DNA of 60,960 nucleotides, counting the filler, from Basidiobolus ranarum (taxonomy: Eukaryota), in the NCBI GenBank assembly GCA_040143965.1. It is 6 parts of 6 records of this genome, joined end to end, with 100 filler letters (N's around TTAATTAATTAA, not from the genome) between each part and the next. Parts side by side here need not be neighbours in the genome. Positions count along the whole stretch, not along the records: positions 20,377 to 30,456 come from JASJQH010007619.1; 5 more parts are not named here. One strand, given 5' to 3'. The notes under the pieces were generated by a model. The model made no database searches. It was not told the origin of the DNA and saw nothing but the letters and a program-made list of their open reading frames with translations. Every line of letters begins with the position of its first letter. Positions within the stretch are counted from its first letter, which is position 1. Below, piece by piece: positions 1 to 60,960 of this stretch. Made by a program: the position numbers and the translations under genes.

Positions 1-1
1 G

Positions 2-295
2 ATACAACAATACATTGCAATCACTATACTTGCTCTTCCTTTCGTTGCCCACGCTGCTGAGCCCAAACACTCCGACTTAGACGCTGGAGGTCTAGGCCTG
101 ACTATTCTCAAAACTTTGTTGAAAGCAGGGCTTCGTAAAGTCAACACAAAATCCGCTTGTCAAGCGTGCAAGGGCCTATGCAACAGAATCTTTTCTGGCT
201 CCACTAAAGACACCTGCAAGTATGAAGTTTGTGTTGGAACCATAGGTGGTGTTAATACTACTGAGAAGAAGCCATCTTGTGCGTTAATTAAATAA
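2..295 (+). CDS. Small secreted cysteine-rich cationic protein, 5'-truncated by the window or contig edge (97 aa visible)
   Basis: Manual translation of frame 2: IQQYIAITILALPFVAHA-AEPKHSDLDAGGLGLTILKTLLKAGLRKVNTKSACQACKGLCNRIFSGSTKDTCKYEVCVGTIGGVNTTEKKPSCALIK*. Signal-peptide-like stretch ending AHA, 6 Cys, TAA at 293-295, AATAAA downstream. Absent from the ORF track because no ATG is in the window. Confidence 0.7.
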   Translation: MQQYIAITILALPFVAHAAEPKHSDLDAGGLGLTILKTLLKAGLRKVNTKSACQACKGLCNRIFSGSTKDTCKYEVCVGTIGGVNTTEKKPSCALIK

Positions 296-1134
296 TTTGA
301 TGAGGCGATATTCAGAAGTCAAATATACTGTGGAAATATGTTTCTTCAATAAATAAAGTAGTCAACTATAACTTCATCTTCTATTACTTCGAATTCGTTG
401 ATTGTCATAGACTTGGAATAAATACCTTTTTGACATATTAAATATTTAAGTAATTGCACATTATCCCAGAGACAAGGTTCAACGAAGAAGAATAGTTGTA
501 GTAGAGCTGTCCTCAGAGTCCAAATAAAGCAGATAGGTATCCATTTGAGTCCATGTCAAGTATTCACCCTTGGAACAGTATACAAGGATTAAAAAATCTA
601 CGTAACACAGAAAACCCTTTTATAAGTGCAAATAATGTAACTTGACCTACAAGACTTACCAATATCATTACTCGCTAAATGAAAATTCTTTTATTATTAC
701 AAATGTAAAACGATCTGATTGCGAATTGAAACTTCAATCACATACAAATATCTTCACCATCCAAGTCAGTAAGCAAACGTAGTACTATCCTGAGCTGAGC
801 GACATTCCATGCTTACTAGTTGCACAATACCGGAATTCTTTTCCTTTTACTCTCTATCGGTGCGGGTATTATTAAGTGTCTATTTCTATACGTAGTAAAT
901 TTCGAAGAGTTGAACGGGATTGATGTGGATGAGTATTCCAGTTAACGTGAGAGTATAGCACTCAGTATGCTCGTTAATTCTATACATGTAATACAAATTA
1001 TATAAGAATTTATTTGTCAATCTGATTCACATGAGGACTTTAGAACTGAGGATTTAAGAGTTTATAAAAGCAGTTCATAGAACCCTCAATAGGTACACAT
1101 AAACTCACCTTCTCTAATCAACCCATTAAGAGAA

Positions 1135-1650
1135 ATGAAGAGCTGGACTATCCTTATTTGCTTAACCTTTCTACTCCTCCAAGTGATACTGGGTATTGCT
1201 GGCCAGGATGTCAACTATGTGCAGTGCACTGGTAGACCTCAAAAGCAAGTGAAACCCTCCTCTGTAAAGGTGGTATCAGGTAATGGTGACCTTCAAAAAA
1301 TGCTCGCTCTTGTTAATCAACAGCGTCAACAATATGGCATTAAGCCACTCAAACTCAACAACCGCTTGGTGCGTGCTGCCCAAAAGCATACTGACTACCA
1401 AGCTCGTGTTAACCAAATGACTCACGATGAACCTGGAAGACCTTTGGGCACTCGTATTTCTGAAACTGGATTCAATTGGAGAGCTATGGGAGAAAATGTT
1501 GCCAGAGGTTATACTAGCATCGATATTGTTATGCAAGGTTGGATGAACTCTGCTGGACATCGACGCAACATTCTTGATCCTCAGTTTACCTCTTTTGGCT
1601 CTGGTTACGTTGCCAATGGGAACTACTGGACCCAAGTATTTGGTGCTTAA
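1135..1650 (+). CDS. Secreted CAP/SCP (PR-1/YkwD-like) domain protein
   Basis: Signal peptide; CAP motifs LVNQQRQQYGIKPL, AAQKHT, GENVARG, WMNSAGHRRNIL, YWTQVFG; TATAAAA ~70 nt upstream; intronless. Confidence 0.93.
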   Translation: MKSWTILICLTFLLLQVILGIAGQDVNYVQCTGRPQKQVKPSSVKVVSGNGDLQKMLALVNQQRQQYGIKPLKLNNRLVRAAQKHTDYQARVNQMTHDEPGRPLGTRISETGFNWRAMGENVARGYTSIDIVMQGWMNSAGHRRNILDPQFTSFGSGYVANGNYWTQVFGA

Positions 1651-4600
1651 AATCACCTTTCTGAAGCAGCCAGTTGTCAATCAGAAGTAGGCATTCAGGA
1701 AATAATAAATTCGATATATTATCTCTACTATTTTGTTAAAGCTGGCGTAAAGTAATAAACTAAATGGAATTTATTCAAACAAATAGAAAATTTTGCTGGT
1801 CCTCTCCAAATATACGGATTTAACAAGAAACATTCCACTACCACCTAGTCATTAATATGATGAAGGATATTTTTGCATGCTGTGACTGGCTATGTAATTA
1901 GATGAGTTATCCTTTGAGATGAACCCCAAAGGAGTAATGTTGATTAAAATAGCTGTTTCAGATTCATATAGCAAAAGGTTTTTAACTTTGAAAGTGACAG
2001 GAAATATCGATATCGGCATCCAGATACTATCGCGATTGAGGATTTTCCAAAATTCCTCTCTCGTTCATATTTCAAAAATAAGCATGTAAATTCCCATATT
2101 TCTATAATATACAACAATCTCACAGAATTTTGATATTTCTATAACAATCCGATCGAACCAGATATCGATTCCATCAATCATGAGTTCTAAACTAGTTATT
2201 AAAGGAATAATGTGAAATGCCTGTAAAACCTTAATTCTTGGAGTGGTTTTTTTGGGAATGATTTCTTTCTGATGTTTCCGTTTAAATCCACTCCAATGAG
2301 CTAAATAGGAAACAAGCTTATCAGCACTAAGAGGTGAATGACTAAATTCAATTGTTAAAGTTATCGAAAAAGATAACATGGGTTCAATCGCTATTTTCAT
2401 AGGTCGAGGATGTTACCATGTCAGCCTTGTAGTAGGTAATGTCTTTTTAACTGGTCTGCTTATCGTCAATACTAAAACCACTCGAATATAGGCTTTTTTG
2501 GTTATAAAACTGGTCAGATTATGTAACTAAATGGGTTCTGTTGAGACTTCAGACTATCGAAATAATCGATAGATATATTAAGTCAGGAAGAATGAGTTAT
2601 TGGTCAAGGCATAAAATCCATTATGAAATCTAATAAAAGCCATATTGACAGACCACCAGAGAGACATAAAAATATTAGGAATTGTTAAAAAATACTCAAA
2701 TCTCTATGTTGACTGAGAACTCCAAACCGTACCTTCCTAAAGGATTTTGGTCCCACTGCTATACATTACTCAAGGTTAAACTGGGCTCTTGCTTCATTGC
2801 CGCAGTAATAGTTGGAAAAGATCCAGCTATGCAGGGTTAAAAAAATGATTACAGTTTGTGATAGTCACAAAGAAACTGGCTCAAAAATTTATACATATGT
2901 TTCCTGAAGGATGTATTGCATCGCTCCCAGAAACCATCGTGAGTAAAGGAAAATGACGCCGACCACCTGGTTAGATGTATCCAATCTGAGAAGAATGATA
3001 GTACGGTCACTTTACCAACCAAGTACTCAATTGTCATCTCCAGATTCTTTACACTCATTAAGCCTACTGTTATTCCAACTCACCAGCCACATTAGTTCGA
3101 TGGATTAAGCAACAAATTAGATGTGGTAAATCTTTCTACCAAGAGCTCATGTCAGTTTTATCAGGGCATTATATGCACTCCTTATTACCATGAAAGTAAT
3201 ACGGACAGACGAAGATGATAAGATAAGCAGAATCACCCAAGAGAGTGAACGCGTTCCTTTCTTATGCATGCCATAGGCACTTAATGCCCAATTTGATTTT
3301 TTCCTCTTCTCTATCTATGGATTTTGTTATTTCTTCTCCCTCATTCTGGTCAAGATTTATGTCATTCTTACTCCTCACCCTACTTAGTGGGGAACTTCTG
3401 CTCAATCGGCCAGTGAAATGCGTAAAAGATATTCGTTTATGGAACGCAGCTCTCACATCATCATTCATATCTCATGGTTTATTGCTTTCGTGGTGGGTTA
3501 AGACCGTTACTTATAACTATTCTTGGTAGTATATACAGCTGGCTTATCATCTTGATAGTGTTGATACTGCTAAGAATATTTTGTTGGAATATTATCAAAT
3601 GATCCTTATGTTGTTGCGTGCCGAATATTGATATTGAGAAACAATCTGACTCTGTGCAACATGAGAAAGCAATTACACGGTTCATTACTGTTGATAACTT
3701 ATCTTAGCCTACAAATAGTATTATCTCCAGAGATTCTCATAGTGGTGATGAATATAGTAATACAGTGATATTTCAAGTGGGTCAATGCCATCTATAGATA
3801 CAAGGAAGAAACCCTATGGTTAATAATGGCCAACGTTCTTGTAGAATTTAATTGAATAGCCATGTGTTTTATCTTATTGCCAATTTTCCGATCACAATAA
3901 ACTCTAATTTTACATGTATATTTTGCAGAAAATCCAAGCATATTTCTATGCGCTTGCTAGACTTAATCCTATTCTTTCCATATTCATGACAATATGTAGG
4001 TGGCATTGTTTGCTTAGATTACCCATTATCAGTACTGTTCTCACGTAAGCACCCTTATTGGTATCGGTATTCCTAGATAACGAATGTTCTTAGAATTCCT
4101 GGCAACCTATCAATAGGGCAGTCTTCGAACCTAATTAGTGAATCCAACACCTGACATTACATGGAGTTAAAATCCCGAATTTACATAGGATTATAATAGT
4201 ATTGTCGAATAGAAGTTGAATTATTCTTCAATTTGGAATTCCAAACTCTTGGGTGGCGATCATTGAATTTCATTGAGTGCTTATTTCAGAATTCAACGTC
4301 AATTTTTTATATTGTAGTGATTCTTAGTGAACCATGGTTTCTTCTATTGTACACAATCATTGGATATGCATTGAGTTCCAATTTTGTCACCGTCTCCACA
4401 ATAATGTAGCTTCACACTGCACTTGAGGAACATGGCGTTGGAACCAGTACATACAAATGATTCCCTTGCCAACTCATGTTGAGCTTCATACCTACACCTG
4501 ACGGTAACTATAGTTTCTGAATGAGGTTGTCCTCGCACAGCTTATGAATACTTCAATAAGTACTTCTCCCACTGAATTGGATTGAATTTTGCTCTCTGCA

Positions 4601-5943
4601 CATTGATTATACGATATTCCAACCAGGCTATGACTGAATCTTAAACGAGCAAAAGTAGTTGGCTTGAACTGTAGCGTTTAACCCATGGTCGACGTAAATC
4701 ATTTACAAATGTAACCAGGATTCTTGCTTTTTTAAAGACGGTTAATTTCAGCTTAAGCAATCGTAATAATCAATTTAGTAATTGAATCACACAGGCCTCA
4801 TCATGCATTTAGTCGGCCTACTATCTACTATAGGACAACATTCTGGTATATATATCAATCCTGGAATTTCTCGTCCTATTTTGAATCAATCTCGTATAGC
4901 AAGGATCATCAAAATATATAATTAAAAGTGGACATATATGGAATGCAGGAAATAAGACTGCATAATAAAATTTCATCTGCTTGATATTCGCTCATGAGTA
5001 CGTATCCCAATTTAATGAAACTTTGATTCACAAGGTCACAAGGATGTCGGAATTTATATACGTTAAATTGCAGAGCACAACGAATGGGATGGCGAGAGTC
5101 ACCAGAGTGATGGCTTTATACGAATCTGTAATACAGTGATTTACGCAATTATCGGATCACAGTCCTGGTCAAGGTGGTTCACACAATGATGTATCCGGTG
5201 TACTTTATGACTGTTACTCGCTATATTTGCGAAGATTTAAATGAAATGGCTTGAAATGATACTTCAACCGCTGTAGCTTCAGACACATTGGAGAGAGACT
5301 TTAGGATGAGTACACAAACTACGTGATTAAACTAGATCAATAGCATGTGCTTGGAGCTAGACCGTTCGGGATGTCAGTCACACTGAAGCCCTAAACAAAA
5401 CCTGTAACTTCCGATCGAAATAAAAGTAAAAGGACCATCAGTGACAAGATAAACAATCTTCAATTTCCTTTAACAAATTAACTCGCGCCCAAAAAGAAAT
5501 CTTTGACCATAAATGAAAGACTGCTGACGGATCATTGATCTCCTACTAACCACACTGTATTAAGGGAAATGGAGGTTCCGATCAATTCCGTGAACGATGC
5601 ATACTCTGTTTTTCTTTTGTCTCAGAACAAGTGTAATTGGTTGGTAGTATAGTGTAGACTGAAAGTGATCCATTTACATACTGCCATCTGAACACAGATG
5701 ACACAAAGTTTGCCAGAATGAATCAAACCACTATCACATACAGAGATATCATAGCAACATTGCTGATATACCGCCTCTAATATCCCAGATTCAATAGGAT
5801 CAATTCGGCCAGAATCACGTGTATGGTGAAGATACATTAGTTGATCGTTTCTTATGAGTTTCACATGGATTTTTGCTATTAAAGCTGAGCAGTGTCTGTG
5901 ATGAAGACAAATATCATGATTTCCTTCCGCCCTTCCATTACTC

Positions 5944-6886
5944 ATGTCTGACACTTTTTTCTCCTTGCATGAGACAGCCAAGACACAATTAAACTACTCC
6001 AACGGAATTCTCATTGTATATTGTGTGGTGTTCTGCCTGTATATTACCATATGCTATCGTTTGATGATGGAAGCGATTCGTGCTCACAAAGAGATTGTAT
6101 TGTACATCTGTACGGCGGCTAGTGTTATAGGGACATTGACCAGCATCTATATTCTCAGTCTCTTTTTTATATTTAATACTTCCTGCTCTCTACGGAGCCT
6201 ACTTTCGAATGTTGCCAGTGGAGTTGTCAGTGCTTGTACCCAGGGAGCCATTTGCATCTGGGTATACCGAGTTATCAAATGTAGGGCAATCCTTGTATTT
6301 GGATTCTTACTAAGTATCATTAAGTTTATACTTCTAATTCATAGTCTCGTTAGTGTTGCTCAATATTACCGAGTTGTTGGACTATGCACATTTCGGAATG
6401 GTCCGTTCCTACTCTATTACTCCATCCTTTTTGACAACTCTATCATTACATTCTTTTTGTTATACTTTCTTCTTACTTTACTTCGTCAACGTAAACTACT
6501 ACTCCGGGAAAAAGAGAGTATGCTTCCTGCCATTAACGATCCCGTTATTCGTCAGCTTCAGAAAACTCGCTCAGCTGCAAAGGTGGGGTTGTTGGCCCTG
6601 TTGTTCAATGTGTTTGCCACCATATGCATTGTAGTGATTATCATTCTTGCACCAGACGGGAAATTGGCAGTGGTTACTTTCCATCTTTGTTGTTAGTATT
6701 TGAACAGTTGAAAATGAAAATCAAGAATATGCGTACTAACTTTCAGATAAATTAATAGTGGGGCTCACATTTACATGTATTGCCAATAGCTTACTTCTCC
6801 TACTCCAACCGGTCGTTGAATCACGTCCAGAGCCATTTGATAATATTCCGAGCTTTGAAATGGGAGAAGAGTATTCCATTAAGTAA
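5944..6886 (+). CDS. Multi-pass (probably 7TM, GPCR-like) membrane protein; one predicted intron 6692-6746
   Basis: The 250-aa ORF has about 6 hydrophobic segments. Removing the GTTAGT...TACTAAC..CAG intron adds a seventh (KLIVGLTFTCIANSLLLLLQ) and a short tail ending in TAA at 6884-6886. Family not identifiable. Confidence 0.6.
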
Positions 6887-8357
6887 TTCGTCTTCATATA
6901 TCCCATACTCGATCCCATCTGTACATCACTCAATACAAATCAGTGGAATCTTTGAAAGATACCGAAACTGCGAATATATCTGAACCTTCCTAGACATTCA
7001 TCATCATGCGTAGCCACTCTAAACCACGTTGATAGCATGTGGACTTGATCAGTTCTCTAAGATCTGACCAATAGTAAGAGTTTCACACTAATCGATTGAC
7101 CTCAATGATTATATTTATATAGGTTGAATCATCAGTGCAATGACTTTGGGTGCATATTCATCGTAGCCAGCGCCAAGTGCTCCATAGCTATCTCATATTC
7201 TGCATCGAATGTGCTACTAATAAAATCCAAAACCAGACACTCCTCAGAGACAAATGTACTGTTTATTTCTAAATCCTCAGCATTCCAAGTAAGACGCACA
7301 TAACCAATCTAGAAGCATTCTAGATCTTCCAGGAAAGCTGGATGTCTCAAAATGGTAAAATCAAACCTGATTGGCTTTCAGCTAGGCTGATTTTCGATGA
7401 CATAGTTCTAACCAATTTAAGAGTCAACTTATAATATACTCCAGGTTCAATTCAATAACCAACACGATCTATCCACATTTAATGACTCATGATAAGCTAA
7501 CATGGGCAACAAAAGTTGCCCATTGCCTTAAAAGCTTATCAAGCCCCTGAGATTGCGTCATATTCGGAGCATATGTAAATCGGGATATAAGTGAATTAGA
7601 GTTATTTCAAAAAGTTCTATCCTGAAGTAAGGTTAATAATATGAAGTACTCAGCCCAAATCTCAACGCGAAGAACAGGTAATTTACATCGAGGCAATATT
7701 GATTCGGAAAGAGCAGAGAAAATGTTCACAAATTTTCGACCGTGACAGAAGAAAATCCATCGAAGCTCATAACGCGCTATGACGACGATTAGAAACGACG
7801 GACAGTAATTCCAAAGTATGTCTAAATAATTGGAGAATTTCTATCCATTATTACGACGCGAGCAGAATTACACCTTCTGTAAGATATTTGGGATGGTTTA
7901 CTTTTAGACACATTGTTGTGTATGCTCATTTTTCTTTTTAAGATAGTTGGAAGGTTAAAACGGTTAATTTGAAGCTTCTATCCAGTTGTGCGTTCTGTTG
8001 TATTACCTAGCCTTGCACTAAAAAGAAATTCTAACAACTCTAAACCACATGATTCAATCACATACCAATTTCATGTACTAACCTAGGCAGAAAATATAAT
8101 GAAGATAAATAAAAATGATTTTGTTTTCAGAATCTCCTGATCGAAAAAGAGGTTCCGATTTTAGCAATGGCGTAGTTATGGTGAGGCAAGTTGGAGTACC
8201 ACATAATCAGCCAGTTTGATGGACAATCCAAATCAGTTGAATTCTCAGCCTAGGGGAGTTAAGGTCAAGATATAAAATGACTTCAGAATGATTTAAGACT
8301 GTATATACCACGCTAATAGCTGTGCACTTACTCATACTCCTCTGATCCAAACCTCTA

Positions 8358-9054
8358 ATGGCCAAAATTGCTAGTCAACAAACATGCTGCATCTGTATTA
8401 ATCTTCGAACCGGATGCTTGATTCTGACAATCTATCAAATGGTAAGTATTCAAGGATTTTCCTTCCAGCAGCTAGATATACTAACATAGGACTCAAGTTG
8501 ATGGGAGCAGTTGCGTGTATACTTTCGGTAATGGCACTTATGGTGATATCCGACTCTACAACCAATAATAGTGATCAATATTCAAGAGAAGTTCTCTGGA
8601 CCGTCTCCGTGGTGCTATTAGTTGCCTCAATGATCGAGTTCGCAGTCGGTTTAATAGGTGTTATAGGAGTCGCTAAGGTACTTTTAAACATATGGATTCC
8701 AAAACCTCGAAACGTATTAACCAACCCCTTAAATTAGAGCAAACCCAACGTCTTGCTGGTTTACTTGATCTTTGATATGCTTTCCATTCTTTGCACAGTT
8801 GGTGCGATTATAATATCGTTAATGAATCAAGACACCCGATCAACTATCCAGTCCGTTGTCATGGTACCATTTTAGCTTGATCTCTTATATATACACATGT
8901 CTTTTAATAACGCACTTTTCTCTAGGTGTTGTTTCAAATCTACTTTTTCTGGTCAATCTTCCGTTATAGAAAGGAAATCCTCACTGCAAGACTGAACCCT
9001 AATGCAGTTCAATTCCAGAGATTAGATGGAGTTCAAAAAGATCCGTTAGTTTGA
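8358..9054 (+). CDS. Small 4-TM membrane protein with N-terminal CCxCxxLRTG motif (LAPTM/Mtp- or tetraspanin-like topology); 4 exons
   Basis: Spliced translation MAKIASQQTCCICINLRTGCLILTIYQM|GLKLMGAVACIL...IGVAK|SKPNVLLVYLIFD...QSVVM|VLFQIYFFWSIFRY...DPLV*, with three canonical GT-AG introns. Confidence 0.75.
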
Positions 9055-9868
9055 TGGAGAGGAATGAGAATTTTGTGAAATCCATTCGCTAATTATACAT
9101 ATTCATAATATCCATATTACATATATGTAATGTTTCGGTTTGAATAAAACAATTTGGCATTAAAATGTAGTTTTATGTGAGTTTTTATCGAGAACTTGGT
9201 GCATGACCGAGTAGTTAGGATTTTCGAATAACATCTCTAGAATCCACGCTTCTCTAGATTACTAGAAAAGTAAGTAAACAGGATGTGGTCAGTCTTAGGC
9301 TAAGAGTAAACAAATAATACATAGTGAATAAACATAGCACCTCAAGAACACCCAGCTTCATCGGTAAAAAAAGATTGAACAGGTTTGAGATCAGCGTAAA
9401 TATATAATCTAAATTGAAGGTATAAGATTATATTCAGACTTGAAGCATGTGTGGATTTGATTACATACAAGTTGGAAGGTGATTCCTTCAGGTTCCTAAC
9501 TTTTTAATAAGCCACCACACACTACGTCGGTCTATACATCTGCTAAACTACAGGTCAACAAATATTAGTCTAGTTTCATATTATTTAAAGGGTTTGTGCA
9601 TGGATTTCATACTAAATTGATTTACAGGCTAAGCCTGAACAAATGATCATATCGATAAAACAACGGGCTTATACCACTACGGACATTTTCCTCTATAGGT
9701 CACCATACAAAATTCTATTCAGCCACGGCTGGTTTGTGAATAGTGAAGTTGTTATAAAAGGGCCACTATCATTGTTTTCGAAATGTAAGTTTAGATTTTT
9801 ATGACTACTGCTAATCCATTAATCTCTGACGAACCCCTAAACTATTCAAGCCTTTTACCAAGCGAAGT

Positions 9869-10089
9869 ATGTTCGAAGTTGCGACCAGATCAACTTGCTG
9901 CGGATGTATCGACCTAAAGTTTGGGTCATGCATGTTGTCAGCCTTGCAAATGGTATTTTTACACATATGAAAAAAGATGCATTTTCTAGATAACTATAAC
10001 TTTACTTCACACTCCTACTCAGACTGATGGAGCACTAAGTGCTCTTCTCTTTGGGCCACCATTAGCATTAGCATTTGGAGATGAACATT
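9869..10089 (+). pseudogene. Tandem paralog of the 8358 4-TM gene, probably degenerate; cut by the contig end
   Basis: Exon 1 MFEVATRSTCCGCIDLKFGSCMLSALQM ends at the same intron position (GT at 9953). Exon-2 homology (LRLM-ALSALLF) needs a 1-nt frameshift, and no clean acceptor AG lies at the equivalent site. Confidence 0.55.
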
Positions 10090-10189
10090 NNNNNNNNNNN
10101 NNNNNNNNNNNNNNNNNNNNNNNNNNNNNNNNNTTAATTAATTAANNNNNNNNNNNNNNNNNNNNNNNNNNNNNNNNNNNNNNNNNNNN
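10090..10189. other. Artificial contig spacer (44N-TTAATTAATTAA-44N)
   Basis: Identical 100-nt spacer with stop codons in all six frames, repeated five times in the window. Confidence 0.97.
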
Positions 10190-11446
10190 TTGAAAATGTT
10201 TCTAATTGGGATTTCTTGATAATCCACAAACCAATGTTTTTCTTTTATGGAATGTTGAGAGGCTCCAGAATCAATATACCACATCTGAGGATCCTTGTTG
10301 GTAGTCATAGATAGAGCAGATATTAACAAGTCATATTCTGTTGTAACCACATTTTCAGATTCAGTATGTTTTTCTTCTTTTGCAATTCTTTTAAAGTAAT
10401 CTTTGCTTAAATGGCCAGTTCTTTTACAGTAATGACCAAATGTGGCACTTTTCTTCTTCAAGTGCTTTTGATCCTTATAGAAAGGTTTCCCATAGCCTAT
10501 TGGAGTATTTTCTTCATTCTTTTAGTTGGATCCTAATTTGTGTAAATCTTCATCCAGAAGTCTGCCAAATACATAATTTAAGGTCAAATTTTCAATTCTT
10601 GATTCTAGAGCCATTACTAAGCTCTGAAACCTGTGTGGCAGGCTATTCAGGACTATAACTATGATATTTTGATCAGTAGTAGGTACTCCAATGCATTCCA
10701 TTTATTCCACTAAACTAGTGACTCTATTAATTAGTAATTTAATGTCTTCTCCTGGCTTCATCTTTAAGTTAAACCATTGCCTTCTTAGAAGCATCTTGTT
10801 GGTAGCAGAACATGTTTGATAGGTGTCTTCCAGGGCTTTCTATATGTTTTAGGCAGTTTTAGCCATTGATAATTGAATTAGCAATTTGTTATTTTTTAAC
10901 CTGGAGTAAAACTTTGGTTTCAGATAGTTTTTTAATTCTTTCTTCTCTTACAATAGTGTTGCAAAGTCCTTTTTCTTGCAGCAGCATTTTCATTTTCTAA
11001 ACTTGATGATTGGTTCCATCCAACTTTTCAGAAGAGGAAAAGTTCCAAAAATTTGAGAAGTAGATATTACAGAGAGTGCAAGCGTGGAGCTCATAATCTG
11101 TGAAAGTATTTGGGAGCCTGTTGGAAGTGTTTTGGACAATTAGTGAAATTGGTGGTTTTCACTTGTTTATTTATTGAGTAGAAAGTTGGCATTTATAATC
11201 TTTTCAAGATGCAAGCAAGCTAGCATGTAGAGTGTGTTAAGGAAGGTCCCAGGAACATGTGTGCAGAGTTTGGGGCTTCTAGCACAAGTTTGAAGCATCT
11301 ATATATCTGAGAACTTCTAAGTTGGTAAAAATATTCTATGTAAATTCTAATTGTGAATAATGGGTAATATCTTGGTGAAATGTGAGATAACTCAGTACTA
11401 AGCTATATATGACTATGTAGGTACTTAGGCAAAGCTAATTTCAACA
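10190..11446 (-). mobile_element. Degenerate Ty1/copia LTR retrotransposon (family A), 5' part: LTR 11099-11446, PBS, gag, zinc knuckle, protease
   Basis: Minus-strand TG...CA LTR followed by GATTATGAGCTC (degenerate PBS). Translation includes HYCKRTGHLSKDYF (decayed knuckle) and WYIDSGASQH (copia aspartic protease). Many stops and frameshifts. Confidence 0.92.
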
Positions 11447-11985
11447 ATTTTGATATATATATATATATGTATGCTTTTAACAGAGGAAAACAACATGTAT
11501 CCTTGGATCTTATTTCTGCTCATGTAAATTTTCTGACTCAACATTTGGTAAATTACAAAAATTAAGGACAAAAGTATCAATTATGATGGATCAAAAATCA
11601 TATAATATCAGTTTTTTTTATGTAATCAGTAGTAGTTGCCAATAAAGGTAAACACATTATATGGAAAATTTTGATAAATTGGTGGACTACATCCCATTTT
11701 ATTAGTATACCTAAATAGTGAACAATTTTCATGATTACTATATATAAAGTTGAATAATTAAGGAATGCATGGAGAGTACCTGCATGCAAAAAAAAGAACA
11801 TAGTTATCAATGCTTAGTTATTTGAGGAGAGTTCAGATATATGTTTGGTCCAAACCCAATTTTGTAATATTACATTAAAATTTACAAATCATGGTTCTAT
11901 TGCTATAGCTTTTCAGCTGGAGCTATAACTATTGCATCCTAGCTTTGGTTTGAAAACTCAATCTCTCACTGTCAGCAGTTACTAT

Positions 11986-12298
11986 TGTTGAAATTAGCAT
12001 TGCCTAAGCACTTATATAGTAATATATAGTTAGTATTTAGCTATTCTATATTGAACTAAGATATTACCCATCATTGGAATTTACTGAGAAGTTCTCAGAT
12101 ATATAGACTTTTCAAAGCAGCCCCAAACTTTGCACACATTTTACTGGGACCTTCCTTAACATATTCTACACGTCAGCTTGTTTACATGTTGACAAAACTA
12201 TTAATGTCACCTGAAAACTCAATAGATCAATAAGTGAAAACCACCAACTTCTCTAGTTCTCCAAACCATTTCCAACAGGTGCCCAAAATACTTCAACA
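11986..12298 (+). mobile_element. Solo LTR of copia family A
   Basis: TGTTGAAATTAGCATTGCCTAAG...AAAATACTTCAACA, homologous to the LTRs at 11099, 22436 and 22827. No PBS follows. Flanks ACTAT/ACCAC may be a decayed 5-bp TSD. Confidence 0.88.
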
Positions 12299-14011
12299 AC
12301 CACTGCTTAGATATAAATGGGAGTAAGTGGTTCAATGTGTCTGGATAAACACCTGCACTGACTAAGCATGCTACGCATTGTTCCAGTAATGAAAATATGA
12401 GTCAAGAATGCAGTTTTCTGACAATTCATATTGCAGATGTTCATATGCTTCTAACATAACGAAGATATGGAGATGGAATAGGATGAAAACAAAGAAGCAG
12501 ATTTTCAATTCCAAATATTCAATAATCATTACTCATTTTAAGCAGTCAAAAGTGACCACCCGATACACACCAACGACAATCAAATATTCTGAGAGTACTA
12601 CAACCTCACCCTACTAACATGCCCCTAGTTCAACTATATACAATTGAACATCATCAGAGTCCGCTTCCTAAGTGCGTATAACCAAGAGTTTTAATTAGAG
12701 TAAGACATTGGTGAATTTGTAAGCAAGAGTTAGCGATCAGGCAATGTAGTGAATATTTCTGTAACAAACTCTATGTCGGAGAAGTGGAGTTACCTCGAGG
12801 GTTACTCTTTTTTATAGTATACTAATTTGAAAAAGAGCTACATAGGTATTTAACATTATAGTTTAGAGGCCAAACTTACGTTGATACTGAGTGAAATATT
12901 GGAGGCTTTATTGCAATAAACATAGATATCACATACTCACGATTTAATTAAGTTCTAGCAATATGATATCAAGTATAATACTAGTAACAGATCAAGGAGA
13001 GTTACTCATGCTTGGATTATTTTAGCAAGCATCTATTGGCAGCAATTTGTATATAATTAGCCTATCGCTTCATAGATATAGTAAAGAAATGTTGGAAGAT
13101 ATACTTGAAAAGGCTGCAGTAATCCACCTAATATCACTGCCACAGCCTTACATGTCAAGATTAGGATAAAACCAATACCCCAAGCCTTCACATGAAGCTG
13201 TATTATGCACAATATCCTGAATTTGTAAACTTGCTATCTATTCTAGGTACTTAAAATTGACTCCATTTAATTCGACTTGCTAATACCTAGATGCAACATA
13301 GGATTTCCAAACAATGCTCGGGTGTTCGCAGGAGTCTCAGATCATGGGAGACTGTACAAAAAAGCAAGTGTGTAAGTGAACGAAGATTGAATGAACAAGT
13401 CCTATTGTATTGTTTGGTCTGTGCATACAGTGAAATACACAAACCATTAAACTTGCACTCCTCTGGATCCCGTGATGCAGAAAAAGGGAAACTACAAGAA
13501 ATAAATCTCACCACTACGAAGTTCTTTAAAGGCAGGTGTTTATTAACCAAGACTTGGTATGAATAATGAAAGTGTTTTCGTTCCAGCAACTATTGACGAG
13601 CTATGAGTAGAATGGAATATGAAATAGAAGTTTTGTTTACGTATATAATCACTTAAAGAATATCGATTTAGGCATGAATAGTGCAGCACGCGGTGCTTAA
13701 ATATTAAGCTTAGGTTATTCATATTGACCAAATCCGACATAATACGATCTAAAGTTATGGGGTAAGTACAAAGTTGTGAAACATGTCCACCACACTCAAT
13801 ACTATTATCCCGTGTATATCCTCTCTAAACCATCAAAGCGACTAATCTTCTTCAACTGGCACAAAAGACCTTATCCCCCATCTACGTATTAACTGAGAAT
13901 CCCTTATTTATCTGACTTTTCTCATTATCTCCAACATAGGCTGTCACATGCGCAGTCAAGTGTTTATGTTTTCAAGTAAATAGGTATTGGGAATTGACAC
14001 CGGATTTAGCC

Positions 14012-14032
14012 TATATATATATATATATATAT
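14012..14032. repeat. (TA)n microsatellite
   Basis: About 10 TA units. Confidence 0.85.
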
Positions 14033-17000
14033 CACAAGCTACTCTGGGAAGCGCTGCGAATCTCTCTACCTTCGCTAAGATAAAAATCTGGAACATCTTG
14101 ATCTTACTCGTATCCAGCATTCAAGACAACTGATTTGATCACAGCTCCTCATGAACGGGAAATTGGTAAATGAAAGCAATTGAGTATACCAACGTCACTG
14201 AAGCTCAAAGCAATGAAATCTCATGGTTACGCGTGTTTCTCCAACCTCGAATCGGTGATTATTTCAACCACACTATCGAGCTTTAGAGTAGGGCCGAAAA
14301 TACCTACATTCTGATATATACTTCCCATTGATCTTTGCAGCCATATTATTTGTTATTATTCCACCATATTAAGGAAAAGCATTCATACAAACTCGGAACT
14401 GGCTCGGTGAAACACCGAAAATGCTGCATAAAGCGGTTGTTAAATGACTCATATGGAACTTCAAAATTATACGTGCTTATTTGAAATATTCACTGAAAGA
14501 GGACAAGGGTTACACACGAGATACTATTGCCGACTAGTGTTGTGTGGTAGAGAATATCCATACTTGCAGAAGAGACAAATATAGTGCTCAACTTTAACTA
14601 CTCACTGAAATTTCAATGGGTTAAAATTCCAACTCAAGATATAATTTATTATTTGTACACATTTATGTAGCAGCCAGTGCCACATAATATGTAAAATATG
14701 CCACAGTATAAATATGAACCTTCTTACCGACCTACCTTATTACCATTTACATTTTGTATTGTATTACCTTGCTGGGTATTTGCTTTTGGCAGTTGGGCTG
14801 TATATATTTTCAAATGGATCATTGTGCATACCCTGGTTGAAAATCATGCCCATTGCGTTGTTCACCAATATTCTCTAACCCCCCAGTATTCATTCCTCTT
14901 TTTGATCTCTGCCGTTGCCTATTGTGTGTTTGTAAAACTCTGACTTACGCTACGCAACAGTCACAAAGACTAATATGAATCGTTTACCACTCCTGAATGA
15001 TCCCAAAAAGACTTGGATCATCACAAAAACCAGAACGATGGGGGTGTTTACAACGGCGGATGAATTCGGCTTTCGGCTAATCCTGAAGAATCCGGTTATT
15101 CCTTGTACCCAAATAGCCTTTAATAAATGGAAGTGGTGATCAAAGACAAGACAAAATAGAATCCAACTTGTTGCCGACAATGACCCCATTTTCCTATTGT
15201 ACTTCTCTACTGTTATTGAAGAGTGACGATATATTAACCAGAGTAGAACAGATTGTTGGGATATTTCTAACAGAGTTACGCCTAACTCAAAGAAAGGATA
15301 GATGTTAAGGCTTTATCCATCTAGAGAAGTTATCTTACTGCTATATTCTAAGGCCCTGTCGTTATATTCACTTTACTAGGAATTATGTTGCTAATTATTT
15401 CCTAGTCCTTTGTAAGGCACAGTTAGAATACCTAAACACGGTTCCTTAGAAGAGTACTATGCTGTCTACGTAACACACGGCGTTCCGACATTTATCCTAA
15501 AAGTAACATCAAGCTACCATATGTTACGTTTAGTATGTTGGATATGCATCTCAATCACTTCCGCTGAAAGTAACTCTGTTACAAATCATAGAAGAATAAT
15601 CTACATTTGCCAGTGTGATATTCATTTATCCAAAGTCATTGGACTGTCAGCCGTGTTTGATATCAACCACATGATAACATCAATAGTCTCCCATTTTTAA
15701 ATCTATCGTTTTTATATCATGCAACTGAATACGTTTGCGTTATTTGCCATGCAGAACACTTCCTAGGGTGCACATCGAGGTCAGATGTATACTTAAATTT
15801 GAGAATAGTAGCACCGGTTGAGTCGGAAAATTCATCACAATATCTATATCACTCTTGTATTGAGAACTCGAAAAAGACCTTCGCTCACAGAATTGAATAA
15901 TGATACAAGACAACTATATCCGGTCATATTTCTGACCTTAATTCGTAATTGCCAGCATTGAAGTAATTCTTCCGTTACTGCATGCAGTATTGATTCATAA
16001 TGGCATGCATTTATTCTGGATAATCCAAAGTATTCCAAGTGAAAGAATGTTACTGTTTTGATCCTGTCAGATTGGAATTGAAATTGCGTCGTGGAAGTTT
16101 TAAAACCCATCCATCAATGTAAACTGGTTATTTCACAGAGTAACCGAGAACATCTTACTTTCCTATTTCAAGGAAGTAAACCGGAAATCTAGATGACATA
16201 GAAGGGCGCACTAATGTGTTGGTAACATAGTGTCTCATGATCTAGCAAATAGGGAACATTGAATAGTTAGTCATCTATTGTTGCTGAAAAAAAATCCAGC
16301 TAAATAGAGTTCGAAAATCAGGTAGCTGACTCTGTGTTATGTGGTAATGTAGAGTAATATTAAAAAGACAGGATTACCAAACCTAAACTGACATAAAATA
16401 TTCAAAATGGATAAAGTACAAGTGAAAATCGGGGTGATACAAGGAGACCACCCCATTATTCCACGATTGAAAATCTAGACCGAAAGACAACTCAAATGCC
16501 GCTTATTTTAGTGGGCTACACAGGTTTTCAGATTGCTGAATATTTCGGTACAACTGGAAATCCTATAATCAGGATATCAAATAGACACCACACAAACTAA
16601 TTACTAATTCTAGGGGATGATGGATGGTTGAAAGAATTCCAAAACTCATCTGTCTAAATATGTTATCAAGAATACCATTATTGCACTGGTCTCCACAATT
16701 TAAAGTTATCTTTATCGAAATCTGAAATTCCCGATCAAGCTGGGAATGTGAATATTATTTATGTGCATGGAGCTACAAATTCACAGGCATACTGAAGGAA
16801 ATAGAAAGGTATCTACTGACGCAGTATGGACTATGATTTATTGATCACATCAACAATGCTGATATCACAATAGCCCCAGAAAATGACCGTGAGGGCACCC
16901 TCAGTCACACATCAATGGTCATGTAGATTCTATGATGTTTGCAGCAGCACCAATCCCTACAAGACACCAGTTCAGATTGTGGACTGCCGTATACGATAGA

Positions 17001-19795
17001 CAGAATATGAGCGTTTAGCCACTTTCAAGTATTCAACTCTAGAAGAATCTTTAGCTTGGCTGATAACAACTCAGTGGGACGTCTGTGTAACTCTCGATGA
17101 CTGTGAACAGATCTACCATAATGCTAGAGAGTTTCCATTAGACCACTTAGTGTAAACATTCGAGCTAAAGGACCACTATACCATTGGTTAGGGAATGTCG
17201 AGGTGATCTTTGCAGAAAATCTCCCTATTCTTTGAGATGCTATAAGAATTCTTTAGGTTAAACAGCGATGTTTAGTCGAGTACTGAAACAGAATGCCTTA
17301 CATAATTAGCGTAACGTTGTACATCCACTTCTCCACAAACCCGTGACTGTATATAGATATTTTACCACCGTATGCAATACTGAAACCTTATCAGTATTGT
17401 GCCATTTCTACGTTTAGTAGGAGACGATTGTGATCTTAAAAAACTAAGTTACATGCTGGCCTGGAGAAAGAAATGCTAGAAAGCACACACAGCCATTGCA
17501 TGGGTATTACTATGTATTGTATTCCATCAAAAGCTCACTCCACATACTCGCCTAAGGTAAGGCTAATACATTATCAGAGCCAATGAGCTAAGTCCTTGGC
17601 CGATTTCCTCTAACTGCAACCCATATAATTACTATTTGCCGCTAATGTTCACTTTTATGGGCATTGGTCCAATGGATGCCTATTTTGAACTATCTTTTAA
17701 ATTACTTGCTTTTTTAAACCCTACGATTGGTATGTTGCGGTTACATTGATACCTCCCCGAATGGGTACGCAGCAAATAATTCTCGTTTGAGACGATGTTG
17801 TGAGATCCCAAAAATCTCCAGTTGGCGAGATCAAGTTTGAACCTAATATTTAGGTTCACTAATTTAGCCCAAAGCCACCCGCTGATGAAGCCCATTCGAC
17901 GGAATTGGACGGATGTCTGATAAATGTACTTACTTCAGAAGATACACCAATGGGCACACTAGAATTAGGTATTATAGCATTCGCACCTGACTAGGCGTGG
18001 CTCAAACATCAAACCAGAAGGATAACTGTGATTTCTAACTACTTTTGGTTGGATTAAAATCAAGCAATATGGTTTCAACTTCACGAACTATTCGGGTCAT
18101 TTCATTTAACTGGTAAGAACATTTAGAAATTACTTCACCCAAAGCTCATTATACAATGGTGAGAGGATCAGTTGCTTGGAGCTGGAGTCATCCGCCGTAT
18201 ACTGACTAAAGAGGCCCTACAAATTGACGGCGAGTTTCTGGACTCACCGGGAAGTCGATTGTTTCGCCTGGAATTACGACAATTGATGTGGACATGGATC
18301 CGGTGCCTGAGGCCTAAAACCCCAATGGCATTAGTCACTCTTTGGCAAGTTTATCCAGCAAACCTTGTTCGTGGAATCAAGCCTGAAGCTCGATTAAAGT
18401 AAGCTTAGAGTTCAGATAAGATAAAGATAATTGACAATGTGAGACACTGTGATGCCAGGACTTTTGAGGCTGTAAGCCATCGACTGTCTCCAAATTAGCA
18501 TAAAGTGATTTTTCGCTTATTCAAGTAAATCAGTCAACCATGCAATTTCATCGGAATGATCGAAAACTCGATGGTTCGACAAATTGACTTACCCATGAAT
18601 TTGGTGGGTGTCGACCCTATTCCATGGATAGGTTGGAATTGTTCCCAAATTCTTGGGAAATTAGTGTAGGAAACAGGAACCACTTGGGCCGTGAGATCCA
18701 GAATCCTACTTGTGAGAGAGACATGCAGCCACTCTTCACGGATAAGGTTTGGATTTGGGAAGCTGTGTGTGGGGTAGATTTTAAGCTTTACTCGTGATCA
18801 CTTGCTCTCTTGCGCTTTGCAAATGCATTGGTGGAGAAGGGCCTCACTAGATTTAAGCAGCTCTCTAATTTCAGCGCCAGTCTGCAATTGGGAATGGGCT
18901 TCTACTGTCTGAATGAAGGCTAAAATTAATATTAGTTCATAAATTTATGAGCACGCATGAGCCGCTGGTATCCAATGACATGGGCCGTACGGGGAGTGGA
19001 TTTTTAATATTTACTCGCATTCATCTCGTCAAATCAGAGATACTTTATTGCTTGCATATTGGTGCTGATTTTACATTCTCACTGATTGACCAAATATGGG
19101 CCGATGGCTTTCTGTTTGCAATAAACGAATCTTAAACATTTGCCCAAAGAATATCCTTGTCCTGTCCAACCAGGCCTCGGTCGAGTAGCCAGTTCAGCTT
19201 AGAGGATTGCCCAACTGATTGGATATTCAGTGATTACCAACCAATACGGTTGAATCCTACCAATGACATACTGAGGACATGGGAATTTTGTGATTCAATC
19301 GGTCATTTCATATCAAGGTGCTTGGAAATAGATGGATTTCTGTCATCTGCTGGCAACTGACATGCATCAATCCTTTGGACAATTTCCCACCAGCAATCGA
19401 TCATATACCAAATCTAACTGTCTGGTGGTAAAATTCGCTAGTGCCATCGAGACTCTACAGATCACCTTGATCTAAATAAATGTTGTTATTAATCCAGTAA
19501 AGTGTGTTGGGGGTACACAGTCTGATTCTCTAGGATGTGAACGACAAACTAGATATGGTGGTGGTTGATAAGGTTTCAGTATATGAGCATTTCACGGAAA
19601 ATCCTTGTGTAAATGGTGTCGGCCAGATTGAGAAGGATACATGTGGGGAGTAGCATAAGTTCCATATATGAAATAAGCCCATTCATCACGAAGGCTCGGA
19701 ACTCGTGTTGGATTCTGTATAAAAGCCCAGCCATCGCCTCCTTAGTTGCTCAGAAGTTCTTACTCTTTTAACAGTCTTTCGCTTCAATCTATCAC

Positions 19796-20276
19796 ATGGG
19801 TTTTTATATCTATTTGATTGCTGCCGCTGCAGCCGTCGGTGGTCTACTTTTTGGTTATGATGTGGGTGTCATCAGTGGTGTCCTTATTGTGCCAAGTTTT
19901 AAACATCGCTTCAATCCAGAAGGAAATACTTTCAAGGAAGGATTCATCGTAAGTAGTCTTGTGTTGGGTTGTTTCTTGGGCTCCCTTGGCGCCTCATACT
20001 TGGCCGATCGCTTTGGTCGTAGAACTAGTATCCTCATTGGCGCAATCACATTCACTGTTGGAGGAGCGTTGCAAGCATCTGCATACCAAATTGGCCAATT
20101 ATTCGCTGGACGTATTGTTGCTGGTCTAGCAGTCGGAGTGTTGTCTATGGTGGTTCCCTTGTATCAATCTGAGATTGCCCCCAAAGATATTCGTGGTAAA
20201 TTAGTATCCATGCGACAACTTGCCATCACTATTGGTATCTTGGTTAGTTTCCTCGTCATTCTTGCCTGGCAAAACG
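19796..20276 (+). CDS. MFS sugar porter family transporter, 3'-truncated by the contig end
   Basis: Motifs GGLLFGYDVGVISG, LADRFGRR, GRIVAGLAVG, VPLYQSEIAPKDIRGKLVS, QLAITIGIL; TATAAAA upstream. Confidence 0.95.
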
Positions 20277-20376
20277 NNNNNNNNNNNNNNNNNNNNNNNN
20301 NNNNNNNNNNNNNNNNNNNNTTAATTAATTAANNNNNNNNNNNNNNNNNNNNNNNNNNNNNNNNNNNNNNNNNNNN
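20277..20376. other. Artificial contig spacer
   Basis: 44N-TTAATTAATTAA-44N. Confidence 0.97.
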
Positions 20377-22782
20377 CAACTTCTGGCATTGTACTGGGCT
20401 TTTCAGTAGGCAAAATTTCAGTGGAAGGGTCCACACAAATGCTATTTTCTTCATTGTATTGGTTTGTATCAATTTGAATGATTGGATCTGGAGAAAATTG
20501 ATTTTTGTCATCATCTGAGATCATATTGGGCAAAAATGTTCCATTTACATTAAACAAAACATCCCTGGACTTGATTAACATTGAAATTTAGGAATAATAG
20601 AGTCTGTAGGCCTTAGTTTGGGTGCAATAACCCAGAAATATGCATTGTATCCAAAGATCATCAAATGTTTTACATCAGGTTTAACTCCAAACCAAGCTTG
20701 ATAGGATATAAAGTTAGACTGACTTCTAGTAAAACTCCTATTCTTCAAATATATGGCTGCAACAACAGATTCCACCCAAAAGTTGAGAGATATATTTTGT
20801 GCATTTATCATAGATCTTGCCATTTCTAATATAGTCCTGTTAGCTCTTTCAGCAACTCCATTTTTTTGAGGTGAATAGGGGGCAGTAGTTTCTTAGTTAA
20901 TTCCAAGAACTTTGCAAAAGTGCTCAAATAGTGTTGAAGTATATTCTCCACCATTATCAGTATGTATTTTCCTGCTTTTAGTTCCAGTTCCAGTTCCAGT
21001 CTCCACTTGTGTTTTAAAATATCTAGAGATAGAGAGAGCTTCTTCTTTTCTTTCCATAAAGTAGACCCAAGTGTATCTTGTATAATTATCAATAAATATG
21101 ATTAAATGTGTTTTTCCACCTGAAGATAAATTTTGCATAGGGCCACACAAATCTGAATGAATTAGAACCCATTTTTTGACAGATTTGATTACACCAGAGG
21201 TCTGGAATTGTTGCCAGGCTTGTTTTCCATATATACAACTCTCAAAAATGACCATTATGGTTGGAGGGTCCATTTGAATTCCACAAATTAAGCAATTTTT
21301 GATCATTTTGCTCAAATAATCAAATCCAATATGGCTAAATCTCTTACGCCATAATTAAATAGTTTCTTGATTGGAATAACCTATATTCACACATAAAACT
21401 CTTTGATTATATATAAGCTTGTATAAGGTTTGATCCTTTTCTCCCAAAGCTAAATAATTCCCATTTTGATCAATGATGGTGCATCCTGACTTATCAAAAT
21501 TGAATTTTAGCCCTTCCAAGGAGGCCCTGCAAACAGATATTAAATTCATGGCAATATCTGGAACATGTGGTACATCCTTAAAAATATGAACTTTCTCTTG
21601 AGAAGCACCAGCTTAATTGATTTGAATTATTCCCATTCCAATAGCATCCAATGGGTGGTCATCTCCAATGAAAACCTTTCTAATCTTCAGAATCTATGAA
21701 ATGTTGGGAAGCTCCAGAATCAATATCTCATGTTTGAGTATCCTTATTGGTAATCATAGAAAGAGCAGATATGAACAAGTGATCTTCTGTTGTAACCACA
21801 TTTCCAGATTCAGTATGTATTTCTTCTTTTGCATTCACTTAAAGCAATCTTTGCTTAAATTGCCAGTTCTTTTACAGTAATAACAGAATGTGTTACTTTT
21901 CTTCTTAAAGTACTTTTGACCTTTATAGGAATGTTTCCCATAGCCTATTAAAGCGTTTTCTTCATTCTTATGGTTAGATCCTGATTGGCATAAATTTCAT
22001 CCAGATGTCTGCCAAACATATAATTTAAGATCAAATTTTCAGTTCCTGATTCTAGAGTCATTACTAGGCTCTGAAACCTGTATGGCAGGCTATTCAGGAT
22101 TATAGTCCTGATTTCTTGATCAGTGGTAGGTACTTCAATGCATTCTGGTTTTAGCTCTTGAACATAGAATTAGCAATTTGTCTTGAATATATAGGCAAAT
22201 TGTGTCAAAGGCAAATTTTTCCTTGTTAACCTGGAGTAAAGCTTTTGTTCCAGATAATTTTGCATTGTTTTCTTCTCCTACAACAGTGTCCCAAAGTCCT
22301 TTTACTTGCAGCAGCATTTTCATTTTGATTTTCCAAACTTGATAATTGGAAACATCAAATTTTTCAGAAGAGAGAAATGTTCCATAAATTGGAGAAGTAG
22401 ACACAATAGAGAGTGCAGGCTTAGGGCTCATAACCTGTTAAGTCTTTGGGAGCCTGTTGGAAGTAGTTTGGAGAAATGGAGGAATTGGTGGTTTTTGCTT
22501 GTGGATTTATTGAGTACAAAGTTGACTTTTATAGTTTTGCCAAGATGTCAACAAACCAACATGTAGAATGTGTTAAGGAAGGTCCCAGAAACACATGTGC
22601 ACAGTTTGGGACTTCAAGCACAAGTTTGAAAAATCTATATATCTGAGAACATCAAAGTTGGTAAACTTGTTCTAAGCAAATTCCAATTGAGAATAATAGA
22701 TAATATCTGGTTGAATTATAACATAACTAAATACTAAGCTATATATGACTATATAGGTCTTTAGGCAATGCTAATTTCAACA
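20377..22782 (-). mobile_element. Degenerate Ty1/copia element (family A): 5' LTR 22436-22782, PBS, gag, protease, GAG-pre-integrase, integrase
   Basis: PBS GGTTATGAGCCCT; gag N-terminus KFDVSNYQVWKIKMKMLLQVKGLW; DSGAS protease; ESCIYGKQ, LIHSDLCGP, IHTDNGGEY and NGVAERAN integrase motifs. The protease-then-integrase order is the copia order. Multiple stops and frameshifts. Confidence 0.95.
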
Positions 22783-22826
22783 ATATCTTGGTGAAATATA
22801 ACAGAACTAAATACTAAGCTATATTT

Positions 22827-24184
22827 TGTTGAAATTGGCATTGCCTAAACACCTATATAGTCATATATAGCTTAGTATTTAGTTATGTTATAATTCACTA
22901 AAATATTTTCTGTTATTCGCATGAGGAATTTACTTGTAATAAAGTTTTCAGATATGTAGATTTTGGTAACTTATGCTAGAAGCCCCAAACTTTGCACATA
23001 TGTTCCTGGGACCTTTCTTAACCCACTCTACACATCAGTTTGTATAAATTTTGACAAAACTATAAATGTCAATTTTCCTCTCAATAAATCAATAAGTGAA
23101 ACCACCAATTCCTCTAATTCTCTAAACTACTTCCAACAGGCTTCCAAGTACTGTAACAGGTTATGAGCCCCAAGCTTGCACTCTCAGTAATGCTTACTTC
23201 TCAAATTTATAGAACTTTTCCCTCTTCTGAAAAATTGAATGCATCCAATTATCAAGTTTGGGAAACTAAAATAAAAATACTGCTGCAAGAAAAAGAACCC
23301 TGGATACTGTTGTAGGAGAAGAAAACAATGCAAAACTATCTGAAACAGAAGTTTTACTCCAGGTTAAAAAAGAACAAAGTGCCTTTAACACAATTTGTCT
23401 TAATGTTAAACACAAATTCCTAATTCAATGTTCAAGAGCTAAAACAGCCAAGATGGTATGGAAAGCCTTGGAAGATACCTACCAAAAAAGATCTGCTGTT
23501 AACATGATGTTCCTAAGAAGACAATTCTGTAACTAAAAGATGAAGCCAGGAGAAGAAATAAATCACTAACTCATAGAGTCACTATTTTTGTGAATGAAAT
23601 GGAATGTAAAGGAGTACCTACCACTGATGAAGAAATCAAAGTTAGAGTTCAGAATAGCCTGTCACACAGATTTCAGAGCCTAGTAATGGCTCTAGAATCA
23701 AGAACTGAAAATTTGGTCTTAAATTGTACATTTGGCCAACTTCTGGATGAAGATTTATGCAAATCAGGATCCAACCAAAAGAATGAAGAAAATGTTTCAA
23801 TAGGCTATGGAAAACATTCCTATAATGATCAAAAGCACCTCACAAAGAAAAGCAGCACAATCTGTGATTACTGTAAAAGAACTGGTGATTTAAGCAAAGA
23901 ATTCTTTAAAAGAATTGCAAAAGAAAAATGTATTGAATCAGGAAATGAGGTTACAACCAATGAGCAGTTGGTCATATCTGCTCTATATATGACTACCAAC
24001 AAGGATTCCCAGATGTGGTAAATTGATTCTGGAGCCTCCTAACATTTATAAATGAAAAACATTGGTTTGTGGATTATGAAGTAATCCCAATTAGAAAGGT
24101 TTTCATGGAAGATGACCACACATTGGATGCTATTGGAATGGGAGCAAATCAAGTCAATTTGACTGGTGCTTCTGAAGAGTAAGT
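22827..24184 (+). mobile_element. Degenerate Ty1/copia element (family A): 5' LTR 22827-23158, PBS 23159-23170, gag, knuckle, protease; interrupted at ~24184
   Basis: TG...CA LTR, GGTTATGAGCCC, CDYCKRTGDLSKEF, W*IDSGAS. Colinear with the copy at 20377-22782 until GGTGCTTCTGAAGAGTAAGT, where homology stops abruptly. Confidence 0.93.
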
Positions 24185-25138
24185 GTTGTGTAGATTTATT
24201 TGAATTTCAGAATTATAACCTAGATGATAGACATTCTTACTACTTGGCATGTTGATGTTTCAAACATTGGTTTTGTGCAGCAAGAGAAGTATCTGGATTG
24301 GGAGTGCAACTTCATGCTGGTTGTCTGGTATAACATGTAGTTGGATCAATGGATTTGGATCCTTCCTCACCTTCTTCCTCTGTATTATCTGGTGCTTCCA
24401 ACTAAATTTGGCTTGGCAAAGGCTGTGAAGGCTGTGTTATCTTGAGAATCATGTCCATACTTGTTTCAAATTCCATAGGGCCTGTCATTGATTTTAATTT
24501 GCCTTCATGTGAAGCTTTTTTGAGCATATCCAATAAATCTTTGTGTTTTTTCTTTCTACAGTGAGGTGGAAGAGATTTTAACTCTGCACCAATAGATTGT
24601 TTTGGCAGGTCCATTTTATATTTTTTTTCCTGTGGCAGCCAAAGTGGGAGTGCAAGCACTTCTGGATCATAACTGGAGTTGAATGTTTGTTGAATTGTAG
24701 CACATTTTCCTAATATCAATTTGGTGCTCTTAGAGAGAGGAGTGCAGCAATAATTAATTTCATTGATGTTTTTGCTAATTTGGTTGGCAAGTAACATGAA
24801 TTGAACCACCAGTATTTGGGCTAGAGTGCTATTTGATATTACATTTGGACTGCATAACATACCAATTCCAACTAGTTTACAGATTAGCCAAAGCCACATT
24901 ACTCCCAGGAGCCTTTATAGAATTGCATCAATGGATATTTCCAAAGAAGTTTCTGCAGCATCTGTTTGAATTCTTTTGTGAATTAATCAATCACATGATG
25001 TTGGTGTCTTGGTTGTTGGCAAGGAAGACCAGAGCTCATAGTATGCAAGGTAAAATAAGAAGTTCTGTAGATTTGAGGTCACAAAATTGAATCTCAGAGT
25101 GATTCACAAGCAGTCATGGATATTAAACTATTTACTGC

Positions 25139-27913
25139 TCACATCAACAAAGATTCATTTTCATCATATTGTTGTAAAGCATTGTTAACCAACTGTAAGA
25201 CATAGTCATTTTGTGAGTCCCAAATATTGGATACCAAACTTGACTCTGTGTAAATGTGCTGTGTTTCTTTTTGCAATAATGGTGCAGGATTTTGAGTATT
25301 TACCAGAGGACTATATGTTGACTCCTTAGTTCCTGTCCCAACATTTGGACTTCTGCCCAATGGTAGGGTCTTGTTTGAATTGCAGTTAGATATAATGGTG
25401 ATACCCAGCAAGAATTGATTTTTGTTATTCTCAGGTTGGTAAATATACATCTCCATTTCTTTCAAACAATCATGTAGTGTCCAGGTGAATAATGCAACTC
25501 CTTTGTGGTTTTCTGGTGCAAAAAAATCATCAGATTTTTGACAGTAGCTCTTATAAGCATCTATGCTAGTCCTTCTTGTGATCTGCATGGATGTGTGAGT
25601 AGTAAACAAGTGGAGACTATTTGGATACGGCCTACTACTTCTATTTGCATATGATTTTCACATGAGGTAAAATTATTAAATGACATGTGTCACTGTTGCA
25701 AATAAGTGATGGAAAAGAATTGCATGCGGTACAAATGAATATATTTAGCTATGAACACATTGGCCAAGATACTACATTTGACTGATCAGATTGATTTGAA
25801 GATTTTGTAACTTCAGTATTTATTTGCTATATGGTTGGGGTCAACTCTTTTGCTTAGCCATAAATTCCAATTTGCTGATGAATTTCTGGGTATACTATTT
25901 ATTTGCTATAAAGTCAACCCAAACTGTATAGCATAGCCATCAATCATAAAATTGCTGAACATGTTTATCTCAGCAGCTGTCACTCAGTTAATGATGTGCT
26001 TAAGACCAAAGAAGTACACTGCATGTTTGATACCCCTACCAGCAGTTCCTAGCTTAAATATATATGATACTCTTTAAAAGCCTTTGGTAGACTTGTGTTA
26101 AAGATATAATTTGATTATTTGGAGTTCACAATTTGAGATAATAACCGGTTAACACTCTCTCAAATTCACTTGGCCTAATATTATATTCTTGTTTGACCAG
26201 GTCTTCTATATTGTCAGCTGTGATTTGCTCTGGATCATCAAGGATATTGTAGTTATCTTCAAGAAACATTTTGAGTATATTACTTTGCCCCCAGAATTCA
26301 TTAGTGTTGTTGATAAATGATTTGCACTAGTTAATAAGCTGGTGTTAGTGGAATAAGAATGCCCCATGGAGTACCCAGCATAGAAAATCACACCACATAT
26401 CTAAAGATTTAATTATGTCCACCCTTTTGAGGTTTCCTCTTTTTCTAAATCTTGTTTCTACTTCATCCTCTTTCATAAGCAGATTGAAGTAAATATTGAA
26501 ATGGATCACTTGGATTTGGGAGACCACTGATGGCTCCAGGGCTATACCAGCAATTACATTGGCAGTGCTTAAAAATGTAAACATTGGTATCTGTATGACA
26601 AAAGTATCTCTGTGGTATGTTGCTCTAACAACTATAGCATCACTGCCTTTATATTGTTTGAATTTCACAAAATCCAATTCTCCTTTTGCACTAAGCTTGG
26701 CAAAAATTGCACACCAAGCTCCTATTGATCCCATCAGTTGGGCTATGTGCACATTTTCAGCAGATCAAACATTCTTACAAATAATCTTCTTATCCAAGTT
26801 AGTTATCAGATTACTTATGTTTTCAAATATAGTGTTCCCTGCCCAATGACCTGGACTTGACCCTTGCAACCTTTCATTGATTGTTTCCAGCTTCAAGAAA
26901 TCCCATCTGTTTGAGCAATTTTGGTACAACTCTGCAGGGTCAATAAGCTGCTTATTTTCATCAAGTGTGGTTGTGCCATTACATTCACCAATAAGAACAT
27001 ATTTTAGCAGGCAGCAGAATAACCCTTTACCATTTCTTCCCAACCCATAGAAAAAAATGACTTTATGGAGATTTACTTTGCCACTAAGGCTCTATCTAAG
27101 AAACATTTGTAAGTCCCTGATGAATTTGCAATATTCATTGTCTTTGTGATCCAAGAAGAGCTCCCAAAGAAATGGTTCAAGTGTAGGTAATGGCAAGGCA
27201 ATAACTCTCTCTAGGGAATCCTTGCCTCTCCATGGGGTTTGGATTACTTGTGATATATATAGACTTGGTATTGGGCAAAGGAATTTTCCTGCTTCAAGAT
27301 TCAAGTAACAATTTCCTATTACTAACCAACCTTTTCTGCTAGGGCCATCAATCAGCACAGTTGCCACTGTGAATATAACTTACATGTGAGTTAAAGCAGC
27401 TTGAACCACTGCAATGTTTCTTACTTGATGTAGAAGCTCCTCCATTGCAAAGTCTGTACATTTTAACAGCTTTTTCATCAAACTTACAGCTTGTTGTTGC
27501 CCATTAGCTAGTCAATATTCCTTCCCTTTGTTAAAATTGCTCTGTAGACTGGTGATGTAAAGTTCTAGAAAGCTTGATATTTTATATGTTGGATCCCTTG
27601 TTGGTTCCCAAATCACACCATTCCACAGGAGCCATGCTTTAGTGGTTTTTATAAGTTTCTTAATTCCACTCTCTGATCCAACTAAACATTTTATCAGCCA
27701 AATTATTACTGATGTCATGTTACAAGATATTATCACCACATTGTAAATGACATCAGTTGGTATCCAGCATGGTGTGAGTGTAAATCCATAATGATCACCA
27801 TAATGCTCTGTTATATCAGTAATGGTACCATTAATACAATTGAGATCCAAGTACTTGTGTTTCAATTTTTCTAAAGCCAGATAAAAAGTCACTATCAGGA
27901 AGACCTTCTGCAC
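25139..27913 (-). pseudogene. D5/P4-family SF3 primase-helicase pseudogene (D5_N + SF3 ATPase + C-terminal region)
   Basis: ORF-track pieces 27512-27913, 27092-27367, 26765-27043, 26345-26752 and 25139-25609 share one frame, and the first four are separated only by in-frame stops. Motifs: WLLWNGVIWEP and GNCYLNLEAGKF..P.PSLYISQ (D5_N), LSGKVNLHKVIFFYGLGRNGKG (Walker A), LDFVKFKQYKGSDAIVVRATY..PMFTFLSTAN..IQVIHFNIYF (motifs B'/C), FLCWVLHGA..EF..SNILKMFLED. Confidence 0.8.
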
Positions 27914-29239
27914 TCAACATTTCTATCACAAGATCCATTGACATATATTTCCATACAAGTACTGTACCATATGACCAAAGAGACACCCCATTTGGACAAG
28001 GTATGGGAGAGGAAGGTTATAATCCATACAGATAGGTATTAGGAAATGTTTTACTTCACAGTTTTACTTGCATGATCATAAGTCCATTTTCCTCTGTGTA
28101 TCTCACAGCATCATACTCCCTTGGACAACTCCAGAAAAAGGATCTCAATATACCTGGACCTCAAGGAAACCTTGCTATAATTGGGTGTGATTGTATAGTA
28201 AAATGACTGCCATGGCCTGTATTACTTCCTTTTTTCAAAACTTCAGATAGAGCAAAATGAGGCCAAACTCCAATTTTTATCACATGCACTCTTTTTGTTC
28301 TACTCTTGGAAGGGCCAAGTTTGTTATTGTAACTGGAGCTGGCTGATAAAACATCTGCACACCCAACCTGAGCACAAAGCCCACCAGTATACCATGGACT
28401 TCCTTTCATTTGTCTTTAATATATGGAAGTAAAGCACATATTTGGTTATAAGTACTATGATAAGTTGGAAAGTGGTCCAGGTCTGTGTAGGTTGATATAG
28501 TATTCATAGAAGAATCTTCTTCTAACAAGGTTGCATCTCCAGAATACTTAGAGCTGTGCAAGATACAAAAAGTGCAATTTGTACTATAACAATTGAATCT
28601 GGTTGCTTTTGTTGGAGAAATAAACTAGCTTGAATTTCACCTTCAATAGCCAATTTTACAAGCCTTGCATTAGGGTTTAAAGGAATTGGGCTTCTTGGAG
28701 AATATTTGCAAGATTAAAAATGCAATTGACCTCTTGCATATATGTAATAACATACCAAGAATATTTGTAGTACCCATTATCCTTATAGGGGCAATGATCA
28801 CAAGCCCAGCATAAATTGCCTTCCATTATTTCAAACTCAATGAACTCAGAATAGTGCTCATTAAAAACTCTTATATATACCTGGGTATAGATGTTCTGGT
28901 AAGGGTAAGAGAGGGTAAGGATGAAAAGAGGGGGTCTGGGGGATGCAGTCCTCCCAGTATAAAAAAAAATATCCACTATAATAGGGTGGCACAAGTGACT
29001 ACTAAAGATTAACGTGGTGATTACAGACAAGCCACTGCACATTACAATTACTCGAGAGAAATACAATGGCTATACTTTATGATAACAGCTGACATGTCAA
29101 CATTTACAAAGTATACAATTGATGAAAGATGAGAGTAAAGATCATGACTAGGTATGATAGTTGATATGATGAAGCAAGCATCATTTCTTCCTTAGCTATA
29201 TAACTATCAACATATCTTCACAAAGATGCTTTATTTAAA

Positions 29240-30074
29240 GGTACAAGGAATATCACACCACAAAAATATCAAGATTACTTCCCACATCTATCTACTAGAA
29301 GAGACAAAGTTAGTGTTCAAAGTGGGACAATAGCAAACCAACAGTCCCAAAACCCAGTGGTGCCTAATGGGAACCAAACTATCCATGCATTGGGCACTGT
29401 AGAACAACTGGCTGTGAACAGGCAACAAAATGCCCAAAATTCTACTGTTCTTTGAAGAAATAGTGTGGAGGCAACTAATGCAATTTGCCAGCTTCTGCAC
29501 CACAGTATAAGCATTCTCCAGTACCAAGTTATATATATAGCACTCTGCAAATTGGAGAGAATGCTGGTGTTAGTGCCAGAAAGCAAACATTTAACACCTA
29601 CTCAAGTCAGTGAGTACATGACTTTTATTCTTTCAATGACTTACATCAGTCCCAACCAAATAACAATGAGTCATAATGTGAAAGTAAAATATAAACAAAT
29701 TGTCAACAATCTTTGGGACTTGTGCAGAAATAAGCTTCAAGTTTAAATCCAAACATTAGCTCTCATAGTTACATATAAATGTCCAATAGCAGTCAGAAGA
29801 GATAGCCATCCACCTCATCTGACTGATAGGCAATCAACTCCTACAATAGCACACACATCCAACAAACCATCTACTGCAGGCCTTCAATCATCACAACCAG
29901 AAAACCAAAGAAGAGGTAGAAGATATTGAGAAAATATGGGCTGTTTGGAGGAACTTTAGAAAAGTGCAGTTGTGAATAGCTTTGTGAGATAATGGTTTAT
30001 TGTCCAGAAATAAAGCATTTATACTTCTTGGTGGAAATACAGAAAACCAACACTGGGGTTGTGTTCCGAACATC
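29240..30074 (+). pseudogene. Decayed ORF of unknown function, divergent from the helicase gene
   Basis: Long reading frame (…QDYFPHLSTRRDKVSVQSGTIANQQSQNPVV…EATNAICQLL…NLWDLCRNKLQV*IQTL…) broken by isolated stops and cut by the LTR at 30075. No recognisable motif. Confidence 0.35.
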
Positions 30075-30456
30075 TGTGGGAGTAAAATGAGCTAGCTTTG
30101 GGGCAATTTAGACAAGTTTGAAATTTCCAATATGGAATTGCTAATTCTCACATTATTCACATATATACAATATATGTTCCAATTCTCAGCTAAGCAATAT
30201 TTGACTAAGTAAAGTTAACTAACTTATATGTGATATATGAAGTAGTTAGGTGTATAAAGATAGAGATAACAAATATGATAAAGACAACAACCTCAACACT
30301 CCCACTCAACTAAATATTCATATATCTTAATCCTAACTTAAATCTTAATTCTTCAAATTTAGACTTGGGTAATGGTTTGGTAAGGATGTCAGCAATCATG
30401 TCCTCAGTTGGACAGTACTCCAGTTGGATGTGCTTACTCTCAATAGCTTCCCTAAC
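30075..30456 (-). mobile_element. 3' end of a second Ty1/copia family (family B): RNase H C-terminus, PPT, 3' LTR 30075-30298
   Basis: Minus-strand VREAIESKHIQLEYCPTEDMIADILTKPLPKSKFEELRFKLGL*, then purine tract GAGTGGGAG and a ~224-bp TGTTGAGG...CCCACA LTR unrelated to family A. Confidence 0.9.
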
Positions 30457-30556
30457 NNNNNNNNNNNNNNNNNNNNNNNNNNNNNNNNNNNNNNNNNNNN
30501 TTAATTAATTAANNNNNNNNNNNNNNNNNNNNNNNNNNNNNNNNNNNNNNNNNNNN
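30457..30556. other. Artificial contig spacer
   Basis: 44N-TTAATTAATTAA-44N. Confidence 0.97.
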
Positions 30557-32635
30557 ATGACGTAAGCAACCTATGAGTAGTTCGTCATTAAGTGCATGAT
30601 CTCTCCTGATACCTTCGACTATTTAGGAAATTGATAGATTAGGTGAGAGCCATGGGGCTTACATAATATTTATTGACCCAAGCTAAATAGATAACATGCT
30701 GAGAAACGTGATCGTTCTTCATATATACTTGGCACAACTCCTCACCGGAAATATTATAGTAGAAGAATTATGTAGCCCAATAACCCATTAATTAGTGGTC
30801 CCTTGCTTTCTATTTCTATATTGAACATCCTTTAGGATATGTTAAGGGGAACAGTATCATTGATTAGTTAAAACTGCTACATGTCTGTTAGGGAGGTATA
30901 CCCAAGTGCTCAGGTGAGGATTCGACTGCAGATAATCACAGGATATGTCATTTCTTGACCAGTTTTCGTTTTCAGAGGATGGTTGAACAAGTAACCTAAT
31001 TCCTGGACTTAAATGAGCAATATAAAGATAAATTAGAAATTACAACAAAAAATGGTGCTGTGATATATGTATTTAGCCAACTAGTTTCTAATTGTTAATT
31101 GTTTTGAGGCATATGCTAATTGACCAGCTCGCTTGAAATATAGCAAATAGATCAGTTAAAGATAGGTTTTCCTGGGCTTTTGATCAACTCACAACCCCAC
31201 AAAAGTATATCGGCCCTATCACCTTAATAAAGGCGAAACGGGGTACAAGCCACACTCTCAGCTTTAAACAGGTGTTCAATATTGTATTTCTTTGATAATG
31301 ATTAGGATTGACAACGAATGCCATGTTCTAAGAAAAGCATCTGAGCTCGCAGCTGTAGTATATGCCTGACAACGTGTGCATACAAGTGTGTTTAAACCGG
31401 TTTATATAGGGAAGGGCTCCACTTGATTGTACCCCGCTCATATCAAAGGAGTTGTTGGGGAGCCTCGGGATGAGATTCGATAAGCCATTACCTGAGTGTT
31501 GGAGTATCACTAGCGAGAACTGGTACCAATCCCGATTCACAGCTATTGACATGTGCAGTGCACTTGCTAGCTGGCAGGAAAGACATGTCTTCTATCATGG
31601 AAGAAAAGTGCGAGATAGCGTGCTAGTCATCACCATCCGTGTAAGTAAAACTAACTCAAAGAGACTAACCCAGTAAGGTGCACGAGCGACAGGTAAAACA
31701 TAGAATATAGTAACTTGGCACTCTTTTGTGAATCATAAATCGCTGAAGCGCTTTGCATGAGACAAGTTTAACCCGAAAGGCGTCCGGTGTAATACTAAGT
31801 GACAATAGTATTATTAAAAGTCCCAGTTGATCTCCGGGATCTCGGAAATCACTGATGTTTTCATCATCAAAAAGATCATTTCGCTTCTTACATATATGAT
31901 GCTGAATTTAGCAATAGAAACTAAGGACAAATAAATCTAATTCAGCCACAAATTCAAGTTAGCCTGGGACCTATCCAATAAACAAAAGCCCTCCTGTGTT
32001 TTAACTTACAACCCATCATTTTTGCTCAATATTTCCTGCGTTTCACCGCTTCTCGCTACTTCAGAGATTGCTGCCTATAGTGTCCAGTATACAATCAACT
32101 TGTTCTTACTCTTATAGGACTTTTCTTTTCTGACGTGTACTTACATTTGTACACTGCATTGATCTTCGTAGCTTTTCTGTGATCCTTCAAATCATGTCTA
32201 TCGTTAATTGCCGTCAATTGTATAGGACATTGGAGAATACGCACCGAAAATCTCAGTGGCTAAAATCACCGATCATTTGGTGATGCATCTCAACCCACCC
32301 GTGTTTATTGTACTTGGACTACATGATCTACTGGTTTTCGCTTATGCATGATTTTTGGTACTAACTTGCCTCACTTGTTTTATTTCCCTCTTTTATCAGT
32401 CATTGCTCATGTACCCTATTTCAGGGGAGTTGGTGACTATCATTTCTGTGGAGAGTATATTTAATCTCAGCTTGCCCTTCCAATCGACTAATACTCACTC
32501 CAAATCTCATCTGTCCATCTAAGTCTTTGATTGATCTGAGAATAGCCTTTGTATTCGCAACGTTCATCTCTGTTACATATCCTTCTATATTTTCACTCTA
32601 CATCGATCGGTTGTCGAAGGTAAAGGACCATAAAT

Positions 32636-33696
32636 ATGACCCGTCCTAGTTCAAGAAAGAAGAATGCTCCAGTATCTTCCAAAGCAATTAGCAAGATCAA
32701 GTTTCTCGAGATAGACGGAATGGAAATGGCATGCCAGTTGACCATTTTGGATTCCTTTCTCTTCAATCGAATAACACCGATAGAGTGTATCTACAAAGCG
32801 TGGTGTCAGAAGGAAGAGTGGATGGCTTCAAACATTAAAATGAGCCTTCGAGTTCATCGCCAGGTAATTTATCGTCATCAAAGTTTACATGGCTCGTCAA
32901 TATCTCAGAACTTAACAGTAGACAATGTCTTCCTTTATTAGATTACTAATTGGTTTGCCAGGGCCATCCTGCTAGAGAAAGACACTATCAGAAGGATCGC
33001 GCTTATTGAGCATATCATCAATATAGCCAATGTAAATATACTTGAATGCAAAGCTCAAACCTTCTTTTGTACTCACACTGCTCATAATAGCGATGCAACC
33101 TTCTCTTTAATTTTAACACCACTATGGCCATTTTGAACTGTTTATCCTTAAAGCAAGTTCAAAACCTTAAGCAAACGTGGCAGGTAACTACGATTTTGAG
33201 TGGGTTTCTCTCCAGATATTTAGCTGATTTCCTTGCGTACCTTAGTTTGTTAACCCAAAAGCTAAAGCTACGCTAGAGCATCTTTATCGCTTTATGGATC
33301 CAAACACTAACTTTAGGGAATATCGGGATAGAATAATAAGACTTGCTCAAGAACACACCATCGTCACAGTTCCTTTCTTAGGTGGACCAATCATTCTATT
33401 AGTACTCTTCGTGGCATATTTACTAACTATTCGTTATCGATCGATAAGAACTGATATTACAAGATTATGAAGAGAAGCCGGAATTTGATGCGTCAGACAT
33501 GATTGAAGAGATTGAGACTTTTCAGCACACATATAGCATACCAGTCATTCCCGAAATACAGGCGTTTATCGACCTATGTCTACGTGAGCACGGCCATCAG
33601 AAGGATTTCGATCGATTGGCGGTTATGCTAGATGAGGACATCAATGATGAGAACCTATATCTCTTTATGCTGGGTAATCCCCGTCTCAGTTCTTAG
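32636..33696 (+). CDS. Minimal RasGEF (CDC25-homology) domain protein; 5 exons (32636-32863, 32942-33031, 33091-33183, 33245-33381, 33449-33696)
   Basis: EMACQLTILDSFLFNRITPIEC, ITNWFARAIL, NFNTTMAIL, LKQTW, LMDPNTNFREYR, VPFL and IETFQ motifs; canonical introns preserve the frame. Confidence 0.85.
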
Positions 33697-34348
33697 TCAG
33701 GCGAGACTGGATACATCCAATGTTTTGGAATAACCACTCCTTATGAATATAGAGTTCTCGTTATTTCTTTATTACCGGGTTTTTTCGAGTACATCACACT
33801 CAGTAGTAATAGCCAGTCAGATGGCGATATGACCCACATATGGTTTCAAACATGAAATACTGGTTAGAAAACTCCATAGTTACAAGAAACCTAATACCAT
33901 TATCGAAGTAAAATGCTTAATATACAAAGCAGTCAAGTTCTTTTTCCGAATGTAACATAACATAGAGCCATCACTACTTGCCCAGGTTGAGAAATTATCC
34001 ATCTAATCCTTGATTGATTTTGCTTTCCCCAGTTTCATTTAATCCGGTTCCAAAAGTAAACAATCCTTGAACATCTCTTTCACACATTCAATCTCTGATT
34101 TAATTGTAGGATCATTAGGATTACCGCAAGGTATGGCCCTCGTAGAGTAGGAGGGTCTGAAACCTGAGCTGACCGTGCAGTGTGATTTTGCCTTCATGAT
34201 GTCTTATGGAGCAATCCAATCAAGTAAGATGTCTGACTTATCTTTGCAGAGAAAACGTACTGCATACTTGCTTGAATGGGTAGAACAGATTTATTGATAG
34301 TTTAAGCATAATAATCTATCAATTGCAGATAGATACAGTATAGTCGAT

Positions 34349-35939
34349 TCATAACTTGGGAATGTAAGGAAATGGAGGTAGTGATTGGAGATCAAATGGT
34401 TTCCTATAGATCGTCACAACACATGCTGAACCGAGACCAAAATTGTGTTGCAATGCGGTATGTGCATTTGGTACTTGTCTCTTACCTGCTAGATTTCTTA
34501 ATTGCCAGCATAGTTCAGCACACTGTGCCAACCCAGTAGCACCAATTGGATGTCCTTTGGACTCCAGTCCACCTGATGGATTAACTACCCAGCGGTTACC
34601 TAACACAGCGAATTCGCCGCCATGCTCGTTGGTCTCCCAAGTCATTTCGTCTACTAGTTTCCCAGCCTCACCAGGTTTACATAGACCTAACGCCTCATAC
34701 ATGATAAGTTCTGTAGAAGAAAAACAGTCATGAAGCTCAATCACGTCCATGTCTTTTGCGGAGTAGCCCGTCTCTTCATAACACGCCTGCGCGGCTCTTT
34801 GTGCCATGGAGTATCCACAAAGATTAGTCAAATCAGTGTCAAATGAGTCGGAAGTATCGGTAGTCATATGTTGAGCCAGAATCTCAACCGCCTTAGATTG
34901 TAAGTTATGAGTTCTGACAAATTCTTCAGAACAAACCAATACCGCAGCTGATCCATCAGCCGTAGGTGCTGCCATAGGAGAGGTAATGAAGTCCGCTAAT
35001 AACTTTCTTTGACTCTTTATCAAATCAAGAGGAATCTCCCCTCGAACCATAGCATGGGGGTTATGGGTAGATTGTTTATGATTTTTGTAGCTAATTTTGG
35101 CCACTTGATCAAAGGTTGTGCCATAGCGTTTGGAGTGTTCAACGGCAGCTCCACTAAACATATTAATTACTCCCGAGGTCATACTATTCATATTTTCAGA
35201 TATAGGATTATTAGTACCACCCAGCTTCGATACCGCATCAAAATGACGCTGTACGGGAGATTCACGATCCGTGTATTTAATAGTCAGACCTCGCTGAGGT
35301 TTGAAACAAAGAAATTCAATAAGAATTCATGATTTAAATATACACAGGTGTACGGCCTATTACCTCCATTTTTTCAAAGCCAATGGCTATAGTGCATTGA
35401 TATCCACTTCGTATTAAATTTCGGGCCAACATCAAGGCAGAAGAGCCGGAACTGCAGTTGTTATTTACGTTAAATATTGGTATCCCTGTTAAGCCAAGCT
35501 CATAAACCGTTCGTTGTCCTAGATAAGTAGACTTGATAGGTGGTTCTTTAATATATATTTGGAAACGAGTCATTTACCGCAAGTAGGTTCGCCGTAACAA
35601 TAACTGCAAACGGCAGCATCTACCAACTCAAACTTTATTCCAGCATCTGCCAACGCTTTTTGACCAGCCTCCTTGCCCAACTCTACAAAATGTCACGGTA
35701 AAGCTCAAAAAATAAGTATAAAAAAGACAGAATTATACTTATTCAAGGTAAAGTGACCAAAGTACTCCTTATCAGTAGTTAAAGGACGTTCAAAGCTACA
35801 ACAAAAGACGATTATTTTCGCTTCTTGAATCATACTGAACAGTAGACAGTTGTTTTCTCTGCAAGGTGACAAGCATAAAAATAGAAAGAATGTGTATTTA
35901 CTCTGTTAAGCCAACGCCGACTACGAAAGTACGCCTCAT
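34349..35939 (-). CDS. SCP2/SCPx-type thiolase (no fused SCP2 domain), multi-exon, C-terminal PKL
   Basis: N-terminus [12 protein letters not shown] (ATG at 35939); catalytic Cys in [38 protein letters not shown]. Confidence 0.93.
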
Positions 35940-36438
35940 CAATAAATGTCTATCAGAGAATAACAGTTGCTCTTCAGCAGATATCAACCAAACTGAAATT
36001 CCTGAATAAATCGAAGACGGTCACTAAAAGTAGTCCCTAAGAACTGACCCTTTTCTCACATTTTCACATGACGTTTCTGCCATTAGCGATCAAAACTACC
36101 GATTTTAAAGGAATCTGATTGTTATGAATTGGAGTGATGTGGAGTTTAGCCATTTCAGATATAGGACGAAAAGCGCAGTCACTAGTTAGAGTTTGATATG
36201 TATGAATATGGACTAAGTTAACCATAACTTTGTTTTTACTTTAATTGTATTATTCTGGAAACAAGCTTAATGTAGTACAAAACTCATTACTTGATTGATG
36301 AAGTGGTCCAGAAAATTCACAAAAAATGATTCACATGAAAATCCCATGTTAAGATTGATTTACACGTCATATGTAGAGGTAATCAAAGAATGTTTTGCTT
36401 TGCGTGTGTATGGAAAAGTATTCTTCAGAAGGGTACTT

Positions 36439-37059
36439 TTAAAATATTGTGATAACAGCCACACTTCCAACCAACCCAACACAGCCACATAATCGTAATA
36501 TTGTCGCTTTCCTTTTCGGCACCCCTAACAGCCCGAAATGGTCTATAATTACTGAAGTAATTGCTTGTGCGCTCACCACGATTCCAAGGACTGTACCGGC
36601 TCCGAGTTTTGGCGTTATTAGAATATTGAGGAAGACAAAGAATGCGCCTAGAATTCCTCCTATCCAACCCCACCATGGTACCTCTAAAATCCCCATTTAT
36701 ATGATATAATATTGTGAGCAAGTGTTCGGAGTGTGAACCACTATTTGGATGGTCTTACTTTTTAAGTTGGAAAAGTCGAATTTGGTGCCGAACTTCGTAT
36801 CTACTGAGAAATATATCGACATAAGAATAAAACTTTCGGTAAAAGAAATGGTTGCTGATAATGATCTTCCAATATGGCCACCAAGTGTTGCATTTACACC
36901 TACACGAATTGATACAAACTTGCGCGGTGAGTACTAGATTGTCATCGATTGAATTTTCAATAACCAGTGATTGAAAGAAATGAGCATTCCACCTGCTTGA
37001 AGACCTAAGCAGATTCCACCTGCTACAACCAACGGATAAACCAAAAGCTTGTCAAGCAT
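36439..37059 (-). CDS. DMT-superfamily transporter, YdcZ/DUF606 type; 3 exons
   Basis: Spliced MLDKLLVYPLVVAGGICLGLQAGVNATLG...VPWWGWIGGILGAFFV...PKLGAG...QAITSVIIDHFGLLG, the characteristic YdcZ motifs. Confidence 0.88.
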
Positions 37060-38342
37060 TACAGCGGATATTTTGATGGTTGATAAAAAGCGTATGAGTG
37101 GAAGAGAAACTAACTCAATTTGTCAAGAAAATCGAAATGCTCGGATAGATAGTTATATTGCTTTTTAGTCCAGTCACATCTAGAAATCACCATTTTTGAT
37201 TGATCTAGAAATTCAGAGATAATCTAATCCAATATTTTAAGCTGGTTTCGAATGTAACTGTTGGATTTACGTTGATACATATGTGGCGAAACCAAATATC
37301 GCAGAGCCACTTAATTCGTGTAGGCTGTCCGACAGCAATATAAGAATAGCAGCGAAATATAACGATTTCGTAGAGTCACTAGTATTTGACTGTAGATATT
37401 TTCTCATTCTCATCACACACTTTATGGGTATGACGTTCCTTCTTTCGATATCGGGCCCGGTGGCTGTGATCAAAATATTTTCTTAGTGATATATTTGTTT
37501 ACAACTCCAGTGAAACTTTTATGGAGGGAAGTCGGGTTTTAACTTCATCAAAGAGAAAATATTTATTGCTTTTCTGTTTAACTTAGTTTAAGCGTGTTCA
37601 GTAACTAAACCAAAACCCCAAGTTTAGGGTATTGAAATAAAGCATAAGGCTAGTAGTTTCATCAAGTTTGAGACTTGCCATGTTGCCTCCCCTTATAGGG
37701 AGGGATATGGGGGCGGAGTGTGTGGGAGTTGGGGAGTTTAGACCGCACAGTGATGAATGAAAATTCTATTCGAGTCTTGGGGAATAGGTTTTCAGATTAT
37801 AGGAGACTCTCAATTTAGCACGTAAATGTTTGTTAGAGGTGTTGAGGTAATTTAGAAATAAATCCAAAGTGTGATCAGTTAAAAGAAGTATAATTAGATT
37901 AATTCATTTGACAGCGTCACCAACGAGAGAAGTTACTTGAAGCTTTGATATTAATTTTAACAAGACTAGAGAAAGAAAATGGATAAATTTGTATCCAAAA
38001 TAAGTGATTTTCTCAAGGGGTTTAGGTGCGTAGAGGTCTAAGTTTCAAATTAACACTACACTTCCACTTCCCTATCCTTCCTTTTCAAACCATATGATAT
38101 ATCACAGGAATTGCTAGTAATGCAGAGCATCCCTAGCATCTGAACTCGAACCCCCTAGTCAAATAAGGAATGGAGGTGAGGATGAGATGCGAAAATCGCG
38201 GTATAAAGTAAGGTCGAAAGAGAGTTTCCCCACGAGAAAAACATAGTCACTCACTTTTCCCTTTTGCACTTGACTCTATTGGACTTATTCAATAATTTCA
38301 ACCTAGTTCTACTTCAGAAAGCCAGAGTAATTCGAAGATTCA

Positions 38343-39627
38343 ATGCAGGCGTGGATTGGACTAGTGATCATAGTATCTGTTAGCGTTCTAGCTATTCCAC
38401 TGTACCTCTATATTCATCTGCTACTAAAAAGGTTATCCAAGCGTACAGAATGGCCAATCGATGCAGATTTTGTTTCTTACTGGTAAAACATTTGCTTGTC
38501 ATGCGCAGATTCGGTTCAGATCTAACAGACGTTTTTATAGTTTTTACCCGTTCATGCTTGCCTGCCTGTTGATTGCTCTGCATACGACGTTACCATTGTT
38601 ACATGAATTGCCAGACAATGTATTCATCATCATTCAGCAAGTGTTCTCGATTATTTTGATTGTCGATGTTACCTGGGTGTTAATCAATGTAGTGCGAGTC
38701 AGCACAAGGACCATTGCTAGATATGGAGAGAAGAAAGAAAACAATCAGAGCACTGAGAGAGTTAAGGTGTATTCTGTCATGATTCGACGCTTTCTAATAG
38801 CTTTTATAATATTTATCGCGGTTGCTGCCACCGTATTGACTTTCCCAGGGGCATGGGAAATGGGAGTTAGTATGCTAGTTGGGGCCGGCGTTCTAAGTGT
38901 AGTGATTGGAGTAGCCATTCGACCACTGGTTGAGGATCTCTTGACTAGCCTGCAAGTTGCCATCACTGAACCTTTCTTATTGTTTGATCAAGTTACAGTG
39001 GATAATTATTATGGGAAAATCGGTACAGTTGATCTAGATTGATAATTGAGCTGACAATGTTCTTACTCCTTGAGTTTTGATATGTTAGAGGAAATTCATA
39101 TGTTCCACGCTGTTTTAAAAGCACCTGATGACAGCCGGTATATTGTTCCGTTGTCAAGATTTACCAAACAACCTTTCCAAAACTGGACTAAAGGATGCAA
39201 TCACAAGGTTGGAGAAGTAAAGTTGATAGTTGACTATAATATTCCGGTGGCGAGCCTTCGTAATCAGCTACAAAAGGTAGTTGCTGCGTGTCCATTTTGG
39301 GATCAACGAAAAGCGATATTAAAAGTAGGCACTTTTCCACATTCTGAAAGATGCCCAATTCTTGTTTGCTCACATTATCTCTAGGTCACTAATTCAACGG
39401 AATTTAGTGTGCAAATTACATGCTATGTGAGTTCGGTTAATATTGATACCCAGCATGAACTTACATGCTACGTTCGTGAGAAGATGTTAGACTATATTGT
39501 CACTCACTTTCGACCAAATGTACCTCATGAAGTTAGCCGAAGAGCGGGAGGACTGGAGCGTGCATCAAGCAGTGAAAGTAGTGAACCAGGACATCATTGG
39601 TTCGAGCATTTGAAAAAGCCTTACTAA
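38343..39627 (+). CDS. Small-conductance mechanosensitive channel (MscS family, bacterial-type); 4 exons (38343-38482, 38541-39022, 39089-39324, 39385-39627)
   Basis: TM3-like GAGVLSVVIGVAIRPLVEDLLTSLQVAITEPF; beta-domain DQVTVDNYYGKIEEI...YIVPLSRFTKQPFQNWT; C-terminal VDY..V..LR and LTCYVREKML. Confidence 0.88.
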
Positions 39628-40632
39628 CTGGTAAGGTATATCACCATGTTTTTGGCCCTGCAATAGAGCCCTTGAGCGAGTTAAGGAATATTTGATTTTT
39701 TGAGCTGTTAATGTTGATCATTGAAGTTTGGTACTACCCAGTTGAACCCCAGAAATTTGTTGAGTAACTGTTTACGTTCCATTTATTTTAAGTGTTTGAT
39801 GCGCTATGTTATGATTTATAGCCACTCGCCTTGTCTCGTTTACACATAGAACAAATGTATTTACATAAACTGAAGTATGAACTCAGTTAGATATGCCCCT
39901 GATACCAAAGTTCCGTAGGAACCCCAATTGTAATTTGCAATGACATGCACATTTTTGTCTACTGTGCCTCGTTGTAACAGTTCTGCTACGTAACAAATTC
40001 CTTGACTTTTGGTGATTGGAAGGTTTTATTCCAACTGATGACTACCAAGGGCTATCTATTTATAATGAAGACTCTCCTGATTTGTTTGTTCCAAGATCAC
40101 CTGCAACTATACAAGTGCGCCATGTATATTGAAAAGACTGGCCAAGTTACCATATACTTTGTATCTTCTATGTGCGCCTCGAAGCCAAGGAAATAAGTAG
40201 TGGCTAAATAGTTTGGTCGTCATTGTAAGAGCTACTGACAACTCTATTAGTTGACTGCGAAGATGCGTGCTTATTGACAAACGAAGGTTACGAAGCGCTC
40301 ATCCCATTTGAGTCACTCAGTGTTCTGCGATCAGTTTTCTTTCTTGCCCTGTCTATCCAATTAAAAGTATAGTTCCATCCAGTCATATAGATCCAAAGCT
40401 TCTGTACAAATTACCAACTTTGGATTTCCATATTGATTGGTCAAACCTTCTCTTGGGTAGCGTTGATTCAATCCCCACATGTGATGGTTGTTGCGAGGGA
40501 TGAAGTACGCGCGTATAGTAGTTACGTTAATGAGGCTCAATCGCGAGTGAGCGACTCTAGCAGAACACTATATATTTAGCTATCCGGAGTTTCTTTGTCC
40601 TGCCGTTTAATGGAACGCAGAGAAGACAACCG

Positions 40633-40732
40633 NNNNNNNNNNNNNNNNNNNNNNNNNNNNNNNNNNNNNNNNNNNNTTAATTAATTAANNNNNNNNNNNN
40701 NNNNNNNNNNNNNNNNNNNNNNNNNNNNNNNN
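40633..40732. other. Artificial contig spacer
   Basis: 44N-TTAATTAATTAA-44N. Confidence 0.97.
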
Positions 40733-41009
40733 ATATATTATATACACTAGCCACCTCAGTTATATTTAATCTTTGATTCATCTTTCTTCGTTGTGGGCAT
40801 TTAACGCTCGTACGAAACTCAAAGAGGTCATGTTAGCACTAGATGGAAGTATCAAATTTTAAGTTTGCAATTATCACAGCAATGGTTTGAAATTGTTTGT
40901 CTCCTGGGAACATTTATTGATTTACAATGGAAATTATCCTGCAGTGGTGCTTGAATTAAGCATACTGCTAAGATTACATGGCTTCAAGCTTTATTTACGC
41001 CACTGTAGG

Positions 41010-41471
41010 CTAGTTGGATGAACCATATTCCTGAGATTGCATAGGTTCCATCTGAGTGCTTGGCATCATTTGACCGAACTGCTCCTGGTTGATCATTGGA
41101 CGGATACGATGCTCCCCACCCCGCTGCTTGCTATACACTGATGCTATTTGCTCTCCTTCGATTTCAGCACTGGGTCCATCTTGGTATTTGACTTTAGCTG
41201 ATTTCCTTTTATTAGCTTGAGCAGTATTGAGGTTGTCATGCTTGCGTGTAATGGTGATGAACTTCTGTCTCAGTAGGGGAACACGGGCAACTGCAGTCGC
41301 CTTTGGTTGTATCCTCTGGTAACACATATATCCTTGTTGCATACATGGGACAGCAACGTATCGAGAATATATTTGTGGGTTAGTGGTGTAGGAATAGTAT
41401 CCTGCTGGGACAGCGGAGGAAAATTGGAATAGAGAACCACAGGAAACAAAAAGAGCGACGAATAATTGCAT
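41010..41471 (-). CDS. Hypothetical secreted protein (153 aa)
   Basis: Signal-peptide-like MQLFVALFVSCGSLFQFSSA-VP; Q/M-rich tail; several basic pairs (RK, KR); AATAAA downstream on the minus strand. Confidence 0.6.
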   Translation of the reverse strand: MQLFVALFVSCGSLFQFSSAVPAGYYSYTTNPQIYSRYVAVPCMQQGYMCYQRIQPKATAVARVPLLRQKFITITRKHDNLNTAQANKRKSAKVKYQDGPSAEIEGEQIASVYSKQRGGEHRIRPMINQEQFGQMMPSTQMEPMQSQEYGSSN

Positions 41472-42428
41472 GATGGAGCAGGCGATATTGAAGAAGAAGC
41501 AACTGATGAGTCTTAGGGATTAAGCGAATGCTCTTTTTATTCCAAAATTCGATACATGGATTGGGAATGGTAGTAGTTTATTATATAACTCATGTCGTAA
41601 GCTTACGAATACCAGAAGTCGAAACTCTGATATGAAATGTGCACTTGACAAACTGCTATTTGTAGCAACTTAATTTTGCTTTTAGACTATGAACAAAGCC
41701 GTCATTAATTTAATACTGTATATTTGGCAAGTAGAATATTTCGATTCAGCGTGTATTAGGGTTACCATGCAATTTTTGCAAAGAGCGATATATATTCTGG
41801 TAACAGACAACTGTCAAACTACCTGCAAGGGTAACAATGATGGGGGATATATTGTAGGCATTCAGGATGAATTGGAAATATTTAGGATAATTAGAGGAAA
41901 AATCGGACTTACACTTACTGCTCAGGTGTGAAATAAAGGATCTATACTTTTGATAGGAATAAAGAGACATAATGATTGAGATGAATATGAAGATTCACTC
42001 AGGGATTTGAGGAAGAAGCTTGAGATGATTTGGGTGAGTATGTAAATTTTTTCGCAGTAGCTATCCGCTTGATTCGGAATACAAGCTCTGACTTGAGCTT
42101 TTGAGAGATTCGCAAGATAAACTAAAACCATACTAATCAGCGTCTATGAATCTTTGAGTACATGACTCCAGCAGAACACATACTTGTTGGTTCCAACCCT
42201 ATGCAAATGTTGGAGTAGATTTCTTGGTGACCAACATCAACCCTAACTAGTCGTCAAGTATGGTACAGTGATTAGAGCGATTATGTTAGAATTATAGGGC
42301 ACCTGTATATGGAGCCACCACGGTAAACACTGAATACTACATGTGTCCTGCAAGTAACTATATTGTGCTCTGATTGAAATTCCTTGATAAAGTGAAATGG
42401 AGTTAAAGAATCTATAGTTAGTATATAC

Positions 42429-42766
42429 TGTTGAGATTGGCATTGCCTAAACACCTATATAGCACATATAGCTTAGTATTTAGTTATCCTATATTGAACT
42501 ATGATATTACCCATTATTCTCTTGAGGAATTTACGTAGTATATTAGCACCAACTTAGAAGTCTCAGATATATAGATTTTTCAAAGAAACCCCAAACTTTG
42601 CACACTTGCTCCTGAGACCTTCCTTTACTCATTCTACATGTTAGTTTGTTTACATCTTGAGAAAACTATAAATGTCCACTGAACACTCAATAAATCAGTG
42701 AGTGAAAACCACCAATTTCTCTAATTCTCCAAACCACTTCCAATAGGCTCCCAAAATACTTTAACA
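42429..42766 (+). mobile_element. Solo LTR of copia family A
   Basis: TGTTGAGATTGGCATTGCCTAAAC...AAAATACTTTAACA; flanks TATAC/TATAT (near-perfect 5-bp TSD); no PBS. Confidence 0.92.
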
Positions 42767-43244
42767 TATATGTATACCATTGACAGTTGATCTGTGGATA
42801 TAGATTTCATTATAGGATTGAATTGCAGAAGTGCCTGGAAATATCAAGTCTAACCTGTGACCAACAATATCCTAGATATGCATACTGTGAGTATCATTTA
42901 AACACCACATGATAATTATTAAATATGCAGTCTGCAAAAAGACTTCAAACTCACAAGAATTCATTGTAAACTGTGAAATCAGTACATAAGCTTGGCAATT
43001 GCCAAGAAAGATATTCAGCCAGTTGAGAGTGTTTGGGTGCATGGATTTTTATTGGGAAATTTCCATATTATATTTCAATAGTTGCACATTGACTGATCAT
43101 TAGGAAATAAAGTTGTGGGAAAGCGATTGGAATTGAAGACCTCGACATTGATACCAAAAAGAATGCATTGATGATCTGATGTCAAGAATGGTCGAGTCAG
43201 CAAGAGAGAAGGGAGAATCATTGTGTACTTTCACGCTAGTCTAC

Positions 43245-44208
43245 TCATAACTTAGCTTCCAACCAGTCTTTCCACTCATTATATCCCCAAGAACTGGAGA
43301 CGGAGGAGTCAATTACGCCGTCCACAAGCACAGTGGGGGAAACATGTATACCATTTTGTCTAGCCAATTTAATGTGGTATTTGAGATCCCCATGAATTTT
43401 GTTGCCCTTGTTACGTGGCTCAGTATCAGGAATTAAGAGATATCCCAAGAACTCATCTCGGTCTATACCGAGGGATGCAGCATGATCTGCCAAAGAATGA
43501 TAGATCTGGGTACGACTCAGATTATGGCATGCTTCGTCAAAATAGCTAGGAAAGTGTAAGAGATAGAAAATAGCAAATGTGAGCTGTAGCCACATGCAAG
43601 AGAATATATTGAACTTACTCTCTTTGAACGTCAAACAATTTATCTGCATAGGCAAGGAATTTCTTAGGGTCCACTTTTTCCACCGCCAAAGAGGCCTAAA
43701 TGTTGGATGATATCATCGATTAACTTCAAGTGAACAAATTTCTTATTCTTTTGACGATTACCTCGTGTAAAAGTGTACTCTGAGGATGCCAAGGTTGAAC
43801 TTGATGACGCAAAATGAACTGAATGCTCTTTCCAAACTCGGCTTGAACATTAGGAATCACTTCCTATTTCATTTTTAGAAGTTAATATTAGTATGTGTGG
43901 TGCCATTCTCCATAAACACTCTTCAAACATACTTTGGTAAGGTTATTAAAGATACGACGGGAAAAGGGGCACTTTATAAAGCAACCAGTTAGACTCGGTA
44001 AGAGCTAGATACCATCAAAGCAAAACGAAAAAGACTAACAGTGAAATCTACGTAATATTCAATTGTGTGTGCCGCACCCTGTGGCCCTGTTCGATGGCCT
44101 TTAGAGGAAGGTTAGGATAAGGTGAGGAATATATTACAACCAAGGCTACTCACCGGAGTATGGAGAAGAAACATTCTTTAATGCTTGGTCAAGTTTACTT
44201 AGGTCCAT
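43245..44208 (-). CDS. Thioredoxin-fold (DsbA-like) protein with CxxS (CPFS) motif, multi-exon
   Basis: Spliced MDLSK...GHRTGPQGAAHTIEYYVDFT|CPFSRRIF...RHQVQPWHPQSTLLHE...DLKYHIKLARQNGIHVSPTVLVDG...SSSWGYNEWKDWL. Confidence 0.85.
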
Positions 44209-44990
44209 GATTCGAGTAAAGTTTGAAGTATGAAAGGATTATTGGAAAGAGGTTTTTACATACAAGAGACTCTGCATGAGAATATGAATGATTTTTCAGA
44301 ACTACGTACGTTCCAGGCAAAGTGATCAGCCACTTCACCAATATGGTTTGTAGATAACCAATCTGATGAGCTAATTCTATCATCATATAACTTCATCAGG
44401 ATCGGAGTAGATTAATGCATAAAGCATGTATAATTATACAATAGAGTTTAATATATTTGACTTCATAGCATTAGATCTAGAGTTTGGGTAGCATTATAAT
44501 CCGAGGATAGGATCTGATCTCAGATCTGATCTCCGGAATAGGCGATTCCGCTGTTGTACTCAGCAAGATACTCACACCATGGTTTAAAGAAGGGTTGAGA
44601 AAGATCTTTGCCGTATAGATCCGATGAAATACTAATTGGTGTAATGATGATTGGCATCGGAGGTACTTAGTAACTTGGGTATCAGGATGTTCACCACTCT
44701 TAATACTTTCACTCAAGGTAAGAGTATTATTTATTAGCCTTATGTGAAAGAGAACATTGCTTTGGATGAAGTTGGTGGAATATAGCAGATAGTCCCATCA
44801 TATACCTGAAGCTACCCATATCCTGATAAGAAAATGGCAGCATTACAAGCCATTCTACATTGCATAGCAGATGGGGACTATGGAAGCAACAGAAAGCTCT
44901 ATTTAAGATTTAGTTCTTAGGATACACAACTAGGGGCGGGATGTAACAACTGAGATAGGCCAGCAGATGCATCTGAATGGACTGCAGAAT

Positions 44991-46475
44991 CTATGCTAAA
45001 GCTTGACGATGTTCGATCTTATGATCAGAGTTATAGTCTAGATGAACAAACGCTCGTTCAACGATATCCATCTTTTCTAGTGCGTTTTGAAGTCCTTCGC
45101 CAATATCATGTGCCTCAGATAATGGGCAATCGGGTGGAAGAACTATGTCAATTTCAGTGAACAGTCTATCGCCAACATAATAGGCACGTACTGTATCAAC
45201 TTGTCGAACCTTATTACTAAATCTGAATGCCAAATAGGTTAGCTGTTGGATATCTTCTGCAGAGGCAGACGCGCCAGTCATCCGACGAATGTTCTCTACA
45301 CCAAAGTCACTCAATAAGAATTGAATAATCCTGTAAGTGGGCAAACATACCAGTGCACGTCCGAATCCAATCAATGATGATATACATCGATATGAGGATG
45401 GCCCCAAGAGGATCAATCCAATAGCGCTTTGATGAAGTTGCTAAACAGTCCGCTAATCAATAAAATTTCTTAAATCCATGAAGAATGGATAGAACTAACC
45501 GAGAATGGGAAAGACTGTGGAGAAAATATTGAATACGACGTCATTCATATGATCTTGAGCAAGAGCTTGAACACTGCTGGATGTCATAGTACGACACCAT
45601 AGCCACAAAAAGAATTTGATAATCACATTACCAACTAGAAGCATTATTGTGAATAGACTTAAATTCAGTGATTCAGGCGCCTCCAGATTCAGCAACTTCT
45701 CAAATGAAGAAACCATGATTTGGAAGAAGCAAGTGATCATTACTGCAGAAAATACAATGATTCCTAGAGGTTCCATGCGAGACTGAACTTACAGTGACTA
45801 GATGTCAGCGAAAGACTTTGCGATATAAATGATAGATGCTAAGCGATTACGCACCTTCCCAATCGGATAATGATAGTAGTTAACACGACGGATGACAGTA
45901 GCGGTGTAAAAAATGATTGCTCCAGAAAGCAGATCCATGAAAGAATCTGTGTAACCATGGAGTAGCTAATGATTAGTTCACTCTGAGAATATGTTGAAGT
46001 AATGGAAACTAACCGACAGTTGAGGCAATAACCACCAAACTTCCAGACGCTATGGCTGTGTAGACCTTTGCAGCGAATAGAATGAGATTAAAAAAGAAAC
46101 TTACATTGATAGCCAGACGAACCAGGTGCGCCGAGGTTTTCCTCTGGTTGCGGATGAGATTCAAAGGAGAATCTTCTTTCGCTTCATCGGTGCTCAAGCT
46201 GTTAGTATCAAAGGGGCCGTGATGAGCGAGAATGACATCTATATCAGAGAACCGGTCCAGGGTTTCATTCTAACCAGGCACAAAACCAGTTAGTTACCAG
46301 GTTGTTTCATGTAAAGGGATGTTAGTTTAACGAGAAATGATTGTATCATGCTTACCAGTTTCTGGTAATAATGACGAACATCGCTAGAGCCTTCGTTCTT
46401 CAATGTATCTAACTTGTCCCGTATACCTTGAAGCCCAAGAGGGTCATAAGGGTACTCTAAAGTGCTTCCATACAT
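44991..46475 (-). CDS. Cation diffusion facilitator, Mn-CDF (MTP8/MTP11-like), multi-exon
   Basis: DxxxD motifs in TM2 (DSFMDLLSG) and TM5 (QDHMNDV); YPIGK..MEPLGIIVF; C-terminal DTVRAY, EIDIVLP, AHDIGE, ERAFVHLDY. Confidence 0.93.
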
Positions 46476-47818
46476 AGTAATAGTATAATAGAAATCAAAA
46501 CAACATTGCCTCTCTTCCTCAAGAGACGGATATATAGTATATACAGAGTAGAACCGGACCAATTAAGAAGCCACATGAATATAATAAACAAAAATCAAGT
46601 CAGTATATCCATTCAAGCCACTAGATTGATCAGGGATTGGTGGTGGTATTCCGGATTGTGACATCACGATACTTGATTGTGGCTCGGATTTGTCTGTATT
46701 ACTATGAACCATAAGACACCAGTGGATTGATTTCCCTGGGCAAAGCCATCAAGGCCGCTTGCTGAGTAGAAGGATCGATAAAGCTATGGATATATGCTAA
46801 GGTAAGGGATCTCATGACTTGTGCTCAGATGGCGTATTGATGATCACTCCTAGATTCAGATGGCATTGCGCAGTCCGTGATGAGCATATATACGGTTTCG
46901 GTGTTTAGAAAAACGCTTGATGTGATAATGACATCAACAGAACAGGAGCAATTTTGAATTGATGTTAATCCAACTATATTATTTGGCGTCTGACTAAATA
47001 TGCTATTGTGAATAGTAAAATTGCTCCATTATCATATCACCGGCATTATGGTCTCAACTCGTATCCATCATGGCGCAATAGATCGCTGACCGTTTCGGAT
47101 CCGAGCAGAAGCTGGAAAGGTGGATTATGGCTATTCACTGGGTCACTAGTCAGAAATCTCAGTCGAAGGCAGAAAATAGTGTAGGTCTATATCAGTAAGA
47201 TCGATGTGGAGCCCTGTTGTCTCCATTAATACACTAGCTAAGCAAGCGTGACTTACCAAATGGCACCTCCAATCAACAATATCAGTCTCATTTACGACCA
47301 ACTCCACAGTACATTACTTTGAGTCGCGATATTTCACACTCTCGGTCTTTGAGCCGAAATTAGTGCCATGTTGAATGAATGCTTGGCCAAAACCAAGCGA
47401 ATCAGCTCGGGTAGCACAGCCAAGAAACGCTGTGTCATGATAATCTCTGGTTTTGTCAATTGTTACTTTATGGGCAAGCAAATCTTTCCTTAAATTAAGC
47501 TTTCACTGGTGAAATAGCAACAATATATGCTAATTTAGTATGGCTTTTCACGAAAGCAAAAGCTATTTTTGATCTGGATTTGGTGAGGGTCTAGCTCCAT
47601 CTTCTAGTCGTCTTAGGGTTAGGGTTAGCTACATGAATCACTATTGTACATTGAGCATTGGAAGGATTCCAATCAGAATGCGCAAATTGAATCAGTTTGA
47701 GATTGCCCCTTTTGAGGACTAAATCCTTATTATTCTTCAACGTCTGCCAAGCCAGTCGACTACGGATAATCATGTTATAAACTCATCAATGGTGGAACTT
47801 TTGGTATAAGATTTTCTT

Positions 47819-49612
47819 ATGATTGAAATATTCTCCAGGCCATTTTCATCACCTGTAGTGATAGGTGCCGCTTTACTCTTTCTGGTTTGTTTTTTGTGTG
47901 CCGTCCGAGACTACTCTCCCGACTGGAGACTTGAAAAAGAGAAGAAAGCGAACTTGAATAGTAAAAGCAATGCAGAATTAACTAACCCTACAAAGAACAG
48001 ATTTCTATTAATTCCTTTTGTTCCTCTTGCTTTTGTCTATCTTTCCCTCAGATTAATTTGGGGGTTGTTTAAAATCGCAGTTTTTTGCTCAGTCGACGGA
48101 ATACTATGGACTTTTGCAAAGATACCTTCGCTACTTTACCGTTCCTTAAATTACGTGACTAATTTACCAGAAGTAATCAGACGTATAGCCCCTGAATATT
48201 GGGAACTTTATATCTTGGCCCCATGCACCTTTGTTCTAGATTATGGACTGAAAATCTTCTTTAAATACCTCATACCACTTTCAAACAAGATCGTCCAGCT
48301 CTCCATTGTTTCTTCTCATACAATCCTTGAGGCTTTTCATCGCAGTTGTAGCTACCTGTGGGGTCTCTCTCAATCTCTTGCGGTTGCTCTGCGGAACTCA
48401 TTTCTAGGGCCATTTTTGCACTCATGTAAGACTATTGTACATGATATATTCTCTTGGGTTATATCACGAGGGTCGTTTTTGGGAAAACTCGCAATTCAGT
48501 GCCTTCATATACTTGCTCTTGATTTATTTGAGGATTGCAAAGACTTGTGCAATTTTGTCCAAAAGATTAGTTTGATGGTTTCAGCTGCGATGAAACCGGT
48601 TGCAAATTTTGCCGTCCGTAACATTCGAGGACTACTCAAGGGTATATACTCCAGTTATTGGCACCTTCTACGTAAACTTAACCCTGCCTGGGAGCAATTC
48701 GTTCAATGCTATCTTTTACGCATAGGCTCATATATTCGTGAATCTTACCACAGCTTCTTGGCGGCACTGCGTAACTATTCAATCTTAGCCTCTTGGGGCC
48801 TCTGCAAGATTACATATCGTTCTCTTGTAGCAATTATCTCGTGGACTTGGAATGTAGGACTTCCCAGATCTAGAACAATTGTGGCTAATTCTTTAATTCT
48901 ATTTTGTGAAAGTACATTCTCATTTTTGTGCCAAGCTTATTACGGCTCCAAGTACCTCTATAACCACGTCTTAAAGAAAGCATACCATGCGCTTGTTGAA
49001 GTGCATCGTCGTGCAGTGATTGCGTCGTTACGATTCTACCGAATTGTGCGCAACACATTCTGGAATTCATTGAAGTATATTCAAGTTTTGAACACTCGAA
49101 TGTGGATTCCCATCAGAAATGTAATGACGCAGGCTTGGCAATACGCGGTACTTGTTAGCTATTCTCTTTGTCAGAAGGCCAGTGTGGCGGTTCAATTCAT
49201 GGCCTCTTATACTACAAGATGTGGTGCAATCTTATCATCGAACTTCCAATCTGTGATTGCTTTATTACAGCCACTTGTGCATATACTTGGAGAAACCATC
49301 AAGCAGATCGGACCCTTAAGTGTAATCGTATTGGAGAACACCAGGAAGATCATGTTGCTCTCTCAAAAAATGGCGCAGAATTACTTGGAACGAATGTGGC
49401 CAGTAGTTCTACAATATTCTGTCGAAGTATCGAATATAACCTCCCAAGGTTTCTCGGAACTCGGTCGTCTTGTGAAGGAAGGCTACGATGGTATTCAACC
49501 GGTGATCCTCACTTGGAAGGAAAACCTCACGGTCGCAGCAGACGAAATCATTCAATATCTTGGACGTTCCATGATTGACTGGATGAAGTCAGTGAAGGCT
49601 AAGCGAGAGTAA
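47819..49612 (+). CDS. Hypothetical 597-aa hydrophobic, helix-rich protein (intronless)
   Basis: Uninterrupted 1.8-kb ORF in AT-rich DNA; two N-terminal hydrophobic segments followed by long amphipathic W/Y/F/C-rich stretches; no recognised motif. Confidence 0.75.
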   Translation: MIEIFSRPFSSPVVIGAALLFLVCFLCAVRDYSPDWRLEKEKKANLNSKSNAELTNPTKNRFLLIPFVPLAFVYLSLRLIWGLFKIAVFCSVDGILWTFAKIPSLLYRSLNYVTNLPEVIRRIAPEYWELYILAPCTFVLDYGLKIFFKYLIPLSNKIVQLSIVSSHTILEAFHRSCSYLWGLSQSLAVALRNSFLGPFLHSCKTIVHDIFSWVISRGSFLGKLAIQCLHILALDLFEDCKDLCNFVQKISLMVSAAMKPVANFAVRNIRGLLKGIYSSYWHLLRKLNPAWEQFVQCYLLRIGSYIRESYHSFLAALRNYSILASWGLCKITYRSLVAIISWTWNVGLPRSRTIVANSLILFCESTFSFLCQAYYGSKYLYNHVLKKAYHALVEVHRRAVIASLRFYRIVRNTFWNSLKYIQVLNTRMWIPIRNVMTQAWQYAVLVSYSLCQKASVAVQFMASYTTRCGAILSSNFQSVIALLQPLVHILGETIKQIGPLSVIVLENTRKIMLLSQKMAQNYLERMWPVVLQYSVEVSNITSQGFSELGRLVKEGYDGIQPVILTWKENLTVAADEIIQYLGRSMIDWMKSVKAKRE

Positions 49613-50804
49613 TACTGTAGTAATCCCTATGCATCTTTGTATCTCATGTAAATACATCAATTGACTCTGTTAGCTGCATTTTGATTCCCAAAAGTGGGAA
49701 TTCTAACCAATAACCTATCTAAACCATCCTTGGCCGATTTTGATCCCTTCAACCATCAATACATACACACTTGGATAGTTAAACTTGGATCTCCGTGTAT
49801 ACTAATTGCAATAAATTTCGTTCGATTGTATTATTACATGCACAATGTATATATTCACGTTTATGGGGCCCACACTTTCCGACGCAAAGCTACTGACATT
49901 GTGATTGAACTAAGAATACTTGGTTGTATATATGTTTGGATAGATAAGTGAATCGTAGAAGGATTAAAAGCTGTGATAGATTTATAATGACTTGCTGGTA
50001 AGGTGGCCTATGTAGATTTCTGGATTTGGCGGTTATAGAGTAGTGATATATTGCATAAACCTACAGTGACAGTTTATTGTAGAAGTATTGGAGTTAAATA
50101 GTTGAATACTCATATGTTATGCTTAGCATATGGAATGTTTATATACTGAAAATTGAAGTTGAAGTAGTAACTTATATTTGAGATAAATCAGAACAATTTT
50201 CAGAAAAGGTTAAGTTTAAAAACAAATTCACAACTCAAACGTTCTCTGCAATGTTTCTAGCATTTTGGAAACTCAACTTGGTTGCTAATATGGGCATAGA
50301 TATTTACTTATGGCAACAAATACTAATCATCTATTTCCTCTAATTATCCTAAGCCCTTCCAATTTATCCCAAATATTGGCAGCTATTAATCTAGAAAAAC
50401 TGTCTATATAAAAGACTTGTTCCCTGTCCATATAATTGTTGTTGTAAATGGTTCTCTGTGATAGTACCAGATTGTGCTATATATATCATATTGGATAAAG
50501 TATTCTAAAATTTATGTGCCACTATCCAGCACCCTCTGGCATGATTGATTTCAATCACATTTACTCTAATATATTAATCCAAGGTGTTGAATAATTAATC
50601 TTTATTCAACATCATAGTTAACTTTAGTTATTATACATATATCAGAAGCAGAAAGTAACTTATCTATAGCCCCTATATTCTAAATAGGAATATCTCTATA
50701 TCTATATAACAAGTATGTCTTATTACCCCCACTTATCTATTATATCTTATTACATAAACTCCTGAATATCTCAAACAATTGATTTACTTTTCTACTATAT
50801 AAGT

Positions 50805-50904
50805 NNNNNNNNNNNNNNNNNNNNNNNNNNNNNNNNNNNNNNNNNNNNTTAATTAATTAANNNNNNNNNNNNNNNNNNNNNNNNNNNNNNNNNNNNNNNN
50901 NNNN
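50805..50904. other. Artificial contig spacer
   Basis: 44N-TTAATTAATTAA-44N. Confidence 0.97.
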
Positions 50905-51742
50905 ATGAATACTTTCTGTCTGGGCTCTAAATGTCCAATATGCCATCATCCCTTCTATTACACTCATGCTGAAAAATGCTTTGGGTTTAAAGATACAGAT
51001 GCTCTCTTTCAGTTTGACAAACAGAAGGCTTTGAAGCAAAGATTGAGTGCTTTGATCACTGCCATTAGGCCTGACCTACTCCCAGTCCACTTGAGTTGAT
51101 GGACTCTTTGATTCACTAGCTTTGGTCCTATATATATTGCAAAACCTATTCTTTATACCTTCCTTTCCCTAGTAAGCTCTGCTGGAATTTCAAATTTCTT
51201 CATTTTATGTTACTTTTAACCTTCTTTCATTATCTTAAAGCACACCGTATATAGGTGATGCTCAATAAAGTTACTAAAAACCTAACCCTAACCTTAAGTG
51301 TTTATCAGATAAAGATACTTCAAACACCAATGGACCATTTCAACCCCATTTGTATACCGTTCCAGCTCTATCTTCCTTCAAACTCATTAACCACGGGAAG
51401 AATGACCACACAGCATTATTATTGCCAACCCTAGTTCAAGTTCAGGAGTGTATTCCCGGAACATGAACACTTCCTGTAGCTTCACGCTTAATGTTTAAGC
51501 CAATTGAAAACTGATAGTTGTACTGATTTTAGGATGTTTCATGTTTTTAGAGTGTAAAGTTGATCGGAACCTTTAAGGAGTAATGATTCAGTTGTTTCTC
51601 GCTATATATGTTGTAATAATGGCTTTTAGGAATCCGTACACCAAGATTCTCATTGATGTAATCCAAATGATTTACTCATGGCAATGATTTTTGGTAATCT
51701 CAAATTGAATTTCAGTTTATTAAACAATTAGGCTAATGGTGA

Positions 51743-52822
51743 TTATAATCTGGCTAACATCTTATGAGCATTGGCAAATGTGTTATTAGATACAGCAGCA
51801 ATTGTTGACAACTCAAGAGCCAAGCAAAATGAGGCTACAGTCTCTGCAAAAGCCATTTTACGGCCCACTCCTAAACAATCAAGCATTTTTAAGTTTTTCG
51901 ACTGATCACCGTACTGTGTTCCTCCACCCACCGTACCGACAAGAAGTGACGGAAAGTAGAGTGACATATGTAGATTATCGTTCTCATCAATATCCATAGA
52001 TAACTGACTCCATGAACTCTCAGCAATTGAACCTGCATCTTGGCCGCATGAAATATACATGGCCGCTAAGATGTTGGTAGAGTTGATGTTCATCCCTAGA
52101 GTACTCGTTCTGATTGAAGATTGCATAGACTCGATATAGAGTCTGAAAATATCTCTGGGATGGACCTTGAGATACTTGAGACATGCGTCTTTGCTCACAA
52201 TTCCCCAACTTCTAACCTCTACCCCGCGAGTAGTAAAAGACCTCATAAGAGACAGCTTCTTATCAGCCGTAGAATTCCCTTCAACAAAGCTTTTCTCCAA
52301 CACAAACCTGTTGTTCAATGTTTTGTTGGTCAGTAATTCATCACAGACCTTTTGTGTTGCCATAGTAACAATATTTTGGCCAGCGGCATCGTTGGTAGTA
52401 TAAGTAAACTCCAGGTGCACAGATCTAGCAAAAACATAGGGCTGAATTTTAATGAGTTTTCCATGGTTAGTAGTGCTCTCAGCAATCTTTTTTAATTCAG
52501 GAAACTGCTCTTTGATCCAATCAGCAAATTCTAGTGTCAATTTGGTAGAAGACAGCATGAAAACAGGGCTTCGAGCAATCTGTTCCTCGTATGCTCTGGC
52601 TGATATCCCACCACAGACCTCAAATACCTTCACCCCTCGAGAGCAGGAAGCCACTAGGGTAGCTTCGGTAGTGGCCAATGGAGCTTTGACTCTTTTCTTC
52701 TGGTGAGCACCATGTATGGTCAGTGGCGGCGTCACTCCAACTGGTACTGTAGTATACCCTATGAAGTTCTCAATGCGGACTCGCTGGCCAGTACTATTTG
52801 TAATAGAGGTTGATTTGTACAT
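51743..52822 (-). CDS. Soluble class I HMG-CoA reductase (catalytic domain only, intronless); likely ATG at 52822
   Basis: ENFIG, PLATTEATLVASCSRG (catalytic Glu), DAAGQN, DKK (Lys), CGQDAG (Asp), GTVGGGT, LALELS and AHKMLAR (His). The ORF-track start at 52978 is a non-ATG codon. Confidence 0.92.
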   Translation of the reverse strand: MYKSTSITNSTGQRVRIENFIGYTTVPVGVTPPLTIHGAHQKKRVKAPLATTEATLVASCSRGVKVFEVCGGISARAYEEQIARSPVFMLSSTKLTLEFADWIKEQFPELKKIAESTTNHGKLIKIQPYVFARSVHLEFTYTTNDAAGQNIVTMATQKVCDELLTNKTLNNRFVLEKSFVEGNSTADKKLSLMRSFTTRGVEVRSWGIVSKDACLKYLKVHPRDIFRLYIESMQSSIRTSTLGMNINSTNILAAMYISCGQDAGSIAESSWSQLSMDIDENDNLHMSLYFPSLLVGTVGGGTQYGDQSKNLKMLDCLGVGRKMAFAETVASFCLALELSTIAAVSNNTFANAHKMLARL

Positions 52823-55800
52823 ACTATGTCGACCCTTTGAGTTTACATACTTTCTTATATAAGCAAGTCCCAAATAGCCAAGTTCGTTGCAACGCTCACT
52901 AAATATTAAATCACACCTAGAACCACCCGATCCGGCGACTATTATCCAACAATGTGTAATGGCATTCCAGTTGGACACTGAATAGATACCATTGTAATTA
53001 CTACCCTTGGCTGGTATTCACGTGTTACGTTACTGTTGATATAATCGATGTTCTCTTGTCCTTCACTCTCTAGTTTCGTTGGGAAAGCGCACCAAACTTG
53101 CGCAATAAAGTCATGATTGACAACATCACTGAAGGAGATCTAGCCATATATACATTATTGACGAAAAGTCACACATGATCTATCAATCAGCGCAAATTAT
53201 CTGCCACTTTTATTACTTCCATGATAGAAGAGTCGAAAGAATATGTATTTCGACTGATGGAGTAATCATTTGCATACAATTTGGTACGACTGTAAAAACT
53301 ATTAGGCCAGTCCTATCTATCAATACAATAATTGGGTAGGAAAAACTCCAACGTCAACAAACAGTACACGAGAATAGCACGGATTTGAGATTGTAGCGAG
53401 ATTGTAACAAGATTCTAGTGCTAGTATATTATCAACTAGCTGTATGAAGGTGTCTATAATTAGAAAAATATGCTAAAGTTAGAATTTAATCCAAGCTTAC
53501 AAGAAGTGACGGTATAGCCTAGAAAGGCTGTTATGATTTTCCTTGCATGATATGTTCGTACATTTGCTGAGACGAATGAATGATCTTTTTAAAATTGAAG
53601 TGAATAGTGATGAAATCAATATGAGCACGACATAAACAGTAAATAAAGTGTTAATATTCATAACCCTATTGGTTTGATATCTTTTTTATATTGGGAGATG
53701 CCATCTATCGTCATTGTTAATCTCCCTTTGATATATGCACACAATATCCACACAATTGCATTCTACAGGCAACAAAGTGAAGCAAATATTACTGTAGGAT
53801 TAATAAAACGTACTATTCAGCAATGTTCCAAGTGCCAATACACCAGGAATAACCTCTAAGAAACTGGCTAACTGCTATGCATAGTCCTTCAAATGAAAAC
53901 TTATTTCCTTAACATGATTGTACTATGCTGTTATATCATTCTAGGGATGTGAAAATGTTGAGCTTTGATAGGAAATTTGAATTTTCGTATTACATTCAGA
54001 GTTAGAGTCAATTAATGCTTGCATGATGTAACTGTAGCTCCCATTGTTACCGGTTCAACAAATATATGCATGGCTGGAGCATTATAGTACAACTAGTCAA
54101 TACTGTTGACATTATTTTGCAATTATATTAGTGCTCATAACTCATTCCCTTTTTTTTATACATTCTTTGTGGTAAATATATCTATATTGGAGATGAAGTA
54201 AACAACTAGCTATTTTTATTACTAGTGCAGTAGAGAAAGATTGGAGAACAACTTGGAAAATTTTGACATGTTTGACAATTTTGTCCTCTCTGAATATTTC
54301 TAAATATTTCTAAAATAGACGTGGTGATTATGCCACACCTCAATAGCCCATATGCTCACCTTGAACATGTTGAGCTATATATGCATTGAACCCTTCTGTT
54401 TTACCATTTTTGAGCACAAAACAACATTCTGACAAGTATTTATAATCAGGCGTACTTAAGGTAATATAGTATACTGTGATAGGTACTCAATATTATAGCA
54501 ATGCTTGACTGAGTGCTGAATAAAGAAAACCCAGATAGAAACATATTATTACGGTTTAGCAGTAAATCATAATAAAATTATGTTTGTTGACTATTGTACA
54601 ATATAAAGGTTCAGGATATTTAGAGCTCCTTTGAGAAACTGTACATAATATATAATATAACTCAATGATGCACACATCCACCTTGCTATTTGAAGAATTT
54701 GCTGTACTCTTTTGACTTCAGGTGAGCATCTTCCTCCCAGTATCTTTCCTGAGAGTTATCCTCAGATTGTGAATAGGAAGTCTAAAATCACTATGAGTTA
54801 ACTCTAGTTATAGATTTCTGAATCGGCATTATATTTCAGCAACATTATGTCAAAAGTATACTGGATGGATATACTTCTGTATTAGGGTCTTTTTGTGTAC
54901 AAGTAATACTGACGTCTATTTCGGCTAAAACTCAAGTATCCGAGATCTTATTTGTTTATATTCACTTTGAACAAATTACTAACTCTGCCAAGTATTGTTT
55001 CGAACTTCAATATTGGTCACATGGAAGGTGTAGACATACACATCTAGAGTCTCGCCAGCAATCAGTAATTTTTATTTGATTGCGACAATATACTAATCGA
55101 GATACATGGATTATTTATTTTCATAAAGCTAAAGTTGGGTATTAAATTCCATTCCCTGGCCACAATATCTCTTAGAATCCAAGACTAGCAAAGTCTTGGT
55201 AAAAGTCTTATTCACAGTCATTTGACTACATTCTAAGAACACCACTACAGCTCTTGGCATTGGATGGGTATGGATATTTGTATTGGTGTGGGCATTAGTA
55301 TTGGCATCAGAACTGCCATAAATATGAAAACGCTGCTTAAATTTAATAACAAACCAGATTTATAAATCCAAGAAAGAACAGAGTTGTGAATCTGGTATAT
55401 ATAAATTAATTTAGCAACATAGAAATTCCATTTGGTGTTATTGCTTTTTATTTAATATGTACTTGTCCTATACTGCTACGATTAGTAGCCAATACTTCTG
55501 ATGCTAATCAAGTCATCTAATTCTTCGCACAAGTGTCTAGATCTTTCTCTAGAGCTGGTCATGTCCTACAAGAATTCTTGTCCTCTGTAGCATTAACCAT
55601 ACTTTCTCAAACAACTTAGATGGATTCCAACAAGTTGAGTAAGAGTACAAATAACTGCGTGACCTACGGTTACTTTTACCCCGACAGCATCACTATCGTA
55701 CCAGGATTCAAACACCAGTATTTAACCAACAAACTAGTGTTTATTCAGGAACTTTACAGGGTCTCTAATGAAACTTTGTGAACACTAAAATTTTCAGAAT

Positions 55801-56967
55801 CTTGAGATCAAAGAGGTTTTGCTATTATTATATATATACAATCAGTCATTCGCAGCAACTTAGTATAGTGGTACCTTGATGGTGTGCATGTTCCAAATGC
55901 ATGCTCGGTGACATCGACTATTTAGTCAAGATCTTACTTTATGTGAGCATTGAATGTAGCCATTTAGTGATATCAACAAGTGGCTCTATTAAAGTTTCCC
56001 AATAGTCGCATAAATTCCTGAATACCGCACCTGCCTGGTTCCCATGCCCAACCAGAAAGGAAACTGATAGCTAAACTACCTTATTCTCTGGAGTTACCTT
56101 ACTAATCATCGTTCTTCAGAGCTGCCATGACCTTATAGGACCTACCTACCTCACTCAAATGTGTATACCATCATATGCTTGCACATGTTTTTATCAGTAG
56201 AAGTAATATACGTATCTCGAACCCTATCTCGAACCCTATCGTTCACAGCGTACTATGCCAAAGCGTACTATTCAAATATATCCCTAAACACTACCGAGAT
56301 ATATTTCCGTTGCAATATGCGTAACATTAGAGGCGGCTATTCGATATTGTATTTTCCTTTACCACTGCTCATCTCTTCCAATTGGGAATACGAGCTGTAG
56401 CAACTCTGAAACTGCAGTGGTAATCAATGATGTGGCAACCGACCCCACCACGTAGAAATAATTGGTAGAAAATCCGTGCTAATTAGAATCAAGTGGATAT
56501 AGATATAGATATTGTTAAACCTGGCAACAAGAATACCAGAATAGGAATATCGTTGTTGATCCTTTCTATTTGAAGCGGATTAAAATGGTATACTGCCATC
56601 ATCAAATATATACAGCCATGATATATATAGCTTTCCTAACTTACATAAACCGGTATATATTATATAGCTATCCTGTAGTGTGATCCACTAGTAGTAGCAA
56701 CTCATATGAAAGTAACGCTATTGCAGTACCAAACACCAACGACCCATATAAGCTAATATGTCATCTGTTACACAATACACAGTTCTTACGATCCAAAACA
56801 ATATGTGTTTCACTTAACCAATGCTTCTTCTTAATTCATAAAAGGCCATGATTTTTGTCGTATTACAGAGATTTCTATATCTCTTATTATTTGCGGTAAA
56901 TAATGATGGGATTTATTGTGAGTAACTGATATGAGACGCTGTAGGTGATAACTACTATGGAATAGCT

Positions 56968-58446
56968 TTATGTATTACTCTGTATACAATTAAGGGGATT
57001 TTCTGGTTTACCGAAGCTGAATGTATGTTGAAGAACCCTCAAAACTGCGACCTAAGAAAAGAATTTCGATGTTACTAGAAGTGCCACGTATTGGACTAGA
57101 GCATTACTAAAAACTCACCTCAAATCCCTGAAAGGTTCCTGGTGTTTGCCACCCTATATGTGGAAGTATCGTTACCCGATCACAAGTTGTAAGGTATGGA
57201 TGAATAGATGGCTCATTCTCAAACACATCAAGCCCTGCAGCAAATATCTGCAACAAACATGTAAGTCTAATACATCAATGGAGTCGGTTAAACAATGATT
57301 CAACAACCTTGCCAGATTTTAGTCCATTTACTAATGCTTGTTCGTCAATAATTTTCCCCCGCCCTGTGTTAACAATTACAATATCATCCTTCATTTTTTT
57401 TAATGAATTTTCATTAATCAGATGATAATTAGCCTCGTTCAGTGGTGCATTGATGGAGAGAATATCGATAGTAGCCAGAAATTCATCCAATGCCAAGTAT
57501 TTCGCCTGATACAGCGTTTCTTCTGTAATAATCAGGGTTAGGAGAATTCGCAGTTTTTGAATGCAAAATTTGGATGATCAAACCAGCAGTGCTCAATGGA
57601 TGACGGTTATGGTAATATAATTCGACACCGAATCCGAGTGCTCGGCTAGCTACAGCCTATAGGAAGAAATATAAGCGCATGAATATGCATCTAGATTTGA
57701 TTTGCGTAGAACCTTTCCAATTTTCCCCATTCCTAAAATACCGAGTTTCTTTCCTTTGACGTCCATACCCATACGAATGCCTTCTCTCCACAACCCTAAG
57801 TAATAGGCACAGTTATTAGGCTTGTTAGTTTATAGATTCTGCAGCAGAGTTTCCCACCTTTACGAAGCAATTTTTCGGCATAATAAGTTCCTCGACACGC
57901 TGAGAGGATCAAATGTAATGCAATTTCAGCTGTGGAGTCGCATGCTCCACCTGGTACGTTGGTAACCCAAATACCTGAGTATTTAATGGATAATTAGAAC
58001 CATGAATTCCATGTAGAATTCTCGAATTTACCTCTCCTCGATGCCTCTTGCAAGTCAACGTTGTCGTACCCAGCCGCTCCTATGGCAATAAGTTGTAGAC
58101 TTGGGGGCAATAATGAGAATAGTTCTTTATCGAATCGTTCGATCTGAAGATAAAGATATTTTCAATGCGAGAAGTTGGGACAATTGGATGTATTTGAATC
58201 TTACAATATCGAAATCAATAAAGAGAATCGCGTAAAGGCCATCATATTGAGAGTTTTTAAGATTTTGTATAAACTCTTCTCGGTTTACCTCTGTGTGAAA
58301 CTTCAAATAAGCATTAGTACTTGAGTGGAATGGAAATTTAGTTACAATAGACTCACCTTGAACTCGAACTCCAATGACAACTCTTCAAACAAATCCGGTG
58401 CATGCTCCAATGTGCCAGATACAAGAACAATAGGTTTGATGGTCAT
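56968..58446 (-). CDS. D-isomer-specific 2-hydroxyacid dehydrogenase (glyoxylate/hydroxypyruvate reductase-like), multi-exon
   Basis: GAAGYDNVD, VTNVPG, KKLGILGMGKIG (Rossmann), VNTGRG, GLDVFENEP, ILPHIGG; ATG at 58446, TAA at 56968-56970. Confidence 0.92.
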
Positions 58447-59038
58447 GCTGCAGTAATCTGAATACTATGGTTGCCTTTTCTGTTGTTGCTACAGCTATCT
58501 CAGGTCTTTATATCGGCAAATATATGTACTTTCTCACGCTCTCATCTAATCAACTGGGGACCATCATGTGCCTTGTTAATTAGTGTAATACTGCTTGGGG
58601 GATTATCCGAAATTGATAGGGCGTAAGTAACGTCAGGTATCGACCATTTGGGTAACTTGACCCTTGGGTAAATGTGGGTATTTTATGGATTAGAGCGTGG
58701 ACGAATGATTGTGCAAAACAGGTAAATAAAGACTCTGAATCGATTTAGGAAATTGACATTTTCGCTTTGTAATATTTCAAGATATTCCTCTGACTGTAAC
58801 CATGAACACATTGAATGTGGTAGAATTTCCAGCTCAACCTGATACCTTTTCTATCTCGGTTAAATTAGAAGCTACAGGGTGCTACAGAACTTTCTATAGC
58901 CAACCATAAGTGACATACGATGGGACTTTTCATTTGTAAAGCGAATCAAGTCCGTAGGTCCCAACTTACAGAAGAGCTATAAGTAGGCAAGTGTTGAACA
59001 ACTATTCATCAACTCACAGCGGTATCATCGTTTTCAGA

Positions 59039-60757
59039 ATGACAGTCCAAGAGCAAGCGCCGGTTATTGATGCCAACTCCTTTGTCGCCAGTCTACCAGT
59101 CACAGATGGTATGTTCAAGAACAAAAACGGATCTTTGAATCAGTATTGATGTAATACTTTTTACAGTCAGGTCTCTGTTCAACCAAGCTACCATTCAGTA
59201 CCAATCCAGCAATCTCGGGCATGGATTCATGAAGTATGGTTTCCTCATCGTATGTGCTCCTCATCTCGCCACTAAATGTCCGTACTAACCGTTTCGTGTA
59301 GCTTTCCTGTTCCAGAATTCATAAAGGATGCGGCTACAGACATCATTCAGGCGGACAATTTTAATCAGTATGCGCCCCCTCGTGGAGTACCTAGGCTTCG
59401 TCAAGTATGTTGCTCATGTTAAGCTAATGTAGGCACAATATAATAACGGTAATATGTATAACGTCAGGCCCTAGCCAATGATTATTCCATGAAGATTAAC
59501 CGGCAATTGGACCCCGAGAAAGAAATCATCATTACTGCTGGAGCTAATGAGGGATTACTCAGTATAATGCACTCGTTCTGCAAACCAGGTATGCTTCCCT
59601 TTGCCTCTAACCCAAATCTTATGAGATACTGAATGTTTGATGGGCACAGGTGATGAAGTCATCATCTTCGAGCCATACTTTGATGCCTATGTGGTAAGGA
59701 AGTTTTACTTGATTTGTTCTCTTTTTATTGCTAAAAGACTTAGGGTTATTATTATGATTAGTCTCATATCAAAATGCTCAACGCCACTCCAATTTACTGC
59801 CCAATGCGTATCGACCCTGAAACTGATCAGAGCGAAGCGTTCTCATCTGCCAATTATTATATTGACATGGAGGAGCTCCGTTCAAAGATCTCCCCAAAGA
59901 CCAAAATCATGATTCTTAACTCACCCCACAATCCTTTCGGGAAGATCTTCACCAGGGAAGAGCTCTTAGAGTTAGGTCAGGTGGCTATTGATCACAATCT
60001 TCTCATTATTAGTGATGAAGTGGTAAGTACTATCTTCAGTAGCATCACATGATATCTGACAAAATTAACCCTCGCCCCATCCACAGTATGATCGAGTAGT
60101 ATTTGCTCCCAATGAACTGGTTCGAGTCAACTCTATACCTCAGCTTTGGAACCGTACATTAACTATATATAGTGCTGGAAAGAGCTTTGGTATCACTGGA
60201 TGGCGTGTGGGATGGGTCATAGGCCCGGCAGACTTGATGCGCTACGTTACAGGTGCTCATGCTGAGATGGTTTATTGTGCCAATGCTCCTTTGCAGGTTG
60301 GTCGTCTGTTACTCAAGGAATTAGCAACATCAATTAACCCTATTTTAATTAGGAATCCGTCGGGATAGCATTCGAGAGGGCCGAAACCAATGGATTCTTT
60401 CAAAAGCAATTGAAAAACTATGACCGTCTTCGTACCAAGCTTATGAATGCATTCGATAAAGTTGGTTTACCCTATGTCATACCACAGGGTGGGATTTTTT
60501 TATTAGTTGACACCTCCAGAGTGCGCATACCCAAAAATTTGGAGTTCCCCGAAGAGATTGAAACTCGTGGTGAAACGTATAAGATGTGTTACTTCATTAC
60601 CCGTGATATTGGGGTTACGGCCATTCCAGCAACCGAGTTCTACTCAAAAGAGAATGCATACCTGGCTCGTAATATGTTGCGATTCGCCTTCTGTAAAACA
60701 GATGATATTATAGATGAAGCAGCTGAACGTATTCAAAAGCTATCACAATACTTGTAA
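59039..60757 (+). CDS. PLP-dependent class I/II aminotransferase (kynurenine/glutamine transaminase K, Bna3-like), multi-exon
   Basis: NLGHGFM, NQYAPPRG, ITAGANEG, FEPYFDAY, LNSPHNPFGK, ISDEVY, SAGKSFGITGWRVGW (PLP Lys), RFAFCK. Confidence 0.93.
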
Positions 60758-60960
60758 CACAAATGTTAATCTAAATAAATATGGAATATTACACGTGCAT
60801 GATGGCGATCTTTATTTTTATTAGCATTATTAACCGTGTGAATATTACTTGGGGCGTATTTGAGTATCACAAAGTCCAGAGTTAGGGTCTAACATTGATT
60901 GATTGAGATGCACAATATTATTTCGAGTGAATCTATTCTTGTCTATTTCAATACATTCTT

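Follow-up and report, generated by a model that had tools for sequence, protein, structure and literature searches.

A degraded D5/P4-family helicase gene amid copia debris in Basidiobolus ranarum, a relic probably left by an integrated DNA virus or a virus-like mobile element

Within a window of 60,960 nucleotides (the whole stretch of Basidiobolus ranarum DNA that was analysed, filler included), we find a segment of ~5.9 kb at positions 24185-30074 that bears no resemblance to the copia retrotransposons around it and carries on its minus strand the pseudogene of a replicative helicase. To judge from its motifs and profile matches, the gene is a genuine member of the D5/P4 family, with a D5_N domain followed by a superfamily-3 (SF3) helicase, and the copy in the window is dead. 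The segment is probably what remains of foreign DNA, either an integrated DNA virus or a virus-like mobile element, and now resides in a fungal genome.

Genomic setting of the segment

Five 100-nt linkers (44 N + TTAATTAATTAA + 44 N) divide the window into six pieces, sorted by decreasing length (10089, 10087, 10080, 10076, 10072 and 10056 nt), and the ends of genes coincide with the linkers, where those genes are interrupted. Most likely the window was put together from six separate ~10 kb contigs with linkers between them and is not one stretch of genome. The entire finding lies on the third piece, a 10,080-bp contig (20377-30456) between the linkers at 20277-20376 and 30457-30556. Because the helicase segment is confined to this one contig, its context consists of copia debris only. 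The copia family of this piece recurs in pieces 2 and 5 at 74-86% identity, and those two pieces also bear ordinary fungal-type genes, which places the segment in the same genome as those genes.

The contig opens with the 5' part of a minus-strand Ty1/copia retrotransposon (20377-22786) that runs off the contig. Pfam matches in this element are rve and gag_pre-integrs at 20896-21354 and DUF4219/Retrotran_gag_3 at 22138-22437, and its LTR-like block (22445-22786) has counterparts at 11983-12287 and 42425-42755. A second copy of the same copia, inverted and diverged, follows on the plus strand (22823-24184, with Retrotran_gag_2 at 23270-23533) and is cut inside its polyprotein at 24184. The two copies form nine inverted repeats (I1-I9) with 80-87% complementarity, the last arm pairing 24090-24184 with 21590-21684, and blastn aligns 23602-24184 with 22145-21590. 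Similarity between the pair stops exactly at 24184 (opposite 21590), which confirms the left border at 24184/24185 that had been proposed from the sequence.

On the other side, a right border at 30074/30075 is plausible from the sequence, where the segment meets the end of a putative 3' LTR (TG...CA, ~224 nt, minus strand, 30075-30298) of a different copia element. This LTR, read from the sequence, comes after a copia pol stop and a purine-rich tract. The open frame at 30310-30456 (minus), which is cut by the contig end, we take to be the C-terminal end of a copia-type pol from its C-terminal pol motif and not from a profile match. The putative LTR has no other copy in the window, and its partner would lie beyond the contig. 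Between these borders, a six-frame Pfam scan of the helicase gene's flanks detects neither copia nor any other transposon domain. Nothing in the segment matches a tRNA or an Rfam family, and it has no second copy within the window. Tandem repeats and credible terminal repeats are likewise lacking. Given that it is bounded by a truncation and a putative LTR insertion rather than by demonstrated termini, the segment should be regarded as a fragment.

The helicase gene and its decay

The pseudogene spans 25987-28151 on the minus strand. Homology is firm over 27880-25987, the interval that holds all tblastn matches of 51 database relatives, and an N-terminal extension to ~28151 in another frame is weakly suggested by residues 10-92 of one relative (P0007), which match 28151-27891 at E 0.017. 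When its stops are read through, the window copy matches the NCBIfam profile TIGR01613, which represents the C-terminal part of P4-family primases, i.e. the SF3 helicase, at E 6.5e-11. It falls slightly below the cut-off for Pfam D5_N (E 3.5e-4; 21.3 bits against 22.4), and six of the seven PHROG families it matches are annotated as DNA primase or polymerase/primase. These results bear out the D5/P4-type assignment made in the sequence-only reading.

The Walker A motif GLGRNGKG (within FFYGLGRNGKG) is intact at 27023-27046, and the B' and C motifs follow it in the minus-strand frame, with SF3 motif C at 26558-26575 (FLSTAN, where the nearest relative, P0002, has LITTN). In the alignment, the Walker B region (26690-26713) reads IFAKL against IFDEL in P0002, and thus the catalytic DE has been replaced by AK and is gone. 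Seven in-frame stops (27512, 27380, 27092, 26765, 26345, 26327 and 26126) interrupt the reading. At the facing positions P0002 has various sense residues (E, Y, R, K, W and Q), which indicates mutations rather than recoding. The earlier view that a single minus-strand frame runs through these stops holds for the Walker A, B' and C motifs, but the reading as a whole is broken by a frameshift near 26070 and probably, on the weak N-terminal match, by another near 27890. With seven stops, at least one frameshift and the loss of the Walker B DE, the window copy is dead. It is nevertheless colinear with P0002 and shows no intron-sized gap, unlike the host-type genes in other pieces, which are split across frames. 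The description of a degraded, intronless gene inside copia debris is therefore upheld.

One element of the original label must be withdrawn. The gene had been called a primase-helicase, yet profile scans detected an AEP/Prim-Pol primase domain neither in any frame of the segment nor in any of the six nearest relatives scanned (P0003-P0008), so the term overstates the content.

Relatives and fold

The best relative, P0002, is the Basidiobolus ranarum hypothetical protein K7432_015886 (UniRef name 'SF3 helicase domain-containing'), whose gene lies on a 3.7-kb contig. It matches the window copy at 67% identity across 75% of the query (E 2e-188), far beyond chance, and reaches the TIGR01613 cut-off (E 2e-31; 109.0 bits against 108.7). 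The two are colinear over residues 1-462 and, past the frameshift, 468-492, and they have in common a family-specific insertion of ~45 residues that separates Walker A from Walker B (P0002 residues 168-213, a stretch modelled with low confidence). The P0002 gene model is open over 492 aa and keeps the Walker B DE, whereas the window copy is broken; conversely, P0002 lacks the N-terminal half of D5_N, which the window copy retains.

The lineage is rare. Among 1.84 billion cluster representatives, only seven proteins match at E<=1e-10, a number that rises to 51 at E<=1e-3, and the best phmmer match outside the family has E 3.7e-7. D5_N was detected in 10 of 13 relatives scanned. Family members are only 24-38% identical to one another, which implies a long separate history, and the sole metagenome relative (40% GC) is also broken by frameshifts.

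An AlphaFold2 (AF2) model of P0002 (pLDDT 83.1, pTM 0.79) was compared with known structures and with models of viral proteins. In the PDB it matches ASFV PrimPol, MPXV E5, VACV D5 and the SaPI5 primase-helicase (E 1e-15 to 1e-11, best 1.4e-15), and among BFVD models it resembles D5-type proteins from giant viruses, phages and virophages (E 6e-21 to 1e-17), with TMq of 0.5-0.6. All named sequence and fold matches are viral, phage or plasmid-like, in agreement with the expectation that D5/P4 helicases are not fungal housekeeping or retrotransposon proteins. The rarity of the lineage and the uninterrupted, intronless reading likewise speak for a foreign gene and not a housekeeping one.

Judged against the reference systems of the family (vaccinia D5, monkeypox E5, ASFV PrimPol C962R, phage P4 alpha and the SaPI5 primase-helicase; profiles Pfam D5_N PF08706 and DUF5906 PF19263, and NCBIfam TIGR01613), the Basidiobolus proteins have the same order of D5_N, then an SF3 ATPase with Walker A, B, B' and C, then a C-terminal helical domain. 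They differ in having no N-terminal AEP/Prim-Pol domain, in carrying the Walker A-B insertion and in being only 13-17% identical to any BFVD viral protein, and the window copy differs further in being a pseudogene.

Other coding remnants in the segment

Two open frames lie downstream on the same strand as the helicase, one of 172 aa (25139-25657) and one of 170 aa (24402-24914), and in neither case did any of 1000 flank shuffles reach this length. The first is without a match in Pfam, PHROG, the Atlas or the PDB; the second has no Pfam, PHROG or PDB match, and its best Atlas score of 0.86 is under the lead level of 0.9. Both are probably coding remnants that lack known relatives. On the plus strand, three adjoining ORFs in one frame (29204-29929) head toward the copia LTR with two stops in 242 codons, a low density against the ~6.8 expected per 100 codons. 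This frame has no Pfam or PHROG match and is a possible divergently oriented coding remnant. Upstream of the helicase, a minus-strand frame of 130 aa (28677-29069) is weakly significant (21 of 1000 shuffles reach its length) and has no family match. Neither the twelve six-frame flank translations, read through stops, nor the ORFs of at least 70 aa across the whole window include a capsid, DNA polymerase, packaging ATPase or RNA polymerase, or any integrase or transposase other than that of copia, in line with the earlier statement that no capsid, pPolB or integrase is visible. The helicase thus stands beside no hallmark of a virus or transposon class, which counts against an origin in such an element.

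Origin of the segment

If a foreign-DNA relic is the probable explanation, its source could be giant-virus-like, Polinton-like or virophage-like, or undescribed, and the fragment does not discriminate among these classes, nor between an endogenised virus and other foreign DNA. A narrower version, which we hold as a tentative possibility, is that the segment derives from an endogenous giant-virus-like insertion. In 2020, NCLDV-like insertions that include a D5 helicase-primase were reported as endogenous elements of Basidiobolus meristosporus and Basidiobolus heterosporus; as that paper describes these 'fundsalphavirus' elements of early-diverging fungi, D5 is among six common genes, retrotransposon sequences sometimes adjoin them and they are placed close to Pithovirus (Gong, Zhang & Han 2020, PMC7017919). 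By the same description, the present locus resembles them in host genus (to judge by its nearest homologue), D5-type gene, premature stops, frameshifts and nearby retrotransposon sequences. However, those elements are defined in that account by an NCLDV family-B DNA polymerase together with RNA polymerase subunits, an SNF2 helicase and a methyltransferase (PMC7017919), and profile scans of the 10,080-bp contig found none of these, nor any further NCLDV gene. A cedratvirus D5-type primase/helicase leads the BFVD matches (E 5.6e-21), and a Solivirus and a Pithovirus MAG are in the top 50. Even so, phage and virophage scores fall within a factor of ~10 of the cedratvirus match, all at 13-17% identity, so that by fold search the modelled helicase appears no nearer to giant viruses than to phages or virophages. 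The lack of an AEP primase also sets it apart from the matched ASFV PrimPol and MPXV E5, and the best non-family sequence matches bear PriCT, Prim-Pol, RepB_primase or NrS-1 domains, which are typical of prokaryotic elements.

It is also conceivable, although we regard it as unlikely, that the source was a small integrating element (a Polinton-like virus, a virophage-like element or an undescribed self-replicating DNA transposon) with a helicase-only replication protein. A D5-type SF3 helicase is found in small integrating eukaryotic DNA elements, and replication proteins of Zamilon and Yellowstone Lake virophage 5 (YSLV5) are in the top 25 BFVD matches. The compact intronless gene with adjoining same-strand ORFs of no assigned function fits such a source, as does a family that is small, diverse and often broken, as in mobile families. 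None of the remaining equipment of such elements, namely capsid, penton, packaging ATPase, protease, pPolB, integrase and terminal inverted repeats (TIRs), was seen in the fragment, and three of three pattern-limited scans of IMG/VR viral contigs found no sequence-level relative.

It is improbable that the source was a P4-family helicase gene of bacterial or phage origin that reached the fungus by horizontal transfer, was possibly duplicated and later pseudogenised, and was never part of a eukaryotic virus or transposon. Basidiobolus genomes contain many bacterial-derived genes, the named non-family matches are without exception bacterial proteins of the type 'phage/plasmid primase, P4 family', and helicase-only proteins of ~460 aa with D5_N and DUF5906 are common among them. 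Against this, the family occupies a long branch by itself (SH-aLRT 84), outside every bacterial clade, in a tree of 139 rows among which none is labelled as a giant virus, virophage or PLV. Searches across 185,579 prokaryotic species gave 219 pattern matches and no confirmed relative, and the modest best match outside the family and the long history implied by its internal divergence also count against this reading.

Contamination or a chimeric join is very improbable: with its 10 kb the contig is short and repeat-built, and a head-to-head inverted copia pair can be produced by assemblers and by some library methods, but these arms are 80-87% identical rather than ~100%, as expected of copies that have diverged and not of a fold-back artefact, the closest relative comes from an independent NCBI Basidiobolus ranarum assembly, segment GC (~36-37%) equals the low level of the remaining window and the decay pattern is typical of resident DNA.

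Under the preferred explanation of a virus or virus-like relic, the one recognisable gene of the element would have encoded a replicative hexameric D5/P4-family helicase with a Cys/His-rich N-terminus, D5_N, the SF3 ATPase and a C-terminal helical/winged-helix part, and with no primase domain. To judge from its family, this helicase would have been loaded onto the origin of the live element and would have unwound the DNA to be replicated. After inactivation, the locus would have joined a retrotransposon graveyard, with a putative copia LTR on one side and a truncated copia on the other, leaving on this contig ~5.9 kb of the original element with two or three further coding remnants. The idea is also less novel than the sequence-only reading took it to be, since NCLDV-like relics with D5 in Basidiobolus have already been published, as described in the 2020 report (PMC7017919). 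If the giant-virus-like reading is true, the segment would be a further instance of what is already known from this fungal genus.

A decayed D5-type helicase gene between copia sequences

When the minus strand is read from 27913 downward with stops ignored, it yields a protein that carries the Walker A motif FFYGLGRNGKG, with SF3 motifs further downstream, just as the sequence-only reading had described. A word-indexed search of 5.8 billion proteins returned a single match to this protein, the Basidiobolus ranarum hypothetical protein K7432_015886 (492 aa, 67% identity, E 2e-188; hereafter P0002), and an HMMER search of 1.84 billion cluster representatives retrieved 51 proteins at E<=1e-3, seven at E<=1e-10 and two at E<=1e-30. 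The C-terminal domain of NCBIfam TIGR01613 ('phage/plasmid primase, P4 family') is matched by the window copy at E 6.5e-11 and by P0002 at 109.0 bits (cut-off 108.7, E 2e-31). Seven PHROG families also match the window copy (best E 7.8e-7), and six of these are annotated as DNA primase or polymerase/primase. Upstream of the ATPase, in a region through which the window copy aligns with its relatives, Pfam D5_N (PF08706) is found at E 3.5e-4 with 21.3 bits, which narrowly misses the cut-off of 22.4. The same domain exceeds the cut-off in three of the six nearest database relatives (P0003, 29.2 bits; P0004, 23.3; P0006, 26.8), and a Pfam scan of 13 relatives recovered D5_N in 10 and DUF5906 in nine, with three of those nine falling below the cut-off.

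Evidence on the fold was taken from the intact relative P0002 rather than from the window copy. Modelling from a 3-sequence alignment gave an unusable result (pLDDT 34.7), and a 145-sequence alignment was used instead, from which AlphaFold2 produced a model with pLDDT 83.1 and pTM 0.79. Foldseek matched this model to PDB entries 8iqi, 8wh6, 8apl and 7ola at E values from 1e-15 to 1e-11; the proteins concerned include ASFV PrimPol (8iqi, E 1.4e-15), monkeypox E5, vaccinia D5 (8apl) and the SaPI5 primase-helicase (7ola). Matches in BFVD were to D5-type proteins from giant viruses, phages and virophages (E 5.6e-21 to ~1e-17). Thus D5_N, the SF3 ATPase core and, by way of P0002, the D5-type fold are all present, and because profiles, homology to P0002 and fold concur, assignment to the D5/P4 family of SF3 helicases is solid, as first proposed.

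The window copy is colinear with P0002 and lacks any intron-sized gap, which agrees with the earlier description of the segment as intronless. All homology to the 51 database proteins, as determined by tblastn, is confined to 27880-25987. Seven in-frame stops interrupt 27880-26078, and they stand opposite six different residues of P0002 (E, Y, R, K, W and Q); they are therefore mutations, and stop-codon recoding is ruled out. The gene had been described as a single minus-strand frame read through stops, and such a frame does exist. However, 26061-25987 matches the final 25 residues of P0002 in a shifted frame, and a frameshift near 26070 therefore breaks it. Furthermore, the Cys/His-rich N-terminus of another relative, P0007, weakly matches 28151-27891 in a different frame (E 0.017), which suggests that the gene may have started near 28150 and suffered an additional frameshift near 27890.

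The Walker A, B, B' and C motifs were all located. Walker A (27023-27046, minus strand) is intact in the window copy, Walker B (26690-26713, minus strand) reads IFAKL where P0002 has IFDEL, and motif C reads STAN where P0002 has TTN. Judged from the replacement of DE by AK in Walker B and the seven stops, the SF3 core holds as homology but would fail as function. The N-terminal half of D5_N is still visible in the window copy and is missing from the P0002 gene model.

Two further features of the family deserve mention. An insertion of ~45 residues lies between Walker A and Walker B (P0002 168-213; window ~26770-26990, minus strand); its modelled pLDDT is ~42, and the canonical D5-type helicases in the alignment lack it. 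In addition, relatives carry a Cys/His-rich motif, SPCG.EHR ... CHD..C, ahead of D5_N (P0006 ~55-90, P0007 ~55-110), which may be a zinc-binding module. Several of its Cys/His positions are substituted in the window at 27836-27868 (minus strand).

A helicase without a primase domain

The protein had been called a primase-helicase, and the primase half of that description found no support. A six-frame scan of 27850-30077 revealed no primase profile, profile scans detected no primase domain in P0002 or in the six relatives P0003-P0008, and in tblastn the primase part of no relative aligned upstream of 27880. Decay could mask a primase remnant in the window copy, and P0006 (686 aa, with an M start) is likewise devoid of one. 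Bifunctional D5 proper and P4 alpha carry an N-terminal primase domain, whereas this family has no AEP/Prim-Pol or Toprim domain fused to the helicase. The protein is therefore best regarded as helicase-only.

The segment is a fragment bordered by copia sequences

At the start of the contig lies a minus-strand copia in which integrase occupies 20896-21354, gag 22138-22437 and an LTR-like block 22445-22786. Facing it head to head is another copy from this family, which begins at 22823 and retains similarity as far as 24184. The two copies are 80-87% identical, and their similarity stops exactly at 24184, which corresponds to 21590 in the minus-strand copy, where that copy runs on into its integrase. 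The left break at 24184/24185 is therefore real, as had been claimed. However, it is a truncation of copia and not a demonstrated terminus of the element, and the element boundaries implied by the earlier description were not borne out.

With 36 nt between them, the head-to-head copies (21590-22786 and 22823-24184) make up a large, imperfect palindrome whose centre lies near 22805. A fold-back assembly artefact is an unlikely source of this inverted pair because the arms are merely 80-87% identical.

On the right side, a copia-type pol ORF terminates at 30310; beyond it come a purine-rich tract and a block of ~224 nt with TG...CA ends that finishes at 30075. This block is plausibly the 3' LTR of a different copia and would form the right border. 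The window holds no second copy of this putative LTR, and its partner lies beyond the contig. Since one side was cut and a copia insertion most likely broke into the other, the 5.9 kb between 24185 and 30074 is a fragment. Terminal and tandem repeats were looked for and not found, scans of the contig gave neither tRNA nor Rfam matches, and the only inverted pair within the segment (28 nt, 79%) is chance-like.

Copia domains are restricted to the flanks (by profile, 20896-24184), and no homology to gag, protease, integrase, RT or RNase H occurs within 24185-30074. A Ty1/copia origin of the segment was rejected on the absence of these domains and of nucleotide similarity to the copia copies in the window.

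Stop-codon density points to coding remnants in the segment besides the helicase. Two of these share the helicase's strand and lie downstream of it, one ORF of 172 aa (25139-25657) and one of 170 aa (24402-24914); 1000 shuffles of the downstream flank reached neither length, their longest ORF being 165 aa. Upstream are a 130-aa ORF (28677-29069), whose length was reached in 21 of 1000 shuffles, and a plus-strand frame at 29204-29929 with two stops in 242 codons. None of the flank ORFs has a credible match among Pfam, PHROGs, ESM Atlas or PDB sequences; BESS-domain clusters proposed for one of them in ESM Atlas were set aside, since their score of 0.86 is under the tool's lead level. Pfam scans of six-frame read-through translations of the flanks detected no capsid, polymerase (pPolB included), packaging ATPase, integrase or transposase, in line with what the sequence-only reading had reported for capsid, pPolB and integrase.

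Genomic context

Five identical 100-nt linkers, each composed of 44 N, TTAATTAATTAA and another 44 N, are present at 10090-10189, 20277-20376, 30457-30556, 40633-40732 and 50805-50904, and the pieces between them, each shorter than the one before, measure 10089, 10087, 10080, 10076, 10072 and 10056 nt. A sugar-transporter ORF halts at the second linker at profile position 161 of 452, with copia sequence beyond. Likewise, the C-terminus of a copia pol (30310-30456) is not resumed past the third linker, where none of the three ORFs of at least 70 aa at 30557-32000 has a family match. From the linkers, the descending lengths and the genes broken at linkers, we infer that the window comprises six separate contigs of ~10 kb, and features or synteny that cross a linker would then not be real. 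The helicase resides wholly in the third piece (20377-30456), and thus the housekeeping genes in other pieces are not its physical neighbours. The copia family of this piece recurs at 74-86% identity in the second piece, with the sugar transporter, and in the fifth, with a cation-efflux gene. Judged by this common family, the pieces seem to derive from one genome.

The fifth piece also contains an uninterrupted open frame of 600 aa (47810-49609, plus strand) without a Pfam family. Its translation seems helical or hydrophobic and repeat-like, and the frame is unusually long for DNA that is rich in introns and stops.

Origin of the helicase

The helicase is genuine and of a foreign type, and its dead gene lies among copia debris. 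We consider it probable that this gene is the relic of a DNA virus or virus-like element that integrated into a Basidiobolus-like genome.

One possible form of this relic is an NCLDV-like element of the kind already published. In PMC7017919 (Gong, Zhang & Han 2020), endogenous NCLDV-like 'fundsalphavirus' sequences, detected with DNA polymerase as the probe, are described in 14 fungi that include Basidiobolus meristosporus and B. heterosporus. According to that paper, these elements have in common a D5 helicase-primase and five other genes, are interrupted by premature stops and frameshifts, and lie in some cases close to retrotransposon sequences. Against this reading, PolB, MCP, the A32 ATPase, RNA polymerase subunits and SNF2 helicase are absent from the Pfam matches of 123 window ORFs and 12 flank read-through translations, the helicase having 10 kb of context. 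In the fold search, giant-virus, phage and virophage proteins score within roughly a factor of ten of one another, all at 13-17% identity, and their ranking gives no separation of NCLDV, phage and virophage. PMC13533422 (Mycodnaviridae) reports giant-virus capsid genes in no non-zoosporic fungus other than Dimargaris.

A small integrating element, or a new class of element, is somewhat unlikely. The Polinton, PLV and virophage hallmarks (double jelly-roll capsid, packaging ATPase, integrase or pPolB, TIRs) are all lacking from a fragment that may be too short to hold them.

Transfer of a bacterial or phage gene is very unlikely. Outside the family, profile searches retrieve generic P4-family primases only, and a search with one family alignment (A3) retrieved P0006 as the sole one of six family members. 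The best non-family protein among the 1.84 billion representatives reaches only E 3.7e-7, and none of 219 pattern matches in a prokaryotic genome collection was confirmed as a relative. Furthermore, in a tree of 139 rows and 464 columns (IQ-TREE quick search, non-family rows under 330 aa dropped), the window copy and P0002 are sisters (support 100), and together with P0003-P0008 they occupy one side of a long branch (SH-aLRT 84) outside every bacterial clade. In these searches and this tree the family thus neither nests in a prokaryotic clade nor has a close prokaryotic homologue, as a recent transfer would. This tree speaks to bacterial affinity alone: outside the family its rows either carry no label or are P4-family proteins of bacteria picked by similarity, and none is labelled as giant virus, virophage or PLV.

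Finally, an artefact is extremely improbable.

Relatives are scarce in environmental data as well. Pattern matches in IMG/VR yielded no confirmed relative for P0002 (11 matches), P0003 (5) or the family alignment A2 (39), and one of 348 metagenome matches was confirmed, on a 1.9-kb contig whose surroundings are uninformative. Positions 1-1470 of that contig encode a helicase relative at 38% identity, spread over three frames in sequence of 40% GC. This copy looks either decayed by frameshifts or intron-bearing.

Significance

The novelty of the finding is reduced because the phenomenon in general has been published before (PMC7017919). That paper aside, our literature search found none describing this helicase lineage in Basidiobolus. 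The window copy by itself is a dead fragment, to be used as a probe of full genomes and not as a discovery in itself. Very little is known about the DNA viruses and virus-like elements that fungi harbour. Nearly all giant-virus capsid genes reported to date from fungi come from zoosporic species (PMC13533422).

We also entertain, as an unlikely reading, an undescribed lineage of DNA elements in Basidiobolus-like (non-zoosporic) fungi that stands apart from giant viruses, virophages/PLVs and phages. Such an element, perhaps a small DNA virus or a transposon capable of self-replication, would replicate by means of a primase-less helicase built from a Cys/His N-terminus, D5_N and SF3 and would carry ORFan genes such as the two frames of about 170 aa that adjoin the helicase. 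If true, the scarcity of relatives in databases (seven at E<=1e-10 among 1.84 billion clusters) would reflect a host-restricted and mostly fossil family.

Because it is rare, deeply diverged and present in a non-zoosporic fungus, this D5-type helicase lineage can serve as a probe: applied to a full genome, it could retrieve longer copies and show whether Basidiobolus was in the past host to a giant virus, to a small virus that integrates or to a replicative element of a new kind.
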